The position numbers and the translations under genes were made by a program. A stretch of DNA of 64,000 bases from Ignavibacteriales bacterium (lineage in GTDB: Bacteria > Bacteroidota > Ignavibacteria > UBA10030 > SZUA-254), in assembly GCA_016218025.1 (NCBI GenBank), contig JACRFD010000079.1:243-64242 (forward strand), given 5' to 3'. Shown piece after piece: positions 1 through 64,000 of the stretch. Numbering within the stretch: the first letter of the stretch is position 1; each line of letters begins with the position of its first letter. Under the pieces are notes generated by a model, which saw only the letters and a program-made list of their open reading frames with translations, did no database searches and was not told the origin of the DNA.

Positions 1-1
1 G

Positions 2-142
2 AACAACGTTTTGATGGGCTCAGCAATTTTGAATAATAAATTATACATTATTGGAGGTTCGGATGGGCCTCCAAAATGGAATGGATATAATACGGTTTAT
101 GAGGGAACTATCGAGGAATCACCTAATATTATTAAACATTGA
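2..142 (+). CDS. 3' end of a probable Kelch-repeat protein (truncated by window start)
   Basis: Frame 2 is open from the window edge and reads NNVLMGSAILNNKLYIIGGSDGPPKWNGYNTVYEG...KH*. 'LYIIGG' is Kelch-like. Not in the ORF track. Confidence 0.55.
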   Translation, partial: NNVLMGSAILNNKLYIIGGSDGPPKWNGYNTVYEGTIEESPNIIKH

Positions 143-167
143 ATATTATCTGAATTCAATGATTGAT

Positions 168-371
168 TATTCCAAAACTGCAGATTATCCACTCTTATTA
201 ATTAATGGTGAGAAGGATAATATCGTTGACAAAAAAGGCTGCGATTTAATTTTTGGAAACTGGAAACATGAAGACAAACGATATGTATTAATCGAAAATG
301 GTTCACATGGAAAATCAACTGTAGTTTAAGCAAATAAAATAATTCAAAAATGGATAACGAACAAATTATGA
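168..371 (+). pseudogene. alpha/beta-hydrolase C-terminal remnant, copy 1
   Basis: YPLLLINGEKDNIV...ENGSH resembles the Asp/His end of the hydrolase fold. In-frame TAA at 327-329 where copy 2 has CAA; the frame continues ANKIIQKWITNKL*. Confidence 0.65.
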
Positions 372-483
372 ATAATAAACTCAGTCCGATATGTGCACTT
401 ACTTTAATAAAATGTTTTTTACAACCTTGTACTTTTAAAATAATTAAATGTCATTATAGAACAACATAAAACAAACAACAAAA

Positions 484-534
484 ATGAAAAAAGCAATAAT
501 AATTGGTGCGACATCTGGAATAGGAAAAGGACTT
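484..534 (+). pseudogene. SDR oxidoreductase N-terminal stub
   Basis: MKKAIIIGATSGIGKGL is a Rossmann GxxxGIG motif. Similarity stops there and the frame runs into the next gene, ending at 624. Confidence 0.6.
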
Positions 535-571
535 GATTCAATTTGCATTAAATTATTTGGAGAATTAAAAA

Positions 572-1969
572 ATGAAAAAAATACTTTTAGCTGTACTCTT
601 TACCGCTTCAATTACAGTGTCTGAAGCACAAGAGCAAATCCCGCACAGTATTAACACATATATGACACCCGAAGACAAATTGTATGCTCTGTCGAAAATC
701 TGGTCAGAGGCCAAGTATAATGAGGCTTTTTTTGAAAATGTGGGTGAGAAAGTATGGGATAGCACATATCTTGCCTTGATAAAACCAGTTATGGAATCCA
801 AAAGTGATAACGAATGCTATCGCATATTACGCCGTTACTGTGCTATGTTAAAAGATGGTCACTCCTATGTCTCTTACGAATATGATCCAACTATTACAAC
901 CTACTTCGACAAGTTTCAGATTATTGTCAGACCTATTGAAGGTCGGGCAATAGTATCCCAAATAAGCAGCAAACAGAGCCGTTGGATTCCCGTCGGCAGT
1001 GAGATTATTGAAGTAAATGGCATGACGACAGTTAAATACCTTAAAAAAATGATTATTCCATATATAAGTTCTTCAACAACACAATATTTAATGGATAAAT
1101 CAATTAGTGAAATGTTTGCTTCGTTAAAAAATGATCAATATGACATTACCTTCTTGACACCCAACGGTGATGAAATTAGGACTCATGTAGTTCACAATGT
1201 TCTGCCCGAGATTAAAATTGATTCATTGGTCCCGAATGAAAAAGAGTGGAAGTTTGTAGAACTTATATGGTATCCTGATGATGTTGCATATGTTGCGATC
1301 AATTCATTTAACGGCAAACAGGTCGTTGATGATTTCGAAGCTGTTTTTCCGGAACTAAAAAAACGTGCCAAAGGCATTATAATAGATATTCGAAATAATG
1401 GAGGTGGAAATACCGGTTATGCAGCACAGGTACTTAGTCGGTTAACACCTGATAACGATCTTGTCGGCGCTTCCTGGTCTACACGTGTACATAAGCCGGA
1501 TCTGATGTCATGGGGAAAATATGTTAATGCGAAAGATACTATAGGAAATATTGAAAATAAGAAGATGTACGAAATCGCCAACCACAAGTATTTTGAAAAA
1601 GGAGGAGAGTCCAATTTCACTTTTGACGTCAATCGGGAACGTATTGTTGTTCCAATGGCCATACTTATCGGACATACAACCTTTTCTGCTGCAGAAGATT
1701 TTCTTGTATTTTGTGATAATCAAAAACATATTACTCTTATTGGCGAAGCGACGGCCGGCAGTACCGGCAACCCAATTACGTGGGATCTCCCGCATGGTGG
1801 ATTCCTCTCAATATGCTCGAAAAAAGATATATACCCGGATGGCCGTGAATTTGTAGGTATTGGGATAAAACCCGATATAGAATCGTATCTTACTGTTGAG
1901 GATTTTCGCAAAGGCAGAGACACAGTGCTTGAAACAGCTCTCAGTTTTCTAAATAATCAAAAAAAATAA
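572..1969 (+). CDS. S41 family peptidase, secreted
   Basis: Signal peptide; LKDGHS, IIDIRNNGGGN, TFSAAEDF (catalytic Ser) and GIGIKPDI motifs. Confidence 0.9.
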   Translation: MKKILLAVLFTASITVSEAQEQIPHSINTYMTPEDKLYALSKIWSEAKYNEAFFENVGEKVWDSTYLALIKPVMESKSDNECYRILRRYCAMLKDGHSYVSYEYDPTITTYFDKFQIIVRPIEGRAIVSQISSKQSRWIPVGSEIIEVNGMTTVKYLKKMIIPYISSSTTQYLMDKSISEMFASLKNDQYDITFLTPNGDEIRTHVVHNVLPEIKIDSLVPNEKEWKFVELIWYPDDVAYVAINSFNGKQVVDDFEAVFPELKKRAKGIIIDIRNNGGGNTGYAAQVLSRLTPDNDLVGASWSTRVHKPDLMSWGKYVNAKDTIGNIENKKMYEIANHKYFEKGGESNFTFDVNRERIVVPMAILIGHTTFSAAEDFLVFCDNQKHITLIGEATAGSTGNPITWDLPHGGFLSICSKKDIYPDGREFVGIGIKPDIESYLTVEDFRKGRDTVLETALSFLNNQKK

Positions 1970-1995
1970 TGGACTCAATGATTGATTGTTCGTAA

Positions 1996-2191
1996 AAAAA
2001 GCAAACTATCCGCTTCTGCTAATTTATGGTGAGAAAGATAATCTAGTTGATAAAAAAGGATGTGATTTGATTTATGAAAATTGGAAACATCAAAATAAAC
2101 AATATGTACTGATAGCAAATGGTTCGCATGAAAAATCAACCGTTACACAAGCAAGCGATATATTAAAAGATGGATAAAGAATAAAAATTAA
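1996..2191 (+). pseudogene. alpha/beta-hydrolase C-terminal remnant, copy 2
   Basis: ANYPLLLIYGEKDNLVDKKGCDLIYENWKH...NGSH aligns with 168-371. An apparent 1-nt deletion lies before the shared TGG ATA (WI). Confidence 0.65.
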
Positions 2192-2204
2192 ATGTGAGAG
2201 AAAA

Positions 2205-2612
2205 ATGAAACTAACAATGATTTTAAAACCCGGAATAATTGCTGGCTTAATAATTATTATAAGTGCCGCTACAATGGTTCCTGTTGTTGGTAATGAAATG
2301 GATTTAGCATTAGCCAAATTTAATTTGCCGCCATTAAGTTTAGGCGACATGATGTTTTTCTTTGGCGTGTCTCTTTTCATTGGAATTATGTTGATGTGGT
2401 TATACGATACTTTATTTCCAATCTACAATTTGCGAATGAAAACAATACTTATTTCAGTATTAATAATTTGGTTTCCGGGATATTTATTGGCAAACTTGGC
2501 AAACGTTGTTTATGGATTTATGCCGGTTAAGCTTACTATCGTAGGAATAATTTGGGGACTTGGCGAATTGATTCTTGCCGGGGCCGTCGGCAGCCGGTTT
2601 TACAAAAAGTAA
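2205..2612 (+). CDS. hypothetical membrane protein (about 4 TM)
   Basis: 135 aa ORF with several hydrophobic segments. Confidence 0.75.
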   Translation: MKLTMILKPGIIAGLIIIISAATMVPVVGNEMDLALAKFNLPPLSLGDMMFFFGVSLFIGIMLMWLYDTLFPIYNLRMKTILISVLIIWFPGYLLANLANVVYGFMPVKLTIVGIIWGLGELILAGAVGSRFYKK

Positions 2613-2658
2613 AGTGAAAATGAATATTATTAAAATATAAATTAAAGGTATCTTCGTT

Positions 2659-3804
2659 ATGAAAAATTTATTCGGTACAAACAAATTAAACATAGGCATT
2701 GTATATTTATTGCTAATAATTGCTTCACAATTATCAGCGCAGGAAAATTTTATTCTTGGCAAATATAATAAAATTACCTCCGCTATTTTGAATGGCGATG
2801 TAACATATATTGTACACCTGCCGGATGGGTATGAAAACTCGGGCAAGAACTATCCCGTACTGTATATGTTGAATGCTCAAAGCTCCACCAATTTTGCTAA
2901 CGCAGTCGCTACGGTTGATAATTTATCCAACGAAAGAATTCCAAACCTAATTTTAATCGGAATTTCCAGCACCGGTGTAGCTTCAAATTTTATTTCGTGC
3001 CCGGATAGTACCGGCGCAATTCCACAAGCCGGGATGTTCTACAGCTTCCTCGAAAAAGAACTGATCCCCGGGGTAAACAAAAATTATCGTACTAATAACT
3101 ATAAGATTTTGATGGGACAATCAAACAGCGGATTGTTTGCATTGTACACTTTAATCAACCATCCGAATTTATTCGACGCTTTTGTTATTACGAGTCCTAT
3201 GCTGGGGTGGTGTCCGGATTATTATCTGAACGAAACAAAAAAATTATCACAAATCCTTACGGGCATTAATAAAAGAGTATATATCCCTTATGGCGAATTT
3301 GATTACGTGGAAGTGCTGAATAAAATTGATGACTGGGGTAAACAACTAAAACAATCTGCACCCGAAGGAATAAAATGGGAATTGGAATTAATTAAAAACG
3401 ACGGGCACGTACCATACGTTTCGCTTCATAATGGCCTGCTTTACATTTTTTCCGAGTGCACGATAACTCCAGAAAGAAAAAAATGGAGCGTCGATGAAAT
3501 CAAGATACATTTTGAGAAACTCTCTAAAGAATATGGATTCAAGATACAACCGCAAGGCGGAATTATTTTTGACATGGCTATGGATCTGAGAAACGAAAAA
3601 AAATACGACCGGGCTATTGAGCTATTCAACTATCTTCTGGGCGTCGAACCAAATTCGGCATTTTACTATTACGGTTTTGGACTCACTTATTTTCAAAAAG
3701 GTGATATGAAATCTGCCAAAGAGTGCTTTATAAAATCATTAGAGATCGACCCGGGAATGACACGCTCAAAAAAGATGATCGAGAGAATAGACGGGAGCAG
3801 ATAA
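2659..3804 (+). CDS. secreted alpha/beta-fold esterase (IroE/Fes-like) with C-terminal TPR
   Basis: YPVLYML, nucleophile elbow GQSNSG, DGH; TPR-like tail (AIELFNYLLGVEPNSAFYYYGFG). Confidence 0.85.
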   Translation: MKNLFGTNKLNIGIVYLLLIIASQLSAQENFILGKYNKITSAILNGDVTYIVHLPDGYENSGKNYPVLYMLNAQSSTNFANAVATVDNLSNERIPNLILIGISSTGVASNFISCPDSTGAIPQAGMFYSFLEKELIPGVNKNYRTNNYKILMGQSNSGLFALYTLINHPNLFDAFVITSPMLGWCPDYYLNETKKLSQILTGINKRVYIPYGEFDYVEVLNKIDDWGKQLKQSAPEGIKWELELIKNDGHVPYVSLHNGLLYIFSECTITPERKKWSVDEIKIHFEKLSKEYGFKIQPQGGIIFDMAMDLRNEKKYDRAIELFNYLLGVEPNSAFYYYGFGLTYFQKGDMKSAKECFIKSLEIDPGMTRSKKMIERIDGSR

Positions 3805-3893
3805 TGAGTATCAGACCGTTTAGTCGAATATTTAACAACAGACTTCGAAAAAATAAAACTGTAGTTGACAATAAATTTTAGAATGGAACAAAG

Positions 3894-4193
3894 ATGAAAT
3901 CACAAATAATTATCAAAACAGCACTTATGGCAATTATCATTTTTACGATGTTAGTTGCTGTTGCAGGGTGTACAGCATCAAAGATTGATGGGCACAATCT
4001 TTCTGTTGAAACCTCATGGGGATTTTGGGGCGGACTATGGCATGGCTTGATTGCCCCATTAACGTTTATAATTTCGCTGTTTACCGATAATGTTTCCATG
4101 TACGCTAAAAACAATGTGGGTGGATGGTACGATTTCGGATTCTGTCTCGGTGCAGGAATTTTATTCGGCGGAAGTTCAAAAGCATCATCTTGA
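3894..4193 (+). CDS. small membrane lipoprotein, hypothetical
   Basis: Lipobox VAGC; hydrophobic GFWGGLWHG...GWYDFGF segment. Confidence 0.75.
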   Translation: MKSQIIIKTALMAIIIFTMLVAVAGCTASKIDGHNLSVETSWGFWGGLWHGLIAPLTFIISLFTDNVSMYAKNNVGGWYDFGFCLGAGILFGGSSKASS

Positions 4194-4316
4194 CCTCAAT
4201 GGCAACTGACTATATTGAAAATTCAGGTATCTGATTTCTTCCTACATAAAAAAACATTGCTTGCTCTTCAATAAATGTTTATAAAACTATATTTAGAATA
4301 TCAAAGGTAATATAAT

Positions 4317-5039
4317 ATGAAGGTTTTAGTTCTTGGCTCTACAGGAGCAACAGGTAGATTGGTTGTTAAACAACTCATAAACAGAAATATTAAAGTTAAA
4401 ATTGTAGCGCGTAAAAACAATAACGAATTAAATGAATTATTTAAGCATGAACTTCTGGAAACTGTGGTCGGAAATATTTCCGAATTTGACCGGAATAAAA
4501 ATATTGATTTAATTAATGATTGTGATGCAGTCGTTTCATGTCTTGGGCATAATATTTCGGTCAAAGGAATTTATGGAAAACCAAGGATGCTTGTCGCCAG
4601 TAGCATTAGAAATATTTGTGAAGCAATTGAAGCGTCAAAAAAAGACAAAGTAAAAGTAATCCTTATGAATACAACTGCATGCAGGAATAGAGAAGGAGAA
4701 GAAAATTATTCTTTTGCCGATAGAGTTGTGCTATCTCTTTTAACTATTTTGTTGCCTCCGCATAAAGATAATGTAAAAGCTGCTGAATATCTTTCAAGTA
4801 CAATAGGAAAAAATAATTCAAAAATAGAATGGACAGCAGTAAGACCCGATACTTTGATAAATGAGGAGAAAGTAAGTAAATATGAAATTCTTGAATCACC
4901 GAAGAGAAGTCCTGTTTTCGATGCAGGAAAAACAAGTAGAATAAACGTCAGCCATTTAATGACCGAGCTATTGTTGGATGAAGGATTATGGAATCACTGG
5001 AAGTATAAAATGCCGGTGATATATAATCTTGAAAATTAA
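4317..5039 (+). CDS. NAD(P)-binding oxidoreductase (flavin reductase/BVR-B-like atypical SDR)
   Basis: VLVLGSTGATG Rossmann motif; DAVVSCLG; WTAVRP. Confidence 0.88.
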   Translation: MKVLVLGSTGATGRLVVKQLINRNIKVKIVARKNNNELNELFKHELLETVVGNISEFDRNKNIDLINDCDAVVSCLGHNISVKGIYGKPRMLVASSIRNICEAIEASKKDKVKVILMNTTACRNREGEENYSFADRVVLSLLTILLPPHKDNVKAAEYLSSTIGKNNSKIEWTAVRPDTLINEEKVSKYEILESPKRSPVFDAGKTSRINVSHLMTELLLDEGLWNHWKYKMPVIYNLEN

Positions 5040-5121
5040 ATATCGTACTGATCTGGTTCTCATATTTAACTTATAGCTTAATAATTAAGAAAACCATAAA
5101 ATAAATTAATTTACATCCTCA

Positions 5122-5613
5122 ATGTATCATAACACAATTATAAAAACTGCAGAAGATGATGTAATGATTCAATCTGCAAAGAAATTATTCTTGGAGTATG
5201 CTGAATCTCTGAATTTCAATCTCTGCTTCCAGAATTTTGAGAAAGAGGTTGCGGGTTTACCGGGTGATTACGCAGAACCGGACGGAAGACTACTGTTGTT
5301 ATATTACCATGACGAATCGGTGGGTTGCGTTGCGCTCAGGAAAGTTGCAGATAAAATATCTGAGATGAAGCGTTTGTACGTTATGCCAAAATATCGCGGC
5401 AAGGGCTTTGGTAGAAAACTCGCGATCGAAGTTATTCGACAGGCAAAAGAGATCGGTTATGAAAGAATGAAGTTGGATACGGTTCCATCTATGAAAGAAG
5501 CAATTAAGCTTTACCGAGAACTTGGATTTACAGAAGTTTCTGCTTACAGGTACAACCCTGTTGAAGGAGCGATTTACATGGAGTTGAATTTACTTGAATG
5601 GGGCGGTGAATGA
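5122..5613 (+). CDS. GNAT N-acetyltransferase
   Basis: EMKRLYV..YRGKGFGRKL acetyl-CoA motif; AIKLYRELGF. Confidence 0.92.
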   Translation: MYHNTIIKTAEDDVMIQSAKKLFLEYAESLNFNLCFQNFEKEVAGLPGDYAEPDGRLLLLYYHDESVGCVALRKVADKISEMKRLYVMPKYRGKGFGRKLAIEVIRQAKEIGYERMKLDTVPSMKEAIKLYRELGFTEVSAYRYNPVEGAIYMELNLLEWGGE

Positions 5614-6551
5614 AACGAGATTTACAATCGATAATATCTTCATCTCCGCTCATGTTAACGGAAGGATCTGTAATTGAGCGGCTGCGGAGAGAGTATCGTT
5701 ATGAGCTGCATCCACACATCCTTAATGCGAATTGCATTTACGATCCGAAGGGGAAAAATATTCTTGAAGAAATTTATCTTCAATACATTTCAATCGGAAA
5801 AAAGAAAAATATTCCATTAATCCTTTTTACGCCCACATGGCGGGCGAATCCTGAACGGCTCGGTAAATCGGGTCTGATGCTCAAAGATGTGAATGGAGAA
5901 AATTTCCGGTTTATCGATTCTCTGCGTAGCAAACAAGGTGCTTATGCCGAGAAAATATTGATCGGCGGATTGACCGGGTGCAAAGGAGATGCGTACAAAC
6001 CAGAAGAGGCATTAAGTGTTGATGACGCATTTCATTTTCATCAAACTCAAACGCGCGCGTTAGCAAATGCGGGCGTCGATTTTTTATTCGCAACAACATT
6101 ACCCGCTTTCACAGAGGCTTTCGGAATTGCTAAAGCAATGGCACTGACAGCCGTACCGTATATTATCAGTTTTGTGGTTTATGCTGAAGGAACGCTGCTC
6201 GATGGTACACCACTAAAAAGTGCGATTGAACAGATAGATAAACAGGTAACTCCGAAACCATTCGGATATTTTATCAACTGTGTTCATCCCACTGTTTTCG
6301 AACAGGCAATTAATAATTCCAAAAACTCATCAGCATTTGTCAGAGGACGAATACTCGGATTGCAGGCGAACACATCATCTAAAAGGCCCGAAGAGTTGGA
6401 TGGGAGTGTGGAATTGATTTCGGAAGAACCCGAACAATTCGCCAGTTCCATGGTTTTGCTCAATAAAAAATATGGAATCAAAATTTTGGGAGGTTGCTGC
6501 GGAACAAACGATAAACATATTGAATCGATTATGGAAATACTGCTTAAATAA
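5610..6551 (+). CDS. homocysteine S-methyltransferase family protein
   Basis: INCVHP and GGCCG zinc-ligand motifs; ATGA overlap with the GNAT gene. Confidence 0.9.
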   Translation: MKRDLQSIISSSPLMLTEGSVIERLRREYRYELHPHILNANCIYDPKGKNILEEIYLQYISIGKKKNIPLILFTPTWRANPERLGKSGLMLKDVNGENFRFIDSLRSKQGAYAEKILIGGLTGCKGDAYKPEEALSVDDAFHFHQTQTRALANAGVDFLFATTLPAFTEAFGIAKAMALTAVPYIISFVVYAEGTLLDGTPLKSAIEQIDKQVTPKPFGYFINCVHPTVFEQAINNSKNSSAFVRGRILGLQANTSSKRPEELDGSVELISEEPEQFASSMVLLNKKYGIKILGGCCGTNDKHIESIMEILLK

Positions 6552-6574
6552 ATGCAGGCAAGATTCTCTCCGCT

Positions 6575-7189
6575 TTATTTCGGTTTTACGACGCAGGCAA
6601 ATTGTAAATATCTTATATCGTCAATATATCTGAGAGTTAAAATATTTAATAAAGGCAGCAGAGCTGACTTTGCCGGCTTGAGTCCTTCGATCCGTATGAT
6701 TTGGTAATCTAATTTATAAAACATTTCCCGGATACTATTGATCGTGAAGAATCTGATGTGTGTCCTGTCTAAAATTCCGTCATCTTCATACTTCCATTGT
6801 TTTTTCAGCACCAAATTTTTCAGATTGTGGACAAATCTAACGTTCGGAATCGAACAGACAATTATGCCGCTCTGTTTTAATTTAGATTTCATTTTTAATA
6901 AAATTGTCTCAGGGTCATAAAGATGCTCGAGCACATCGTTAAACACGATGCAGTCGAAGTATGAATCGGGAAGCCGATCTATCGTGCTTGCAATATCACC
7001 CTGAATGAATTTATCGATTGAAATTTTATCGCGCAAAAGTTTATCGGTTATATCTGTTCCCCATACTTCACAATTTCTTTCCTTCTTAATCAGTGCACTA
7101 AATGTACCGAAACCGCAACCGACATCAAGCAATGTCTTGATCTCTGGCGGTATATATTTCAGCATCTCTATTCTATTGGGTGTTTCCAT
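6575..7189 (-). CDS. class I SAM-dependent methyltransferase
   Basis: LLDVGCGFG motif I; FDCIVFNDVLEHL. Confidence 0.9.
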   Translation of the reverse strand: METPNRIEMLKYIPPEIKTLLDVGCGFGTFSALIKKERNCEVWGTDITDKLLRDKISIDKFIQGDIASTIDRLPDSYFDCIVFNDVLEHLYDPETILLKMKSKLKQSGIIVCSIPNVRFVHNLKNLVLKKQWKYEDDGILDRTHIRFFTINSIREMFYKLDYQIIRIEGLKPAKSALLPLLNILTLRYIDDIRYLQFACVVKPK

Positions 7190-7246
7190 TTATTTTATTT
7201 TTTGATTATGTACGTCTTAACAAGAATATCTTGAAAATAATTTCAA

Positions 7247-9514
7247 TCAGTTTGAATAAAAATAATCTGTCAAATATTTTGTCCTCGGAATAATATAATA
7301 TTTATCTCCGCTGATTGAAACCGGATATGCTAATTTATTGAAAATAATCTGAATATTTTCTTTAATTGTATCCCTGCCGATTGTTGAGAATTTTACGGGA
7401 ATAACAAGATCGGTGTCGGGGAATGAATACCAGGAAATTTCTTTCCTGAGGTCTTTTTTTGTTCTGAATTGATACGGTGTATCGAAAGCCCGTAATTCAT
7501 CTTTATCTATTCCATAAGAAATGGAAACCGTATAAGGACGGAATTTTGTGTTAATGTGAAGTTGGATGTCGTAATGATTTGTGTCTCCCCGCCGTTGCTT
7601 CTCAATTTTGCGATTTATGAAAGTCCAAGTTGTGTCGAATTCATGACCGGGAATAATTTCCATCCTTGAGATTTTGGAACATATTAGTGTATCAGCTTCG
7701 GGATGAGTTATCTTGAAACCGTTGAGATATTCGGAACTTTTGACAGTAACATTTTTCACGTGCCGTGTCAAATCATAATTTTGTTCGATCGAGATATCTT
7801 TCTGCCAGAAGATATCGTTCGATGGTCGAATAACAAGCAGAATGGTAATTCCAATAAATATTAATAATGCGACTGAGAATGCTTTGTATGATTTTAAAAT
7901 TAAAATGTAATTTTTTAATTTTTCAGAATCTCTGATTGCAGCCGCAAAAGCGAGTAGAAACGGAAACATGTAAATACTTAAAAGAAAAATTACAGTGCCG
8001 TTCGCTATCAGCGATGTAATATTGTTGTTTAATTCAACTTTAGCAGCTTCATGGAATAGTATTTCACTCCACTCTGAAAATATTAATCTCAACATCCATA
8101 TCGGGGAAAGAATAAGTAAAGTCATCTTTAAAAAGGGATTGCGTATTAAAATTGCCAGGCTGATCAATAATAATGCCGCCGCCGGTTCGATACCAAGTTT
8201 AGGGTTTATATATCCAAGACTTATTGTGTAAATGGTTAGAAAAATAAATCCTCTCTTAAAAAAGAAATATGGACAATCCGATAAACGGATTTTAGAACTG
8301 AACCGTAAGGCAATCCAACCTCCAATTGCGGCTCCGATAAAAGATAAAATATAATAGAGGTTAATGTCGATAAACCACGAGTGGCGGACTCCTTTTAAGG
8401 CAGCGATGATGTTTGGACTGAGCCAGCCGAATGAAATAATTATTATCGTGAAAAAGAAAAGTTTCAATCCCGACCAGCGGACTGTTTTCGGTTTACGACG
8501 TTTTCTGATAACTAGTAATGAAATAATTGCAAGAACAATTGTCGATGAAATAAGCAACCAAATCATCCAATAAGAAAAGAAAATCGGAGTACTGCCTGCC
8601 ATGTAAAGCCAGTAATTTTCCAATGTTGACTGAGGTGTCAGGTTATCAAAACGTTTGATTAAATTTTGAACGACATCACCTGATCTTTTCAATCCGACCG
8701 GGTCAAAATTTTCAAAATTATCCTGCGGTGTGTGAACCGGATAACTCACATCGGAAATAAAAGCTATCGCAGGAATTCCTTTTTGAAGAAACGGTTCATG
8801 ATCAGATCCGGGACCGTCTGCTGCTGAATAATTAAGAGAGAAAAAATGCGTAGGATATCTCAAATTTGTATAACCAAGTTTTGCATATTCTTCAATTGCA
8901 GCACTCACAAGCCATCGTGGTGCACTTGCCGATTTGTGTGCATCCGGATCGATATCAAGTGGTCCTCTTCCATCTGCCATATCTAATTGGATCATCAGCT
9001 TAACGCTATCGATATCTTTGAAATTTCTGACAAAATGTTTAGAGCCAACGAGTCCTTTTTCTTCTCCGCCGAAACAGCAAAAGACAAGAGTTGAATTCAA
9101 TTTCTGATTGCATGAAATTCTTGCAGTTTCCAGAACTACTGTACAGCCGGAAGCGTCGTCATTAGTGCCCGGAATTTCCGGATCAGATGAATCAATATGT
9201 CCGCCGATTACAATGCTTTTCTTTGAATATCCGTACTTAATTCCCACGGCAACACCGCTTGAAGTGTTACCACCAATGTATCTATCTATCTGCATTATGT
9301 ATGCAGTATCGCATCCGTAGTTAAGAAATTTTTCAACTGCATATCTCAGAGCTTTTTGTTCAGCAGGCGAGCCCATCGGGCGGGGACCGATTTGCAAACT
9401 GAAATGTTTCAATATCTGATGGGCACTGTCTTGGGAAAAATTTGTTTGGGTTGATGAATTTGAAGAGAGAAAGCATATGCAGAGGAGAAATCTCAAAACG
9501 TTTCGAACAATCAT
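7247..9514 (-). CDS. M28 family metallopeptidase with multi-pass membrane domain
   Basis: GGHIDS, NDDASG, GGEEKGLVGS, SDH and HTPQD zinc motifs followed by about 8 TM segments. Confidence 0.88.
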   Translation of the reverse strand: MIVRNVLRFLLCICFLSSNSSTQTNFSQDSAHQILKHFSLQIGPRPMGSPAEQKALRYAVEKFLNYGCDTAYIMQIDRYIGGNTSSGVAVGIKYGYSKKSIVIGGHIDSSDPEIPGTNDDASGCTVVLETARISCNQKLNSTLVFCCFGGEEKGLVGSKHFVRNFKDIDSVKLMIQLDMADGRGPLDIDPDAHKSASAPRWLVSAAIEEYAKLGYTNLRYPTHFFSLNYSAADGPGSDHEPFLQKGIPAIAFISDVSYPVHTPQDNFENFDPVGLKRSGDVVQNLIKRFDNLTPQSTLENYWLYMAGSTPIFFSYWMIWLLISSTIVLAIISLLVIRKRRKPKTVRWSGLKLFFFTIIIISFGWLSPNIIAALKGVRHSWFIDINLYYILSFIGAAIGGWIALRFSSKIRLSDCPYFFFKRGFIFLTIYTISLGYINPKLGIEPAAALLLISLAILIRNPFLKMTLLILSPIWMLRLIFSEWSEILFHEAAKVELNNNITSLIANGTVIFLLSIYMFPFLLAFAAAIRDSEKLKNYILILKSYKAFSVALLIFIGITILLVIRPSNDIFWQKDISIEQNYDLTRHVKNVTVKSSEYLNGFKITHPEADTLICSKISRMEIIPGHEFDTTWTFINRKIEKQRRGDTNHYDIQLHINTKFRPYTVSISYGIDKDELRAFDTPYQFRTKKDLRKEISWYSFPDTDLVIPVKFSTIGRDTIKENIQIIFNKLAYPVSISGDKYYIIPRTKYLTDYFYSN

Positions 9515-10419
9515 GTCAAATTCCTTTTATAAAAATCCAATAATTTATTCTGATACTTCTCTCCGCCGATATCCCATGTATTATTGTGCGCGGCTCCTTC
9601 AATCGGATAAAGTTCCTTCGGTTCGGTTGCTTTCTCGAAAAGTTGAATTGAATATTGGTAATTGATTAACGGATCGACCGTGCCGTAAACAAATAGTATC
9701 GGGATGTGAATATTTTTTACCGATTCAAGCGGGGATACATCACGCGCCTTAAATTTTGCCCTCAGTTCCGAATGTATGATAACAATATTTCTGAGGTAAT
9801 GAAACGGAAGTTTGATAATCCGTTTCTGATAATCGTCGAAGATTTTCCGCAAAGCGGCAAACGAGTTTTCTGAAACAACGGCAGAAATCCGTTTATCTAT
9901 AGCTGCCGATTGAATTGCTACAGCCGCCCCCATTGAAGTTCCGAAAAGTCCGATTTTCCCCAGAGAGAGATCAGTGCGTGATACGAGATAATTGATGATT
10001 GTTGTGACATCGTTTTTTTCATGGTAACCGTAGGTGCAATGTGTACCTTCACTCTGTCCGTGCCTGCGTGAATCGTGAAGAAACATATTATAATGATTAT
10101 CGTGCATCAGCTTTGCGAATCGCAAACCGTCGATTTTGCAGTCTGCTACGCCATGCAGATAAATGATTGTCCCTTTTGCCGGTTGCTTTGATTTGATGAG
10201 CCAGCTATTAAGCCGGAATCCATCGTGTGTGTGAATATTGATTTCTTCGAATTCAAGATCGAGTTCTGTGGGATCTGTCGGCAACCCTGCTTTTCTGTAA
10301 AATTCAGCCGTTCTTCTTCGTGGTTGAAGAAGTAAAGTGGGACCGATGATAAATATTATTACCGTTGCTGAAATCAAGAAAACAGCCAAAGCTGCCGCAA
10401 GTGCGATAAGAAGTATCAT
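9511..10419 (-). CDS. membrane-anchored alpha/beta hydrolase
   Basis: N-terminal TM; YLHG, GTSMG, GTVD and AAHN triad motifs; 4-bp overlap with the M28 gene. Confidence 0.9.
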   Translation of the reverse strand: MILLIALAAALAVFLISATVIIFIIGPTLLLQPRRRTAEFYRKAGLPTDPTELDLEFEEINIHTHDGFRLNSWLIKSKQPAKGTIIYLHGVADCKIDGLRFAKLMHDNHYNMFLHDSRRHGQSEGTHCTYGYHEKNDVTTIINYLVSRTDLSLGKIGLFGTSMGAAVAIQSAAIDKRISAVVSENSFAALRKIFDDYQKRIIKLPFHYLRNIVIIHSELRAKFKARDVSPLESVKNIHIPILFVYGTVDPLINYQYSIQLFEKATEPKELYPIEGAAHNNTWDIGGEKYQNKLLDFYKRNLT

Positions 10420-10846
10420 CTTTTGGCAATATTTGTAGATGAATTTGTCATCTTGTTTTTCAATATATGAAGCGTATGAATTGGATGCAAGGTGAGGAGA
10501 TGTGAGTTATGAGTTGGCAACCTTGCGGAGGTTGATGTTGCTGTTCGGTTCCATATATAACTTGTTTGAATTGGATGAAAATGAATAATAAATGGTGTTT
10601 AGTTAAAAAGGTGACGAGAGGAGTATGCCGAACTATTAACCTTCGACAAAGAACTAAGCTGCAATATGCAATGTCATTAACTTCTTCCAGTTTATCATAT
10701 TACGGATTATAATTCTGTCCAGTTCTAAATAGTATTGCAAAATTCAATATAGCTGTTAATCTTTATTCATATAGAAAAGAAAATTAAACTGTTTTCTTGG
10801 TACCGAATTTGTATAGAAGTATATCGACTAACAGAAAGGAGATTTT

Positions 10847-11536
10847 ATGACAACCTTCATATCCAATATATATCTGCGGCATCTAACGTTAGCGTTAATA
10901 ATCTCTATTTCATTTCATCTTATTGTAATTGGGTTCTATTCTATAATTGATAATATCCCAAATGAGGAGATAATTTTTGGAGGATTTACTATCGATTATA
11001 AAAGAATCCCTCAAACACGGATTATTGACGAACCACCAATAGAAATGCCGCTCATTAAAATTGAAACAACTCCTCCCAAAGAAGGCATTCCTGTCCCGGT
11101 ACCTGAATCGCAGGTTTCATCCGATCAAACAATTGCTGCGCAGAATCAGATGGGGAGAGAGAATGACGATGACCTGCCGCTACTTAGTAATGACGGAAAT
11201 ATCTCAATTAAAAAGCCGGAGATTGTTATCGATGAGCCCGATCCTCCCGATTTTGTAGTGACAGAACACCCTCCCGTTCCGGTAAAGCAGGTTCAGCCGG
11301 CATATCCATCGTTTGCAATTCAAACCGGGATGGAGGGAACGGTCTGGGTGAAGATGTTAATCAATAAAGAGGGGCGGGTTAAAAAAGCGCTAATTAGTAA
11401 AAGTGATTCGGAAATATTTGATGAAGTTGCAGTAAATGCCGCAATGCAGTGGCTGTTTACGCCTGCTATGATGAGCGGCGGTCCAGTTTCAGTTTGGGTC
11501 TCAGTTCCATTCAGATTTAGATTAAATAAAAATTAA
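10847..11536 (+). CDS. energy transducer TonB family protein
   Basis: N-terminal TM, Pro-rich linker, C-domain YPSFAIQTGMEGTVWVKMLINKEG...WLFTPA; SD AGAAAGGAG. Confidence 0.9.
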   Translation: MTTFISNIYLRHLTLALIISISFHLIVIGFYSIIDNIPNEEIIFGGFTIDYKRIPQTRIIDEPPIEMPLIKIETTPPKEGIPVPVPESQVSSDQTIAAQNQMGRENDDDLPLLSNDGNISIKKPEIVIDEPDPPDFVVTEHPPVPVKQVQPAYPSFAIQTGMEGTVWVKMLINKEGRVKKALISKSDSEIFDEVAVNAAMQWLFTPAMMSGGPVSVWVSVPFRFRLNKN

Positions 11537-11589
11537 ATTTTTAATTTTTCTTTAATGAGATTTCTCCGGACAATAAATTTTTGCACAAC

Positions 11590-11890
11590 AATTTCTCTCC
11601 ACGATGGGGAGTGGAATTGTAGGTGAGTGCCGACGAAGTAAACTTTCAAGAAACCTTCCGAAGGTTTCGATTGAATTATCAAATCAACCTTCGGAAGGTT
11701 CAAGAGGTCTAAAGAAAATGTCGGAGATTTTACTTGCTTGTTTTATCTGACCCCCTTTATAATCTCCCCCTTTAAAAATGGGGAGATGGATTGCTCGTCA
11801 AACCTCCGATTTATTATGTGCGACTTACTTACAAGTTTTGTACTCAATGGAAGTGAATCGCACTTAAACAAGAAGAAACCGGAGGTTTTC
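11590..11890. repeat. mosaic of REP-like inverted repeats
   Basis: aaccttccgaaggtt (11652-11666) with its exact reverse complement (11686-11700); atctcccc..ggggagat hairpin (11762-11787); aaacctccgattt (11800-11812) / aaaccggaggttt (11876-11888). Confidence 0.7.
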
Positions 11891-11897
11891 TATTTTC

Positions 11898-11926
11898 TTG
11901 AGTGAAAGATTAATTCTTCGTATATT
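11898..11926 (+). promoter_or_regulatory. putative sigma70 promoter of the GT4 gene
   Basis: TTGAGT-17 bp-TATATT, ending 9 nt before the ATG. Confidence 0.5.
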
Positions 11927-11935
11927 TCTTCCCAG

Positions 11936-13057
11936 ATGAATCAACCCCAAAATATTGCAATCGTACACGATTGGCTTGTGAGCATGCGCGGCGGCGAAAA
12001 GGTGCTGGAGGTACTTTGCGAACTTTATCCGGATGCAACTTTGTTTACGCTGTTGCATGATAAAGGAAAATGTTCGCCTGCTATTGAAGGAATGAATATC
12101 AAAACATCATTCCTTCAAAAATTTCCATCATCCACAAAAAAATATCAATATTACCTGCCGCTCTTTCCAACAGCAATTGAGCAATTCGATATGAGCGATT
12201 TTGATTTGGTAATTTCAAGCAGTCATGCCGCGGCAAAAGGTGTTCGCGTGCGGGACAATGCTCTTCATATCTGTTATTGCTACACTCCAATGCGTTACAT
12301 ATGGGATCAGTACGAACAATATTTCGGTAAAGAACGTGCTTCAACCGCCACACGAGTTGCGATGAAATTATCGTTAAACTATTTGAGAAAATGGGATGTT
12401 GCATCTTCAAAACGAGTCGGTGAATTTATCGGGATTTCTAACGCCGTCCGCGAACGAATCAATAGAATTTACAATCGTGATGCGGTTGTCATTTTCCCGC
12501 CGGTGGACGTTGACAGATTTTCTGTTTCAATAAAAGATGGTGGATATTATTTAATTGTCTCTGCTCTAGTGCCGTATAAGATGATTGATCTTGCGGTTGA
12601 AGCTTTTAATCAACTTGGTGAACGACTCATAATTATCGGTACTGGAAATCAGGAACAAAAATTAAAGTCAATGGCAAGAAAGAATATCGAGTTCCTCGGC
12701 TGGGCTGATGATGATACTGTAAAGAAATATTATGAAGGATGCCGCGCCTTAATATTTCCGGGAGAAGAAGATTTTGGAATTGTGCCTGTTGAAGCAATGG
12801 CATGTGGAAAACCTGTTATAGCATTCAATAAAGGCGGTGCTCTGGATACGATGATCGACGGTGTAACCGGTTTGTTTTTCAAAGAGCTAAATCCCGAAAG
12901 TTTGCTGGAGCAGATTAAGTCTTTAAAGCAACATAATTTCGATCCCGAAAAAATACGTGAGCATGCACTGAAGTTTGACAGAAAACTATTTAAAAAAAAC
13001 ATACGTTCATTTGTTGAAAATAAATGGATTGAATTTCTAAAAAAGTCTGCTATGTAA
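11936..13057 (+). CDS. glycosyltransferase family 4
   Basis: AIVHDWL..MRGGE N-terminus; EDFGIVPVEAMACGKPVIA motif. Confidence 0.93.
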   Translation: MNQPQNIAIVHDWLVSMRGGEKVLEVLCELYPDATLFTLLHDKGKCSPAIEGMNIKTSFLQKFPSSTKKYQYYLPLFPTAIEQFDMSDFDLVISSSHAAAKGVRVRDNALHICYCYTPMRYIWDQYEQYFGKERASTATRVAMKLSLNYLRKWDVASSKRVGEFIGISNAVRERINRIYNRDAVVIFPPVDVDRFSVSIKDGGYYLIVSALVPYKMIDLAVEAFNQLGERLIIIGTGNQEQKLKSMARKNIEFLGWADDDTVKKYYEGCRALIFPGEEDFGIVPVEAMACGKPVIAFNKGGALDTMIDGVTGLFFKELNPESLLEQIKSLKQHNFDPEKIREHALKFDRKLFKKNIRSFVENKWIEFLKKSAM

Positions 13058-13118
13058 ATTTTGCTTTTAGATTCAAAAATCTATACTTTTCACCATTAAA
13101 AAATTCGAAAAATCATTT

Positions 13119-15830
13119 GTGAAGATATTCTCATCGATCATATATTTTATTCTAATTATAATTCTGACTTCAGAGCCGGGATTTTCTCAACAAGAGTATC
13201 TTATTTATCCCACAAAATTTTCTGATCGAATTAACTCTAACCATTCACCTTTTAATCAACCCAAAATCGGATTAGTATTGAGCGGCGGCGGAGCGAGAGG
13301 GCTGGCTCAAATCGGTGTTCTTAAATCGCTTGAGAAACATGGTATCAATATCGATTTGATTGTTGGGAACAGTCTTGGATCTGTTGTCGGCGGTTTATAT
13401 GCATCGGGTTATACCACAACCGAGATTGAAAGTATTGCCCTTCACACCGACTGGGCTGAATTGCTCTCTTTTACAGAAGAAACTAAAAGGAGCGATTTGT
13501 TTGTGGGGCAGAAACAATCTCAGCAGGAAGGTTATTTTTCTATACGATTTGATGGTTTGGAACCGATTATACCATCATCAATTTCCGGCGGTCAAAGATT
13601 GCTAAATTTTTTTTCGTACCTCGCATTGCAGTCAATCTATCATCCCGATCCGTCATTCGATGATCTGAAAATTCCATTCCGGGCAGTTGCAACAGATTTA
13701 ATTTCAGGAAAAAGGATAATACTGGACCGTGGATCTTTGGCAGAAGCGTTACGTGCCAGTGTTACTGTCCCGCTTCTTTACTCTCCAATACAAAAAGATT
13801 CAATGGTTATGGTTGATGGAGGATTGCGGTCTAATATTCCTGTGGATGTTGCTCGAGCAGAGGGATGCGATGTTGTTATCGTTGTAAATTCCACCAGTTC
13901 CATGCGTAATCAGGAACAGATGAAAGCTCCGTGGGAAATAGCCGATCAGATCATGACCATCATGATGCAGGAATCGAACCGTGAGCAACTTAAGCTTGCA
14001 GATATTGTGATTAAACCTCAAACACGCGAGAGAATAGTTTCCGACTTTTCCAATCTGGATTCCCTGATTGCTGAAGGTGAGCGTTCGGCGGATAAAAGTA
14101 TTGATGAAATTTACCGTTTGATAGGAGAAAAATCGTCACAAAGAAATTATCTGTCTGATACAATTTTTAAAAATATTATATTCTCATCAAACGATCAAGA
14201 AATTCTAAAAGAGATTAAAATATTCTTTGATAAAAATGGTAAAGATGGAACTTTATCCGTATCCGACGTTCATAGATTTATAGATTCTGTTTCTTACGAA
14301 TTGAAAAATTCCGATTTAAAAGCAATCATAAAAACAACATGGGATTCAACTTTCATAGATATCAATCTACTAAGGAAAATGATCATCAAGGAGATTCGTT
14401 TTTCCGGCAATACATTATTATCAGATTCTATAATAAAAAATTGCACAAAAGATTGCATCGGACATACATTATCAGATAGTATTGTAATAAAAAGCAAGGA
14501 AAGACTACTTCATCGTTACAGATCTCTCGGTTATTCATTAGTAAAGATTGATTCGGTTAATATTAATGATGACGGTGTATTATCATTTATCATCAATCAA
14601 GGTGTTATTGGCGGAATTGAATATAACGGTAATACGCGCACACGGGATTATATAATCAGAAGGGAATTCCCGCTGGAAATTGGAGATGTTTTTAATATCG
14701 ACAAAGCAGTAAAAGGAATTGTAAATATTAAAAGCTCCGGCTTATTTGAATATGTTTTCATGGATGTGAAGTATGTTGATAATTCGCCGGTGATTATTCT
14801 AAATGTGAAAGAGCAAAGCTCGGAACTGATACGAATCGGTTTTAATGCCGATAATGAGCATGGAATTGTTGCGACAGTAGGAAGCCGCGATGGGAATTTT
14901 AGGGGTGCGTGGGAAGAATTAGGAATGGTCCTCAGATACGGATATAGAGATTGGTTTGCAAAAGCTGAATATACTGTGAATAGAATCTTCCATTCTTATT
15001 TTACATTCAATCTGAAAGCATACACAACATCGAGAGATGTATTTACTTATGCTTATACAAACGAAACTTCATCCGAAAGGTGGGAAAGAATAGAGCAGGG
15101 AAGGTATCGCGATGCCCGACAGGGTGCATTGCTGATGTTTGGAAGTCATGTATCTCGATTGGGAAATCTCACAACCACATTGCGATGGGAAAAACAAAAA
15201 ATTCATTCAATCTCAGGGGATGGTTATTCGCCGTTGAGTCAACGATTTGTAAGCATTAAATTCCAGAGCACAATCGACACCGAAGATAAATATTCGTTCC
15301 CGACAAAAGGATTGATGTTCGTTATTACATTCGAATCGGCATCCAAAAAAATCGGAAGTGAGGTCGGCTTTGGTAAAATAGGTATTGTTTACGAAAACTA
15401 TTTTACAGCGTTTTCTCAGCATACACTGAAAGCAAAAATAACTTTCGGATTTGCAGATCAAACATTACCCATCACCGAACAATACAGCTTAGGCGGATTC
15501 CAGTCGTTTTTGGGTTTAAGGGAAGACGATAGCCGTGGTAGACAAGTTTTTCTTGGGAATTTGGAGTATAGGTTAAGATTTCCGTTCAAATTGATTTTTG
15601 ATACTTACCTGAAATTACGTTACGATCTTGGGACAATATCCCTTGTACCCGAAGAACTAAAATTCAGTAATTTCAGGCACGGACTTGGAGTCGAAATTGC
15701 ATTAGATACTCCCTTGGGTCCTGCCTCATTCGGCGCAGGACAAAGTTTTTTCATTCGCAAAAATCTACCCAATTCACCGGTTGCGGTCGGTCCGGTTCTA
15801 TTCTATTTTTCCATCGGTCCCTCGCTTTAA
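13119..15830 (+). CDS. patatin-like phospholipase with POTRA and Omp85-type barrel (PlpD-like)
   Basis: LSGGGARG, GNSLG and DGG patatin motifs; POTRA-like GNTRTRDYIIRRE; barrel-like C-terminus with LGLR..TPLGP. Confidence 0.88.
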   Translation: MKIFSSIIYFILIIILTSEPGFSQQEYLIYPTKFSDRINSNHSPFNQPKIGLVLSGGGARGLAQIGVLKSLEKHGINIDLIVGNSLGSVVGGLYASGYTTTEIESIALHTDWAELLSFTEETKRSDLFVGQKQSQQEGYFSIRFDGLEPIIPSSISGGQRLLNFFSYLALQSIYHPDPSFDDLKIPFRAVATDLISGKRIILDRGSLAEALRASVTVPLLYSPIQKDSMVMVDGGLRSNIPVDVARAEGCDVVIVVNSTSSMRNQEQMKAPWEIADQIMTIMMQESNREQLKLADIVIKPQTRERIVSDFSNLDSLIAEGERSADKSIDEIYRLIGEKSSQRNYLSDTIFKNIIFSSNDQEILKEIKIFFDKNGKDGTLSVSDVHRFIDSVSYELKNSDLKAIIKTTWDSTFIDINLLRKMIIKEIRFSGNTLLSDSIIKNCTKDCIGHTLSDSIVIKSKERLLHRYRSLGYSLVKIDSVNINDDGVLSFIINQGVIGGIEYNGNTRTRDYIIRREFPLEIGDVFNIDKAVKGIVNIKSSGLFEYVFMDVKYVDNSPVIILNVKEQSSELIRIGFNADNEHGIVATVGSRDGNFRGAWEELGMVLRYGYRDWFAKAEYTVNRIFHSYFTFNLKAYTTSRDVFTYAYTNETSSERWERIEQGRYRDARQGALLMFGSHVSRLGNLTTTLRWEKQKIHSISGDGYSPLSQRFVSIKFQSTIDTEDKYSFPTKGLMFVITFESASKKIGSEVGFGKIGIVYENYFTAFSQHTLKAKITFGFADQTLPITEQYSLGGFQSFLGLREDDSRGRQVFLGNLEYRLRFPFKLIFDTYLKLRYDLGTISLVPEELKFSNFRHGLGVEIALDTPLGPASFGAGQSFFIRKNLPNSPVAVGPVLFYFSIGPSL

Positions 15831-15834
15831 ACCG

Positions 15835-15863
15835 TTGCGATTGCAAATCTGAATTCTTATCTT
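15835..15863 (+). promoter_or_regulatory. putative sigma70 promoter of archease-rtcB
   Basis: TTGCGA-17 bp-TATCTT; the ATG lies 6 nt after the -10 box and no SD is evident. Confidence 0.5.
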
Positions 15864-15869
15864 CATTTA

Positions 15870-16289
15870 ATGAAGAACGGATATAAATTTCTCGATCATC
15901 CTGCTGATATCGGCATAGAAGCAATTGGAGAAACAGTTGCTGATGCGTTTATTCATTCGGCTTACGGACTTATTTCGGTTATTGTTGATGATTCAACAAT
16001 AGAACCGCATATCCCGATGCATATTCAAATTGATGCAGAAGACAAAGAACACCTGCTGGTAAAATGGTTATCCGAAATTCTTTATCTGTATGATGGAAAG
16101 AAATATTTACCATCGAAAATTAAAATCAATTCAATAGACGATATTTCTCTTGATGCGGAGATTAAAGGTGAATATTTTTCCGATTCAAAACATAAAACAA
16201 AAACCGATGTGAAGGCAGTAACTTATCATCAAATATTAATTCAGGAGGAAAAAGGTAAATGCTTGATCAGAGTTTACTTAGATATATGA
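15870..16289 (+). CDS. archease
   Basis: YKFLDHPADIG (DHxAD) and DVKAVTYH motifs. Confidence 0.92.
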   Translation: MKNGYKFLDHPADIGIEAIGETVADAFIHSAYGLISVIVDDSTIEPHIPMHIQIDAEDKEHLLVKWLSEILYLYDGKKYLPSKIKINSIDDISLDAEIKGEYFSDSKHKTKTDVKAVTYHQILIQEEKGKCLIRVYLDI

Positions 16290-16319
16290 TGTCGTCAATC
16301 TCCTGTTTAAAAAAATAAC

Positions 16320-17744
16320 ATGATAAAAAAGATAGATGAATATCGTTATTTAGTCCCGAAAACCAGCAAGGCAGGGATGAAGATAGATGGTCTAATTTAT
16401 GCGAATGACCGGTTGATAAAGCAAATCGAAAAAGATCAAACCGTTGATCAGGTTGCAAATGTTGCCACTCTGCCGGGTTTTGTAGGAAAATCGCTTGCCA
16501 TGCCGGATGCTCATCAGGGATATGGCTTTTGCATCGGAGGTGTGGCTGCAGCCGATATTGAGGATGGGGTAGTTTCTGCCGGAGGAGTTGGTTTCGATAT
16601 CAACTGCGGGGTTCGGTTGCTTCGATCGCCGTTCGAGAAAAAAGATATAATATCGAAATTAGATGAATTGCTGAATCAATTATTCAAAGATATTCCTTGT
16701 GGTACAGGCAGAAAAGGAAAATTGAGTGCCGGTAAATCTGAATTGAATAAAGTATTACAGCAGGGTGTTGAATGGGCGGTTAAAAATGATTATGGAAATG
16801 AAGAAGATATTTATAAAATTGAAGAATGTGGAAAAATCGAACGGGCTGATGAATCGTTGGTAAGTTCCCGTGCTAAAGAACGCGGGCATGATCAGCTTGG
16901 TACGTTAGGTTCGGGAAATCATTTCCTCGAAATCCAGGTTGTAGCCGAAATATATGACGATATCGCCGCAAGATGCTTCTCTCTTTATAAAGATCAAGTA
17001 GTTGTTTTAATCCATAGCGGATCACGAGGATTGGGGCATCAGGTTTGTACAGATTATCTCGATGTAATGCAGAGTGGTATGAAGAAATATAAGATTGACG
17101 TGAGTGATCGTCAACTTGCATCTGTTCCTATTAAATCAATTGAAGGGCAGAATTATCTTAAAGCGATGGCAGCATCGGCAAATTTCGTTTTCGCGAACAG
17201 GCAGATGATAACACACTGGACAAGAGACGTGTTCAAAAAAATTATCGGCAGTGGTGATCTAAAAATTGTTTATGATATCTGCCACAATATTGCCAAGTTT
17301 GAGGAACATGAAGTTGATGGATCGTTGAAATCGTTATTAGTGCATCGTAAAGGTGCAACGCGGGCATTTCCAAAAAAACATCCCGTTTTGCCGGATGAAT
17401 ATAAATCGGTTGGACAGCCGGTTTTGATTCCGGGAAGTATGGGAACTTGCTCTTATGTTTTGGTCGGGACAGAAAATGCGATGAAAGAAACTTTTGGTTC
17501 TTCATGTCATGGTGCCGGCAGATCGAAAAGCAGAACACAGGCTAAAAAAGAAACTGATGCAGATGAATTACTGAGAGAAATGAAATCAAGAGGAATTCTT
17601 GTAAGAGGAGAAACAAAATCGGGATTATCTGAAGAAAATCCCAATGCGTACAAAGATGTAAGTGAAGTTGTAGAAGTTGTGCATGGAGCAGGAATTGCAA
17701 AAAAGGTGGCAAAATTAGTCCCACTTGCAGTTATGAAGGGGTGA
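16320..17744 (+). CDS. rtcB: RtcB RNA 2',3'-cyclic phosphate/3'-P ligase
   Basis: MPDAHQGYGFCIGG, GFDINCG, GSGNHFLE, HSGSRG, HRKGAT, SCHGAGR and AYKDV motifs. Confidence 0.96.
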   Translation: MIKKIDEYRYLVPKTSKAGMKIDGLIYANDRLIKQIEKDQTVDQVANVATLPGFVGKSLAMPDAHQGYGFCIGGVAAADIEDGVVSAGGVGFDINCGVRLLRSPFEKKDIISKLDELLNQLFKDIPCGTGRKGKLSAGKSELNKVLQQGVEWAVKNDYGNEEDIYKIEECGKIERADESLVSSRAKERGHDQLGTLGSGNHFLEIQVVAEIYDDIAARCFSLYKDQVVVLIHSGSRGLGHQVCTDYLDVMQSGMKKYKIDVSDRQLASVPIKSIEGQNYLKAMAASANFVFANRQMITHWTRDVFKKIIGSGDLKIVYDICHNIAKFEEHEVDGSLKSLLVHRKGATRAFPKKHPVLPDEYKSVGQPVLIPGSMGTCSYVLVGTENAMKETFGSSCHGAGRSKSRTQAKKETDADELLREMKSRGILVRGETKSGLSEENPNAYKDVSEVVEVVHGAGIAKKVAKLVPLAVMKG

Positions 17745-18059
17745 TAATATTTTTTAATCTTTTTTTGATGTTTTTAGTAAATATTTGAAATTTTTAATCT
17801 TTTCCTATTAAATATTCTTATTGTGGACAATGTAAATAAACTTATTGAAATTTCTTTGTTTTCAACGATTTTAGTGTTGAAGACTTTGTGGATAACTTAT
17901 CCGATGACGTATTATCAACGATTAATCGCTTCTCCTAAACTCTTTCTTTAAAATAGCACTTGCATCTTATTTAAAAATTGATTATCCTCAGTTTGTCAAT
18001 TTCCAACAGGGCAACTTCAAGCCCATATCTCAAATTTTCGAACATTATAGGAACGTAGC
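17745..18059. promoter_or_regulatory. AT-rich intergenic region with DnaA-box-like cluster (candidate oriC or DnaA-regulated promoter)
   Basis: Perfect box TGTGGATAA (17887-17895); one-mismatch TGTGGACAA (17822-17830) and TTATCCTCA (17982-17990); weaker boxes at 17831 and 17912; very AT-rich 17745-17820. Confidence 0.4.
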
Positions 18060-20477
18060 ATGGATTCTTCCACTAAATACGTCGAGATTTTAGAAGGTAT
18101 TTCAGGTGGTTTTTTTGCTTTAGACAGTGACTACCGGTTTACTTACTGGAATCGTGCCGCCGAAGATGGCACAGGATTGAAAAGAGATGATGTTTTGGGT
18201 AAAAATGTCTTCGAAGTTTTTCCGAATGCCAAAGATGCAGAGCTTGGTGAAAAATACCGTATTGCCATGGAGACTAAAACGTTCCAAAGCTTTGAAACAT
18301 GTTATCGTGATGAACGGTTTGAATCTTGGTATGATATAAGAATTTATCCGACCGATAATGGCATTTCAGTTTTTTTCCAGGATATCACAAATCAAAAAAG
18401 AGAACAGCGGCAAAAAGAAATGCTGATGGAGGTTTCCCATGTTATAAACGTCGCGCCGCACTTGGATGATTTATGCCTGAACGCAGGCGAACGCATAGCG
18501 GAATTCATGGAAATCCCGCCGAAGTTTGTTTGTATCTACCGTTACGAGCAGAGATCGGGACTTCTTCATTTAATGGCTCCCTCGCTGGTTGACGTTAGAG
18601 TTAATCCCGATGTTGAACACCAGATTGTTGATGAAAAAACAGACACCATTGCAGTTCAAACTGCTCTGACGCGCAAAGCGATTGTAACCGATGAGCTTGC
18701 CCGTAGTACAATTGCGGCATATTTTTTAGGCGAGACCAACGAATTAAAACTTAAAACACTGATTTCTATTCCATTGATGGTGCAGAATGAGCTTCAGGGA
18801 ATTTTAGAAGTACTTTCTCCTAAAGTCGATAATTATGTCCGTGACGAAATAAAATTGTTATCCATTATCTCTAACGAACTCGCCATCGGCATGAGCAGAA
18901 AACGATTGATGGATGAAATCACGATCAAGAATATAGAACTTGAAAACGAAAAGAAAAGAACCGACGATGCGAACGAAACATTAAAAAGGTTCCTTGCTAC
19001 CTTTAGCCATGAGCTGCGGGCTCCGTTGAATGCCATCGTAGGATTTTCTGAGATATTAACTACCGAATTGCAAAACCTGCCCCGTGAAAAAGTCAGCGAC
19101 TTCATGAAGAATATTCATGAGAGCGGCAAGCACCTGCAGGGCTTAATCAACGATATACTCGACCTTTCGAAGATCGAAGCCGGTAAAATGGAGCTTCATA
19201 TAGAAGCATATCCTGTTTCGTATTTCAGCGAAAGTATTCAACGTGTAATGCAACAAGTGATACAACAAAAAAATCTCAATTTGAAATTTGAAATCGGTCA
19301 TGATATTGAGCAGTTAGTTGTAGATCAAACACGTTTTAAACAGATTTTAATGAACTTAGTTTCAAATGCAGTTAAGTTCAGCCATAATAACGGCACTGTA
19401 ACTGTGGCTATAAAAAGATTTGTCAACGAGATAGAAATAGCCGTTAAAGATGAAGGGGTTGGAATTAAACCCGAAGATCAGGTACGGTTGTTCCATGCTT
19501 TCACGCAGGGAAAAAATTCAAAAGGAATGAAAGAAGGAACAGGTCTTGGACTTGTAATAACCAAGCGGTTGGTTGAACTTCACGGCGGACATATTACCGT
19601 TGATAGTGAATGGGGAAAAGGAACAACATTCCGTTTCCGGATACCAATGGTTCTTGCAGGCGAAGTAGTAGAATCAGCAGATCAACTGTTGCGCGTTGTG
19701 AATGAACAACCTCTCGCAATGCCGGAAGGTGAGAAACCGCTTATTCTTATCATCGAAGATAACGCTCAGGCAAGTCAGCTAATACAGATGTATCTGCAGG
19801 AAGCAGGATACAGAACCGAGGTTGCAAAAGACGGGGCAGAAGGATTGGAAAAAGCGAAGCGCCTGAAACCGCAAATCATAACTCTCGATATGATCATGCC
19901 GGTGAAAGACGGTTGGCAGGTATTGAAGGAATTGAAACGACATCCTATCTGCAAAGATATTCCTATTATCATCATTTCGATTACCGATGAAAAGAAACTC
20001 GGTTTCAGCATGGGCGCGGTTGATTATTTTGTTAAGCCCGTGAATAAAGATGAGCTTCTGAACGCCCTGCGGAAAATCCCGCTTCGTAACATCGAGCAAA
20101 AGCAGCATCCGAAAGTTTTAATTATAGACGACGACAAAAACGCTTCGGAATTGATACAGGTTATGTTGGAAGCGGAAGGTTACGATGTTATTAAAACGAT
20201 GAACGGAAAAGACGGAGTGCAATTGGCTTTTTCCGAAACACCCGATCTGATTATTTTGGATTTGATTATGCCCGACATATCGGGATTTAATGTTGCCTAT
20301 CAACTTAAACAACAAGCGAAAACACGGAACACGCCTATTATCATTCTCACTTCTATGGAAGTCGATGAAGATACACGCGAGCAGATGCAGGGATTTATTT
20401 CTACCATCATGAGTAAATCGCGATTTACCAAAAAAGATCTTCTCCGCGAAATCAACACGATTGAGAAGATGAAATAA
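18060..20477 (+). CDS. hybrid sensor histidine kinase (PAS-GAF-HisKA-HATPase-REC-REC)
   Basis: PAS (FTYWNRAAE), H-box SHELRAPLN, NLVSNAVKF, GTGLGL, and two receivers (ITLDMIMP, IILDLIMP). Confidence 0.95.
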   Translation: MDSSTKYVEILEGISGGFFALDSDYRFTYWNRAAEDGTGLKRDDVLGKNVFEVFPNAKDAELGEKYRIAMETKTFQSFETCYRDERFESWYDIRIYPTDNGISVFFQDITNQKREQRQKEMLMEVSHVINVAPHLDDLCLNAGERIAEFMEIPPKFVCIYRYEQRSGLLHLMAPSLVDVRVNPDVEHQIVDEKTDTIAVQTALTRKAIVTDELARSTIAAYFLGETNELKLKTLISIPLMVQNELQGILEVLSPKVDNYVRDEIKLLSIISNELAIGMSRKRLMDEITIKNIELENEKKRTDDANETLKRFLATFSHELRAPLNAIVGFSEILTTELQNLPREKVSDFMKNIHESGKHLQGLINDILDLSKIEAGKMELHIEAYPVSYFSESIQRVMQQVIQQKNLNLKFEIGHDIEQLVVDQTRFKQILMNLVSNAVKFSHNNGTVTVAIKRFVNEIEIAVKDEGVGIKPEDQVRLFHAFTQGKNSKGMKEGTGLGLVITKRLVELHGGHITVDSEWGKGTTFRFRIPMVLAGEVVESADQLLRVVNEQPLAMPEGEKPLILIIEDNAQASQLIQMYLQEAGYRTEVAKDGAEGLEKAKRLKPQIITLDMIMPVKDGWQVLKELKRHPICKDIPIIIISITDEKKLGFSMGAVDYFVKPVNKDELLNALRKIPLRNIEQKQHPKVLIIDDDKNASELIQVMLEAEGYDVIKTMNGKDGVQLAFSETPDLIILDLIMPDISGFNVAYQLKQQAKTRNTPIIILTSMEVDEDTREQMQGFISTIMSKSRFTKKDLLREINTIEKMK

Positions 20478-20489
20478 TATTTATTTTGT

Positions 20490-20537
20490 AGACCTCCGGT
20501 TTTTACAATTTGATTTCAACGAAAAAACCGGAGGTCT
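20490..20537. repeat. REP-like inverted repeat / bidirectional terminator
   Basis: agacctccggtttt ... aaaaccggaggtct between convergent genes, with GTAG at the foot. Confidence 0.7.
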
Positions 20538-20573
20538 TACAAGTTACCTCACAAAAATTTATCCTCCAAGGAG

Positions 20574-22724
20574 TCATCGAAGCAGGATCATTTTCTTCAC
20601 ATCAATAAATTCACCTGAAACGATCTTGTAGTAATAAATCCCACTCGGTAAATCACCGGCATTGAAAATAACAGACTTATATCCCGCAGTCTCAATCCTA
20701 TCTATCAGAGTTGCCACTTCCTCTCCCAGAATATTGTAAACTTTAATTGTTGCCCAATTAGCAATTGGCAATTGATAATTGACAGTTGTTAATGGATTAA
20801 ACGGGTTTGGATAATTCTGGTTTAGAGCAAACTCTTTCGGCAATTGTTTTTCATCTTTTACATCAACCGTTGTTTTACGCTTGAACTTTATCGCCTGTCC
20901 GTTCTTCGGTATGAATTGCTCAGGGAAATCTCTTCCGTATAACTTTAACCATCTTGTTGTATCCTGCTCAAATCCTATAGTGGCATATTTTGCTAAGTTA
21001 CTCCAGCCGACACTGTTGTATAGAAATGTAATACTGCTATCATAGTTATCAAGTATCAGCTCAAAGCTCGATGTGCAATCTGTATCGTTAACCCAGTTAC
21101 CCAGATTTAACCATTGGACAATAAATCTATCAGGTTCTTTCTTGAAATATATCTTACCGCTGTCGCAGTTGAACCAATCTGATAATAGTTTAAAGTCAAG
21201 CCACATGGGGGCTATGAAGTTCTTCGGCATCCCCGTTGGTTGAACTTGAGAAAACGGTATATCCCACATCATGAAGTAATCGTTGCTGTTGAGGTGAAGT
21301 GTGTCGTGCATTGTTTCACCCAAAGCGATACCGCCGTTTATTCCGATGAAAGCATATCTTGTTGGTTTATCGAAGAAATTAAAATCAAATCCAATATCAA
21401 TATGTTGAGCGGTGCCATCGTCTATGTATTCGTACGATGAATGCTCGTTGGTTCGCAGGCGGTAGTAACTATAATCTATCCAAAGATCTGTATTGCCTAA
21501 CTCAACCCAGTCAAAAGAGGCAGATGTATCTGCAACAAAACCATTTTGATCTAAACCTGCTACGCTGTATGAGTATGAATATTGCTGTTTTACAGTACCT
21601 GACGAATCTACAACTCTGCATTTAAGTTCAACAAGTGTAGCTGCCGGTTGACCGGGCAGAGTAACAGCGTACATTGTATCTCCAACAATAACTGCCGGTA
21701 CAGAATCCCATCCTTTCCCGTTAAAATTATAATCCACCCAAACGCCTGCAATACCGGCGCTGTCCAAGTATTCAGGTTTACAGAATTTCATTAAGTTTAA
21801 TTCAATCAGTTCGAAATCTAATTTTGCTCTTTGAAGCCATGATTTTGTTGGTATGATTTCGGGGTAGGGATAATTTAATGTCATCGTGTACCAAAAGGCT
21901 GGTCCATTCCAATTCATTCCAACCCAACCTCTCGGAGCCCATTGAAGAAAATCGTGTTCTAAAAATTTTAAATAGCGCCAAGGTATCGATTCGTCATGAA
22001 TGGGATAGCCAGCAAAATCACCTATAATAGGATTTAAATGAGTTGATTCATTTTTGATGCATATGAAAAACGATTGATCTTTTTTTAATACCGGATAATC
22101 TAAAATTCCTAGATCAAGCTCGATTAAGTGTATGCTTTGATCCGATAAAATGTCTATCGGAAAACCTGTCCATCCCCATATCGGGTCTCCTATTGGATCC
22201 CAAGTTGAATCTTGGTTAGTGTTAATCCAGTTTGTGTCTGTTGCTTGATCTTTGAATGGTGAAATTCCCATGTCTGGGTCGCGAGAACTTAAATAATAAC
22301 CATAGGGCCAATAATTATTGTGTTGTGGTGTGCCGCAATTATTATTAGGTGAAAGATTGGAATTCATTATTCTTATTGTCACAGGGTAAGTAACATATGA
22401 ATGAAACAGAGAAGGAACGATTACAAAAAAAATACTTTCAATAATTCCATCAGCCGGAGCTTCGAAGCGGGTAGCCATCACCTGTTGATGACCAAAACCT
22501 GCTATATCATGTTCTAAATCTATCTCTTCTATATTTACAGGATAACCGAATATCCCACTTTTATTACAATTAACTTTTGGTTGTTTGTACTCTTTAACTA
22601 TTTGAGATGAAGTTTTAACCTTTGATAAAGGTAAAACTTCTCCCTCAGGTGAGACTAAAATTTTATTTTGCGATAGACAAACCGAATAGAGAAAGAAAAT
22701 AACAAATACAACAATCCGCTTCAT
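20574..22724 (-). CDS. secreted protein with nidogen-like region and T9SS-type C-terminal sorting domain
   Basis: Signal peptide; IGFDFNFF...FIAPMWLD segment; QNYPNPFNP...KKMILLR. Confidence 0.85.
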   Translation of the reverse strand: MKRIVVFVIFFLYSVCLSQNKILVSPEGEVLPLSKVKTSSQIVKEYKQPKVNCNKSGIFGYPVNIEEIDLEHDIAGFGHQQVMATRFEAPADGIIESIFFVIVPSLFHSYVTYPVTIRIMNSNLSPNNNCGTPQHNNYWPYGYYLSSRDPDMGISPFKDQATDTNWINTNQDSTWDPIGDPIWGWTGFPIDILSDQSIHLIELDLGILDYPVLKKDQSFFICIKNESTHLNPIIGDFAGYPIHDESIPWRYLKFLEHDFLQWAPRGWVGMNWNGPAFWYTMTLNYPYPEIIPTKSWLQRAKLDFELIELNLMKFCKPEYLDSAGIAGVWVDYNFNGKGWDSVPAVIVGDTMYAVTLPGQPAATLVELKCRVVDSSGTVKQQYSYSYSVAGLDQNGFVADTSASFDWVELGNTDLWIDYSYYRLRTNEHSSYEYIDDGTAQHIDIGFDFNFFDKPTRYAFIGINGGIALGETMHDTLHLNSNDYFMMWDIPFSQVQPTGMPKNFIAPMWLDFKLLSDWFNCDSGKIYFKKEPDRFIVQWLNLGNWVNDTDCTSSFELILDNYDSSITFLYNSVGWSNLAKYATIGFEQDTTRWLKLYGRDFPEQFIPKNGQAIKFKRKTTVDVKDEKQLPKEFALNQNYPNPFNPLTTVNYQLPIANWATIKVYNILGEEVATLIDRIETAGYKSVIFNAGDLPSGIYYYKIVSGEFIDVKKMILLR

Positions 22725-22770
22725 AAAACTCCCAATTATTAAAATACAGATGATAATACATTTTATCTAC

Positions 22771-22799
22771 TTGACAATAATAAAAAAAAGAATTAAATT
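22771..22799 (+). promoter_or_regulatory. near-consensus sigma70 promoter of the MauE-like operon
   Basis: TTGACA-17 bp-TAAATT. Confidence 0.65.
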
Positions 22800-22830
22800 C
22801 AAGTACATTTTTTATAGAGGGGAAAAAATT

Positions 22831-23301
22831 GTGAAAGCGGGTATATTACCTTTTCTAATTGCTGTAATTAGGATCATCTTAGGGGTGGTTTTCAGTCTCT
22901 CCGGTATCATTAAACTATTAAATCCAACAAATTTTTATAATTCTTTGCGTGGCTTCAACGTATTACCTGAACCATTAGTTGTACCATTTGCATTAATGAT
23001 CTCAACGGTTGAATTGCTTGCTGGTGTTATGATGGTCGCTGGATTATGGATTAAATTTGCTTCGTTTGTTATTTCAATTCTCCTGCTCGTATTTATAGCG
23101 GCAATAATTCCAATAATAATTTCTGGTGATATTGTCGGCTGTGGTTGTTTCGGTTCAATTGTTGAAGAAAAAGTAGATGTATATCTTATTCTAAGAGATG
23201 TAATATTTTTAATATTCAGTTTAGTTGTATATCAAGATATAAATCAGAAAATGAGCGTTGATAAAATAGTAAGTCGAAGGAGGTCAGATGTTCAAGAATA
23301 A
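22831..23301 (+). CDS. MauE/DoxX family membrane protein
   Basis: RIILGVVFSLSGIIK, CGCFG motif, about 4 TM. GTG start chosen because it follows AGAGGGG and lies downstream of the promoter. Confidence 0.88.
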   Translation: MKAGILPFLIAVIRIILGVVFSLSGIIKLLNPTNFYNSLRGFNVLPEPLVVPFALMISTVELLAGVMMVAGLWIKFASFVISILLLVFIAAIIPIIISGDIVGCGCFGSIVEEKVDVYLILRDVIFLIFSLVVYQDINQKMSVDKIVSRRRSDVQE

Positions 23302-23881
23302 AAAGATAGGCTGGATTCAATTACTGAGTATCGTGGTCAATATATTTTTGCTTGTAGAAGTTGTAGTGCTTGCCTTGCAAAACCGTGCGTTAAGATCGCA
23401 AATGAGCACCCTGTCGAAAATTATTACTCCTGACCCTCTCGTGATTAATGATACCGTAAAATCATTCTTTTACCAAAAAATAGATGGTAATATTGACACA
23501 ATACGTTACCATCCAAATGGAAAGTCCATTTTATTATTTGTTTATTCAATAACATGTCCATACTGTGAGAAAAACTGGAGTCTCTGGGAAGATATTTACA
23601 ATAAGGTTAAAAATAAAAATTTGAATGTACTTCGATTATCGATTAATACCATTGAGAGAACGAAAGAACACCTTCTGAAAAAGCAGACCGATGATCTACG
23701 GACCGGTTCCGTTGCTGTTGATACAACATTCAGAAGAAGTTATAAAATATCAAACGTACCTCAAACTATTTATATAAATCAAAATGGAGTAATTGAAGGA
23801 GTGTGGGTGGGTGAATTGAAGCCCGACCAAAAACAAGAAATTTTAAAACGATGCCTTAAGAGCATCGATATAAATAACTAA
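23288..23881 (+). CDS. membrane-anchored thioredoxin-fold (TlpA/MauD-like) protein
   Basis: N-terminal TM; FVYSITCPYC (CxxC); NVPQTIYIN cis-Pro loop; overlaps the upstream gene. Confidence 0.88.
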   Translation: MFKNKKIGWIQLLSIVVNIFLLVEVVVLALQNRALRSQMSTLSKIITPDPLVINDTVKSFFYQKIDGNIDTIRYHPNGKSILLFVYSITCPYCEKNWSLWEDIYNKVKNKNLNVLRLSINTIERTKEHLLKKQTDDLRTGSVAVDTTFRRSYKISNVPQTIYINQNGVIEGVWVGELKPDQKQEILKRCLKSIDINN

Positions 23882-23906
23882 ATCATAAACCATAAAAGGA
23901 GGGTAT

Positions 23907-24125
23907 ATGAAATATCTTCAAATAATCTTGATCTGTTTTTCTTTCGTCGCAATTATTGCAGTAGCGACAATAATTAACACAGACGTGGCTTGGGCCCAAC
24001 GAATGTGCAATATTGTATGTGATTGTGAATATTGCGCATCAAATCCTGAATTGTGTGCAACAATGTCTTGCCAAGCCCCGTATGGCATAACAACCTGCAA
24101 AAACTGGTGCAGGGTAGAGGATTAA
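23907..24125 (+). CDS. secreted cysteine-rich peptide (72 aa precursor, 8 Cys in the predicted 42-aa mature part)
   Basis: Strong SD AAAGGAGGG; signal peptide ending VAWA; mature QRMCNIVCDCEYCASNPELCATMSCQAPYGITTCKNWCRVED. Confidence 0.8.
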   Translation: MKYLQIILICFSFVAIIAVATIINTDVAWAQRMCNIVCDCEYCASNPELCATMSCQAPYGITTCKNWCRVED

Positions 24126-24236
24126 TATTCGGATGGTTGTTCTGGATAGTTCACAGGTTAAGAGCGAATAACTTTTTAAAAAATATTTTCGTGATTTCAT
24201 TTAGAACAACCATTATTATCTTTCGATAAAGATAAA

Positions 24237-24974
24237 ATGAAAAGCAAAATAATAATTTATTCACTACTTATTTTATTTTTGGAAGGCTGCCTTTCTGTAA
24301 AGGAAACTTATGATAAACCACCTAACGAGTGGAACTCAAACGAATGTCTTTTGATTCTTTCAAATGCTATTTCCCATAATTTGTTCGACAACAGAACGAA
24401 TATAAAAATTATTGCAACTCCATATTATCCATCCGTCATACTTGCACTTTACCGGAATAGAAATGAGGTCAGAAAATGGACAATGGATCAATATAAAATC
24501 GACGTCGATGAGCTAATGAAATACAATGCCGGGCTATACTACGATTGGACTTCAAATAAAATAGTGGATAGCAAAGGAAATTATTTCAAGGATAAAACTC
24601 AAATAGATTCGCTGATGTTCATGATATCGATTACCAATCTTGCATACTATAGTGCAGGTTCTATGATGCAGGTAAAAGTCGGTGGCGCCGTTGTTTGGAT
24701 GCCGCTTGTTTCACCCGACCAAATTTATACACCTGAGATATCGAGGCTGGAGGAAAATATTTTTTTAACAAACGACCAATCTCGGTCAATTAAACCTAAA
24801 TATGTGTGGGGAAAAAAGAATACCATGTTAACAACTGAGGAAACATTATTTGTAATGTTTAACTTAAGGGCTGGAGACAATCATTTTTTATCAAAATCTG
24901 AATCTATCTATTTGCTGATAAAGGGATTTGAGGAAGATATCATACTAACTTTTCCTCTGAAATATTTAAAATGA
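24237..24974 (+). CDS. hypothetical lipoprotein
   Basis: Lipobox LEGC; 245 aa. Confidence 0.78.
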   Translation: MKSKIIIYSLLILFLEGCLSVKETYDKPPNEWNSNECLLILSNAISHNLFDNRTNIKIIATPYYPSVILALYRNRNEVRKWTMDQYKIDVDELMKYNAGLYYDWTSNKIVDSKGNYFKDKTQIDSLMFMISITNLAYYSAGSMMQVKVGGAVVWMPLVSPDQIYTPEISRLEENIFLTNDQSRSIKPKYVWGKKNTMLTTEETLFVMFNLRAGDNHFLSKSESIYLLIKGFEEDIILTFPLKYLK

Positions 24975-24986
24975 GTTCATCGAGCG

Positions 24987-25034
24987 AGAAGTCCGACTTC
25001 TGCGTGTGAGAAACGGTGAAGAAGTCGGACTTCT
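24987..25034. repeat. REP-like inverted pair
   Basis: agaagtccgacttct (24987-25001) and its exact reverse complement (25020-25034) between convergent genes. Confidence 0.75.
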
Positions 25035-25040
25035 GCATTA

Positions 25041-26585
25041 TTAACGCAACACAATCATTTTCTTTGTTTCTGCAAATTGAATGGTTCGCAATCTGCAAAA
25101 ATAAACTCCGCTTGAGAGATTTGAACCGTTAAACTTCACGCTGTATCGTCTCGGCTTCTGAATATCATGAACAAGCGTTTCAATTTTTCTTCCTAAAAGA
25201 TCAAAAACCTCCAGTTTGACTAACCCCTCACGGGTGATTTCATATTCGATAGTTGTAAAATTATTAAATGGATTTGGATAGTTTTGTTTTAACATTGTTG
25301 CTTTTGGTCTGGTTTCACCGGGGAAAATACCTCGTCGGAAGAATATCTCTCCATTTCCATCTACATTGCCGGACCAAACAATACTAAGTGTATTATCTTG
25401 CATGCTCATTGCAGGTTCGGCAGAACGATAATTACCTGCTGGATAGAACGGATCACAAAACGATTCACCTTTATCTGTACTGTGCTGCAATACAATTGTT
25501 GATGAATCGCCCGCTTGGGTATCCCATATCACGGTAAGAAGTCCTTCTGTATAATCTAAATCCGGAAATATTGCATCTCTGCTTGCAGGCAATTTTTTCT
25601 GTGGATTCCATCTGATGTTTTCTTCCTCATCCAAACCGTTGCTTCGCCGGAAAATAACTGCTCCGGAATCATTCCACACAAAATATTTTTCATCCATTTC
25701 GTCAACAGCTATTTTCGGATAAAGAGAGGAAACAGCATCTTCCAACGAAATTAACTCGGGACCATACCACGAACTACCGCCGGTCGGACTAAAGTAATAG
25801 CCAACATCGGTTCTGCGTGTGGAGGCAATTGCTCCGGCTCCGTGATACAAACTTGAAGTTAACCAAACATCATTAAGCGGCTGCATGCTGGTTGTTGCAG
25901 TTCTCCATGTGGAACCGTAATTCCCGCTTCGCAACATTCCGGAATAAGATGGTTTTTGGTCACCATAATGAATAATTACTACCGAATCGTACGCTGCAAT
26001 AAATTTTGGTTGAGAACTGCTGCGAAGTATAACCGGACTGCTCCACGAAAATCCTGCATCTGAGCTTTTGATGTAACCTATTCCAAATACTCCGCCAATA
26101 TACCCGTTGAAAGTGATAAAAATATTATAACCCGATTGGGCTATATATCCCGGACCGAACGCTGCTTCAGGAGTAACGATTGTGACCGGTTCAGAGAATG
26201 TAAGACCATTATCAAAACTATGCGAGTACACGATACCAGATCCGTTTAAACCTCCGAGAGTGTCTATGCCGAACCAGATGATATGAACTCCGCTTCCATT
26301 GACAGAAATTTTTGGGTTTAAGGATATAACCGAATCGCGCGAAAGTTGAACTGTCGGTTGCCAGTTGAGGTCGCACGAAAATATTTGGCTCCTGCTTGAG
26401 GATGTAAGGAAAAGAATCCCAAGAAACAAAAAGAACAATATCTGATGAGAAAATTTAGGAATAAATTGCGTTTCATGAACATTTTTGTTCATGATGAATT
26501 TATATGGGTGAGCTTCTGTATTATTATCTATGGTGTCCAAAAAAATCCTCTGCAAGATAATACGAAGAAAGATAGATGAATTCAA
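25041..26585 (-). CDS. BNR/Asp-box repeat secreted protein with C-terminal sorting domain
   Basis: SFDNGLTFS, SSDAGFSWS and STDKGESF Asp-boxes; QNYPNPFNN C-terminal domain. The true start may be downstream. Confidence 0.85.
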   Translation of the reverse strand: MNSSIFLRIILQRIFLDTIDNNTEAHPYKFIMNKNVHETQFIPKFSHQILFFLFLGILFLTSSSRSQIFSCDLNWQPTVQLSRDSVISLNPKISVNGSGVHIIWFGIDTLGGLNGSGIVYSHSFDNGLTFSEPVTIVTPEAAFGPGYIAQSGYNIFITFNGYIGGVFGIGYIKSSDAGFSWSSPVILRSSSQPKFIAAYDSVVIIHYGDQKPSYSGMLRSGNYGSTWRTATTSMQPLNDVWLTSSLYHGAGAIASTRRTDVGYYFSPTGGSSWYGPELISLEDAVSSLYPKIAVDEMDEKYFVWNDSGAVIFRRSNGLDEEENIRWNPQKKLPASRDAIFPDLDYTEGLLTVIWDTQAGDSSTIVLQHSTDKGESFCDPFYPAGNYRSAEPAMSMQDNTLSIVWSGNVDGNGEIFFRRGIFPGETRPKATMLKQNYPNPFNNFTTIEYEITREGLVKLEVFDLLGRKIETLVHDIQKPRRYSVKFNGSNLSSGVYFCRLRTIQFAETKKMIVLR

Positions 26586-26688
26586 CTTAGCGATTAGAAA
26601 ATTATTTAATTGTTTGGAAATTTCTTACATTAACAACATAATTGCCCGAATAATTCCATATTTCAATTGATTTTCAAAGGAAAACATC

Positions 26689-29600
26689 ATGAAGCTATAT
26701 CGTATTTCATTTTTCTTCGTTTTTTTCGCTCTCTTTTCGATGATCTGTTTTAGTCAATCGATCATCATAAACGAGATTTATAATTCAAGTAGCACAGACG
26801 AATGGATCGAACTGTTGGTAGTGCAAGACGGACTCGATGTGCGGGGATGGGATATCCGCGATTTTTCAAGTAGCGGAAGTGCCCAAACTCCGTTAGTATT
26901 TTCTACTCATTCAATATGGAGTAGTTTGAAAGCCGGTACGATTATAGTCGTTGCTCGATCGGAAAATACATTCAATGAAGATACAGATCCGGGTGATTAT
27001 ACTCTTACTATTAAGTCTAATAACGCCACATATTTCAGCGGTAATGTTTTTTCAGTGGCGGGAAGTAGCGAGGCAATTGAGATTCGGAATGCATCTCAGC
27101 TTCATATATTCGGTGTATCGTGGGGAGCGAATAATGCGTCGAGTTTACCTGATCCCAAGGTCCATTTCACTGCCTCTGCGACATCAAGTACTGCGACCGC
27201 ATTTACAGGTGATGCCGTTGGTCAATTAACGAACACGGCTAATTGGGCGCAGAATACAGCCACAATCACACGAGGCACAGGTAATACAGCTGCGAACATC
27301 GCTTGGCTCAATCTGTTACGTGCCCGCGCCGATGGATCAGGGAGTGTATCATTTAGTCCTATCGTTGTCAATGGTAATGTTGATACGACGCTTACTATGG
27401 TTTACACCCGCGATATTAGTTTCAATGTAAACAATCTGCGGTTGATCATTCCTGCTTCATTTGGTTGGTCGAAAGATACAGCGAGTGTATTCTTTACCGA
27501 TATGACAGCAGTGAAGAGTATTTCGGGAGATACTATATATTTCACCGACATAATTTTCTCATCGGATTCATCTACCATTACAATACCGCATGTTATAACT
27601 CCGATGTACACAGGATATTACAAAATAAAACTACAATCTGGTATCAATGGATCATACGGTGACGTCTCACCAATTCCAGTCATGACCGTATATGGCGCCC
27701 CTATTCCAATTGCCGAAACAAAAGTAAACGACGCTAACGGTGTAGCGACTCGCGTCGGGGAACTTGTTACAGTCAGGGGTATTATCACTGCTTCCAATCA
27801 GTTTCCCAGCCCGAGTTACATCCAAGATAATTCCGGCGGTATGTCGATTTATAATGTTCCCTTTTCTTCAACTGTCAATATTGGTGACGAAATATTAGTG
27901 AGTGGTAAGGTAACTCAATTTAGTGGGCTGAACCAGATTGAATTGCCAATTCTTCATTCAATCATCAGTACAGGGAATATTGTTGATCCAATTGTCGTAA
28001 CTCCCTCTGAGGTAAACAACGATGGGATTGGAGGTATAGAAAATTACGAGGGTCAACTTGTCCGGTTAAATGGTGTCACAGTTACTGAATTAAATGGTAC
28101 CGTTGTAGCCAATTGGAGTGGTGGAACGAGTGGAAAGAATTATCGTTTGACCGGTGCTTCTCTAAGTGATACATTACAAATAAGAATAGACGAGAGCACG
28201 AATATTCCAGGTGTTGTAGCACCGGCAGGAGCTTTTGATGTTATCGGAGTGATCAGCCAATATAAGACGACGAGTCCGTTCATCGGTGGTTATCAAATTA
28301 TGCCACGCTCAACCAAAGATATTATTTCTGAGGGTCCGCTATTCGCGGAGTTTCCGCAGGAAACTGAATTAACCCCAACATCACTAGCAATTACATGGAA
28401 AACGATCTCACCGGGGACATCCCGCATTCGTTATGGGACAACGACAGCGTACGAGCTTGGGGTAGTGGAAGTACATACAGATACAATGCAGACAGACCAT
28501 TATGTGCCGCTAAACGGTTTATCGGTTGCAACCATCTATAATATACAAGCATTTTCCACAAGCGGCACCGATACAAGTTTCGCGGGTAATCTTATTGTCA
28601 GCACAACATCCGATGCACCGACAACCGGAGTGATCAATGTTTATTTCAGCAAGAGCATCAACACGTCTGTCTCTTCAGGCGAAACAGCACTCGGTAATTT
28701 CGATTTAGCAGCGAAACTTATTTCCCGGATCAATAATGCAAAACGTTCCATCGATGCATCTATTTACAGTTTAAGCGGGACTGTTGGGGCTACAATTGCT
28801 AACGCTCTTATCGGTGCAAAAAATCATGGAGTGAATGTTCGCGTTATCGGAGAATATGATAACCGTACCACTGCCCCCTGGTCAACATTATCAACCAATG
28901 GAATACCGGTAATATTTGATCTTTATGGTGCAAATGATGGAAGCGGTTTGCAGCATAATAAATTTATTGTGATAGATTATAAAGGCGGCGCACCGGAAAG
29001 TGTTTGGGTATGGACAGGTTCGTGGAATCTAACAGATCCCGGCACCACATCTGATCGTCAGAATGCAATCGAGTTTCAGGATGTTGCACTTGCCGGGGCT
29101 TACACTGTTGAGTTCGAAGAAATGTGGGGAAGTAATACACTAACACCGAATTCATCAGTTTCACGTTTTAGTGCCCGCAAAACGAATAACACTCCGCATA
29201 AATTTATCATCGGCGGAAAAAATGTAGAATGTTATTTCAGTCCGAGCGATAGAACCACTGTCCAAATTGGAAAAACATTGGGTAAAGCCGAACATTCGAT
29301 CAATGCAGCTCTTCTAACATTTACACGTCAGGATCTTGCCGATTCAATTATTCACAAAAAGAATGCAGGTAAGATTGCTCGTGTTGTAATGGATAATAAT
29401 ACCGATACCGGGAATCAATATGCATATTTACAATCAAATGGTGTCGATGTGCTTTTGAAGGGTGGAAGCGGTTTGCTTCATCACAAGTATGCGATTGTTG
29501 ATGCTGAGGTGTTGAGCGGTTCAGCATATACCGTAACCGGTTCGCACAATTGGTCGAACTCAGCCGAAACCAAGAATGATGAGAACACGGTGATTGTAAA

Positions 29601-29976
29601 AGATGACCGGATTGCAAATCTCTATCTTCAAGAGTTTGCTGCTCGGTATTACGAAGCAGGCGGAACGAACACCATCGTTCTGGGTGTGACTGAAACCGAC
29701 GGTGGAATTCCGTCGTCATTTTCATTGTCGCAAAATTATCCCAATCCGTTCAACCCGACTACAGACTTCGGATTCCGGATTTCAGATTTCGGATTTGTTT
29801 CTTTGAAAGTGTATAATCTCCTCGGTCAGGAAGTGGCAACAATAGTGAACGAACAAATGAAGCCCGGAAGTTATAAGGTTACATGGGATGCAAGCCAGAT
29901 GTCGAGTGGAGTTTATTTTTATCGCTTGCAATCTGGAAAATTCACTGATGTCAAGAAGATGGTGCTCGCAAGATAA
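26689..29976 (+). CDS. secreted PLD-superfamily nuclease/phospholipase (lamin-tail, OB-fold-like, Fn3, 2 x HKD, sorting domain)
   Basis: IIINEIYN..EWIEL lamin-tail start; HNKFIVID and HHKYAIVD HKD motifs; QNYPNPFNP C-terminal domain. Confidence 0.88.
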   Translation: MKLYRISFFFVFFALFSMICFSQSIIINEIYNSSSTDEWIELLVVQDGLDVRGWDIRDFSSSGSAQTPLVFSTHSIWSSLKAGTIIVVARSENTFNEDTDPGDYTLTIKSNNATYFSGNVFSVAGSSEAIEIRNASQLHIFGVSWGANNASSLPDPKVHFTASATSSTATAFTGDAVGQLTNTANWAQNTATITRGTGNTAANIAWLNLLRARADGSGSVSFSPIVVNGNVDTTLTMVYTRDISFNVNNLRLIIPASFGWSKDTASVFFTDMTAVKSISGDTIYFTDIIFSSDSSTITIPHVITPMYTGYYKIKLQSGINGSYGDVSPIPVMTVYGAPIPIAETKVNDANGVATRVGELVTVRGIITASNQFPSPSYIQDNSGGMSIYNVPFSSTVNIGDEILVSGKVTQFSGLNQIELPILHSIISTGNIVDPIVVTPSEVNNDGIGGIENYEGQLVRLNGVTVTELNGTVVANWSGGTSGKNYRLTGASLSDTLQIRIDESTNIPGVVAPAGAFDVIGVISQYKTTSPFIGGYQIMPRSTKDIISEGPLFAEFPQETELTPTSLAITWKTISPGTSRIRYGTTTAYELGVVEVHTDTMQTDHYVPLNGLSVATIYNIQAFSTSGTDTSFAGNLIVSTTSDAPTTGVINVYFSKSINTSVSSGETALGNFDLAAKLISRINNAKRSIDASIYSLSGTVGATIANALIGAKNHGVNVRVIGEYDNRTTAPWSTLSTNGIPVIFDLYGANDGSGLQHNKFIVIDYKGGAPESVWVWTGSWNLTDPGTTSDRQNAIEFQDVALAGAYTVEFEEMWGSNTLTPNSSVSRFSARKTNNTPHKFIIGGKNVECYFSPSDRTTVQIGKTLGKAEHSINAALLTFTRQDLADSIIHKKNAGKIARVVMDNNTDTGNQYAYLQSNGVDVLLKGGSGLLHHKYAIVDAEVLSGSAYTVTGSHNWSNSAETKNDENTVIVKDDRIANLYLQEFAARYYEAGGTNTIVLGVTETDGGIPSSFSLSQNYPNPFNPTTDFGFRISDFGFVSLKVYNLLGQEVATIVNEQMKPGSYKVTWDASQMSSGVYFYRLQSGKFTDVKKMVLAR

Positions 29977-30022
29977 ATCTGGTATCCGATATGTGATATT
30001 GGATGATAGATGTTAGTTAATC

Positions 30023-30059
30023 AACCCCCGTGAATCTAAATTGGTTCAGGGGGTTTTTT
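30023..30059 (+). terminator. rho-independent terminator
   Basis: aaccccc.tgaa / ttca.gggggtt stem followed by a T-run. Confidence 0.7.
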
Positions 30060-30211
30060 ATTGCCCTCTAAATTCTTCAAAATTCAACCATTTTATAAAC
30101 CTCCTTCCTAAAAATCAGGGATTCCCTGATTGATTTTGAATAATTTTATTTATACAATAAATGAGGTATTCGATGTAACTTTTCTGAATTAACTCTAAAA
30201 ATGGAGGAACC

Positions 30212-39041: not shown

Positions 39042-41117
39042 ATGAACAGATTCTATATCTATCTATCGGTAATTTTATTTTCAATTAGTACACAAAAGAT
39101 TTCATCGCAAAATTTACCGCCGTCATTTTTAAATTCTTCTGTTGCAAAAATGGGAGGTGAACTTCTTAAGAAATACGGAGAAGCCCAGAAAGAAAGAATT
39201 GTGCTCGGACTTAAACAGGTTGCCGATTTTTGGCGTGCTGAGGATGGCGATGCTGCTTCATTCGAGGAATTCGTTCTACTTAATTTTGCAGGAGATCAGT
39301 CCAAAATAGATATAATGTTCAATCGTTACCAATATTTGCTTGAAAAACTTTACGGGCACATGCAGGAAGTTGGGAGAGAATTCCGTAATCAAGTTGATCT
39401 TGATCTTGGTCCGGTGGAACCGTACGATGAAATATTTGCGGGATACGATCCATCAGCACACACTACAGATGATCTATTCCAGAACAAACTTGCCTTTATT
39501 GTGCTGTTGAACTTTCCGCTTACAACGTTGGAACAGCGGGTAACAGTGGGAGAAAATTGGTCGCGCAGGCAATGGGCTGAAGCCCGTTTAGTTCAAATGT
39601 TTTCGAAAAGAATTCCTGCAAGCGTGAATCTTGAAGTTGCTCAGGTTACTTCAGATGCCGATAGATATATTTCTGATTATAATATCTGGATGCATCACCT
39701 GCTCGATGCAAAGGGCGAAAGATTATTTCAACCAAAATTGAGACTATTATCGCATTGGAATTTACGTGATGAACTGAAAGCAAATTACGCTGATGCAGGT
39801 AAAGGACTTTCAAAACAAAAAATGATTCAGAAGGTGATGGAAAGAATTGTTACACAAACAATTCCCGCTGTTGCAGTTAATAATCCTGCTGTGGATTGGA
39901 ACCCTTATTCTAATGAAGTCAAGCCGACAACTGTTAATGATGCCGGAATCGTTTTAAATCCGCAGATGAAAGTATCAAACGATCCTGAGCCGAATACAAG
40001 ATATGCAACACTGTTAAAAACATTCAAGGTATCGCGTAAAGTGGATGCCTATTCTCCAACAGCTCCGACATTAATTGACCGGCGTTTCAATGAAAACCGT
40101 GAGATTCCTGAATCCAGAGTGAAATCGATGTTTGAACAGGTTCTAACATCGCCATTAGTTTTAAAGGTGGCCAAGATAATTGAAAAGCGATTGGGACGAT
40201 CTCTAGAACCATTCGATATCTGGTACAATGGATTTAAATCGCGCGGGTCATATTCTGAATCACAGTTGGATGAAATTGTTTCGAAAAAATATCCCACTCC
40301 TCAGGCATACAAAGATGATATATCCGGAATGCTTGTTAAGCTTGGTTTTTCAAAAGAAAAAGCAGATTACCTTGCAGTACGAATCGAAGTTGATCCGGCA
40401 CGCGGTTCAGGTCATGCTATGGGAGCCGGTATGAAAGGTGCAAAGGCTCATTTACGCACACGAGTTGCGCAGGGTGGAATGAATTATAAAGGATATAATA
40501 TCGCGGTACACGAAATGGGGCATAATGTTGAACAGGTATTATCGCTTGATGATATAGATTACTGGTCGTTGCAAGGTGTACCGAATACTGCATTTACCGA
40601 AGCACTTGCTTATACTTTTCAGGATAACGATCTTCAATTATTGGGCTTGACGGCGCCGTCATCTGAAGCTACAGCTTTAAAAGTAATAAACGATTTCTGG
40701 GCGATGTACGAAATTGCAGGAGTCTCTTTGATAGATATGTCTGTTTGGCATTGGATGTATGATCACCCCGAGTGTACTCCTTCCGAATTGCGCGATGCCG
40801 TGGTCCAAATATCAAAAGATATATGGAATAAATATTATGCACCTGTTTTTAAAAAGAACGATGTATATCTTCTCGGAATTTATTCGCATATGATCGATTC
40901 GTATATGTATCTGCCGGATTATGCGATCGGACATTTAATTGCATTCCAGATTGAAGAGCAGATTAAAAAAACAGGCGTTATTGGCCCGGAATTTGAAAGG
41001 ATGGCACTGGCAGGAAGAATTGCCCCCGACTTATGGATGAAAAAAGCAACCGGTTCCATGGTTAGTGCAGATGCATTATTGCTGGCGACCGAGCATGCAC
41101 TTCAAAAAATCAAATAA
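39042..41117 (+). CDS. secreted HEXXH zinc metallopeptidase-like protein (gluzincin type)
   Basis: Signal peptide; AVHEMGH with downstream FTEALA; upstream promoter TTGCAA-17-TAAATT (38965-38993). Confidence 0.7.
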   Translation: MNRFYIYLSVILFSISTQKISSQNLPPSFLNSSVAKMGGELLKKYGEAQKERIVLGLKQVADFWRAEDGDAASFEEFVLLNFAGDQSKIDIMFNRYQYLLEKLYGHMQEVGREFRNQVDLDLGPVEPYDEIFAGYDPSAHTTDDLFQNKLAFIVLLNFPLTTLEQRVTVGENWSRRQWAEARLVQMFSKRIPASVNLEVAQVTSDADRYISDYNIWMHHLLDAKGERLFQPKLRLLSHWNLRDELKANYADAGKGLSKQKMIQKVMERIVTQTIPAVAVNNPAVDWNPYSNEVKPTTVNDAGIVLNPQMKVSNDPEPNTRYATLLKTFKVSRKVDAYSPTAPTLIDRRFNENREIPESRVKSMFEQVLTSPLVLKVAKIIEKRLGRSLEPFDIWYNGFKSRGSYSESQLDEIVSKKYPTPQAYKDDISGMLVKLGFSKEKADYLAVRIEVDPARGSGHAMGAGMKGAKAHLRTRVAQGGMNYKGYNIAVHEMGHNVEQVLSLDDIDYWSLQGVPNTAFTEALAYTFQDNDLQLLGLTAPSSEATALKVINDFWAMYEIAGVSLIDMSVWHWMYDHPECTPSELRDAVVQISKDIWNKYYAPVFKKNDVYLLGIYSHMIDSYMYLPDYAIGHLIAFQIEEQIKKTGVIGPEFERMALAGRIAPDLWMKKATGSMVSADALLLATEHALQKIK

Positions 41118-41151
41118 ATATTTTGCGAACTTAAGAAAAATCAAAAAATCT

Positions 41152-41529
41152 ATGAAATCGAAAATCAAAATTCTTTACGTCGACGATGAAATCAATGCCC
41201 TACATGCTTTAAAACTCGGTTTGGAAGATCGCGGGTTCAATGTTTCAATTGCAGAGACCGGTGCCGATGCACTTGAGCTTTTAAAAGTTGAGGAGCCGGA
41301 TGTTATTATTGCAGACCTGAGGATGTCTCCGATGAATGGCTTTGAACTGTATCAGGAGGTAAAGAAAAAGAGGAATCTTCCACCGACGGTCTTCTTTTTC
41401 TTAACGGCAGTTGACGATTTCTTAGCTCAGAAGTACGGACAAACGCTTGGTGTTGATGCATACATTACCAAGCCGATTGAGCTGGATTATTTAGAATCCA
41501 TTATACTCCAAAAATTAGATAAGAAATAA
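41152..41529 (+). CDS. single-domain response regulator
   Basis: ILYVDDE, VIIADLRM, FLTA and ITKP motifs. Confidence 0.9.
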   Translation: MKSKIKILYVDDEINALHALKLGLEDRGFNVSIAETGADALELLKVEEPDVIIADLRMSPMNGFELYQEVKKKRNLPPTVFFFLTAVDDFLAQKYGQTLGVDAYITKPIELDYLESIILQKLDKK

Positions 41530-41549
41530 TAATTTCTGCGGTTATTTCT

Positions 41550-42686
41550 TTGGCTTCTTCAAGATTTCATTTTGTAGATATTCTGCGCGGATGGGCGGTA
41601 TTCGTGATGATTGAGACGCACGTTGTGAATGCATTATTGCTGCCTGAAATTAAAAACGGAACTAACTTTAAAATTTTAACATTTATTAATGGGTTGGTCG
41701 CTCCTTCGTTTTTATTCTGTGCAGGTTTTGCATTGGCAATTTCTCTTTCCAGAAAATGGAACCAATATGTTTATTTAGAAAACCCTTTTTGGAAATATAT
41801 TCAGCGGCTTATTTTTATTTTGATTGTCGGATATTCTCTCCACCTTCCTTTTTTTTCATTTAGAAAGTTGCTTAACCTAAATGATAATAATGCATGGGTA
41901 TCTTTTTTTCAAGTTGATATCCTGCACACTATTGCAGTAACACTCATTGCATTAACGCTGCTTGCCGCAATATTTAGAAAACAAAATGCATTTATGATTG
42001 CAGCCGGTTTAATCGGACTATTTCTTATATTTTCTGCTCCAATCATAAGAAGTTTTGACTATTCCCAGTCGGTAGTATGGCTCCGACCATACTTTACACC
42101 TCAATACAAATCTCAATTCCCAATTTTCCCATGGTCGGCATTTTTAATCGGTGGTTCTTTAATTGGTTTTATATTTATCAAAGCACGGGAACATCAAAAT
42201 GAACGAAAAATGTTCCTGTTGACCGCAATGTTTGGCATATTTTCGATAGTCGTTTCAATTGTTATTGAATTTCTACCATTCAGTTTGTACGCTGAACATA
42301 ATTTCTGGAAGGCAAGTCCTGAATTTTTCTTTGTGCGGTTCGGTATTGTTCTATTGTTGCTTACCGGCTTATGGAAATATGAAACTCGGAAAGGTTTTTC
42401 CGGAAAATCTTTTTTATCGATATTCGGACAGGAATCACTGCTGGTTTATGTGGTGCATCTTTTAATTGTTTACGGATACACTTATCCGTGGAGCTTTATA
42501 AGATATTTTGGTCCGACTTTAAATTATTTGGAAAGTATCGGATTATTTATAATCCTCACAGGAGTGATGTTTATAGTTGCATACGTTTGGCATGGTCTTA
42601 AAGAATGGAGCCCAAGGAGTGCAAAAGCAGTACAATATATCTGGCTGACTGTAATTGTAATTGCATTTTTACTTAAACCCGATTAA
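41550..42686 (+). CDS. membrane acyltransferase (HGSNAT/DUF1624-like)
   Basis: DILRGWAVFVMIETH motif; about 10 TM; PIFPW. Confidence 0.8.
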   Translation: MASSRFHFVDILRGWAVFVMIETHVVNALLLPEIKNGTNFKILTFINGLVAPSFLFCAGFALAISLSRKWNQYVYLENPFWKYIQRLIFILIVGYSLHLPFFSFRKLLNLNDNNAWVSFFQVDILHTIAVTLIALTLLAAIFRKQNAFMIAAGLIGLFLIFSAPIIRSFDYSQSVVWLRPYFTPQYKSQFPIFPWSAFLIGGSLIGFIFIKAREHQNERKMFLLTAMFGIFSIVVSIVIEFLPFSLYAEHNFWKASPEFFFVRFGIVLLLLTGLWKYETRKGFSGKSFLSIFGQESLLVYVVHLLIVYGYTYPWSFIRYFGPTLNYLESIGLFIILTGVMFIVAYVWHGLKEWSPRSAKAVQYIWLTVIVIAFLLKPD

Positions 42687-42690
42687 TATC

Positions 42691-43500
42691 TTACCGTTTT
42701 TCGTTTTTGGGCTTTAGTGCTTTTTCTATCTTCCAGGTTTTTATTTCGGCAAGTGCTTTGTAATCCGTTAGGTCGAAATGTATAGGTGTTATCGAAACAT
42801 ATTTTTGGAAAATCGAAATCAAATCGGTCTCTTCCGATGTATCTACAACATCTAACTTTCCGGTGAGCCAAAAATATTCTTTGTTATTAGGATCACGGCG
42901 TACTTCGAAAGTATCATCCCACCGCGATTTGCCTTGTCTGGTAATTCGAATACCCTTGATTTCTTTTTCGCGTAAAGGCGGAATATTCACATTGAGAAGC
43001 GTGTCTTTCGGTAATCCTTTTTTTAAAATAAATGAAGCAAGCTGTCTGCTTAGTTTTGCGGCATATCTAAAATCAGCTTCAGCATAAGTTGTAAGTGATA
43101 CTGCAATTGAAGGGATGCCCATAACCGTTCCTTCAGTTGCGGCAGAAACTGTTCCGGAATAAATTATATTGATGGCAGTATTAGAGCCGTGATTTATGCC
43201 TGATACCAGTATATCGGGATTTTTCTTAAGTACATTTCTGACTGCCAGCTTAACACAGTCGGCGGGGGTTCCGTCAACGGCATATCCAAAAAATTTTCCA
43301 TTTTTATTGAATTTTTTAAGCCGCAGAGGATAATTCATTGTTATTGCATGACCTACTGCGCTGCGTTGTTCATCGGGAGCCACAACTGTTACTTCTCCGA
43401 TTTTTTTCAATTCTTGTGCAAGGGCAAAAATTCCGGGTGCATCTATTCCGTCGTCATTTGAGACGAGAATTGTTAATTTTTTATTTCGATTTAGTTTCAA
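42691..43500 (-). CDS. surE: 5'/3'-nucleotidase SurE
   Basis: ILVSNDDG, GTPADCV and SGINHGSN...YSGTVSAA motifs. Confidence 0.96.
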   Translation of the reverse strand: MKLNRNKKLTILVSNDDGIDAPGIFALAQELKKIGEVTVVAPDEQRSAVGHAITMNYPLRLKKFNKNGKFFGYAVDGTPADCVKLAVRNVLKKNPDILVSGINHGSNTAINIIYSGTVSAATEGTVMGIPSIAVSLTTYAEADFRYAAKLSRQLASFILKKGLPKDTLLNVNIPPLREKEIKGIRITRQGKSRWDDTFEVRRDPNNKEYFWLTGKLDVVDTSEETDLISIFQKYVSITPIHFDLTDYKALAEIKTWKIEKALKPKNEKR

Positions 43501-43507
43501 AATACTC

Positions 43508-44344
43508 CTAATAACTTTCTTTTTTAGTTGGAAATGTGTTCGATTTTACGTCATCGATGTAAAGTTTGAATGCGTCTCTCATTGTATCTGCAAGCTCTGA
43601 ATAACGCCGAACAAACCGGGGCTTGAACTCTTCTGTCAATCCCAGCATATCATAAACAACTAAAACTTGTCCGTCGCAGTGCGGTCCCGCGCCAATTCCT
43701 ATCGTCGGAATTGGTATTGAATCGGTTACTTTTTTTGCCAGATCGGAAGGTATCTTCTCTAGCACTAGTGCGAATATTCCCGAATCGGCAAGTACTTTGG
43801 CATCGCTCAATAATTCATCTGCTTCATCTTTCGTTGTGGCTCTAACTTCATAGGTACCGAACTTGTTAATGGCTTGAGGAGTCAAGCCGAGATGTCCCAT
43901 AACCGGTATTCCAATCTTGACAAGATGTTTTACTATATCGGCAATGTATGCCCCGCCTTCTAATTTAACTGCACCGACACCAACTTCCTTCATTATCCTG
44001 CCGGCATTTCTGACCGCATCATCGATGCTCGTTTGGAAAGACATAAAAGGCATATCCACAACTATCAAAGCATTTTTTACTGCACGCTTTACCGCTTTTG
44101 CATGATAGATCATATCATCAACGGTGACCGGTAGCGTTGTTTCATATCCGTGAACAACATTCCCAAGCGAATCCCCGACTAGTATTATATCTATTCCAAC
44201 CTGATCTAAATATTTCGCAACTAAATAATCATACGCAGTAAGCATTGCAATTTTTTCGCCGTTTTCTTTCATGCCTACAACGGTTTTCGTAGTAACAACA
44301 CGTTGTTTTTTCCCGTTCGGTTTATCCTTTTTCATGTTAAGCAA
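43508..44344 (-). CDS. panB: 3-methyl-2-oxobutanoate hydroxymethyltransferase
   Basis: MLTAYD, LVGDSLG, VKLEGG, MGHLGLTPQ and GIGAG motifs. Confidence 0.97.
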   Translation of the reverse strand: MLNMKKDKPNGKKQRVVTTKTVVGMKENGEKIAMLTAYDYLVAKYLDQVGIDIILVGDSLGNVVHGYETTLPVTVDDMIYHAKAVKRAVKNALIVVDMPFMSFQTSIDDAVRNAGRIMKEVGVGAVKLEGGAYIADIVKHLVKIGIPVMGHLGLTPQAINKFGTYEVRATTKDEADELLSDAKVLADSGIFALVLEKIPSDLAKKVTDSIPIPTIGIGAGPHCDGQVLVVYDMLGLTEEFKPRFVRRYSELADTMRDAFKLYIDDVKSNTFPTKKESY

Positions 44345-45107
44345 CCTTTCCAGAATTTGTTATGTCCAATGTTTTTGGATCAATCTCTTCAAATGTTATA
44401 GAAAATTCTCTTTCAAAGCCTTTTTTAATCACTTCTTTTGCTTCATAAAAAGATACTTTCCGGTTCAATATTGTTTCGGCTTCAATGGTTTTTGAAATAA
44501 AGGCATTTTCGATACTTCGTTTTTCTTCTAAAACATTGCCTGCAAGATATTCAGTTAATTCACGGTGCTGCGTTCCGAGCAGAAAAGAACCGTGTTGAAG
44601 TATTACATTCCCGAATTTTCTTTGAGCAGATCCAATTAGCTTTTTCCCGTCGTAATGAATTTCATTTTTTGCCGATGATGAAAAACAAGGAATTGATTTC
44701 GATGATTGGTAGTGATGTTTAAAGTTTTCATCTTCAGCAGATAGTTGTGCATTGATTCCGAGTGCCTGGAGTGAAGTGAGGAGTGCGCGGTTGATAGCAT
44801 GGTAAATTTCGCGTGGTCCTGTTGAATCCAAAGCAATTACTACGCTGTAAGTTAATTCGTGTGCATGAAAGATGGCACGTCCTCCAGTTGGTCGTCTGAC
44901 TATCTCTATGCCGGCATTTTTAATCTTGGTTAAATCAAAATCATTTTCGTTTTGATTAAATCCTAGAGATATTGTGTGGGGACTCCAACCATAGACTCGT
45001 ACAAGTGTAGTATCACTCTCGGGAATAAAATTTCTGGCAAGCAGTTCGTCGAAATGCATATTGAAGGAGCCGGAATTAAATCCGGTATCAAGAAATCGCC
45101 ATTTCAT
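44337..45107 (-). CDS. lipoate-protein ligase / octanoyltransferase family
   Basis: NMHFDE, VRRPTGGRAIFH and KLIGSAQ motifs. Confidence 0.9.
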   Translation of the reverse strand: MKWRFLDTGFNSGSFNMHFDELLARNFIPESDTTLVRVYGWSPHTISLGFNQNENDFDLTKIKNAGIEIVRRPTGGRAIFHAHELTYSVVIALDSTGPREIYHAINRALLTSLQALGINAQLSAEDENFKHHYQSSKSIPCFSSSAKNEIHYDGKKLIGSAQRKFGNVILQHGSFLLGTQHRELTEYLAGNVLEEKRSIENAFISKTIEAETILNRKVSFYEAKEVIKKGFEREFSITFEEIDPKTLDITNSGKVA

Positions 45108-45886
45108 CGTCGTCCGATGATGCCCCGCTTACTTTTTTCAATGAATTCAATAATATGCTTAACTTCTTCGAACACAATTTCTTCTGACCTTATTTTTTCC
45201 AATGCCTGCGATACATTCATCTGGGAATTATAAATTAAATGATATGCATGATCGATAGCCTGAATAGCTTCTGATTTAAATCCACGCCGTCTAAGTCCGA
45301 TTACATTCAATCCCTTAAAAGTTAACGGCTCAGAACCGGTTAAGGTATATGGAGGGACATCTTTTGTAACCCGCGAGCATGCCCCAATCATGGAATGACA
45401 ACCTATATGGGAAAATTGGTGTATGCCTACAATGCCGCCCAGAACCGCGTGATCTTCAATTACACAATGACCGCCCATGTTGGTAGCATTTGCGATGATA
45501 ACATTGTTTCCAACAGAACAGTCATGCGCAACATGCACATAAGCCATGATGAAGCAGTGGTTACCGACATTAGTTTTCATTCTGGCTTGTGTTCCACGGT
45601 TCATGGTAACATATTCACGGATTACGTTATGATCACCTATTTCCAGAGTGGTTGCCTCATCGCGGAATTTTATATCCTGCGGCAGTGTGCCGAGTACCGC
45701 GCCGTGATGTATTTTACATTCTTTTCCGATTCTCGCGCCATTTGCGATGATTGCATTCGCACCGATTTGAGTTCCTGTTCCAATCACAACATCATCTTCG
45801 ATAATTGTAAAGGGACCGATTTTTACATTCTCTCCTATTTGTGCTTTGGAACTAACTATTGCGCGACTATCTATTAAAATACTCAT
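45104..45886 (-). CDS. lpxA: UDP-N-acetylglucosamine O-acyltransferase
   Basis: Hexapeptide repeats; PQDIKF, IREYVTMNRGT and HVAHDC motifs. Confidence 0.96.
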   Translation of the reverse strand: MSILIDSRAIVSSKAQIGENVKIGPFTIIEDDVVIGTGTQIGANAIIANGARIGKECKIHHGAVLGTLPQDIKFRDEATTLEIGDHNVIREYVTMNRGTQARMKTNVGNHCFIMAYVHVAHDCSVGNNVIIANATNMGGHCVIEDHAVLGGIVGIHQFSHIGCHSMIGACSRVTKDVPPYTLTGSEPLTFKGLNVIGLRRRGFKSEAIQAIDHAYHLIYNSQMNVSQALEKIRSEEIVFEEVKHIIEFIEKSKRGIIGRR

Positions 45887-45909
45887 ATCTAAAATAAACT
45901 CCGAAAATA

Positions 45910-47331
45910 TTAATTTTTCTTTTCCCCATCCATAACTTCCCGCTCAACTATTGCAGCGCTGAACTCTGCTTCAGTTGCTAATTCACCGTTACGGTATGCT
46001 TTCGCTTCCAATACGGCAAGCTTTGAACGGCGGTTCTTCAAAAAAACTTCTATCATTAATTGATCGCCCGGACCAACCTGCTTTCTGAACTTGGCGTTAT
46101 TGATCGTAGTAAATACTGCTAATTTCCCCTGTGGATTATCAAGTCCATTGAGGAGTAAAATACCGCCGACCTGCGCCATAGCTTCGATGATAAGAACTCC
46201 CGGCATTACAGGTCTCCCCGGGAAATGACCTTCGAAAAACCATTCGTTCATAGTAACGTTTTTAACGCCGATAATTTTTTCATCAAGTTTGAAGTCTATA
46301 ACTTTATCAACAAATAAAAATGGATATCTGTGTGGAAGAATTTTTTGCAGAGCATTTATGTCGAATACAATTCCTTCTTTCTTCTCAAACTGATATTTTT
46401 TAACGAGTGCTTGCTGCTGGTATAGTTTACGTATCTTCTTTGCAAATGCTACGTTGCTTGCATGTCCGGGCCTTGCTGCAAGTATTTGTGCTTTAAACGG
46501 TGCACCGATCAATGCCAAATCGCCCATAAGATCTAGCAGTTTGTGCCGTGCCGGTTCATTCTTAAATCGAAGTAATTTATTATTCAACATTCCGTTTGTA
46601 CCGATGATAAGTTTATCGCTAATACCGAGTTTGTCGGTTATTCTTTTCACTTTATCTTCGGTTAAATCTTCATCTGCAATTACGATTGCATTGTCTAAAG
46701 TTCCACCGCGGATTAAACCTTGCTCGTGAAGAGCTTCAACTTCGTGTAAAAAGCAAAAAGTTCGAGCAGGGGCAAATTCCGACATGAATTCTTTTTCAAG
46801 ATTGAATAAACCGGTATGCTGGCTTCCGAGTGCAGGGTTATGATAATCGATCATGACCGTTAAACGATATTCATCTGTAGGAAGCGCCACAATGTGAACC
46901 CCTTTTGCTTCATCGATGTATTGAACCGTTTGATCGATTATTAAATAATCTTTTGGTGCATCTTGCACTATGAAATCAGCTTTCAATAAAGCATCGGCAA
47001 ATGGTTTGGAACTGCCATCCTCTATCGGAGGTTCAATATTATTTATCTCTATGACTATGTTATCTATTTGCAAACCCACAATAGCTGCCAAGACATGTTC
47101 TACTGTATGAACTTTGGCATCACCTAATTGCAATGTGGTTCCGCGTGCAACTTCTACTACATAATCTACAAGCGCCGGGATCTCAGGATGGCTTGGAAGA
47201 TCTACCCTCTTAAAACGAATACCATATCCCGATGGCGCCGGTTTAAATGTAAGAGTTGAAGAAACACCGGTGTGTAATCCGGTTCCGGTTATTGATATTT
47301 GATGTTTGATTGTACGCTGTTGTTCGATCAT
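45910..47331 (-). CDS. lpxC: bifunctional LpxC / FabZ
   Basis: TVEHVLAA and HKLLDLMGD (LpxC); LPHRYPFLFVD and HFPGRPVMPGVL (FabZ). Confidence 0.96.
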   Translation of the reverse strand: MIEQQRTIKHQISITGTGLHTGVSSTLTFKPAPSGYGIRFKRVDLPSHPEIPALVDYVVEVARGTTLQLGDAKVHTVEHVLAAIVGLQIDNIVIEINNIEPPIEDGSSKPFADALLKADFIVQDAPKDYLIIDQTVQYIDEAKGVHIVALPTDEYRLTVMIDYHNPALGSQHTGLFNLEKEFMSEFAPARTFCFLHEVEALHEQGLIRGGTLDNAIVIADEDLTEDKVKRITDKLGISDKLIIGTNGMLNNKLLRFKNEPARHKLLDLMGDLALIGAPFKAQILAARPGHASNVAFAKKIRKLYQQQALVKKYQFEKKEGIVFDINALQKILPHRYPFLFVDKVIDFKLDEKIIGVKNVTMNEWFFEGHFPGRPVMPGVLIIEAMAQVGGILLLNGLDNPQGKLAVFTTINNAKFRKQVGPGDQLMIEVFLKNRRSKLAVLEAKAYRNGELATEAEFSAAIVEREVMDGEKKN

Positions 47332-47338
47332 AATTCTA

Positions 47339-48412
47339 TTATTTTTGTTCTTGATTTATTGAGGCAATACGGTTCTCCAATTCTTCAATTCGTTTCAGAA
47401 GGTCGCGAAAATCATATAACAGTTGTGGTAATTGACGTACTGCACCGTCTATCCGCCATGTCTCATGTATTTCTCTTGCGGGATATCCGAAATAAGTCTT
47501 ACCTGATTCGGTAATAGATTTTGGAACACCGGACTGGGCTCCGATTGTGGTTTTATCCGCAATAGAAATATGTCCGGTTAATCCAGCTTGTCCTCCTATT
47601 TGACAATAATTACCAATTGAGGAACTGCCGGATATACCGGTTTGGGCGGCAATTACAGTATGCTCGCCAATTACAACGTTGTGAGCAACATGAATAAGAT
47701 TATCCAATTTTGCTCCACGTTTGACTAATGTTTTCCCTAAAGTCGCTCTGTCGATTGTACAGTTCGCTCCGATTTCAACATCATCTTCCAATACGACAAT
47801 TCCACGTTGAGGGATTTTTTCATAGCTTCCATCAGGCTTTGGTGCAAATCCGAATCCGTCGCTGCCAATAACTGCACCACTATGAATTATTATTTTATTC
47901 CCGAGCAAAGATTGCTCACGGATTGATACATTTGAATATATAATGCAGTCATTTCCTATATTTACATCATCAGAAATCGTACTGTTTGGATAAATTATTG
48001 TCCTATCACCAATGGAGCAATTATCTCCGATGACCACATAAGCTCCTATGGAAACATAATTGCCAATGGTTGAGCTTTTAGAAATAATTGCTGTTGGGTG
48101 AATTCCTTTTGTGGGAAGTTTAGCTGACGGATGAAATAAATCTATCAAGCAAAGAAACGAAATGTACGGATCACTTACTCTGATAATTGAAAGAGGAATT
48201 TTCCGATTTTGTAGTTCGGTGAAATCTGCCCCTGTTGATAAAAGTGCGGCACTTGCTTTAGTGGAAGTAAGATGCTTTTTATATTTCAGGTTGGAAAGAA
48301 ATGTAATATCTCCGGCATCTGCCTCTTCAATTTTGGCAACGCCGGTTATTTCAACATCAATTCCTTCAAGCGTTCCACCAGTTATTCGGGCTATTTCACT
48401 CAGAAGTACCAT
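47339..48412 (-). CDS. lpxD: UDP-3-O-acyl-glucosamine N-acyltransferase
   Basis: GSDGFGFAP, IDRATLG and KLDNLIHVAHNV motifs. Confidence 0.96.
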   Translation of the reverse strand: MVLLSEIARITGGTLEGIDVEITGVAKIEEADAGDITFLSNLKYKKHLTSTKASAALLSTGADFTELQNRKIPLSIIRVSDPYISFLCLIDLFHPSAKLPTKGIHPTAIISKSSTIGNYVSIGAYVVIGDNCSIGDRTIIYPNSTISDDVNIGNDCIIYSNVSIREQSLLGNKIIIHSGAVIGSDGFGFAPKPDGSYEKIPQRGIVVLEDDVEIGANCTIDRATLGKTLVKRGAKLDNLIHVAHNVVIGEHTVIAAQTGISGSSSIGNYCQIGGQAGLTGHISIADKTTIGAQSGVPKSITESGKTYFGYPAREIHETWRIDGAVRQLPQLLYDFRDLLKRIEELENRIASINQEQK

Positions 48413-48942
48413 TACTTTTCGTATGAAGTAAGTTTGTCTAAAACTTTTACTGTAAGATCATACTTATCATTGGAGTACATTAAAAGAACATCTCCGCTTT
48501 TATCGAGGATGTAATCATACTCATCCTCCTGAGCAATTTCCTGGAGAGCTTTAAATATTTTATTCTGGATCGGTTTCATTATTTCATTTTGCTTATTGAA
48601 AAGTTCACCGTTCTGTCCGAATTTTTTATTCCGGTAATCGGATATTTTTTTATCAAGATCCTGCAATTCTTTTTCGGCATCAACCCGAAGTTGGTCGGTC
48701 AGGATTAATTTTTTCTTTTCATACTCTTGATATTTTTTTTGCCAATCATTTTGCATTTTTGCAAGTTCATTTTGCCAATCAGCAACGAGGTTATCGAGTT
48801 GTCTTTGTGCATCCTGAGCTTCGGGGAGTTTTTCCATGACGGTTTTGGAATTAATCCAACCGATTTTAGATTGTCCGAACGAAACCGATGATGTTGATAC
48901 AATCATTACCAAAATGATTGCGATGAATATTAATTGTTTCAT
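48412..48942 (-). CDS. skp: OmpH/Skp chaperone
   Basis: Signal peptide; KIGWINS, coiled coil, YDYILDK...DLT. Confidence 0.92.
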   Translation of the reverse strand: MKQLIFIAIILVMIVSTSSVSFGQSKIGWINSKTVMEKLPEAQDAQRQLDNLVADWQNELAKMQNDWQKKYQEYEKKKLILTDQLRVDAEKELQDLDKKISDYRNKKFGQNGELFNKQNEIMKPIQNKIFKALQEIAQEDEYDYILDKSGDVLLMYSNDKYDLTVKVLDKLTSYEK

Positions 48943-48962
48943 AGATCACCTTTATGGGATTG

Positions 48963-49499
48963 TTAATTCTTGCCGCGTTTTAGACGGTCGATAACTAAAT
49001 TTGTATAATCAAATTTCGCATCGCCGTAAAGTAAAAACATAATCTGCTCATTCCGGTCGAACATAAATTGTATTTTTTCATCTTTTGCCACCGTAGCAAT
49101 TACGTTCATCACTTTTTGTTTAATCGGACGGAGCAACGAGTCGCTGACGATTGCCAATTCACCGTCGTTACCGAATTTATCCTGCCGAAATTGAATTCCT
49201 TTTTGTTCAAGCATTACTAATTCTTCACGTTGTGTCCTTTTTTCATCTTCTTTAAGGAGCGGTTCTTTTTTTTGGAAATCTTCATATTTCGATTGAAGGT
49301 CTCTGCTCATTCTCTCTAATTCCGATTGCCATTGTTTTCCCATTGCCTCAATTTTTTTGTTCGCTTCGATGGCTTCCGGATATTCTTGGAGTATTTTGGC
49401 TGAGTTCACATAGCCGATTTTTGGTCCCTGGGCAAATCCTGTCGATGTGAATATTAATACTGCTAAAAGGATCGAAAGAAAAAATGTTGATTGTTTCAC
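48963..49499 (-). CDS. skp: OmpH/Skp chaperone (second copy)
   Basis: KIGYVNSAKIL; GTG start after an AGAGG SD (shorter than the track ORF). Confidence 0.9.
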   Translation of the reverse strand: MKQSTFFLSILLAVLIFTSTGFAQGPKIGYVNSAKILQEYPEAIEANKKIEAMGKQWQSELERMSRDLQSKYEDFQKKEPLLKEDEKRTQREELVMLEQKGIQFRQDKFGNDGELAIVSDSLLRPIKQKVMNVIATVAKDEKIQFMFDRNEQIMFLLYGDAKFDYTNLVIDRLKRGKN

Positions 49500-49540
49500 T
49501 GTTACCTCTTTATATGTGGAATAATTTAATAAGTTATTAT

Positions 49541-51928
49541 TTAAAAACCTCTTCCGAATTGGAAATGGAAATGCCATCCATCCGGTTTGCCGTCTTTCGG
49601 AAGTACATCATCGGCACCGTATGCATAATCGAAACCTATCATTCCAATTGGTTGAATTAATAATCTTGCACCAATACCGTATGATCTTTTAAGATCGAAG
49701 AAATCAGCTTCTTTTAAATTCCGGAATACGTTTCCCCCCTCAACAAAAGTTAGAAAATAAATTGGCATTGGATTGATAGTTGCGGCGAAACGTAGCTCTA
49801 GCGAGTGTTTGCTCATCACTCTGCCGCCTTCTTCTTGTCCTAGTGCTGTCAATGGACCCACGCTCCGGTCTTCATAACCACGCAATGGAGTTGTGGAAAC
49901 ATATCCCATAAGTGTCCCGCCCATGTAAAAATATTCAATCGGAGGAATCTTTGAATCTTTCTTGAATCCTTCAAGATATCCGACCGCAGAGGATAGGGAG
50001 AGGACAACTCTGCTAGATCCAAAAACAGGAATGTACCAATCGGAATTGAAAATCCATTTATGATAATCGACAGTTCCCGGCAGAGGTCCGCCCGAGATTT
50101 CGGTAGATAAGGCTACGTTTGAACCAATGGATGGGAAGATGGGACTATCTGTACTATTACGCGATAATACTTGCGTTAAACTAACCTGCTGTGAAACACC
50201 AAGATCGTAATAGGGACTTCCACCGGCATCTCGTATATCGTTATTCTGATAACGTAAAGTCCAATCTGCTCTGGAATAATTATCGGGCCAGTTCAGTCTT
50301 CTTCCAAGCCGTGCAGATACACCTGTTTGCCGCAAATCCCAAGAAAATTTTTGTCTGGTATCGAAAATACTAAAGCCTAGAGTTGTGGGTCGGTCAAATA
50401 ACCATGGTTCTGTAAAGCCAAGAGAAAATGTCCTGAACCTTGCCCCTTCACCGAATTGCCAATCGAAATTTAAAACTTGTCCGCCGCCGCCTTCTAACGG
50501 ATTTGAAATTGCGAAGTTGTTGATTGTAAAACCGAGCGCGCCGGTTACGCCAAAAGCCCCGCTATATCCAACCGAAGCGTTAACATTATCATTCGATTTT
50601 TCTTCAACCTCATAAATTAGATCAACCGTCTGGTCATCAACTAACCTGGTATCGGGGCGCAGCTTTTCGGGATTAAAATAATTCAATTGTGATAACTGGC
50701 GAAGACTGCGAATGATAAGAGCTCTGCTGAAGAAGTCGCCGGGTCGGGTAAATAGTTCACGGCGAATAACATTTTCTCGGGTTTTCCTGTTACCCCGTAT
50801 ATCCACTTGTCCGATTCTGAATTGATTCCTCTCAAATATTTGAGTTTTTAAATCAACGCTGTCGATTCCAATTCTTTGAACCGAAGGATCGAGATTAAAT
50901 CTTAAATAACCGTCATCAAGGTATAACGAGCCGACATCGGTTTGGTCTTCGTTGCCTCGAAGATTTTTTTCGAATTTATCTTCATCGAAAATCATTCCTT
51001 TTGAGAATCCAAGCCGTTCGGTTAATACTTCTGATGAATAAACCGTATTGCCTTCCCATGTAATGTTTCGGACTTTATATTGTTGCCCTTCGTTGAGATT
51101 TATATGCAGTAATATTTTCTTTTTGTCTTCGCTGTACCAGATTGAATCGCCCAGAATTTCTGCATCTATGTAGCCGTTCTTTTTATAAAATTTAATTAAT
51201 CTTCGTTTATCCTCTTCGTATTTCTTCCGTTCGAATTTTGGAGATGGCAGTATAAAGTGGTACCACTTTTTTTCCTCGGTATCCTCGAATTCACTTTTCA
51301 GGTCACCGTTGTTGAATGCGTTATTTCCACTGAATGAAATTTCTTTTATTGTAAGTCTGGGACCTTCGTCAACACGAAACCTTAACATCACTTTATTGCT
51401 CTTTACAGAGTCTTCATCAATTTGTTCAGGGACAACCGCGGCTAACAAATGCCCTTCTTCTTCATAAATCGATTTTATTATACTGATTGCATGTTGGATA
51501 TCGTAAGGAGATAATATCTGCCCGGTTGTTAATGTAACTTTCTTTTTAATGTCATCTTCACTCACATCGTCCAAACCTATATACTCGAGTTTGCCGAGAC
51601 GTTTGTATTCTTTGACTCTAATCAGAAGATAAACTCCCTTATCGATTTTATTTTCAATTAAAATTTGAACATCAGAAAAAATTCTCAAAGCCCAAAGTTT
51701 TTGAATAGCCTGCCGGATTTCGTCACCGGGAATTGAGATTTCGTCGCCGACTTTTAATCCGGAGTTGCCGATAATAGCGCTGGATTCAGTTCCTGTTTCT
51801 TTTGTATTTCCTTCAACAGAAATACCAAGAATATTATATTGCTCCGGTTTTGAACGCTGGGCTATACTATTACCGTTAAGTGTTATGAGGCAAAGAGATG
51901 TTATGAGAAGTGCTGTTATTTTTTGCAA
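49541..51928 (-). CDS. bamA: outer membrane protein assembly factor BamA
   Basis: POTRA repeats, GNRKTRENVIRRE, YMGG..LRGY, terminal FGRGF. Confidence 0.96.
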   Translation of the reverse strand: MQKITALLITSLCLITLNGNSIAQRSKPEQYNILGISVEGNTKETGTESSAIIGNSGLKVGDEISIPGDEIRQAIQKLWALRIFSDVQILIENKIDKGVYLLIRVKEYKRLGKLEYIGLDDVSEDDIKKKVTLTTGQILSPYDIQHAISIIKSIYEEEGHLLAAVVPEQIDEDSVKSNKVMLRFRVDEGPRLTIKEISFSGNNAFNNGDLKSEFEDTEEKKWYHFILPSPKFERKKYEEDKRRLIKFYKKNGYIDAEILGDSIWYSEDKKKILLHINLNEGQQYKVRNITWEGNTVYSSEVLTERLGFSKGMIFDEDKFEKNLRGNEDQTDVGSLYLDDGYLRFNLDPSVQRIGIDSVDLKTQIFERNQFRIGQVDIRGNRKTRENVIRRELFTRPGDFFSRALIIRSLRQLSQLNYFNPEKLRPDTRLVDDQTVDLIYEVEEKSNDNVNASVGYSGAFGVTGALGFTINNFAISNPLEGGGGQVLNFDWQFGEGARFRTFSLGFTEPWLFDRPTTLGFSIFDTRQKFSWDLRQTGVSARLGRRLNWPDNYSRADWTLRYQNNDIRDAGGSPYYDLGVSQQVSLTQVLSRNSTDSPIFPSIGSNVALSTEISGGPLPGTVDYHKWIFNSDWYIPVFGSSRVVLSLSSAVGYLEGFKKDSKIPPIEYFYMGGTLMGYVSTTPLRGYEDRSVGPLTALGQEEGGRVMSKHSLELRFAATINPMPIYFLTFVEGGNVFRNLKEADFFDLKRSYGIGARLLIQPIGMIGFDYAYGADDVLPKDGKPDGWHFHFQFGRGF

Positions 51929-51954
51929 TGTATGTTATCCTGATACTTGTTTAA

Positions 51955-52770
51955 TTATTTCTTTATGATTGATGAACCTTCTAACGGTTCCTTCAGTTGT
52001 TCGCTTACCAAGCCGAAACGACGTTCGCGTTTTTGAAAATCAGTTATGGCTTCATATAATTCACGACGACGGAAATCGGGCCAGCAAACCGGACTTATAA
52101 ATATTTCTGAGTATGCTAATTGCCATAAAAGAAAATTGCTGATTCTGAATTCTCCGCTGGTGCGTACCAGCAGGTCCGGATCCGGAATTCCGTTGGTTGC
52201 CAGATATTTTTCAATTGCTTTCGTATCGATTTGATCGGGTTGCAGAATTCCTTTTTTTACATCGTAAGCAAGTTTCTTAATAGCTTCGGTTAAATCCCAG
52301 CGTCCGCTGTAACTTAAAGCCAGATGAAGCTGGAGTCCGGTGTTTGTTGCTGTTTTCGTTTTCGCATCATTTAGTTCATTTTGTACTTCAATCGGAAGAG
52401 CATCGATATCGCCAATGGCATTGACAGATACATTATTTTTATGAAGTCTATCTGTTTCGTCCCGGAGTGCATTCATCAACAATCTCATCAACATTGAGAC
52501 TTCATCTTTAGGGCGTTTCCAATTCTCGGTTGAAAAAGCATATAAAGTCAAATGCTTTACGCCTAACTGGCCGCAGACTTCTACAATATCTCTGACTGAT
52601 TCAACACCTTCTTTGTGCCCGGCAATTCTTGGCAGATTACGCTTTTTTGCCCATCGCCCATTTCCATCCATAATTATTGCAATATGAACGGGAATTGTGC
52701 CATTTAGTTTCAACTGGCTTTGAAGTCTATCATCATCTTCCTTAGATGATTTCACACGACGGGAGATCAA
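51955..52770 (-). CDS. uppS: undecaprenyl diphosphate synthase
   Basis: HIAIIMDGNGRWA, FSTENWKRP and RTSGEFRISNFLLWQ motifs. Confidence 0.97.
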   Translation of the reverse strand: MISRRVKSSKEDDDRLQSQLKLNGTIPVHIAIIMDGNGRWAKKRNLPRIAGHKEGVESVRDIVEVCGQLGVKHLTLYAFSTENWKRPKDEVSMLMRLLMNALRDETDRLHKNNVSVNAIGDIDALPIEVQNELNDAKTKTATNTGLQLHLALSYSGRWDLTEAIKKLAYDVKKGILQPDQIDTKAIEKYLATNGIPDPDLLVRTSGEFRISNFLLWQLAYSEIFISPVCWPDFRRRELYEAITDFQKRERRFGLVSEQLKEPLEGSSIIKK

Positions 52771-52974
52771 ACTTGAAATTTCCTCTGGATTCGATAGTTT
52801 GTAAATGATTTGTATTAAAAGTTACGGCATTTTGCAAAGAAAGTCAAGAATTCTGATTTCTTTATATTTTAAATAATGTATCTAAGTTCGATTGTTTTTC
52901 CATGCGAAAAAAGATATATTTATGAGAAAATTAACTTAGGAAATATTAGTTCATTCAATTTAAGGAATAAAATT

Positions 52975-53310
52975 ATGGGAATGCCCAATATGCAAGGGAT
53001 GATGAAACAAGTTCAGAAGATGCAAGAAAAAATGGCGCAAATACAAGCCGAACTGGAAAATAAAAATGTGACTGCTGAATCGGGCGGTGGAATGGTTAAA
53101 GTTACTGCTAACGGAAAACAACAAATAAGAGCAATTAAAATTGAAAAAGAAGTTATCAATCCGGATGATGTTGATATGCTTGAAGACCTCGTAGTGGCAG
53201 CCGTAAACAAAGCTTTAGATGAATCACAAAAAATGGCACAGGAAGAGATGCAAAAAGCAACGGCAGGCATGCTGCCTAATATCCCCGGCTTGAATTTGCC
53301 CGGTTTTTAA
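52975..53310 (+). CDS. ybaB: YbaB/EbfC nucleoid-associated protein
   Basis: [11 protein letters not shown] and [12 protein letters not shown] motifs; start refined to MGMPN. Confidence 0.93.
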
Positions 53311-53356
53311 GAAAACCAATTACAATTATTTTTTCACTTTATATTTTTCTGAATAC

Positions 53357-53953
53357 ATGCTTTATATATCCGATTCCTTAAATCAATTAATAGAAGAATT
53401 TTCACAACTCCCCGGCATTGGTAAAAAATCTGCCCAACGACTTGCTTTATATATCTTAAAATTACCCAAGGAAGATGTGTTAAAAATATCTCAGGCTTTG
53501 GTGAATGTAAAAGAAAAAATGAGGTACTGTTCTGTTTGCTGTAATTTTACCGAAACAGATCCGTGCCCTATATGCAGCAGCACTAAACGAAATACGGAAA
53601 CTATTTGTGTGGTTGAAGAACCGAACGATGTACTTGCCATTGAAAAGACGAACGAATATAAAGGTGTTTATCATGTGCTTGGCGGATCTCTTTCACCGTT
53701 AGAAGGAATCGGACCTGACGATCTGAAGGTGAAGGAGTTATTGATCAGAATAAAACCTGAGATTGAAGAAATAATTCTCGCTCTGAATCCGAATATTGAA
53801 GGTGAAGCCACTACAATTTATCTCTCTAGATTGCTTAAACCGCTCGGTGTTAAAATAACGCGGCTCGCTCGTGGCATACCAATAGGCGGGGATTTGGAAT
53901 TTGCAGATGAGGCAACTCTGACACGCGCATTGGAAGGGAGAGTTGCGGTTTGA
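53357..53953 (+). CDS. recR: recombination mediator RecR
   Basis: [19 protein letters not shown]4 zinc finger, YHVLGG, EGEAT and ARGIPIGG motifs. Confidence 0.97.
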
Positions 53954-54516
53954 TGAGGTGGAGTTTGATCATTGCATTCATTTTATTGTTTTGTGGATGT
54001 GATTTGTTTTCACCACGCACACCAGAAAAGCCAACATCAGGAACATCGGCGTTCCAGCCGCCTGTAACACCCGAAATTGTGTTAGAGAATTTTTCTAATG
54101 CAATTACATCTTCCAATGTCGATAATTATATGCGTTGCTTTGTGGATACATCGGCATCTGATTTTGCATATGTGTTCCTGCCGTCAGGTAATTTCCAGGG
54201 ATTATTCCAATCTTGGACTCTGGGTGATGAACGAAGATATTTTCAAAATTTAGGTAAACCACTTTATTCAGTGCCAGTCCTGACACTTACTAATTTGAAT
54301 TCGGATAGAAGAACATCCACCTCGGTTGAATTCACGATGAATTATCTTTTAATTTATCCACACCAACGCCCAAATGTTTCAAATTCGGTACAGGGATATT
54401 TGCGGCTTTATCTTTCAATCGACGATCAACAACGATGGGGGATCAACAAATGGGAAGATACTAAGACCGTTACAGATTCGACGTGGAGTTATCTTAAATA
54501 CAATTTGAATTATTGA
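53953..54516 (+). CDS. hypothetical lipoprotein (NTF2-like fold suspected)
   Basis: Lipobox FCGC; ATG overlaps the recR stop (TGATG). Confidence 0.78.
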   Translation: MRWSLIIAFILLFCGCDLFSPRTPEKPTSGTSAFQPPVTPEIVLENFSNAITSSNVDNYMRCFVDTSASDFAYVFLPSGNFQGLFQSWTLGDERRYFQNLGKPLYSVPVLTLTNLNSDRRTSTSVEFTMNYLLIYPHQRPNVSNSVQGYLRLYLSIDDQQRWGINKWEDTKTVTDSTWSYLKYNLNY

Positions 54517-54523
54517 TTCCTTA

Positions 54524-55045
54524 ATGAAATTCGACTTGAATAAAATTTCCCTGATAATCATTGTTTCCATTTTGTCGATAAACGGATTGAGCTGCATTAA
54601 TCCTTTTGCCCCCCGCCTTGATAAAGAAAATTCGAAATCTTCCTGCACTGATTTTACAAATATCGAAAACCTCTTCTGTGCTTTTAAAAATGCATATGCT
54701 TTTAAAGATACAACATTATACGGATCGCTGATCGATCCGAACTTTACTTTCAGTTATCGAGATTATGATCGTGGTGTTGATGTAAGCTGGGGTAGAGACG
54801 AGGAAATCCGATCGACATATGTATTATTCCAGAATGTACAATCAATATCGGTTATTTGGAACACGCTTATTTCTGCTGATACAAGCGAAACCAGGAGATC
54901 GATTGTTCGAGGATTTAATTTAACGGTTACATTTAATCCCGGTGATGTTGAGCGGGTTGATGGTTTCGCTAATTTAATCTTTGTCAGAGCGAGCACCTCG
55001 GATAATTGGAAACTTTTACATTGGAGAGATGAATCAAATTTTTAA
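54524..55045 (+). CDS. hypothetical lipoprotein, probable paralog of the upstream gene
   Basis: Lipobox GLSC; C.NPFAPR resembles C.LFSPR; W..W.D near the C-terminus. Confidence 0.78.
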   Translation: MKFDLNKISLIIIVSILSINGLSCINPFAPRLDKENSKSSCTDFTNIENLFCAFKNAYAFKDTTLYGSLIDPNFTFSYRDYDRGVDVSWGRDEEIRSTYVLFQNVQSISVIWNTLISADTSETRRSIVRGFNLTVTFNPGDVERVDGFANLIFVRASTSDNWKLLHWRDESNF

Positions 55046-55091
55046 AAAATCTCATTTCCCTATATTTTAAAATTTGCTATATGGAAAAGAT

Positions 55092-55970
55092 ATGAGCCTT
55101 GGATATATTTTGAAAGAAGGAATTGCCGGTTTCGGTAGGGCAAAACTTGCATCTATCGGATCAATTATAACTATTGTGATTTCGCTTTTGCTTGTGGGGA
55201 TATTTTATGTTGTTTCAACAAACACATCCAAATTGGTTGAAGGCATACGTCAGCGTGTTGAGTTGGAAGCATTCCTCGAAGAACCAATAAGCAGAATTAG
55301 AATAAGTGAGATAGAGCGGCAATTAAAATCGATTGAAGGAATTGAACAGGTAAAATTTATTTCCAAAGATGAAGCTGCAAATATTTTTAAAGACCAATTT
55401 GGTGAAGACATAAATAATGTGCTCGATTTCAATCCGCTGCCTCCCTCATTCAAGATATTTTTGATGGAGGGATTCCGGACAAGGGACAAAGCAGAGGGAA
55501 TTCATAAGAAGATAATGGAGATCAAAGGGATCCAAAACATAGCTTATCGCAGAGAGTTATTGGAATTTTTAGATCAACGTGTCAAAATGCTTTATTCGAT
55601 TGGGTTAGCGCTTGGTGTTTTGCTTGCAATTTCAGCCGCTTTTCTTGTGTCTAACACAATTAGGCTGACAATTTATGCGAAACGTAAATCGGTGCAAACA
55701 ATGAAACTTGTTGGAGCCACTCGTTTTTTTGTCAGAGCCCCATTTATTGTTGAGGGTATATTGCAAGGTTTAGTTGGTGGAGTAATGGCTGCCTTGATTA
55801 TTTATTATTTATTAACTATGGCGGCCGGTTTCGTATCACAGGAACTTGTGGACTTTCTTCAGGTTGGAGCTTCATTTTATCTAATAATCATAACTGGCGG
55901 AATATTTTTAGGTTTTTTTGGAAGTGCAATATCTGTAAGGAGGTTCATAGGTGAAACTGTTGGGGGATGA
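55092..55970 (+). CDS. ftsX: cell division permease FtsX
   Basis: ISKDEA, NPLPPSF, SNTIRLTI and MKLVGAT..FVRAPF motifs. Confidence 0.93.
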   Translation: MSLGYILKEGIAGFGRAKLASIGSIITIVISLLLVGIFYVVSTNTSKLVEGIRQRVELEAFLEEPISRIRISEIERQLKSIEGIEQVKFISKDEAANIFKDQFGEDINNVLDFNPLPPSFKIFLMEGFRTRDKAEGIHKKIMEIKGIQNIAYRRELLEFLDQRVKMLYSIGLALGVLLAISAAFLVSNTIRLTIYAKRKSVQTMKLVGATRFFVRAPFIVEGILQGLVGGVMAALIIYYLLTMAAGFVSQELVDFLQVGASFYLIIITGGIFLGFFGSAISVRRFIGETVGG

Positions 55971-56002
55971 TTGAAAATTGTGCAAATTCCCATCCCTAAT
56001 TC

Positions 56003-56031
56003 TTGCATCTTAGTTTTTCTTTTCCTACATT
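56003..56031 (+). promoter_or_regulatory. putative sdh promoter
   Basis: TTGCAT-17 bp-TACATT. Confidence 0.5.
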
Positions 56032-56127
56032 TTTCATCGTGATCTATATACAAGTTCTAATCAAATCACATCATCAGTTAAATTGTTCTTCGGTACTATT
56101 TTTTAATCATAAAATTTTGATTTAGCA

Positions 56128-56784
56128 ATGCGTGCATTTATAGATTTTTACAATTCTTCCGTCGGTAAGAAACTTATTGTGGGATTAACCGGCTTGTTAT
56201 TAATTTCTTATCTTGTTATTCATCTTTTCGGAAATCTCCTGATCTTCCGCGCCGATGGTGGCGAAGCGTTTGATACTTACGCTGAAGTTTTACCTCAAAT
56301 TGTTGTCATACGCATTATCGAGATCGGTTTGTTCCTCCTGTTTATTTTGCACATAATAACTGCTGCCTACACTTGGATATTAAACAAGGCTGCAAGGGGG
56401 GACGCTTATAAAATTCAGAAGAAAAATGAAACAAGTAAAGTTACATCCCGCACTATGTTCTTGACAGGAAGCATAGTTTTTATTTTTCTTGTCGTACATA
56501 TGAGGCAATTCTGGTTTAACTCCCGCTACGAAGCAACCGAAGGTTACTCAATGTTCGAGGTTGTTCGTGCAACCTTCTCAAATCCTGTTTACGGAGCTTT
56601 TTACATTGTTGCAATGTTTCTTCTCGGCTTCCACCTTAAACATGGATTTCAATCTGCTTGCCAAACCTTTGGAATTAGAACGAAAAATTATGTTTCGTTT
56701 ATCGATTTAATTGGAATCGTTGTTTGGTTGTTGATTCCGTTGGGGTTTGCATCTATGCCCCTTTATTTTCTTTTGTACTTTTGA
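56128..56784 (+). CDS. sdhC: succinate dehydrogenase cytochrome b subunit
   Basis: SSVGKK..GLTG, heme-ligand His in TM helices, HLKHGFQS. Confidence 0.93.
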   Translation: MRAFIDFYNSSVGKKLIVGLTGLLLISYLVIHLFGNLLIFRADGGEAFDTYAEVLPQIVVIRIIEIGLFLLFILHIITAAYTWILNKAARGDAYKIQKKNETSKVTSRTMFLTGSIVFIFLVVHMRQFWFNSRYEATEGYSMFEVVRATFSNPVYGAFYIVAMFLLGFHLKHGFQSACQTFGIRTKNYVSFIDLIGIVVWLLIPLGFASMPLYFLLYF

Positions 56785-56800
56785 AAGATAGGTTTACACA

Positions 56801-58714
56801 ATGGCATTAAATTCTAAAATTCCCGAAGGTCCCATCCAGCAAAAATGGGATAATCATAAATTTAATATGAAGCTTGTCAATGCTGCAAACAAACGGAAAT
56901 ATTCTGTAATAGTTGTTGGAACAGGTTTAGCGGGTGCTTCAGCGGCAGCATCGCTTGCAGAATTGGGCTATAATGTTATTTCGATGTGTTATCATGAATC
57001 TCCACGCCGGGCTCACAGCATTGCCGCTCAGGGTGGGATCAACGCACCCAAAAATTATAAAAACGACGGTGACAGTATATGGAGATTATTTTATGATACA
57101 GTTAAAGGAGGAGATTACCGGGCTCGCGAGGCGAATGTTTACAGATTGGCTCAGGTAAGCGGAAATATCATCGATCAATGTGTGGCACAGGGTGTTCCCT
57201 TTGGTCGCGAGTACGGTGGATTGTTGGATAACCGCTCATTCGGTGGAGCGCAGGTATCAAGAACGTTTTATGCACGCGGGCAAACAGGGCAACAATTATT
57301 ACTCGGTGCATATAGTGCGCTTTCCCGACAAATAAAAAAAGGATCAGTAAAATTTTTCGGCCGACGCGAAATGCTAGACCTGGTACTGATCGACGGACAG
57401 GCTAGAGGAGTTGTTGCACGCAATCTGGAAACCGGTACACTTGAATCGTTTGCCGCAGATGCTGTAATACTTGCAACAGGCGGTTACGGAAATGTTTTTT
57501 ATTTGGCTACACTTGCAAAATATTCTAATGGAACTGCCATCTGGAAGGCTCATAAAAAGGGTGCATTTTTCGGAAATCCTTGCTTCACACAAATACACCC
57601 GACCTGCATACCTCTTTCAAGTGATTATCAATCAAAGCTCACGCTTATGAGTGAGAGCTTGAGAAACGATGGCCGTATTTGGGTACCCAAGAAGCAGGGA
57701 GATAAACGTAATCCAAAAGATATTCCCGAAGAAGAGAGAGATTATTATTTAGAGCGTATGTACCCTTCGTTTGGTAACTTAGTTCCGCGTGATGTTGCAT
57801 CCCGCAGAGCAAAAGAAATGTGCGATAAAGGGTTTGGTGTAGGATCGACGGGGCTCGCGGTTTATTTGGATTTTGCAGATACAATTAAACGTAATGGTAA
57901 AGAATGGGTCGAAGAAAAATATGGTAACCTGTTCGATATGTATCATGAAATTACTGCCGAGAATGCGTACGAAACTCCTATGAGAATTTATCCCGCAGTT
58001 CATTATACCATGGGTGGTTTGTGGGTAGATTATAATTTAATGACAACAATTCCCGGCTTATATACAATCGGCGAAGCAAATTTTTCAGATCACGGAGCCA
58101 ATCGCCTTGGTGCCAGCGCCCTTATGCAGGGGTTAGCCGACGGCTATTTCATAATTCCCTATACTATCGGTGATTATCTCGCCTCTGCTAAATTCACCAA
58201 AGTAAAAACAGACGATGCAATGTTCAAGGAAAGTGAAAAGAATATCAATGCAAACATCAACAAATTATTATCAATAAAAGGGAAGCAAACGGTTGATGAA
58301 ATACATAAAAAATTAGGGAAGGTGATGTATGATTACTGCGGAATGGCACGTAACCTGGCAGGATTGAAAAAAGCACTCGAGATAATTCCGCAGCTTCGGA
58401 AAGAATTCTACGAAGATGTAATGGTGCCGGGTAGCGCCGATAATTTTAATCCCGAGCTTGAAAAAGCTCTTAGGGCGGCAGATTATTTTGAAATTGCAGA
58501 ACTAATGGTAACCGATGCCATTCACAGGGAAGAATCTTGCGGCGGACATTTACGAGAAGAATATCAAACGGAAGATGGTGAAGCGAAGAGGAATGACGAC
58601 AAATTCTCATATGTGTCAGCATGGGAATATAAAGGCAACGGTATGAACTGGGAATTGCACAAAGAACCATTGACTTTTGAAAATGTGAAGCAGGCAACAC
58701 GCAGTTACAAATAA
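56801..58714 (+). CDS. sdhA: succinate dehydrogenase/fumarate reductase flavoprotein
   Basis: [17 protein letters not shown] (FAD-His), QIHPT, HYTMGG and NRLGASAL motifs. Confidence 0.97.
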
Positions 58715-58770
58715 TTTAGATAAAGAATATTTTTGATTTAATAATTTAAAATTTTTGTGTCGATATCAAT

Positions 58771-59511
58771 ATGAATTTTACATTAAAAATTTGGCGCCAG
58801 CAGAATAGAACTTCAAAAGGGAAGTTTATTGAATATCAAGCAATTAATATCTCACCCGATATGTCGTTTCTGGAAATGCTTGATGCAGTTAACCGCGATC
58901 TGACGAAAAAGAGCGAAGACAATATAGCTTTTGATCATGATTGCAGGGAAGGTATATGCGGCAGTTGCGGTTTGTTTATCAACGGACGGGCTCATGGTCC
59001 ACAACGGGGTGTTACTACATGTGAATTGCGTATGCGGCACTTCGTGGATGGAACAACAATAACTGTTGAACCATGGAGGTCAAGAGCGTTTCCTGTCATA
59101 AAAGATCTCGTTGTTGATAGAACTGCATTCGAAAGAATTATCCAGGCAGGCGGTTATGTGTCTGTTGATACAGGTTCAGCACCTGAAGCCAGTTCAATCC
59201 CGGTCCCGAAAGCAAATGCCGATGAAGCCATGGATGCGGCGGCTTGCATAGGATGCGGAGCTTGTGCGGCTGCTTGTAAGAACTCATCACCGATGTTATT
59301 TTTAAGCGCCAAGGTTTCTCAATTTGCACTTCTACCCCAGGGAAATGCTGAACGCCGAATCAGAGTTCAACAAATGGTGAAACAAATGGATGAGGATGGA
59401 TTCGGTTTATGTTCGAATACTTATGCTTGCGAAGTTGAGTGTCCGAAAAAAATATCTGTTGTCCATATTGCCCGGATGAACCGAGAATTCCTAAGAGCCA
59501 AATTCTTATAA
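58771..59511 (+). CDS. sdhB: succinate dehydrogenase iron-sulfur subunit
   Basis: [18 protein letters not shown] and [10 protein letters not shown] clusters. Confidence 0.97.
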
Positions 59512-59528
59512 TCATTTATTCCCAAAAT

Positions 59529-59558
59529 AAAAGGCGAACTTGACGGTTCGCCTTTTTT
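59529..59558. terminator. bidirectional rho-independent terminator
   Basis: aaaaggcgaac-ttgacg-gttcgcctttttt between convergent genes. Confidence 0.85.
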
Positions 59559-59578
59559 ATTTCAAGATTTTTACACCA

Positions 59579-60763
59579 TCACGACCTTTGTCGGATTTTT
59601 CCTCCAACAATTGCAAGCAATAATTCATAATCAATCGGCTTTGAGATAAATTCATCAACACCGAGCCGCTTTCCAATCAATAAAGTAGTCCTATCAATTT
59701 TTTCGGTTATAAAGATAAATGGAATTGTCTTAATGAATTTATTATTCCGAATAAAATCATATAACTCAAATCCGGCTTCAATTGTATTGAAGTGAGTTTC
59801 CGAGATGATAACATTAGGTGTGGCAATCTTCAAACATGCCAGAGCTTCTTCGATGTTCCCGGCGCCGATGACTGCATAAGAATTCGACCTCAACTTTGCT
59901 GTTAATTCCAATAAAAGCTGCTCGTTCTCATCCACCACAAGTATGGTCCCTCGAATCCGGTTTTTTCTGAATTCTTTCAGTAAGTCTCTCTCAATCACCG
60001 CATGATCTATTCGTGAGACATCATATTTTTTTCTTAAGCTATCTACCGTTTCAGAAGTGAAAGCCGATAAACCGCCGGTTGACCAAATTTGTTGAAGTGA
60101 CTCCGTATAAAATTTGTTACGTATTTCCCTTTCAAGTTGCAGCCGCTTGCCGTCTGGAATATTAAAATCTTTTTGAACCGTTGTTATTTGTTTCTCACAT
60201 TCATCAGAAGGTCTGCCTTCTTTCCAGCACTCTTCTAATAATGAAGAAAATTTCAGCTCTTTGCTTGTTGCATTTGATGAAATTTTCGATTGAGTTTGGT
60301 AGGAATTGATTTGCTGTTGAATCGCTTTTGCATAACTGTTGTCGGCATCAAGCGCCAATGCTTTAATTACCTGATCGTTCGCCTTTTTGATTTCGCCATC
60401 TTTCAGGTAATTCTGAGCCGAGATAAGGAAATTATTTAATTGTGTTGATCTCCGTTTAGTTATGATATCTCTGTATTTTTTAATTTCTTTATACATATCA
60501 TCTTCAAGACCGACACGCTGTGATAGTTGTTTTACTAAAAATTGGATGCGGTCTTGGAATGCACGTGCCGTTAAATTCCCGGGCTGCAATGCAAAAACTT
60601 TTTGTAAAAGGTCATCTGCAGCAATATACCTGCCTGCTCGAATATGTTTATCCGCTTCTCTAAGCCACTCCTCAATCTGATTTTTTTGAATCCCATCAAG
60701 TGATGCTGTGCGAATATTTTCCATTTTATTCCTTCTTCTTTTGGGTGAATATAGAAATATCAA
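59579..60763 (-). CDS. TPR-like protein with C-terminal atypical receiver domain
   Basis: Two TPR-like helical pairs; receiver ILVVDE..VIISE..FIT..ISKP. Confidence 0.8.
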   Translation of the reverse strand: MIFLYSPKRRRNKMENIRTASLDGIQKNQIEEWLREADKHIRAGRYIAADDLLQKVFALQPGNLTARAFQDRIQFLVKQLSQRVGLEDDMYKEIKKYRDIITKRRSTQLNNFLISAQNYLKDGEIKKANDQVIKALALDADNSYAKAIQQQINSYQTQSKISSNATSKELKFSSLLEECWKEGRPSDECEKQITTVQKDFNIPDGKRLQLEREIRNKFYTESLQQIWSTGGLSAFTSETVDSLRKKYDVSRIDHAVIERDLLKEFRKNRIRGTILVVDENEQLLLELTAKLRSNSYAVIGAGNIEEALACLKIATPNVIISETHFNTIEAGFELYDFIRNNKFIKTIPFIFITEKIDRTTLLIGKRLGVDEFISKPIDYELLLAIVGGKIRQRS

Positions 60764-60861
60764 GAATAATAATCAAATTAATGAAAATTTGACTTTTTCA
60801 ATTTTCTCGGCTATCTTGAAACCGGTTAAAGATAATTATATATGACATTTACAGGTATTAT

Positions 60862-62355
60862 TTGAACTCAACATCACAACTGATTCAAGTTCGTTTTCCA
60901 CTTCTACTCAAAATTTTAGCAGGCTACGGCTTGATTATCCTGTTCTTTACACTCTCTACTTGGACTGTGCTGGAAGAACTTTTCCCCGGTGATCAGCCGG
61001 TTTTTAGAACTTTATCGTTGATTCGTTATATCGACAAAGTAATTAATGTTGAAATTACAGCCGGCGATAAATTTGTTGCAACCCTCGACTCAAATAATTA
61101 TAAAAGATATTCACTGTCTAAAGGAGAACTTATAAAATCATGCGATTCTTTGCGGACTCTATTAGATGTTGACTCATTAAAGGAAGTACTGAATTCAATT
61201 ATTTTATTGCATAAAGAATATGATGCTGAAGTTTCCAAGCAACTCGAGAAGAAATCTACAAACAAAGAAATTCTGGAATTTAGCAAACTTGAACCTCAAC
61301 TTTCGATCATCAAGGAATTGAGGACAGCTGTAGAAAAACTTAATGAGATGTTTTTACCGATCTTAGATAATGCTATCAAACGATATAATCAAAAAATGAG
61401 CGATGCGGTTTCAATTGTGAGATGGGCTATCGGATTATCGCTGGTTGTTGGAAGTGCGATTGCATTTTTATTGGTAAGAATGTTCATTAAACCTATACGG
61501 GCATTGCAGCTTGGTACACAAAAAGTCGCGGATGCTCAGTATGAAACCGTTCCTATAACTTCTAACGACGAGATCGCAGATTTGACACGTGCATTTAATT
61601 TAATGAGTGAGAAGTTAAAACAACTCGATGATATGCGAATGCAAATGATGTCGGAGATATCTCATGAAATGCGTACTCCGCTTCAGGTGATAAAAGCCGG
61701 CTGCTATTCAATAGTTCACGCAAAGGATGGTGTTCCACTAACACAAAAACAAAAAGATGCTGTTGGTATGATTCATCAGGCAACAAATAGAATTAATAAT
61801 TTCGTCAATTCATTTTTGGATATTGCCAAGATGGAGGCTGGTTTGATGAAATTTAATTTTGAGCAACATAATTTAATCGAAATATTCACTCCGCTTGTTC
61901 AGGAAGCACAACTGATTGCACAGACACGGCAGATCAAGCTTGATTTTTTGTACGATCAAATTCCGGTTTTGCAGTTAGATAAAGAAAGAATAAGTCAGGC
62001 ATTAAGCAACCTGTTGTCTAATGCTTTAAAATACACTCCCGATGATGGAATAATTATTATTTATGTTAAAAAAGCTCTTGCATCATTACATGAGGGTAAG
62101 GCGCCGGTTGATTGTATACGTATCGATGTAACAGATACGGGGGTTGGCATACCCGAGGGTGATATCGGGAGATTATTTAATAAGTTTTATCAAGCTAAAA
62201 ATATTCCGCTTGTAAAAGAAAAAGGATCGGGTCTGGGATTGGCGTTAGTGAAACATGTATCAGAAGCCCATGGGGGCAGAGTCGGTGTACAAAGTGAAGT
62301 GGGCAAAGGTTCTACATTCACGATGATATTACCTTTCAAGCAGGAAACCCATTGA
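60862..62355 (+). CDS. membrane HAMP sensor histidine kinase
   Basis: Two TM, HAMP (DEIADLTRAFN), SHEMRTPL, NALKYT and GSGLGL; promoter TTGACT-17-TATCTT at 60789-60817. Confidence 0.93.
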   Translation: MNSTSQLIQVRFPLLLKILAGYGLIILFFTLSTWTVLEELFPGDQPVFRTLSLIRYIDKVINVEITAGDKFVATLDSNNYKRYSLSKGELIKSCDSLRTLLDVDSLKEVLNSIILLHKEYDAEVSKQLEKKSTNKEILEFSKLEPQLSIIKELRTAVEKLNEMFLPILDNAIKRYNQKMSDAVSIVRWAIGLSLVVGSAIAFLLVRMFIKPIRALQLGTQKVADAQYETVPITSNDEIADLTRAFNLMSEKLKQLDDMRMQMMSEISHEMRTPLQVIKAGCYSIVHAKDGVPLTQKQKDAVGMIHQATNRINNFVNSFLDIAKMEAGLMKFNFEQHNLIEIFTPLVQEAQLIAQTRQIKLDFLYDQIPVLQLDKERISQALSNLLSNALKYTPDDGIIIIYVKKALASLHEGKAPVDCIRIDVTDTGVGIPEGDIGRLFNKFYQAKNIPLVKEKGSGLGLALVKHVSEAHGGRVGVQSEVGKGSTFTMILPFKQETH

Positions 62356-62792
62356 TGCAAAATTTATCCTCTGCTGCCGAGTATGTTCGGCAGGTCGAAG
62401 AATTCGCAGGTAAAAAATTCAAATATTTCGAAGAAATATATCGCCTTGTTGAAACTGCCGATAAAAAAAATCTAAATTCTAAATTGGACGACTTATTGTT
62501 TGTTGCTAAATTTATTGTGAAAGCGAATAATATTTTAATACGTGTTGGTCCAGGGCAGCAGGATACTGAAAAAATGACGGTTGAATATGCTCTTAATCTA
62601 AACAAGGCAGTTTTAATAATTGATGAAATTGCCGGAGATTCAATTGCATCTCTGAATAGAATGGTCGATGATTTGAGAGGATTGAATTCCGGTGACAGAC
62701 TTGATTCTTTCATCAATTTTATGTACGAATTAAGCTGGTTGAAAAATTATACTTTAGATAGAAAGGGCGAGCGATTAGATGAAAACAGCTAA
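62352..62792 (+). CDS. hypothetical protein
   Basis: 146 aa helical-looking ORF overlapping both neighbours. Confidence 0.65.
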   Translation: MMQNLSSAAEYVRQVEEFAGKKFKYFEEIYRLVETADKKNLNSKLDDLLFVAKFIVKANNILIRVGPGQQDTEKMTVEYALNLNKAVLIIDEIAGDSIASLNRMVDDLRGLNSGDRLDSFINFMYELSWLKNYTLDRKGERLDENS

Positions 62793-63294
62793 GACTTGGA
62801 AGATATCCTTGGCGCTTATTGTTGTGGGTACGATTGTTTGGCTGGGTGGAATAAATATCAGAGGCATGGTGGGATTTGATCTGCTACAAGTTGGAACGCT
62901 CGATTTTAAACCTAATATACATCCATTCGTTGAACGAGCGGTTTTCGGTTTGATAGCTCAAAGCTCAATGGTTATATATGTTGCCTATGTATTTATCTGG
63001 GTAAGTGGAATCGTGTTCTTGAAAACATCGCCGTTTCGATTAAAAGAGAACGGTTGGTTAATGGTAACAGCGATCATCTTTTATCTTTTTACACCTGTAG
63101 AAATTTATAGTATGGTTTTAGATCTGAAGATGTGGTATTTAGATCACCTTGGATCAAATGATCTTGTAGAGTTTCGAAAATTGTTAATCCATCGGCTTGC
63201 AGCTCTTTCGGGCGTGCCGATGATTGCTCTTTTAAGTTATTACACGGCTATTGTCATTGCAACTATACAGCCGATGAAAAAGCAGTTATCATAA
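62779..63294 (+). CDS. hypothetical membrane protein (about 4 TM)
   Basis: Hydrophobic segments; operon context. Confidence 0.75.
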   Translation: MKTAKTWKISLALIVVGTIVWLGGINIRGMVGFDLLQVGTLDFKPNIHPFVERAVFGLIAQSSMVIYVAYVFIWVSGIVFLKTSPFRLKENGWLMVTAIIFYLFTPVEIYSMVLDLKMWYLDHLGSNDLVEFRKLLIHRLAALSGVPMIALLSYYTAIVIATIQPMKKQLS

Positions 63295-63323
63295 TGAAAT
63301 AATATTTATATCTGTTTTATTCC

Positions 63324-64000
63324 ATGACTTTCTCTTGGCGAAACCAGATCGGTATTTTAATAATCTGCGTGATATTTTTTATCCTGGGTTTATTACGACT
63401 CAATGATCTTACAATCTACACCCCCGATAGCAGCAGGTATCTGATTTTTGCAAATTCACTTTCTCATGGTAACGGATTCGTCGACGAGACCCAGCCGGAG
63501 CCGGATCGTTTTGTAGTTCAGGCACCGTTATATCCAGTTCTGCTCGCACCTGTTCAGTGGTTCTATCCGATGTCACTTGAAGTATCGAAGATATGGACTC
63601 TTCTTTGGGGTGTGTTAGCAATACTGTTATTTTACCGATGGATACTTAAATTGGGTTCTCCTCAGGTGGCTTTATTTGCCGCAATGTTGTTCGCATTTAA
63701 TCCACTCACAATTGTTTACAGTTCGGAAGTTTTGTCGGAAGCACCGTTTCTTGTTTTTACATTTCTTGCGTTGATTTATTTCGATAAGGAATATAGTAAA
63801 TCTAAAAATTGGTATCTATTCATCATTTTTATTATAGCAATAACTTTTCTGCGTGAGATCGGCGTTGTTTTCGCATTAGCAAGTGTAATTTTTCTCTTTC
63901 TCTCAAAGAAATATAAAAATGCATTTTCAATATTGTTCATTATCTCACTTAGCTTGAGTTTATGGTATGCCCGCAATCATTATTTTATTGGAGCAGATCC
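63324..64000 (+). CDS. ArnT/PMT-like (GT-C) membrane glycosyltransferase, truncated by window end
   Basis: Read manually: MTFSWRNQ...YTPDSSRY...APLYPVLLA...FNPLTIVYSSEVLSEAPF. Open to the edge and missing from the ORF track. Confidence 0.8.
   Translation, partial: MTFSWRNQIGILIICVIFFILGLLRLNDLTIYTPDSSRYLIFANSLSHGNGFVDETQPEPDRFVVQAPLYPVLLAPVQWFYPMSLEVSKIWTLLWGVLAILLFYRWILKLGSPQVALFAAMLFAFNPLTIVYSSEVLSEAPFLVFTFLALIYFDKEYSKSKNWYLFIIFIIAITFLREIGVVFALASVIFLFLSKKYKNAFSILFIISLSLSLWYARNHYFIGAD

Follow-up and report, generated by a model that had tools for sequence, protein, structure and literature searches.

Layout of the locus

The window analysed here is a stretch of 64,000 nucleotides from a soil Ignavibacteriales bacterium. 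Within it, four co-oriented genes form a candidate module; their products are a MauE-family protein, a thioredoxin-fold protein with a CPYC motif, a precursor of 72 aa and a lipoprotein of 245 aa. The features of the locus are as follows.

20478–25040, no strand: insertion of 4.5 kb, absent from both same-genus genomes
22771–22799, plus strand: sigma-70-like promoter match TTGACA-17-TAAATT, 10 of 12 positions matching
22831–23301, plus strand: MauE-family membrane protein (PF07291), 156 aa, GTG start, GAGGGG upstream
23288–23881, plus strand: membrane-anchored thioredoxin-fold protein (AhpC-TSA, Thioredoxin_2, Redoxin), 197 aa, AGGAGG upstream
23907–24125, plus strand: precursor ORF, 72 aa, 25 nt past the thioredoxin stop, AGGAGG 7 nt upstream
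23907–23996, plus strand: predicted Sec-type leader of the precursor, 30 aa, ending V-A-W-A
23997–24125, plus strand: predicted mature core, 42 aa with 8 Cys, plus stop codon, matched by the family profile
24237–24974, plus strand: lipoprotein, 245 aa, fold without known match, invariant G-C lipobox, fourth module gene
24987–25034, no strand: perfect hairpin with 15-nt arms, separating the lipoprotein stop from the convergent gene's 3' end

The ORFs, the length of the precursor, the CGCFG and CPYC motifs, the 25-nt gap, the VAWA ending, the cysteine spacing and the single tryptophan all agreed with an earlier note on this DNA. The promoter which that note had placed ahead of the genes is present as a sequence match, but such sites are not enriched in this AT-rich stretch (14 versus 12.2 ± 3.5 in shuffles), so the match carries no evidential weight alone. 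An alternative in-frame ATG for the MauE ORF, at 22750, lies upstream of this putative promoter. The thioredoxin ORF overlaps the MauE ORF by 14 nt. No terminator-like sites were found on the plus strand between the four module genes, and the hairpin at 24987–25034 is likely a bidirectional terminator marking the end of the operon.

A module-linked MauE paralogue and a ResA-like thioredoxin

Assignment of the first gene product to the MauE family held up against Pfam, with PF07291 matching at E 2.7e-24 and 86.3 bits (gathering cutoff 27) over profile positions 3–125 of 128. The protein carries the sequence DIVGCGCFG, with CGCFG encoded at about 23140–23154. The MauE active site is a CXC plus F-G motif in the loop that leads into the final transmembrane helix (bioRxiv 10.64898/2026.03.05.709764). 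MauE complements E. coli dsbB via this CXC motif, and among the enzymes that generate disulfides in bacteria it has been proposed to rank second in frequency (Gonzalez et al. 2026 preprint, bioRxiv 10.64898/2026.03.05.709764). CGCFG was found in 28/28 stand-alone MauE proteins and in 8/15 module-linked relatives, with CACFG in four more of the latter.

Of 44 genomes of the taxonomic family, 41 have a stand-alone MauE. The stand-alone proteins form a single 28-member clade (98/100 support), outside which all module-linked MauEs fall, the window copy included. The tree thus portrays the window protein as a dedicated, module-linked paralogue. Linkage to MauE was seen at 11 of 37 module loci and two thirds of the loci lack it; MauE is an optional part of the module, and the obligate unit consists of thioredoxin and peptide. 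Stand-alone MauE invariably has a rhodanese-like protein, not a thioredoxin, as its partner, so a role for it as a general oxidase in these bacteria is an assumption.

The second gene had been described as a membrane-anchored CPYC thioredoxin, and its fold was borne out by three Pfam models (AhpC-TSA, Thioredoxin_2 and Redoxin), each above cutoff. The protein has one N-terminal transmembrane segment and the active-site sequence SITCPYCE (CPYC at 23555–23566). Conservation of the CxxC and of V-P-x-T in the cis-Pro loop, together with the N-terminal hydrophobic segment, places it among TlpA/ResA-like membrane-anchored proteins. Topology of the anchor is weakly predicted, K+R being about equal on both flanks and net charge alone favouring N-in. 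The anchor motif is ..EVVLLxLQNRxLK, with an acidic residue within the helix. Across the thioredoxin family the active site is CPHC in 20/35 members and CPYC in 7/35; CPHC is the motif of E. coli DsbA. The closest solved structures are ResA and StoA. Among NCBIfam models, TIGR02661 (MauD) scored 26.6 bits against a trusted cutoff of 188.6, while ResA (41.6 bits) and StoA (33 bits) scored above this and below their own cutoffs. The window thioredoxin is accordingly not a MauD equivalog. Homologues with 34–37% identity occur in 18 of the 44 genomes, in up to six copies each.

An unannotated family of cysteine-rich peptides

The predicted mature part of the window precursor is QRMCNIVCDCEYCASNPELCATMSCQAPYGITTCKNWCRVED, with a single tryptophan and the cysteine spacing C-x3-C-x-C-x2-C-x6-C-x4-C-x8-C-x3-C. 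The leader starts with MK, continues with a 20-residue hydrophobic stretch and ends in A-W-A; judged by eye and alignment, it has the features of a Sec signal with a predicted signal peptidase I cleavage site. AlphaFold2 (AF2) modelled the leader as a confident helix and gave the core a confidence of just 59–80.

Detection of relatives required a profile rather than a single sequence. A word-indexed search with the window peptide recovered only itself, and when this one peptide was searched against relatives in six frames the result was noise, save one weak match adjoining a thioredoxin homologue. The profile found 78 cluster representatives at E≤1e-3 among 1.84 billion (1.84e9) proteins, 15 of them at E≤1e-10, so that the small ORF is conserved as anticipated. 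A spurious ORF is ruled out by this conservation and by its fixed position behind the thioredoxin gene. All but two representatives are 63–103 aa long. Neither Pfam nor NCBIfam gave a convincing match for any of 77 members, the scattered best E-values of 0.0006–0.09 being noise. The PDB yielded no match to the peptide by sequence and none by Foldseek with the AF2 model.

Leaders across the 77 members have a positive N-terminal region and a hydrophobic helix, and alanine occupies –3 and –1 in 90% of them or more. Core cysteine counts are 6, 8, 10, 12 or 14, and even in 84/84 cores examined. This constant parity argues for disulfides over free thiols. With a median net charge of –2, the cores range from acidic to neutral; they contain 18% cysteine and some histidine. 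Raw pN/pS values are reported for the closest paralogue pair only, synonymous sites being saturated in all other pairs; leader pN was 0.056 against a pS of 0.28, indicating constraint on the leader, and core pN was 0.37. The alignments show an Ignavibacteria family built from a conserved leader, a near-invariant A-x-A and a hypervariable cysteine-rich core, which appears to be multi-copy, patchily distributed and carried on insertions.

Several assignments for the peptide were rejected. A cytochrome c-type client is ruled out by the lack of a CxxCH motif, and a TTQ enzyme subunit by the lack of MauA similarity and of mauB or mauG among adjacent genes. Together with the single tryptophan, the latter results uphold the view that TTQ formation is unlikely. 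Pyroglutamate capping had been suggested from the N-terminal glutamine, which is not conserved across the family; capping is at most a local detail. Two hits from a phylum-wide search (L032 and L033) were not counted, as they look like different peptide families beside propeller-like proteins.

Strict linkage of thioredoxin and peptide

A single thioredoxin query gave no result in the search for related loci, which succeeded with a six-sequence alignment. Among bona fide thioredoxin homologues with downstream sequence in Ignavibacteria MAGs, 36 of 36 were followed on the same strand by an ORF with a signal leader and a cysteine-rich body. The peptide ORF usually starts 5–120 nt past the thioredoxin stop, and some loci carry two tandem ORFs. 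Recurrence of a thioredoxin with a variable cysteine-rich ORF was the check set beforehand, and it came out positive. The triad of MauE, thioredoxin and peptide envisaged in the earlier note survives as the thioredoxin–peptide pair, but not in its MauE component, which most loci lack. The strict linkage and the conserved peptide family lend support to the note's central proposal of a stand-alone oxidative-folding system, outside methylamine metabolism, for a secreted mini-protein with four disulfides. Leader types required 10 changes on the thioredoxin tree (shuffled mean 14.8); resolution of this tree is poor, and only one leader type is monophyletic.

Lipoprotein, insertion and genome context

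Homologues of the lipoprotein (34–49% identical) directly follow the peptide at other loci (L019, L056/L071, L059, L060, L111, L112 and L113), and the lipoprotein counts as a fourth module gene in the leader subtype to which the window belongs. It had no Pfam match. Its AF2 model has a pLDDT of 85, and the PDB entry matching it best, at a TM score of 0.38–0.46, is a functionally uncharacterized protein. The lipoprotein gene had been overlooked in the earlier note.

The 4.5-kb insertion contains a 716-aa T9SS-tailed protein (20574–22724, minus strand) and the four-gene module. In the two same-genus genomes, G002 and G001, orthologues of the genes at 18060–20477 are 94% and 93% identical and those of 25041–26585 are 60% identical; the flanking orthologues are adjacent, about 80–100 nt apart (83 nt in G002). 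GC content is 0.32–0.35 across the module versus 0.38–0.43 in the flanks. Of the flanking T9SS genes, only the left-hand one shares the insertion with the module; otherwise they look incidental.

DsbB, VKOR, DsbA and Thioredoxin_4 had no match in this MAG, whose 85% completeness stops short of proving absence. Regulatory genes directly adjoin the module at some loci (L005, L042, L046, L057, L059, L065 and L067), upstream of it in most; a NarL/LuxR-type response regulator is encoded at 7 loci, and a HisKA_3 histidine kinase that also has Reg_prop and PAS domains at 6.

Proposed mechanism and alternatives

From the observed gene family, strict thioredoxin linkage, even cysteine counts, MauE paralogy and insertion, we propose a self-contained oxidative-folding module, a relay of quinone, MauE, thioredoxin and Sec-exported mini-protein, at a probability of about 60%. 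The predicted parts of this scheme are export and cleavage, the direction in which electrons flow and the pattern of disulfides. The 72-aa precursor would be exported unfolded via Sec and cleaved by signal peptidase I after VAWA. The membrane-anchored thioredoxin, in a DsbA-like role, would then oxidize the eight cysteines of the 42-aa core to four disulfides. Re-oxidation of the thioredoxin would fall to the co-encoded MauE paralogue, acting like DsbB through its CGC active site and passing electrons to the quinone pool. In relatives with no linked MauE, another oxidant would have to take over this step, perhaps stand-alone MauE. Such a module may exist because the lineage lacks general DsbA/DsbB machinery.

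One result that counts against an oxidase role is that the nearest solved relatives of the thioredoxin, ResA and StoA, are reductases. A ResA/CcmG/TlpA-type reductase or isomerase could keep the cysteines reduced, either for metal binding by a periplasmic metallothionein- or chaperone-like protein or for receipt of a cofactor. The best PDB and NCBIfam matches agree with this, as do the cysteine-rich, partly histidine-bearing cores and the occurrence of DoxX/MauE relatives in Cu-binding RiPP loci (a weak HvfX match, E 2e-4). However, a cysteine count that is always even from 6 to 14 is expected of disulfides and not of metal sites, CPHC and CPYC are typical of oxidizing family members, and there is neither a CxxCH haem motif nor a linked CcdA/DsbD-type supplier of reductant. 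The MauE family is moreover an oxidase by experiment (preprint, bioRxiv 10.64898/2026.03.05.709764), and we consider a reductase improbable. Equally improbable is retention of the small protein in the membrane, where its leader would be a permanent anchor docking the thioredoxin transmembrane helix and its cysteine-rich ectodomain would serve a membrane complex as subunit or redox partner. Both the leader (..GLLQLFHEEAYA) and the thioredoxin anchor are more conserved than ordinary signals and anchors, and leader types cluster on the thioredoxin tree beyond shuffled labels. This tree signal is weak, though; a near-invariant A-x-A directly before the variable core is a signal peptidase I signature, and a structural subunit would not be expected to be hypervariable.

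A secreted signal is a little easier to credit, if still unlikely. Such a pheromone would be folded by the thioredoxin and sensed by the linked two-component system controlling the locus, with the variable core conferring strain specificity. Direct adjacency of the regulator and kinase genes fits this, and a conserved leader with a hypervariable core also suits pherotype systems. The two-component system is, however, missing from the window and most loci, and 8–14 cysteines would be unusually elaborate for a bacterial pheromone. The same leader–core architecture resembles that of RiPPs, and mauE clusters of Streptomyces were classed as candidate RiPPs by decRiPPter (PMC7794033); the precursor might then receive thioethers or crosslinks from enzymes encoded elsewhere, leaving thioredoxin and MauE as accessories. 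Against this, the leader is of Sec type, the insertion contains no radical SAM enzyme, DUF692 protein, lanthionine synthetase, cyclodehydratase, protease or ABC exporter, and none of these recurs across about 40 loci. Pfam scans of neighbouring genes in the window and at related loci likewise bore out the initial impression that RiPP-type modifying enzymes are absent from the vicinity, and we give this explanation very little credence.

Our leading guess for what the finished peptide of the oxidative-folding module does, which we hold at well short of even odds, is a diversifying envelope or extracellular effector, antagonistic or defensive, with the lipoprotein as immunity protein, carrier or target. 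The acidic to neutral cores and the lack of a linked outer-membrane transporter count against a classical antimicrobial peptide. More speculative still, and in our view doubtful, is that soil Ignavibacteria keep a venom-like library of Sec-exported peptides with 3–7 disulfides. The leader would be recognized by the thioredoxin transmembrane helix, and cores would be exchanged as cassettes together with their foldase, an optional MauE and, in one subtype, the lipoprotein as immunity protein or carrier; the peptides would serve as weapons against other bacteria or as protection from foreign enzymes. If true, these would be disulfide-rich peptide effectors of a new Gram-negative class, and the MauE pathway would have its first defined family of natural clients other than methylamine dehydrogenase.

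Natural partners and clients of MauE are so far known essentially only from methylamine dehydrogenase. The window locus offers a compact putative relay running from MauE through a thioredoxin to a client, with dozens of natural client variants, and it comes from a lineage where no DsbA or DsbB was detected. Pairing of peptide and thioredoxin bears on how bacteria with no general Dsb machinery might fold multi-disulfide proteins. The roughly 80 peptide clusters, for which no database model exists, could be a source of small hyperstable disulfide-rich scaffolds from soil bacteria not yet in culture, each with a matching foldase, and such pairs may be useful for production in other hosts and for activity screening.

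Comparison with known systems

The locus resembles mauE-mauD-mauA in its order of MauE, membrane-anchored CxxC thioredoxin-fold protein and small disulfide-rich, putatively exported client. The logic is presumably shared as well: in the mau system, maturation of the disulfide-rich small subunit depends on the helpers (van der Palen et al. 1997, cited in both PMC7794033 and bioRxiv 10.64898/2026.03.05.709764). The locus differs in that no mauA, mauB or mauG homologue is adjacent, the neighbours being T9SS-tailed proteins and the lipoprotein, and in its client, a 42-aa hypervariable peptide with one tryptophan and no MauA similarity. Furthermore, the thioredoxin fails the MauD model and MauE is dispensable (11/37). 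The window MauE shares its Pfam family and CXC-F-G motif with the MauE of Gonzalez et al. 2026, for which an intermediary from the thioredoxin superfamily, MauD or DsbA for example, was proposed (10.64898/2026.03.05.709764). The preprint describes a generalist, whereas the window copy appears to be a diverged paralogue tied to one peptide family.

Related in idea are the Streptomyces families predicted by decRiPPter (Kloosterman et al. 2020, PMC7794033), which are uncharacterized and combine mauE outside mau clusters with precursors of at least 8 cysteines; one of them carries mauD as well as mauE (PMC7794033). They belong to another phylum, their peptides are unrelated, and they stem from machine-learning prediction without family-wide linkage statistics. 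The earlier description of the locus as an undescribed system must be narrowed, as this work and the MauE preprint (bioRxiv 10.64898/2026.03.05.709764) touch on the idea. MauE/MauD beside cysteine-rich precursors and the replacement of DsbB by MauE had both been described.

Bacteroidetocins (class IIf; Coyne et al. 2019, PMC6671954) come from the same phylum-level lineage without general Dsb machinery and likewise encode, beside a small cysteine-containing peptide, its own thiol oxidoreductase together with a polytopic membrane protein, and full activity depends on both of these (PMC6671954). They have a double-glycine leader, a C39-peptidase ABC exporter, 4 cysteines and cationic or hydrophobic cores. 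The peptides described here instead have a Sec/A-x-A leader, acidic cores and 6–14 cysteines, with no sequence similarity to bacteroidetocins; no GG cleavage motif was found in the leader and no ABC/C39 gene in the insertion or about 40 related loci. The sublancin operon sunA-sunT-bdbA-sunS-bdbB (PMC6391423) similarly encodes its own pair of thioredoxin-like BdbA and DsbB-like BdbB, which serve to form disulfides. Sublancin differs in being Gram-positive and prophage-borne, with a glycosyltransferase, an ABC exporter, a DsbB-type rather than MauE-type oxidase and two disulfides.

A four-gene module with a candidate peptide product

The cysteine-rich peptide gene lies in the following module:

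22831–23301, +: MauE-family protein, 156 aa; GTG start with GAGGGG upstream; PF07291; motif CGCFG
23288–23881, +: thioredoxin-fold protein, 197 aa; CPYC; single N-terminal hydrophobic segment
23907–24125, +: peptide precursor, 72 aa; AGGAGG upstream; leader ending VAWA; core of 42 aa
24237–24974, +: lipoprotein, 245 aa; 111 nt beyond the precursor gene

The MauE-family ORF scored 86 bits against Pfam PF07291 (cutoff 27) and overlaps the thioredoxin ORF by 14 nt. Pfam AhpC-TSA, Thioredoxin_2 and Redoxin all exceeded their cutoffs for the thioredoxin-fold protein. The precursor starts 25 nt past the thioredoxin stop, and the cysteine spacing that the earlier note gave for its core was reproduced exactly. 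The lipoprotein gene is a further member of the module, absent from that description, and its product had no match in Pfam or NCBIfam. It is followed by a hairpin with perfect 15-nt arms (24987–25034). Because no terminator-like site was found on the plus strand between the four genes, they probably constitute one operon. A promoter had been proposed at 22771–22799; the match is present, but shuffled sequence yields such matches equally often.

A hypervariable peptide family coupled to a thioredoxin

A word-indexed search with the window peptide returned only itself. Thioredoxin homologues in related genomes (34–37% identity) are each followed by a similarly built ORF of 70–90 aa, and these ORFs are mutually alignable. 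Searched against 1.84 billion cluster representatives, a peptide profile of 11 sequences matched 78 proteins at E ≤ 1e-3, 15 of which reached E ≤ 1e-10; with two exceptions the 78 are 63–103 aa long. Neither Pfam nor NCBIfam gave a convincing match, and a sequence search of the PDB gave none. The leader is conserved, with a positive N-terminus, a hydrophobic helix and the common ending ..GLLQLFHEEAYA; alanine stands at −3 and −1 in ≥90% of the family. Judged on sequence, the peptides form a real family.

The core is hypervariable in sequence and length (31–77 aa) but retains two motifs, C-x3-C-x-C close to the N-terminal end and C-x2-[YW]-C close to the C-terminal end. For the closest paralogue pair, from two modules ~4 kb apart in one genome, pN was 0.056 in the leader and 0.37 in the core. 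Cores carry 6, 8, 10, 12 or 14 cysteines, and an odd count occurred in 0 of 84 sequences. This even-cysteine rule is new, and is what complete disulfide pairing would predict. Cysteine makes up 18% of the cores; Gly, Pro, Ser and Thr are also abundant, and most cores are acidic, with a median net charge of −2. An AF2 model of the precursor was confident for the leader helix and moderate for the core (pLDDT 59–80); Foldseek found no match to it.

Deduplication left 41 bona fide thioredoxin loci from Ignavibacteria MAGs, mostly soil. Linkage was counted for the 37 thioredoxin-profile matches that had 350 nt or more of sequence downstream. A peptide-profile match lay downstream on the same strand in 34 of these, and two loci (L060, L076) have a signal-plus-Cys-rich ORF that the profile failed to detect. 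The recurrence check suggested earlier therefore came out positive for the thioredoxin–peptide pair: a signal-bearing Cys-rich ORF recurs downstream at 36/36 bona fide thioredoxin loci, but MauE lies directly upstream at only 11/37. Both the peptide family and this coupling to a private thioredoxin are new. L012, an unrelated 621-aa protein, was rejected as a thioredoxin homologue.

Several loci hold a tandem pair of peptides. A lipoprotein gene lies downstream in 7/33 loci, and the metagenome peptides nearest the window's (leader ..LNTDxAxA) all have a lipoprotein homologue next. On metagenome contig locus L029 (13–1436), two tandem peptides with FHEEAYA-type leaders precede a DUF1573/HYDIN-like Ig-fold protein, which takes the lipoprotein's place. 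Six or seven loci adjoin genes of a two-component system (e.g. L065:7–2728, L067:3979–6385, L005:69–920). Its histidine kinase comprises Reg_prop propeller repeats, PAS, HisKA_3 and HATPase, and its response regulator is of NarL/LuxR type; neither gene adjoins the thioredoxin–peptide pair in the window.

Proposed oxidation chemistry

MauE from two phyla rescues motility and PhoA activity of an E. coli dsbB mutant, its CXC motif is essential, and it was proposed to work via a thioredoxin-family intermediary (2026 preprint, bioRxiv 10.64898/2026.03.05.709764). The window MauE carries this CXC motif. DsbB, VKOR, DsbA and Thioredoxin_4 had no match in the source MAG (85% complete). The same Dsb absence was noted in Bacteroides, where bacteroidetocin loci encode their own thiol oxidoreductase (PMC6671954).

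Active sites in the thioredoxin family are CPHC in 20/35 and CPYC in 7/35. The nearest solved relatives are the reductases ResA and StoA, the protein fails the MauD equivalog model, and the charge bias flanking its anchor is ambiguous. CPHC is the motif of DsbA and CPYC that of DsbG, both oxidising members of the thioredoxin fold. In the proposed pathway, the precursor would be exported by Sec and its leader cut after A-x-A. The thioredoxin would then oxidise the eight core cysteines, and MauE would re-oxidise the thioredoxin, passing electrons into the quinone pool, in the direction of flow that we infer for both steps.

PF07291 occurs in 41/44 genomes of the family, usually in one copy. In a maximum-likelihood tree, 28 stand-alone MauE copies formed one clade (98/100), with all module-linked copies, including the window's, outside it. 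The linked MauE is therefore, on this phylogeny, a distinct paralogue that travels with the module, a dedicated form not previously described. No MauE gene accompanies the module in two thirds of loci, and we assume that the stand-alone protein can serve them. Immediately upstream of stand-alone MauE in 28/28 loci (L081–L110, e.g. L081:815–1956) is a gene for a membrane protein of ~220 aa whose active-site loop (..YCNNAECPLGR..) is rhodanese-like, and a formyltransferase-like gene (fmt) lies farther upstream in 26. None of the 28 adjoins a thioredoxin. Given these surroundings, stand-alone MauE may serve sulfur/rhodanese chemistry, instead of or alongside general disulfide formation.

The module's logic resembles that of mauE-mauD-mauA, of the bacteroidetocin loci (PMC6671954) and of the sublancin operon, which encodes BdbA and BdbB (PMC6391423). 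Among the candidate RiPPs flagged by decRiPPter are Streptomyces mauE(/mauD) clusters whose precursors have 8 or more cysteines (PMC7794033).

Patchy distribution, insertion and decay

The thioredoxin occurs in 18/44 genomes of the window's GTDB family, in up to six copies (six each in G016 and G446), and in 0/16 genomes from the order's other families. Phylum-wide, the peptide profile matched in 4/401 sampled genomes, two of them doubtful. Contig C3 of G016 (26142–30942) holds two complete thioredoxin–peptide modules ~4 kb apart, with near-identical leaders and divergent cores; a BNR/Ycf48-like beta-propeller protein is encoded after each module.

The source MAG has a second module (contig C91:23194–24074; L013:1459–2339) behind an rsmE-like gene, with a ~400-aa secreted-protein gene on the opposite side. 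It comprises a thioredoxin and an 86-aa precursor with 10 cysteines, and no MauE or lipoprotein. In the same-genus genome G002, the thioredoxin of the syntenic copy is interrupted by a TAG stop, and the G022 copy (L008) carries a frameshift; some modules are thus decaying.

Orthologues of the window genes at 18060–20477 and 25041–26585 are adjacent in both same-genus genomes, separated by about 80–100 nt (83 nt in G002) as against 4.5 kb in the window. Between these orthologues the window carries the gene for a T9SS-tailed protein and the module, whose GC content is low (0.32–0.35 versus 0.38–0.43). This adjacency and composition identify the module, by sequence comparison, as accessory DNA. 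On both sides the insertion is bordered by the 3′ end of a minus-strand gene with a T9SS C-terminal sorting domain. The two gene ends share a 20-nt, 80%-identical direct repeat (20578–20597 and 25045–25064) with a spacing of 4467 nt, the insertion size. The segment could have entered by recombination between conserved sorting-domain tails, or the repeat could reflect mere sorting-domain homology. Large secreted Por_Secre_tail (T9SS) proteins surround the module (20574–22724 and 25041–36900). One T9SS tail used as query gave 60–70 matches in each same-genus genome; with cargo this abundant in the lineage, such genes probably flank the module incidentally.

Possible role of the product

The hypervariable core, multiple copies, patchiness, insertion and subtype-specific lipoprotein fit a conflict-related effector with the lipoprotein as immunity or carrier partner, a reading to which we give about one chance in three. 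The two-component systems linked at some loci would suit a signal, which we regard as distinctly improbable. The acidity of the cores speaks against a classical cationic bacteriocin, as does the lack of any gene for outer-membrane export.

The AF2 model of the lipoprotein was good (pLDDT 85) and matched nothing informative. A paralogue (E 8e-65) in the source MAG, contig C36:9104–9916, lies directly behind a gene for a 2673-aa secreted protein. Neither thioredoxin nor peptide is nearby, so the lipoprotein family occurs outside the module as well.
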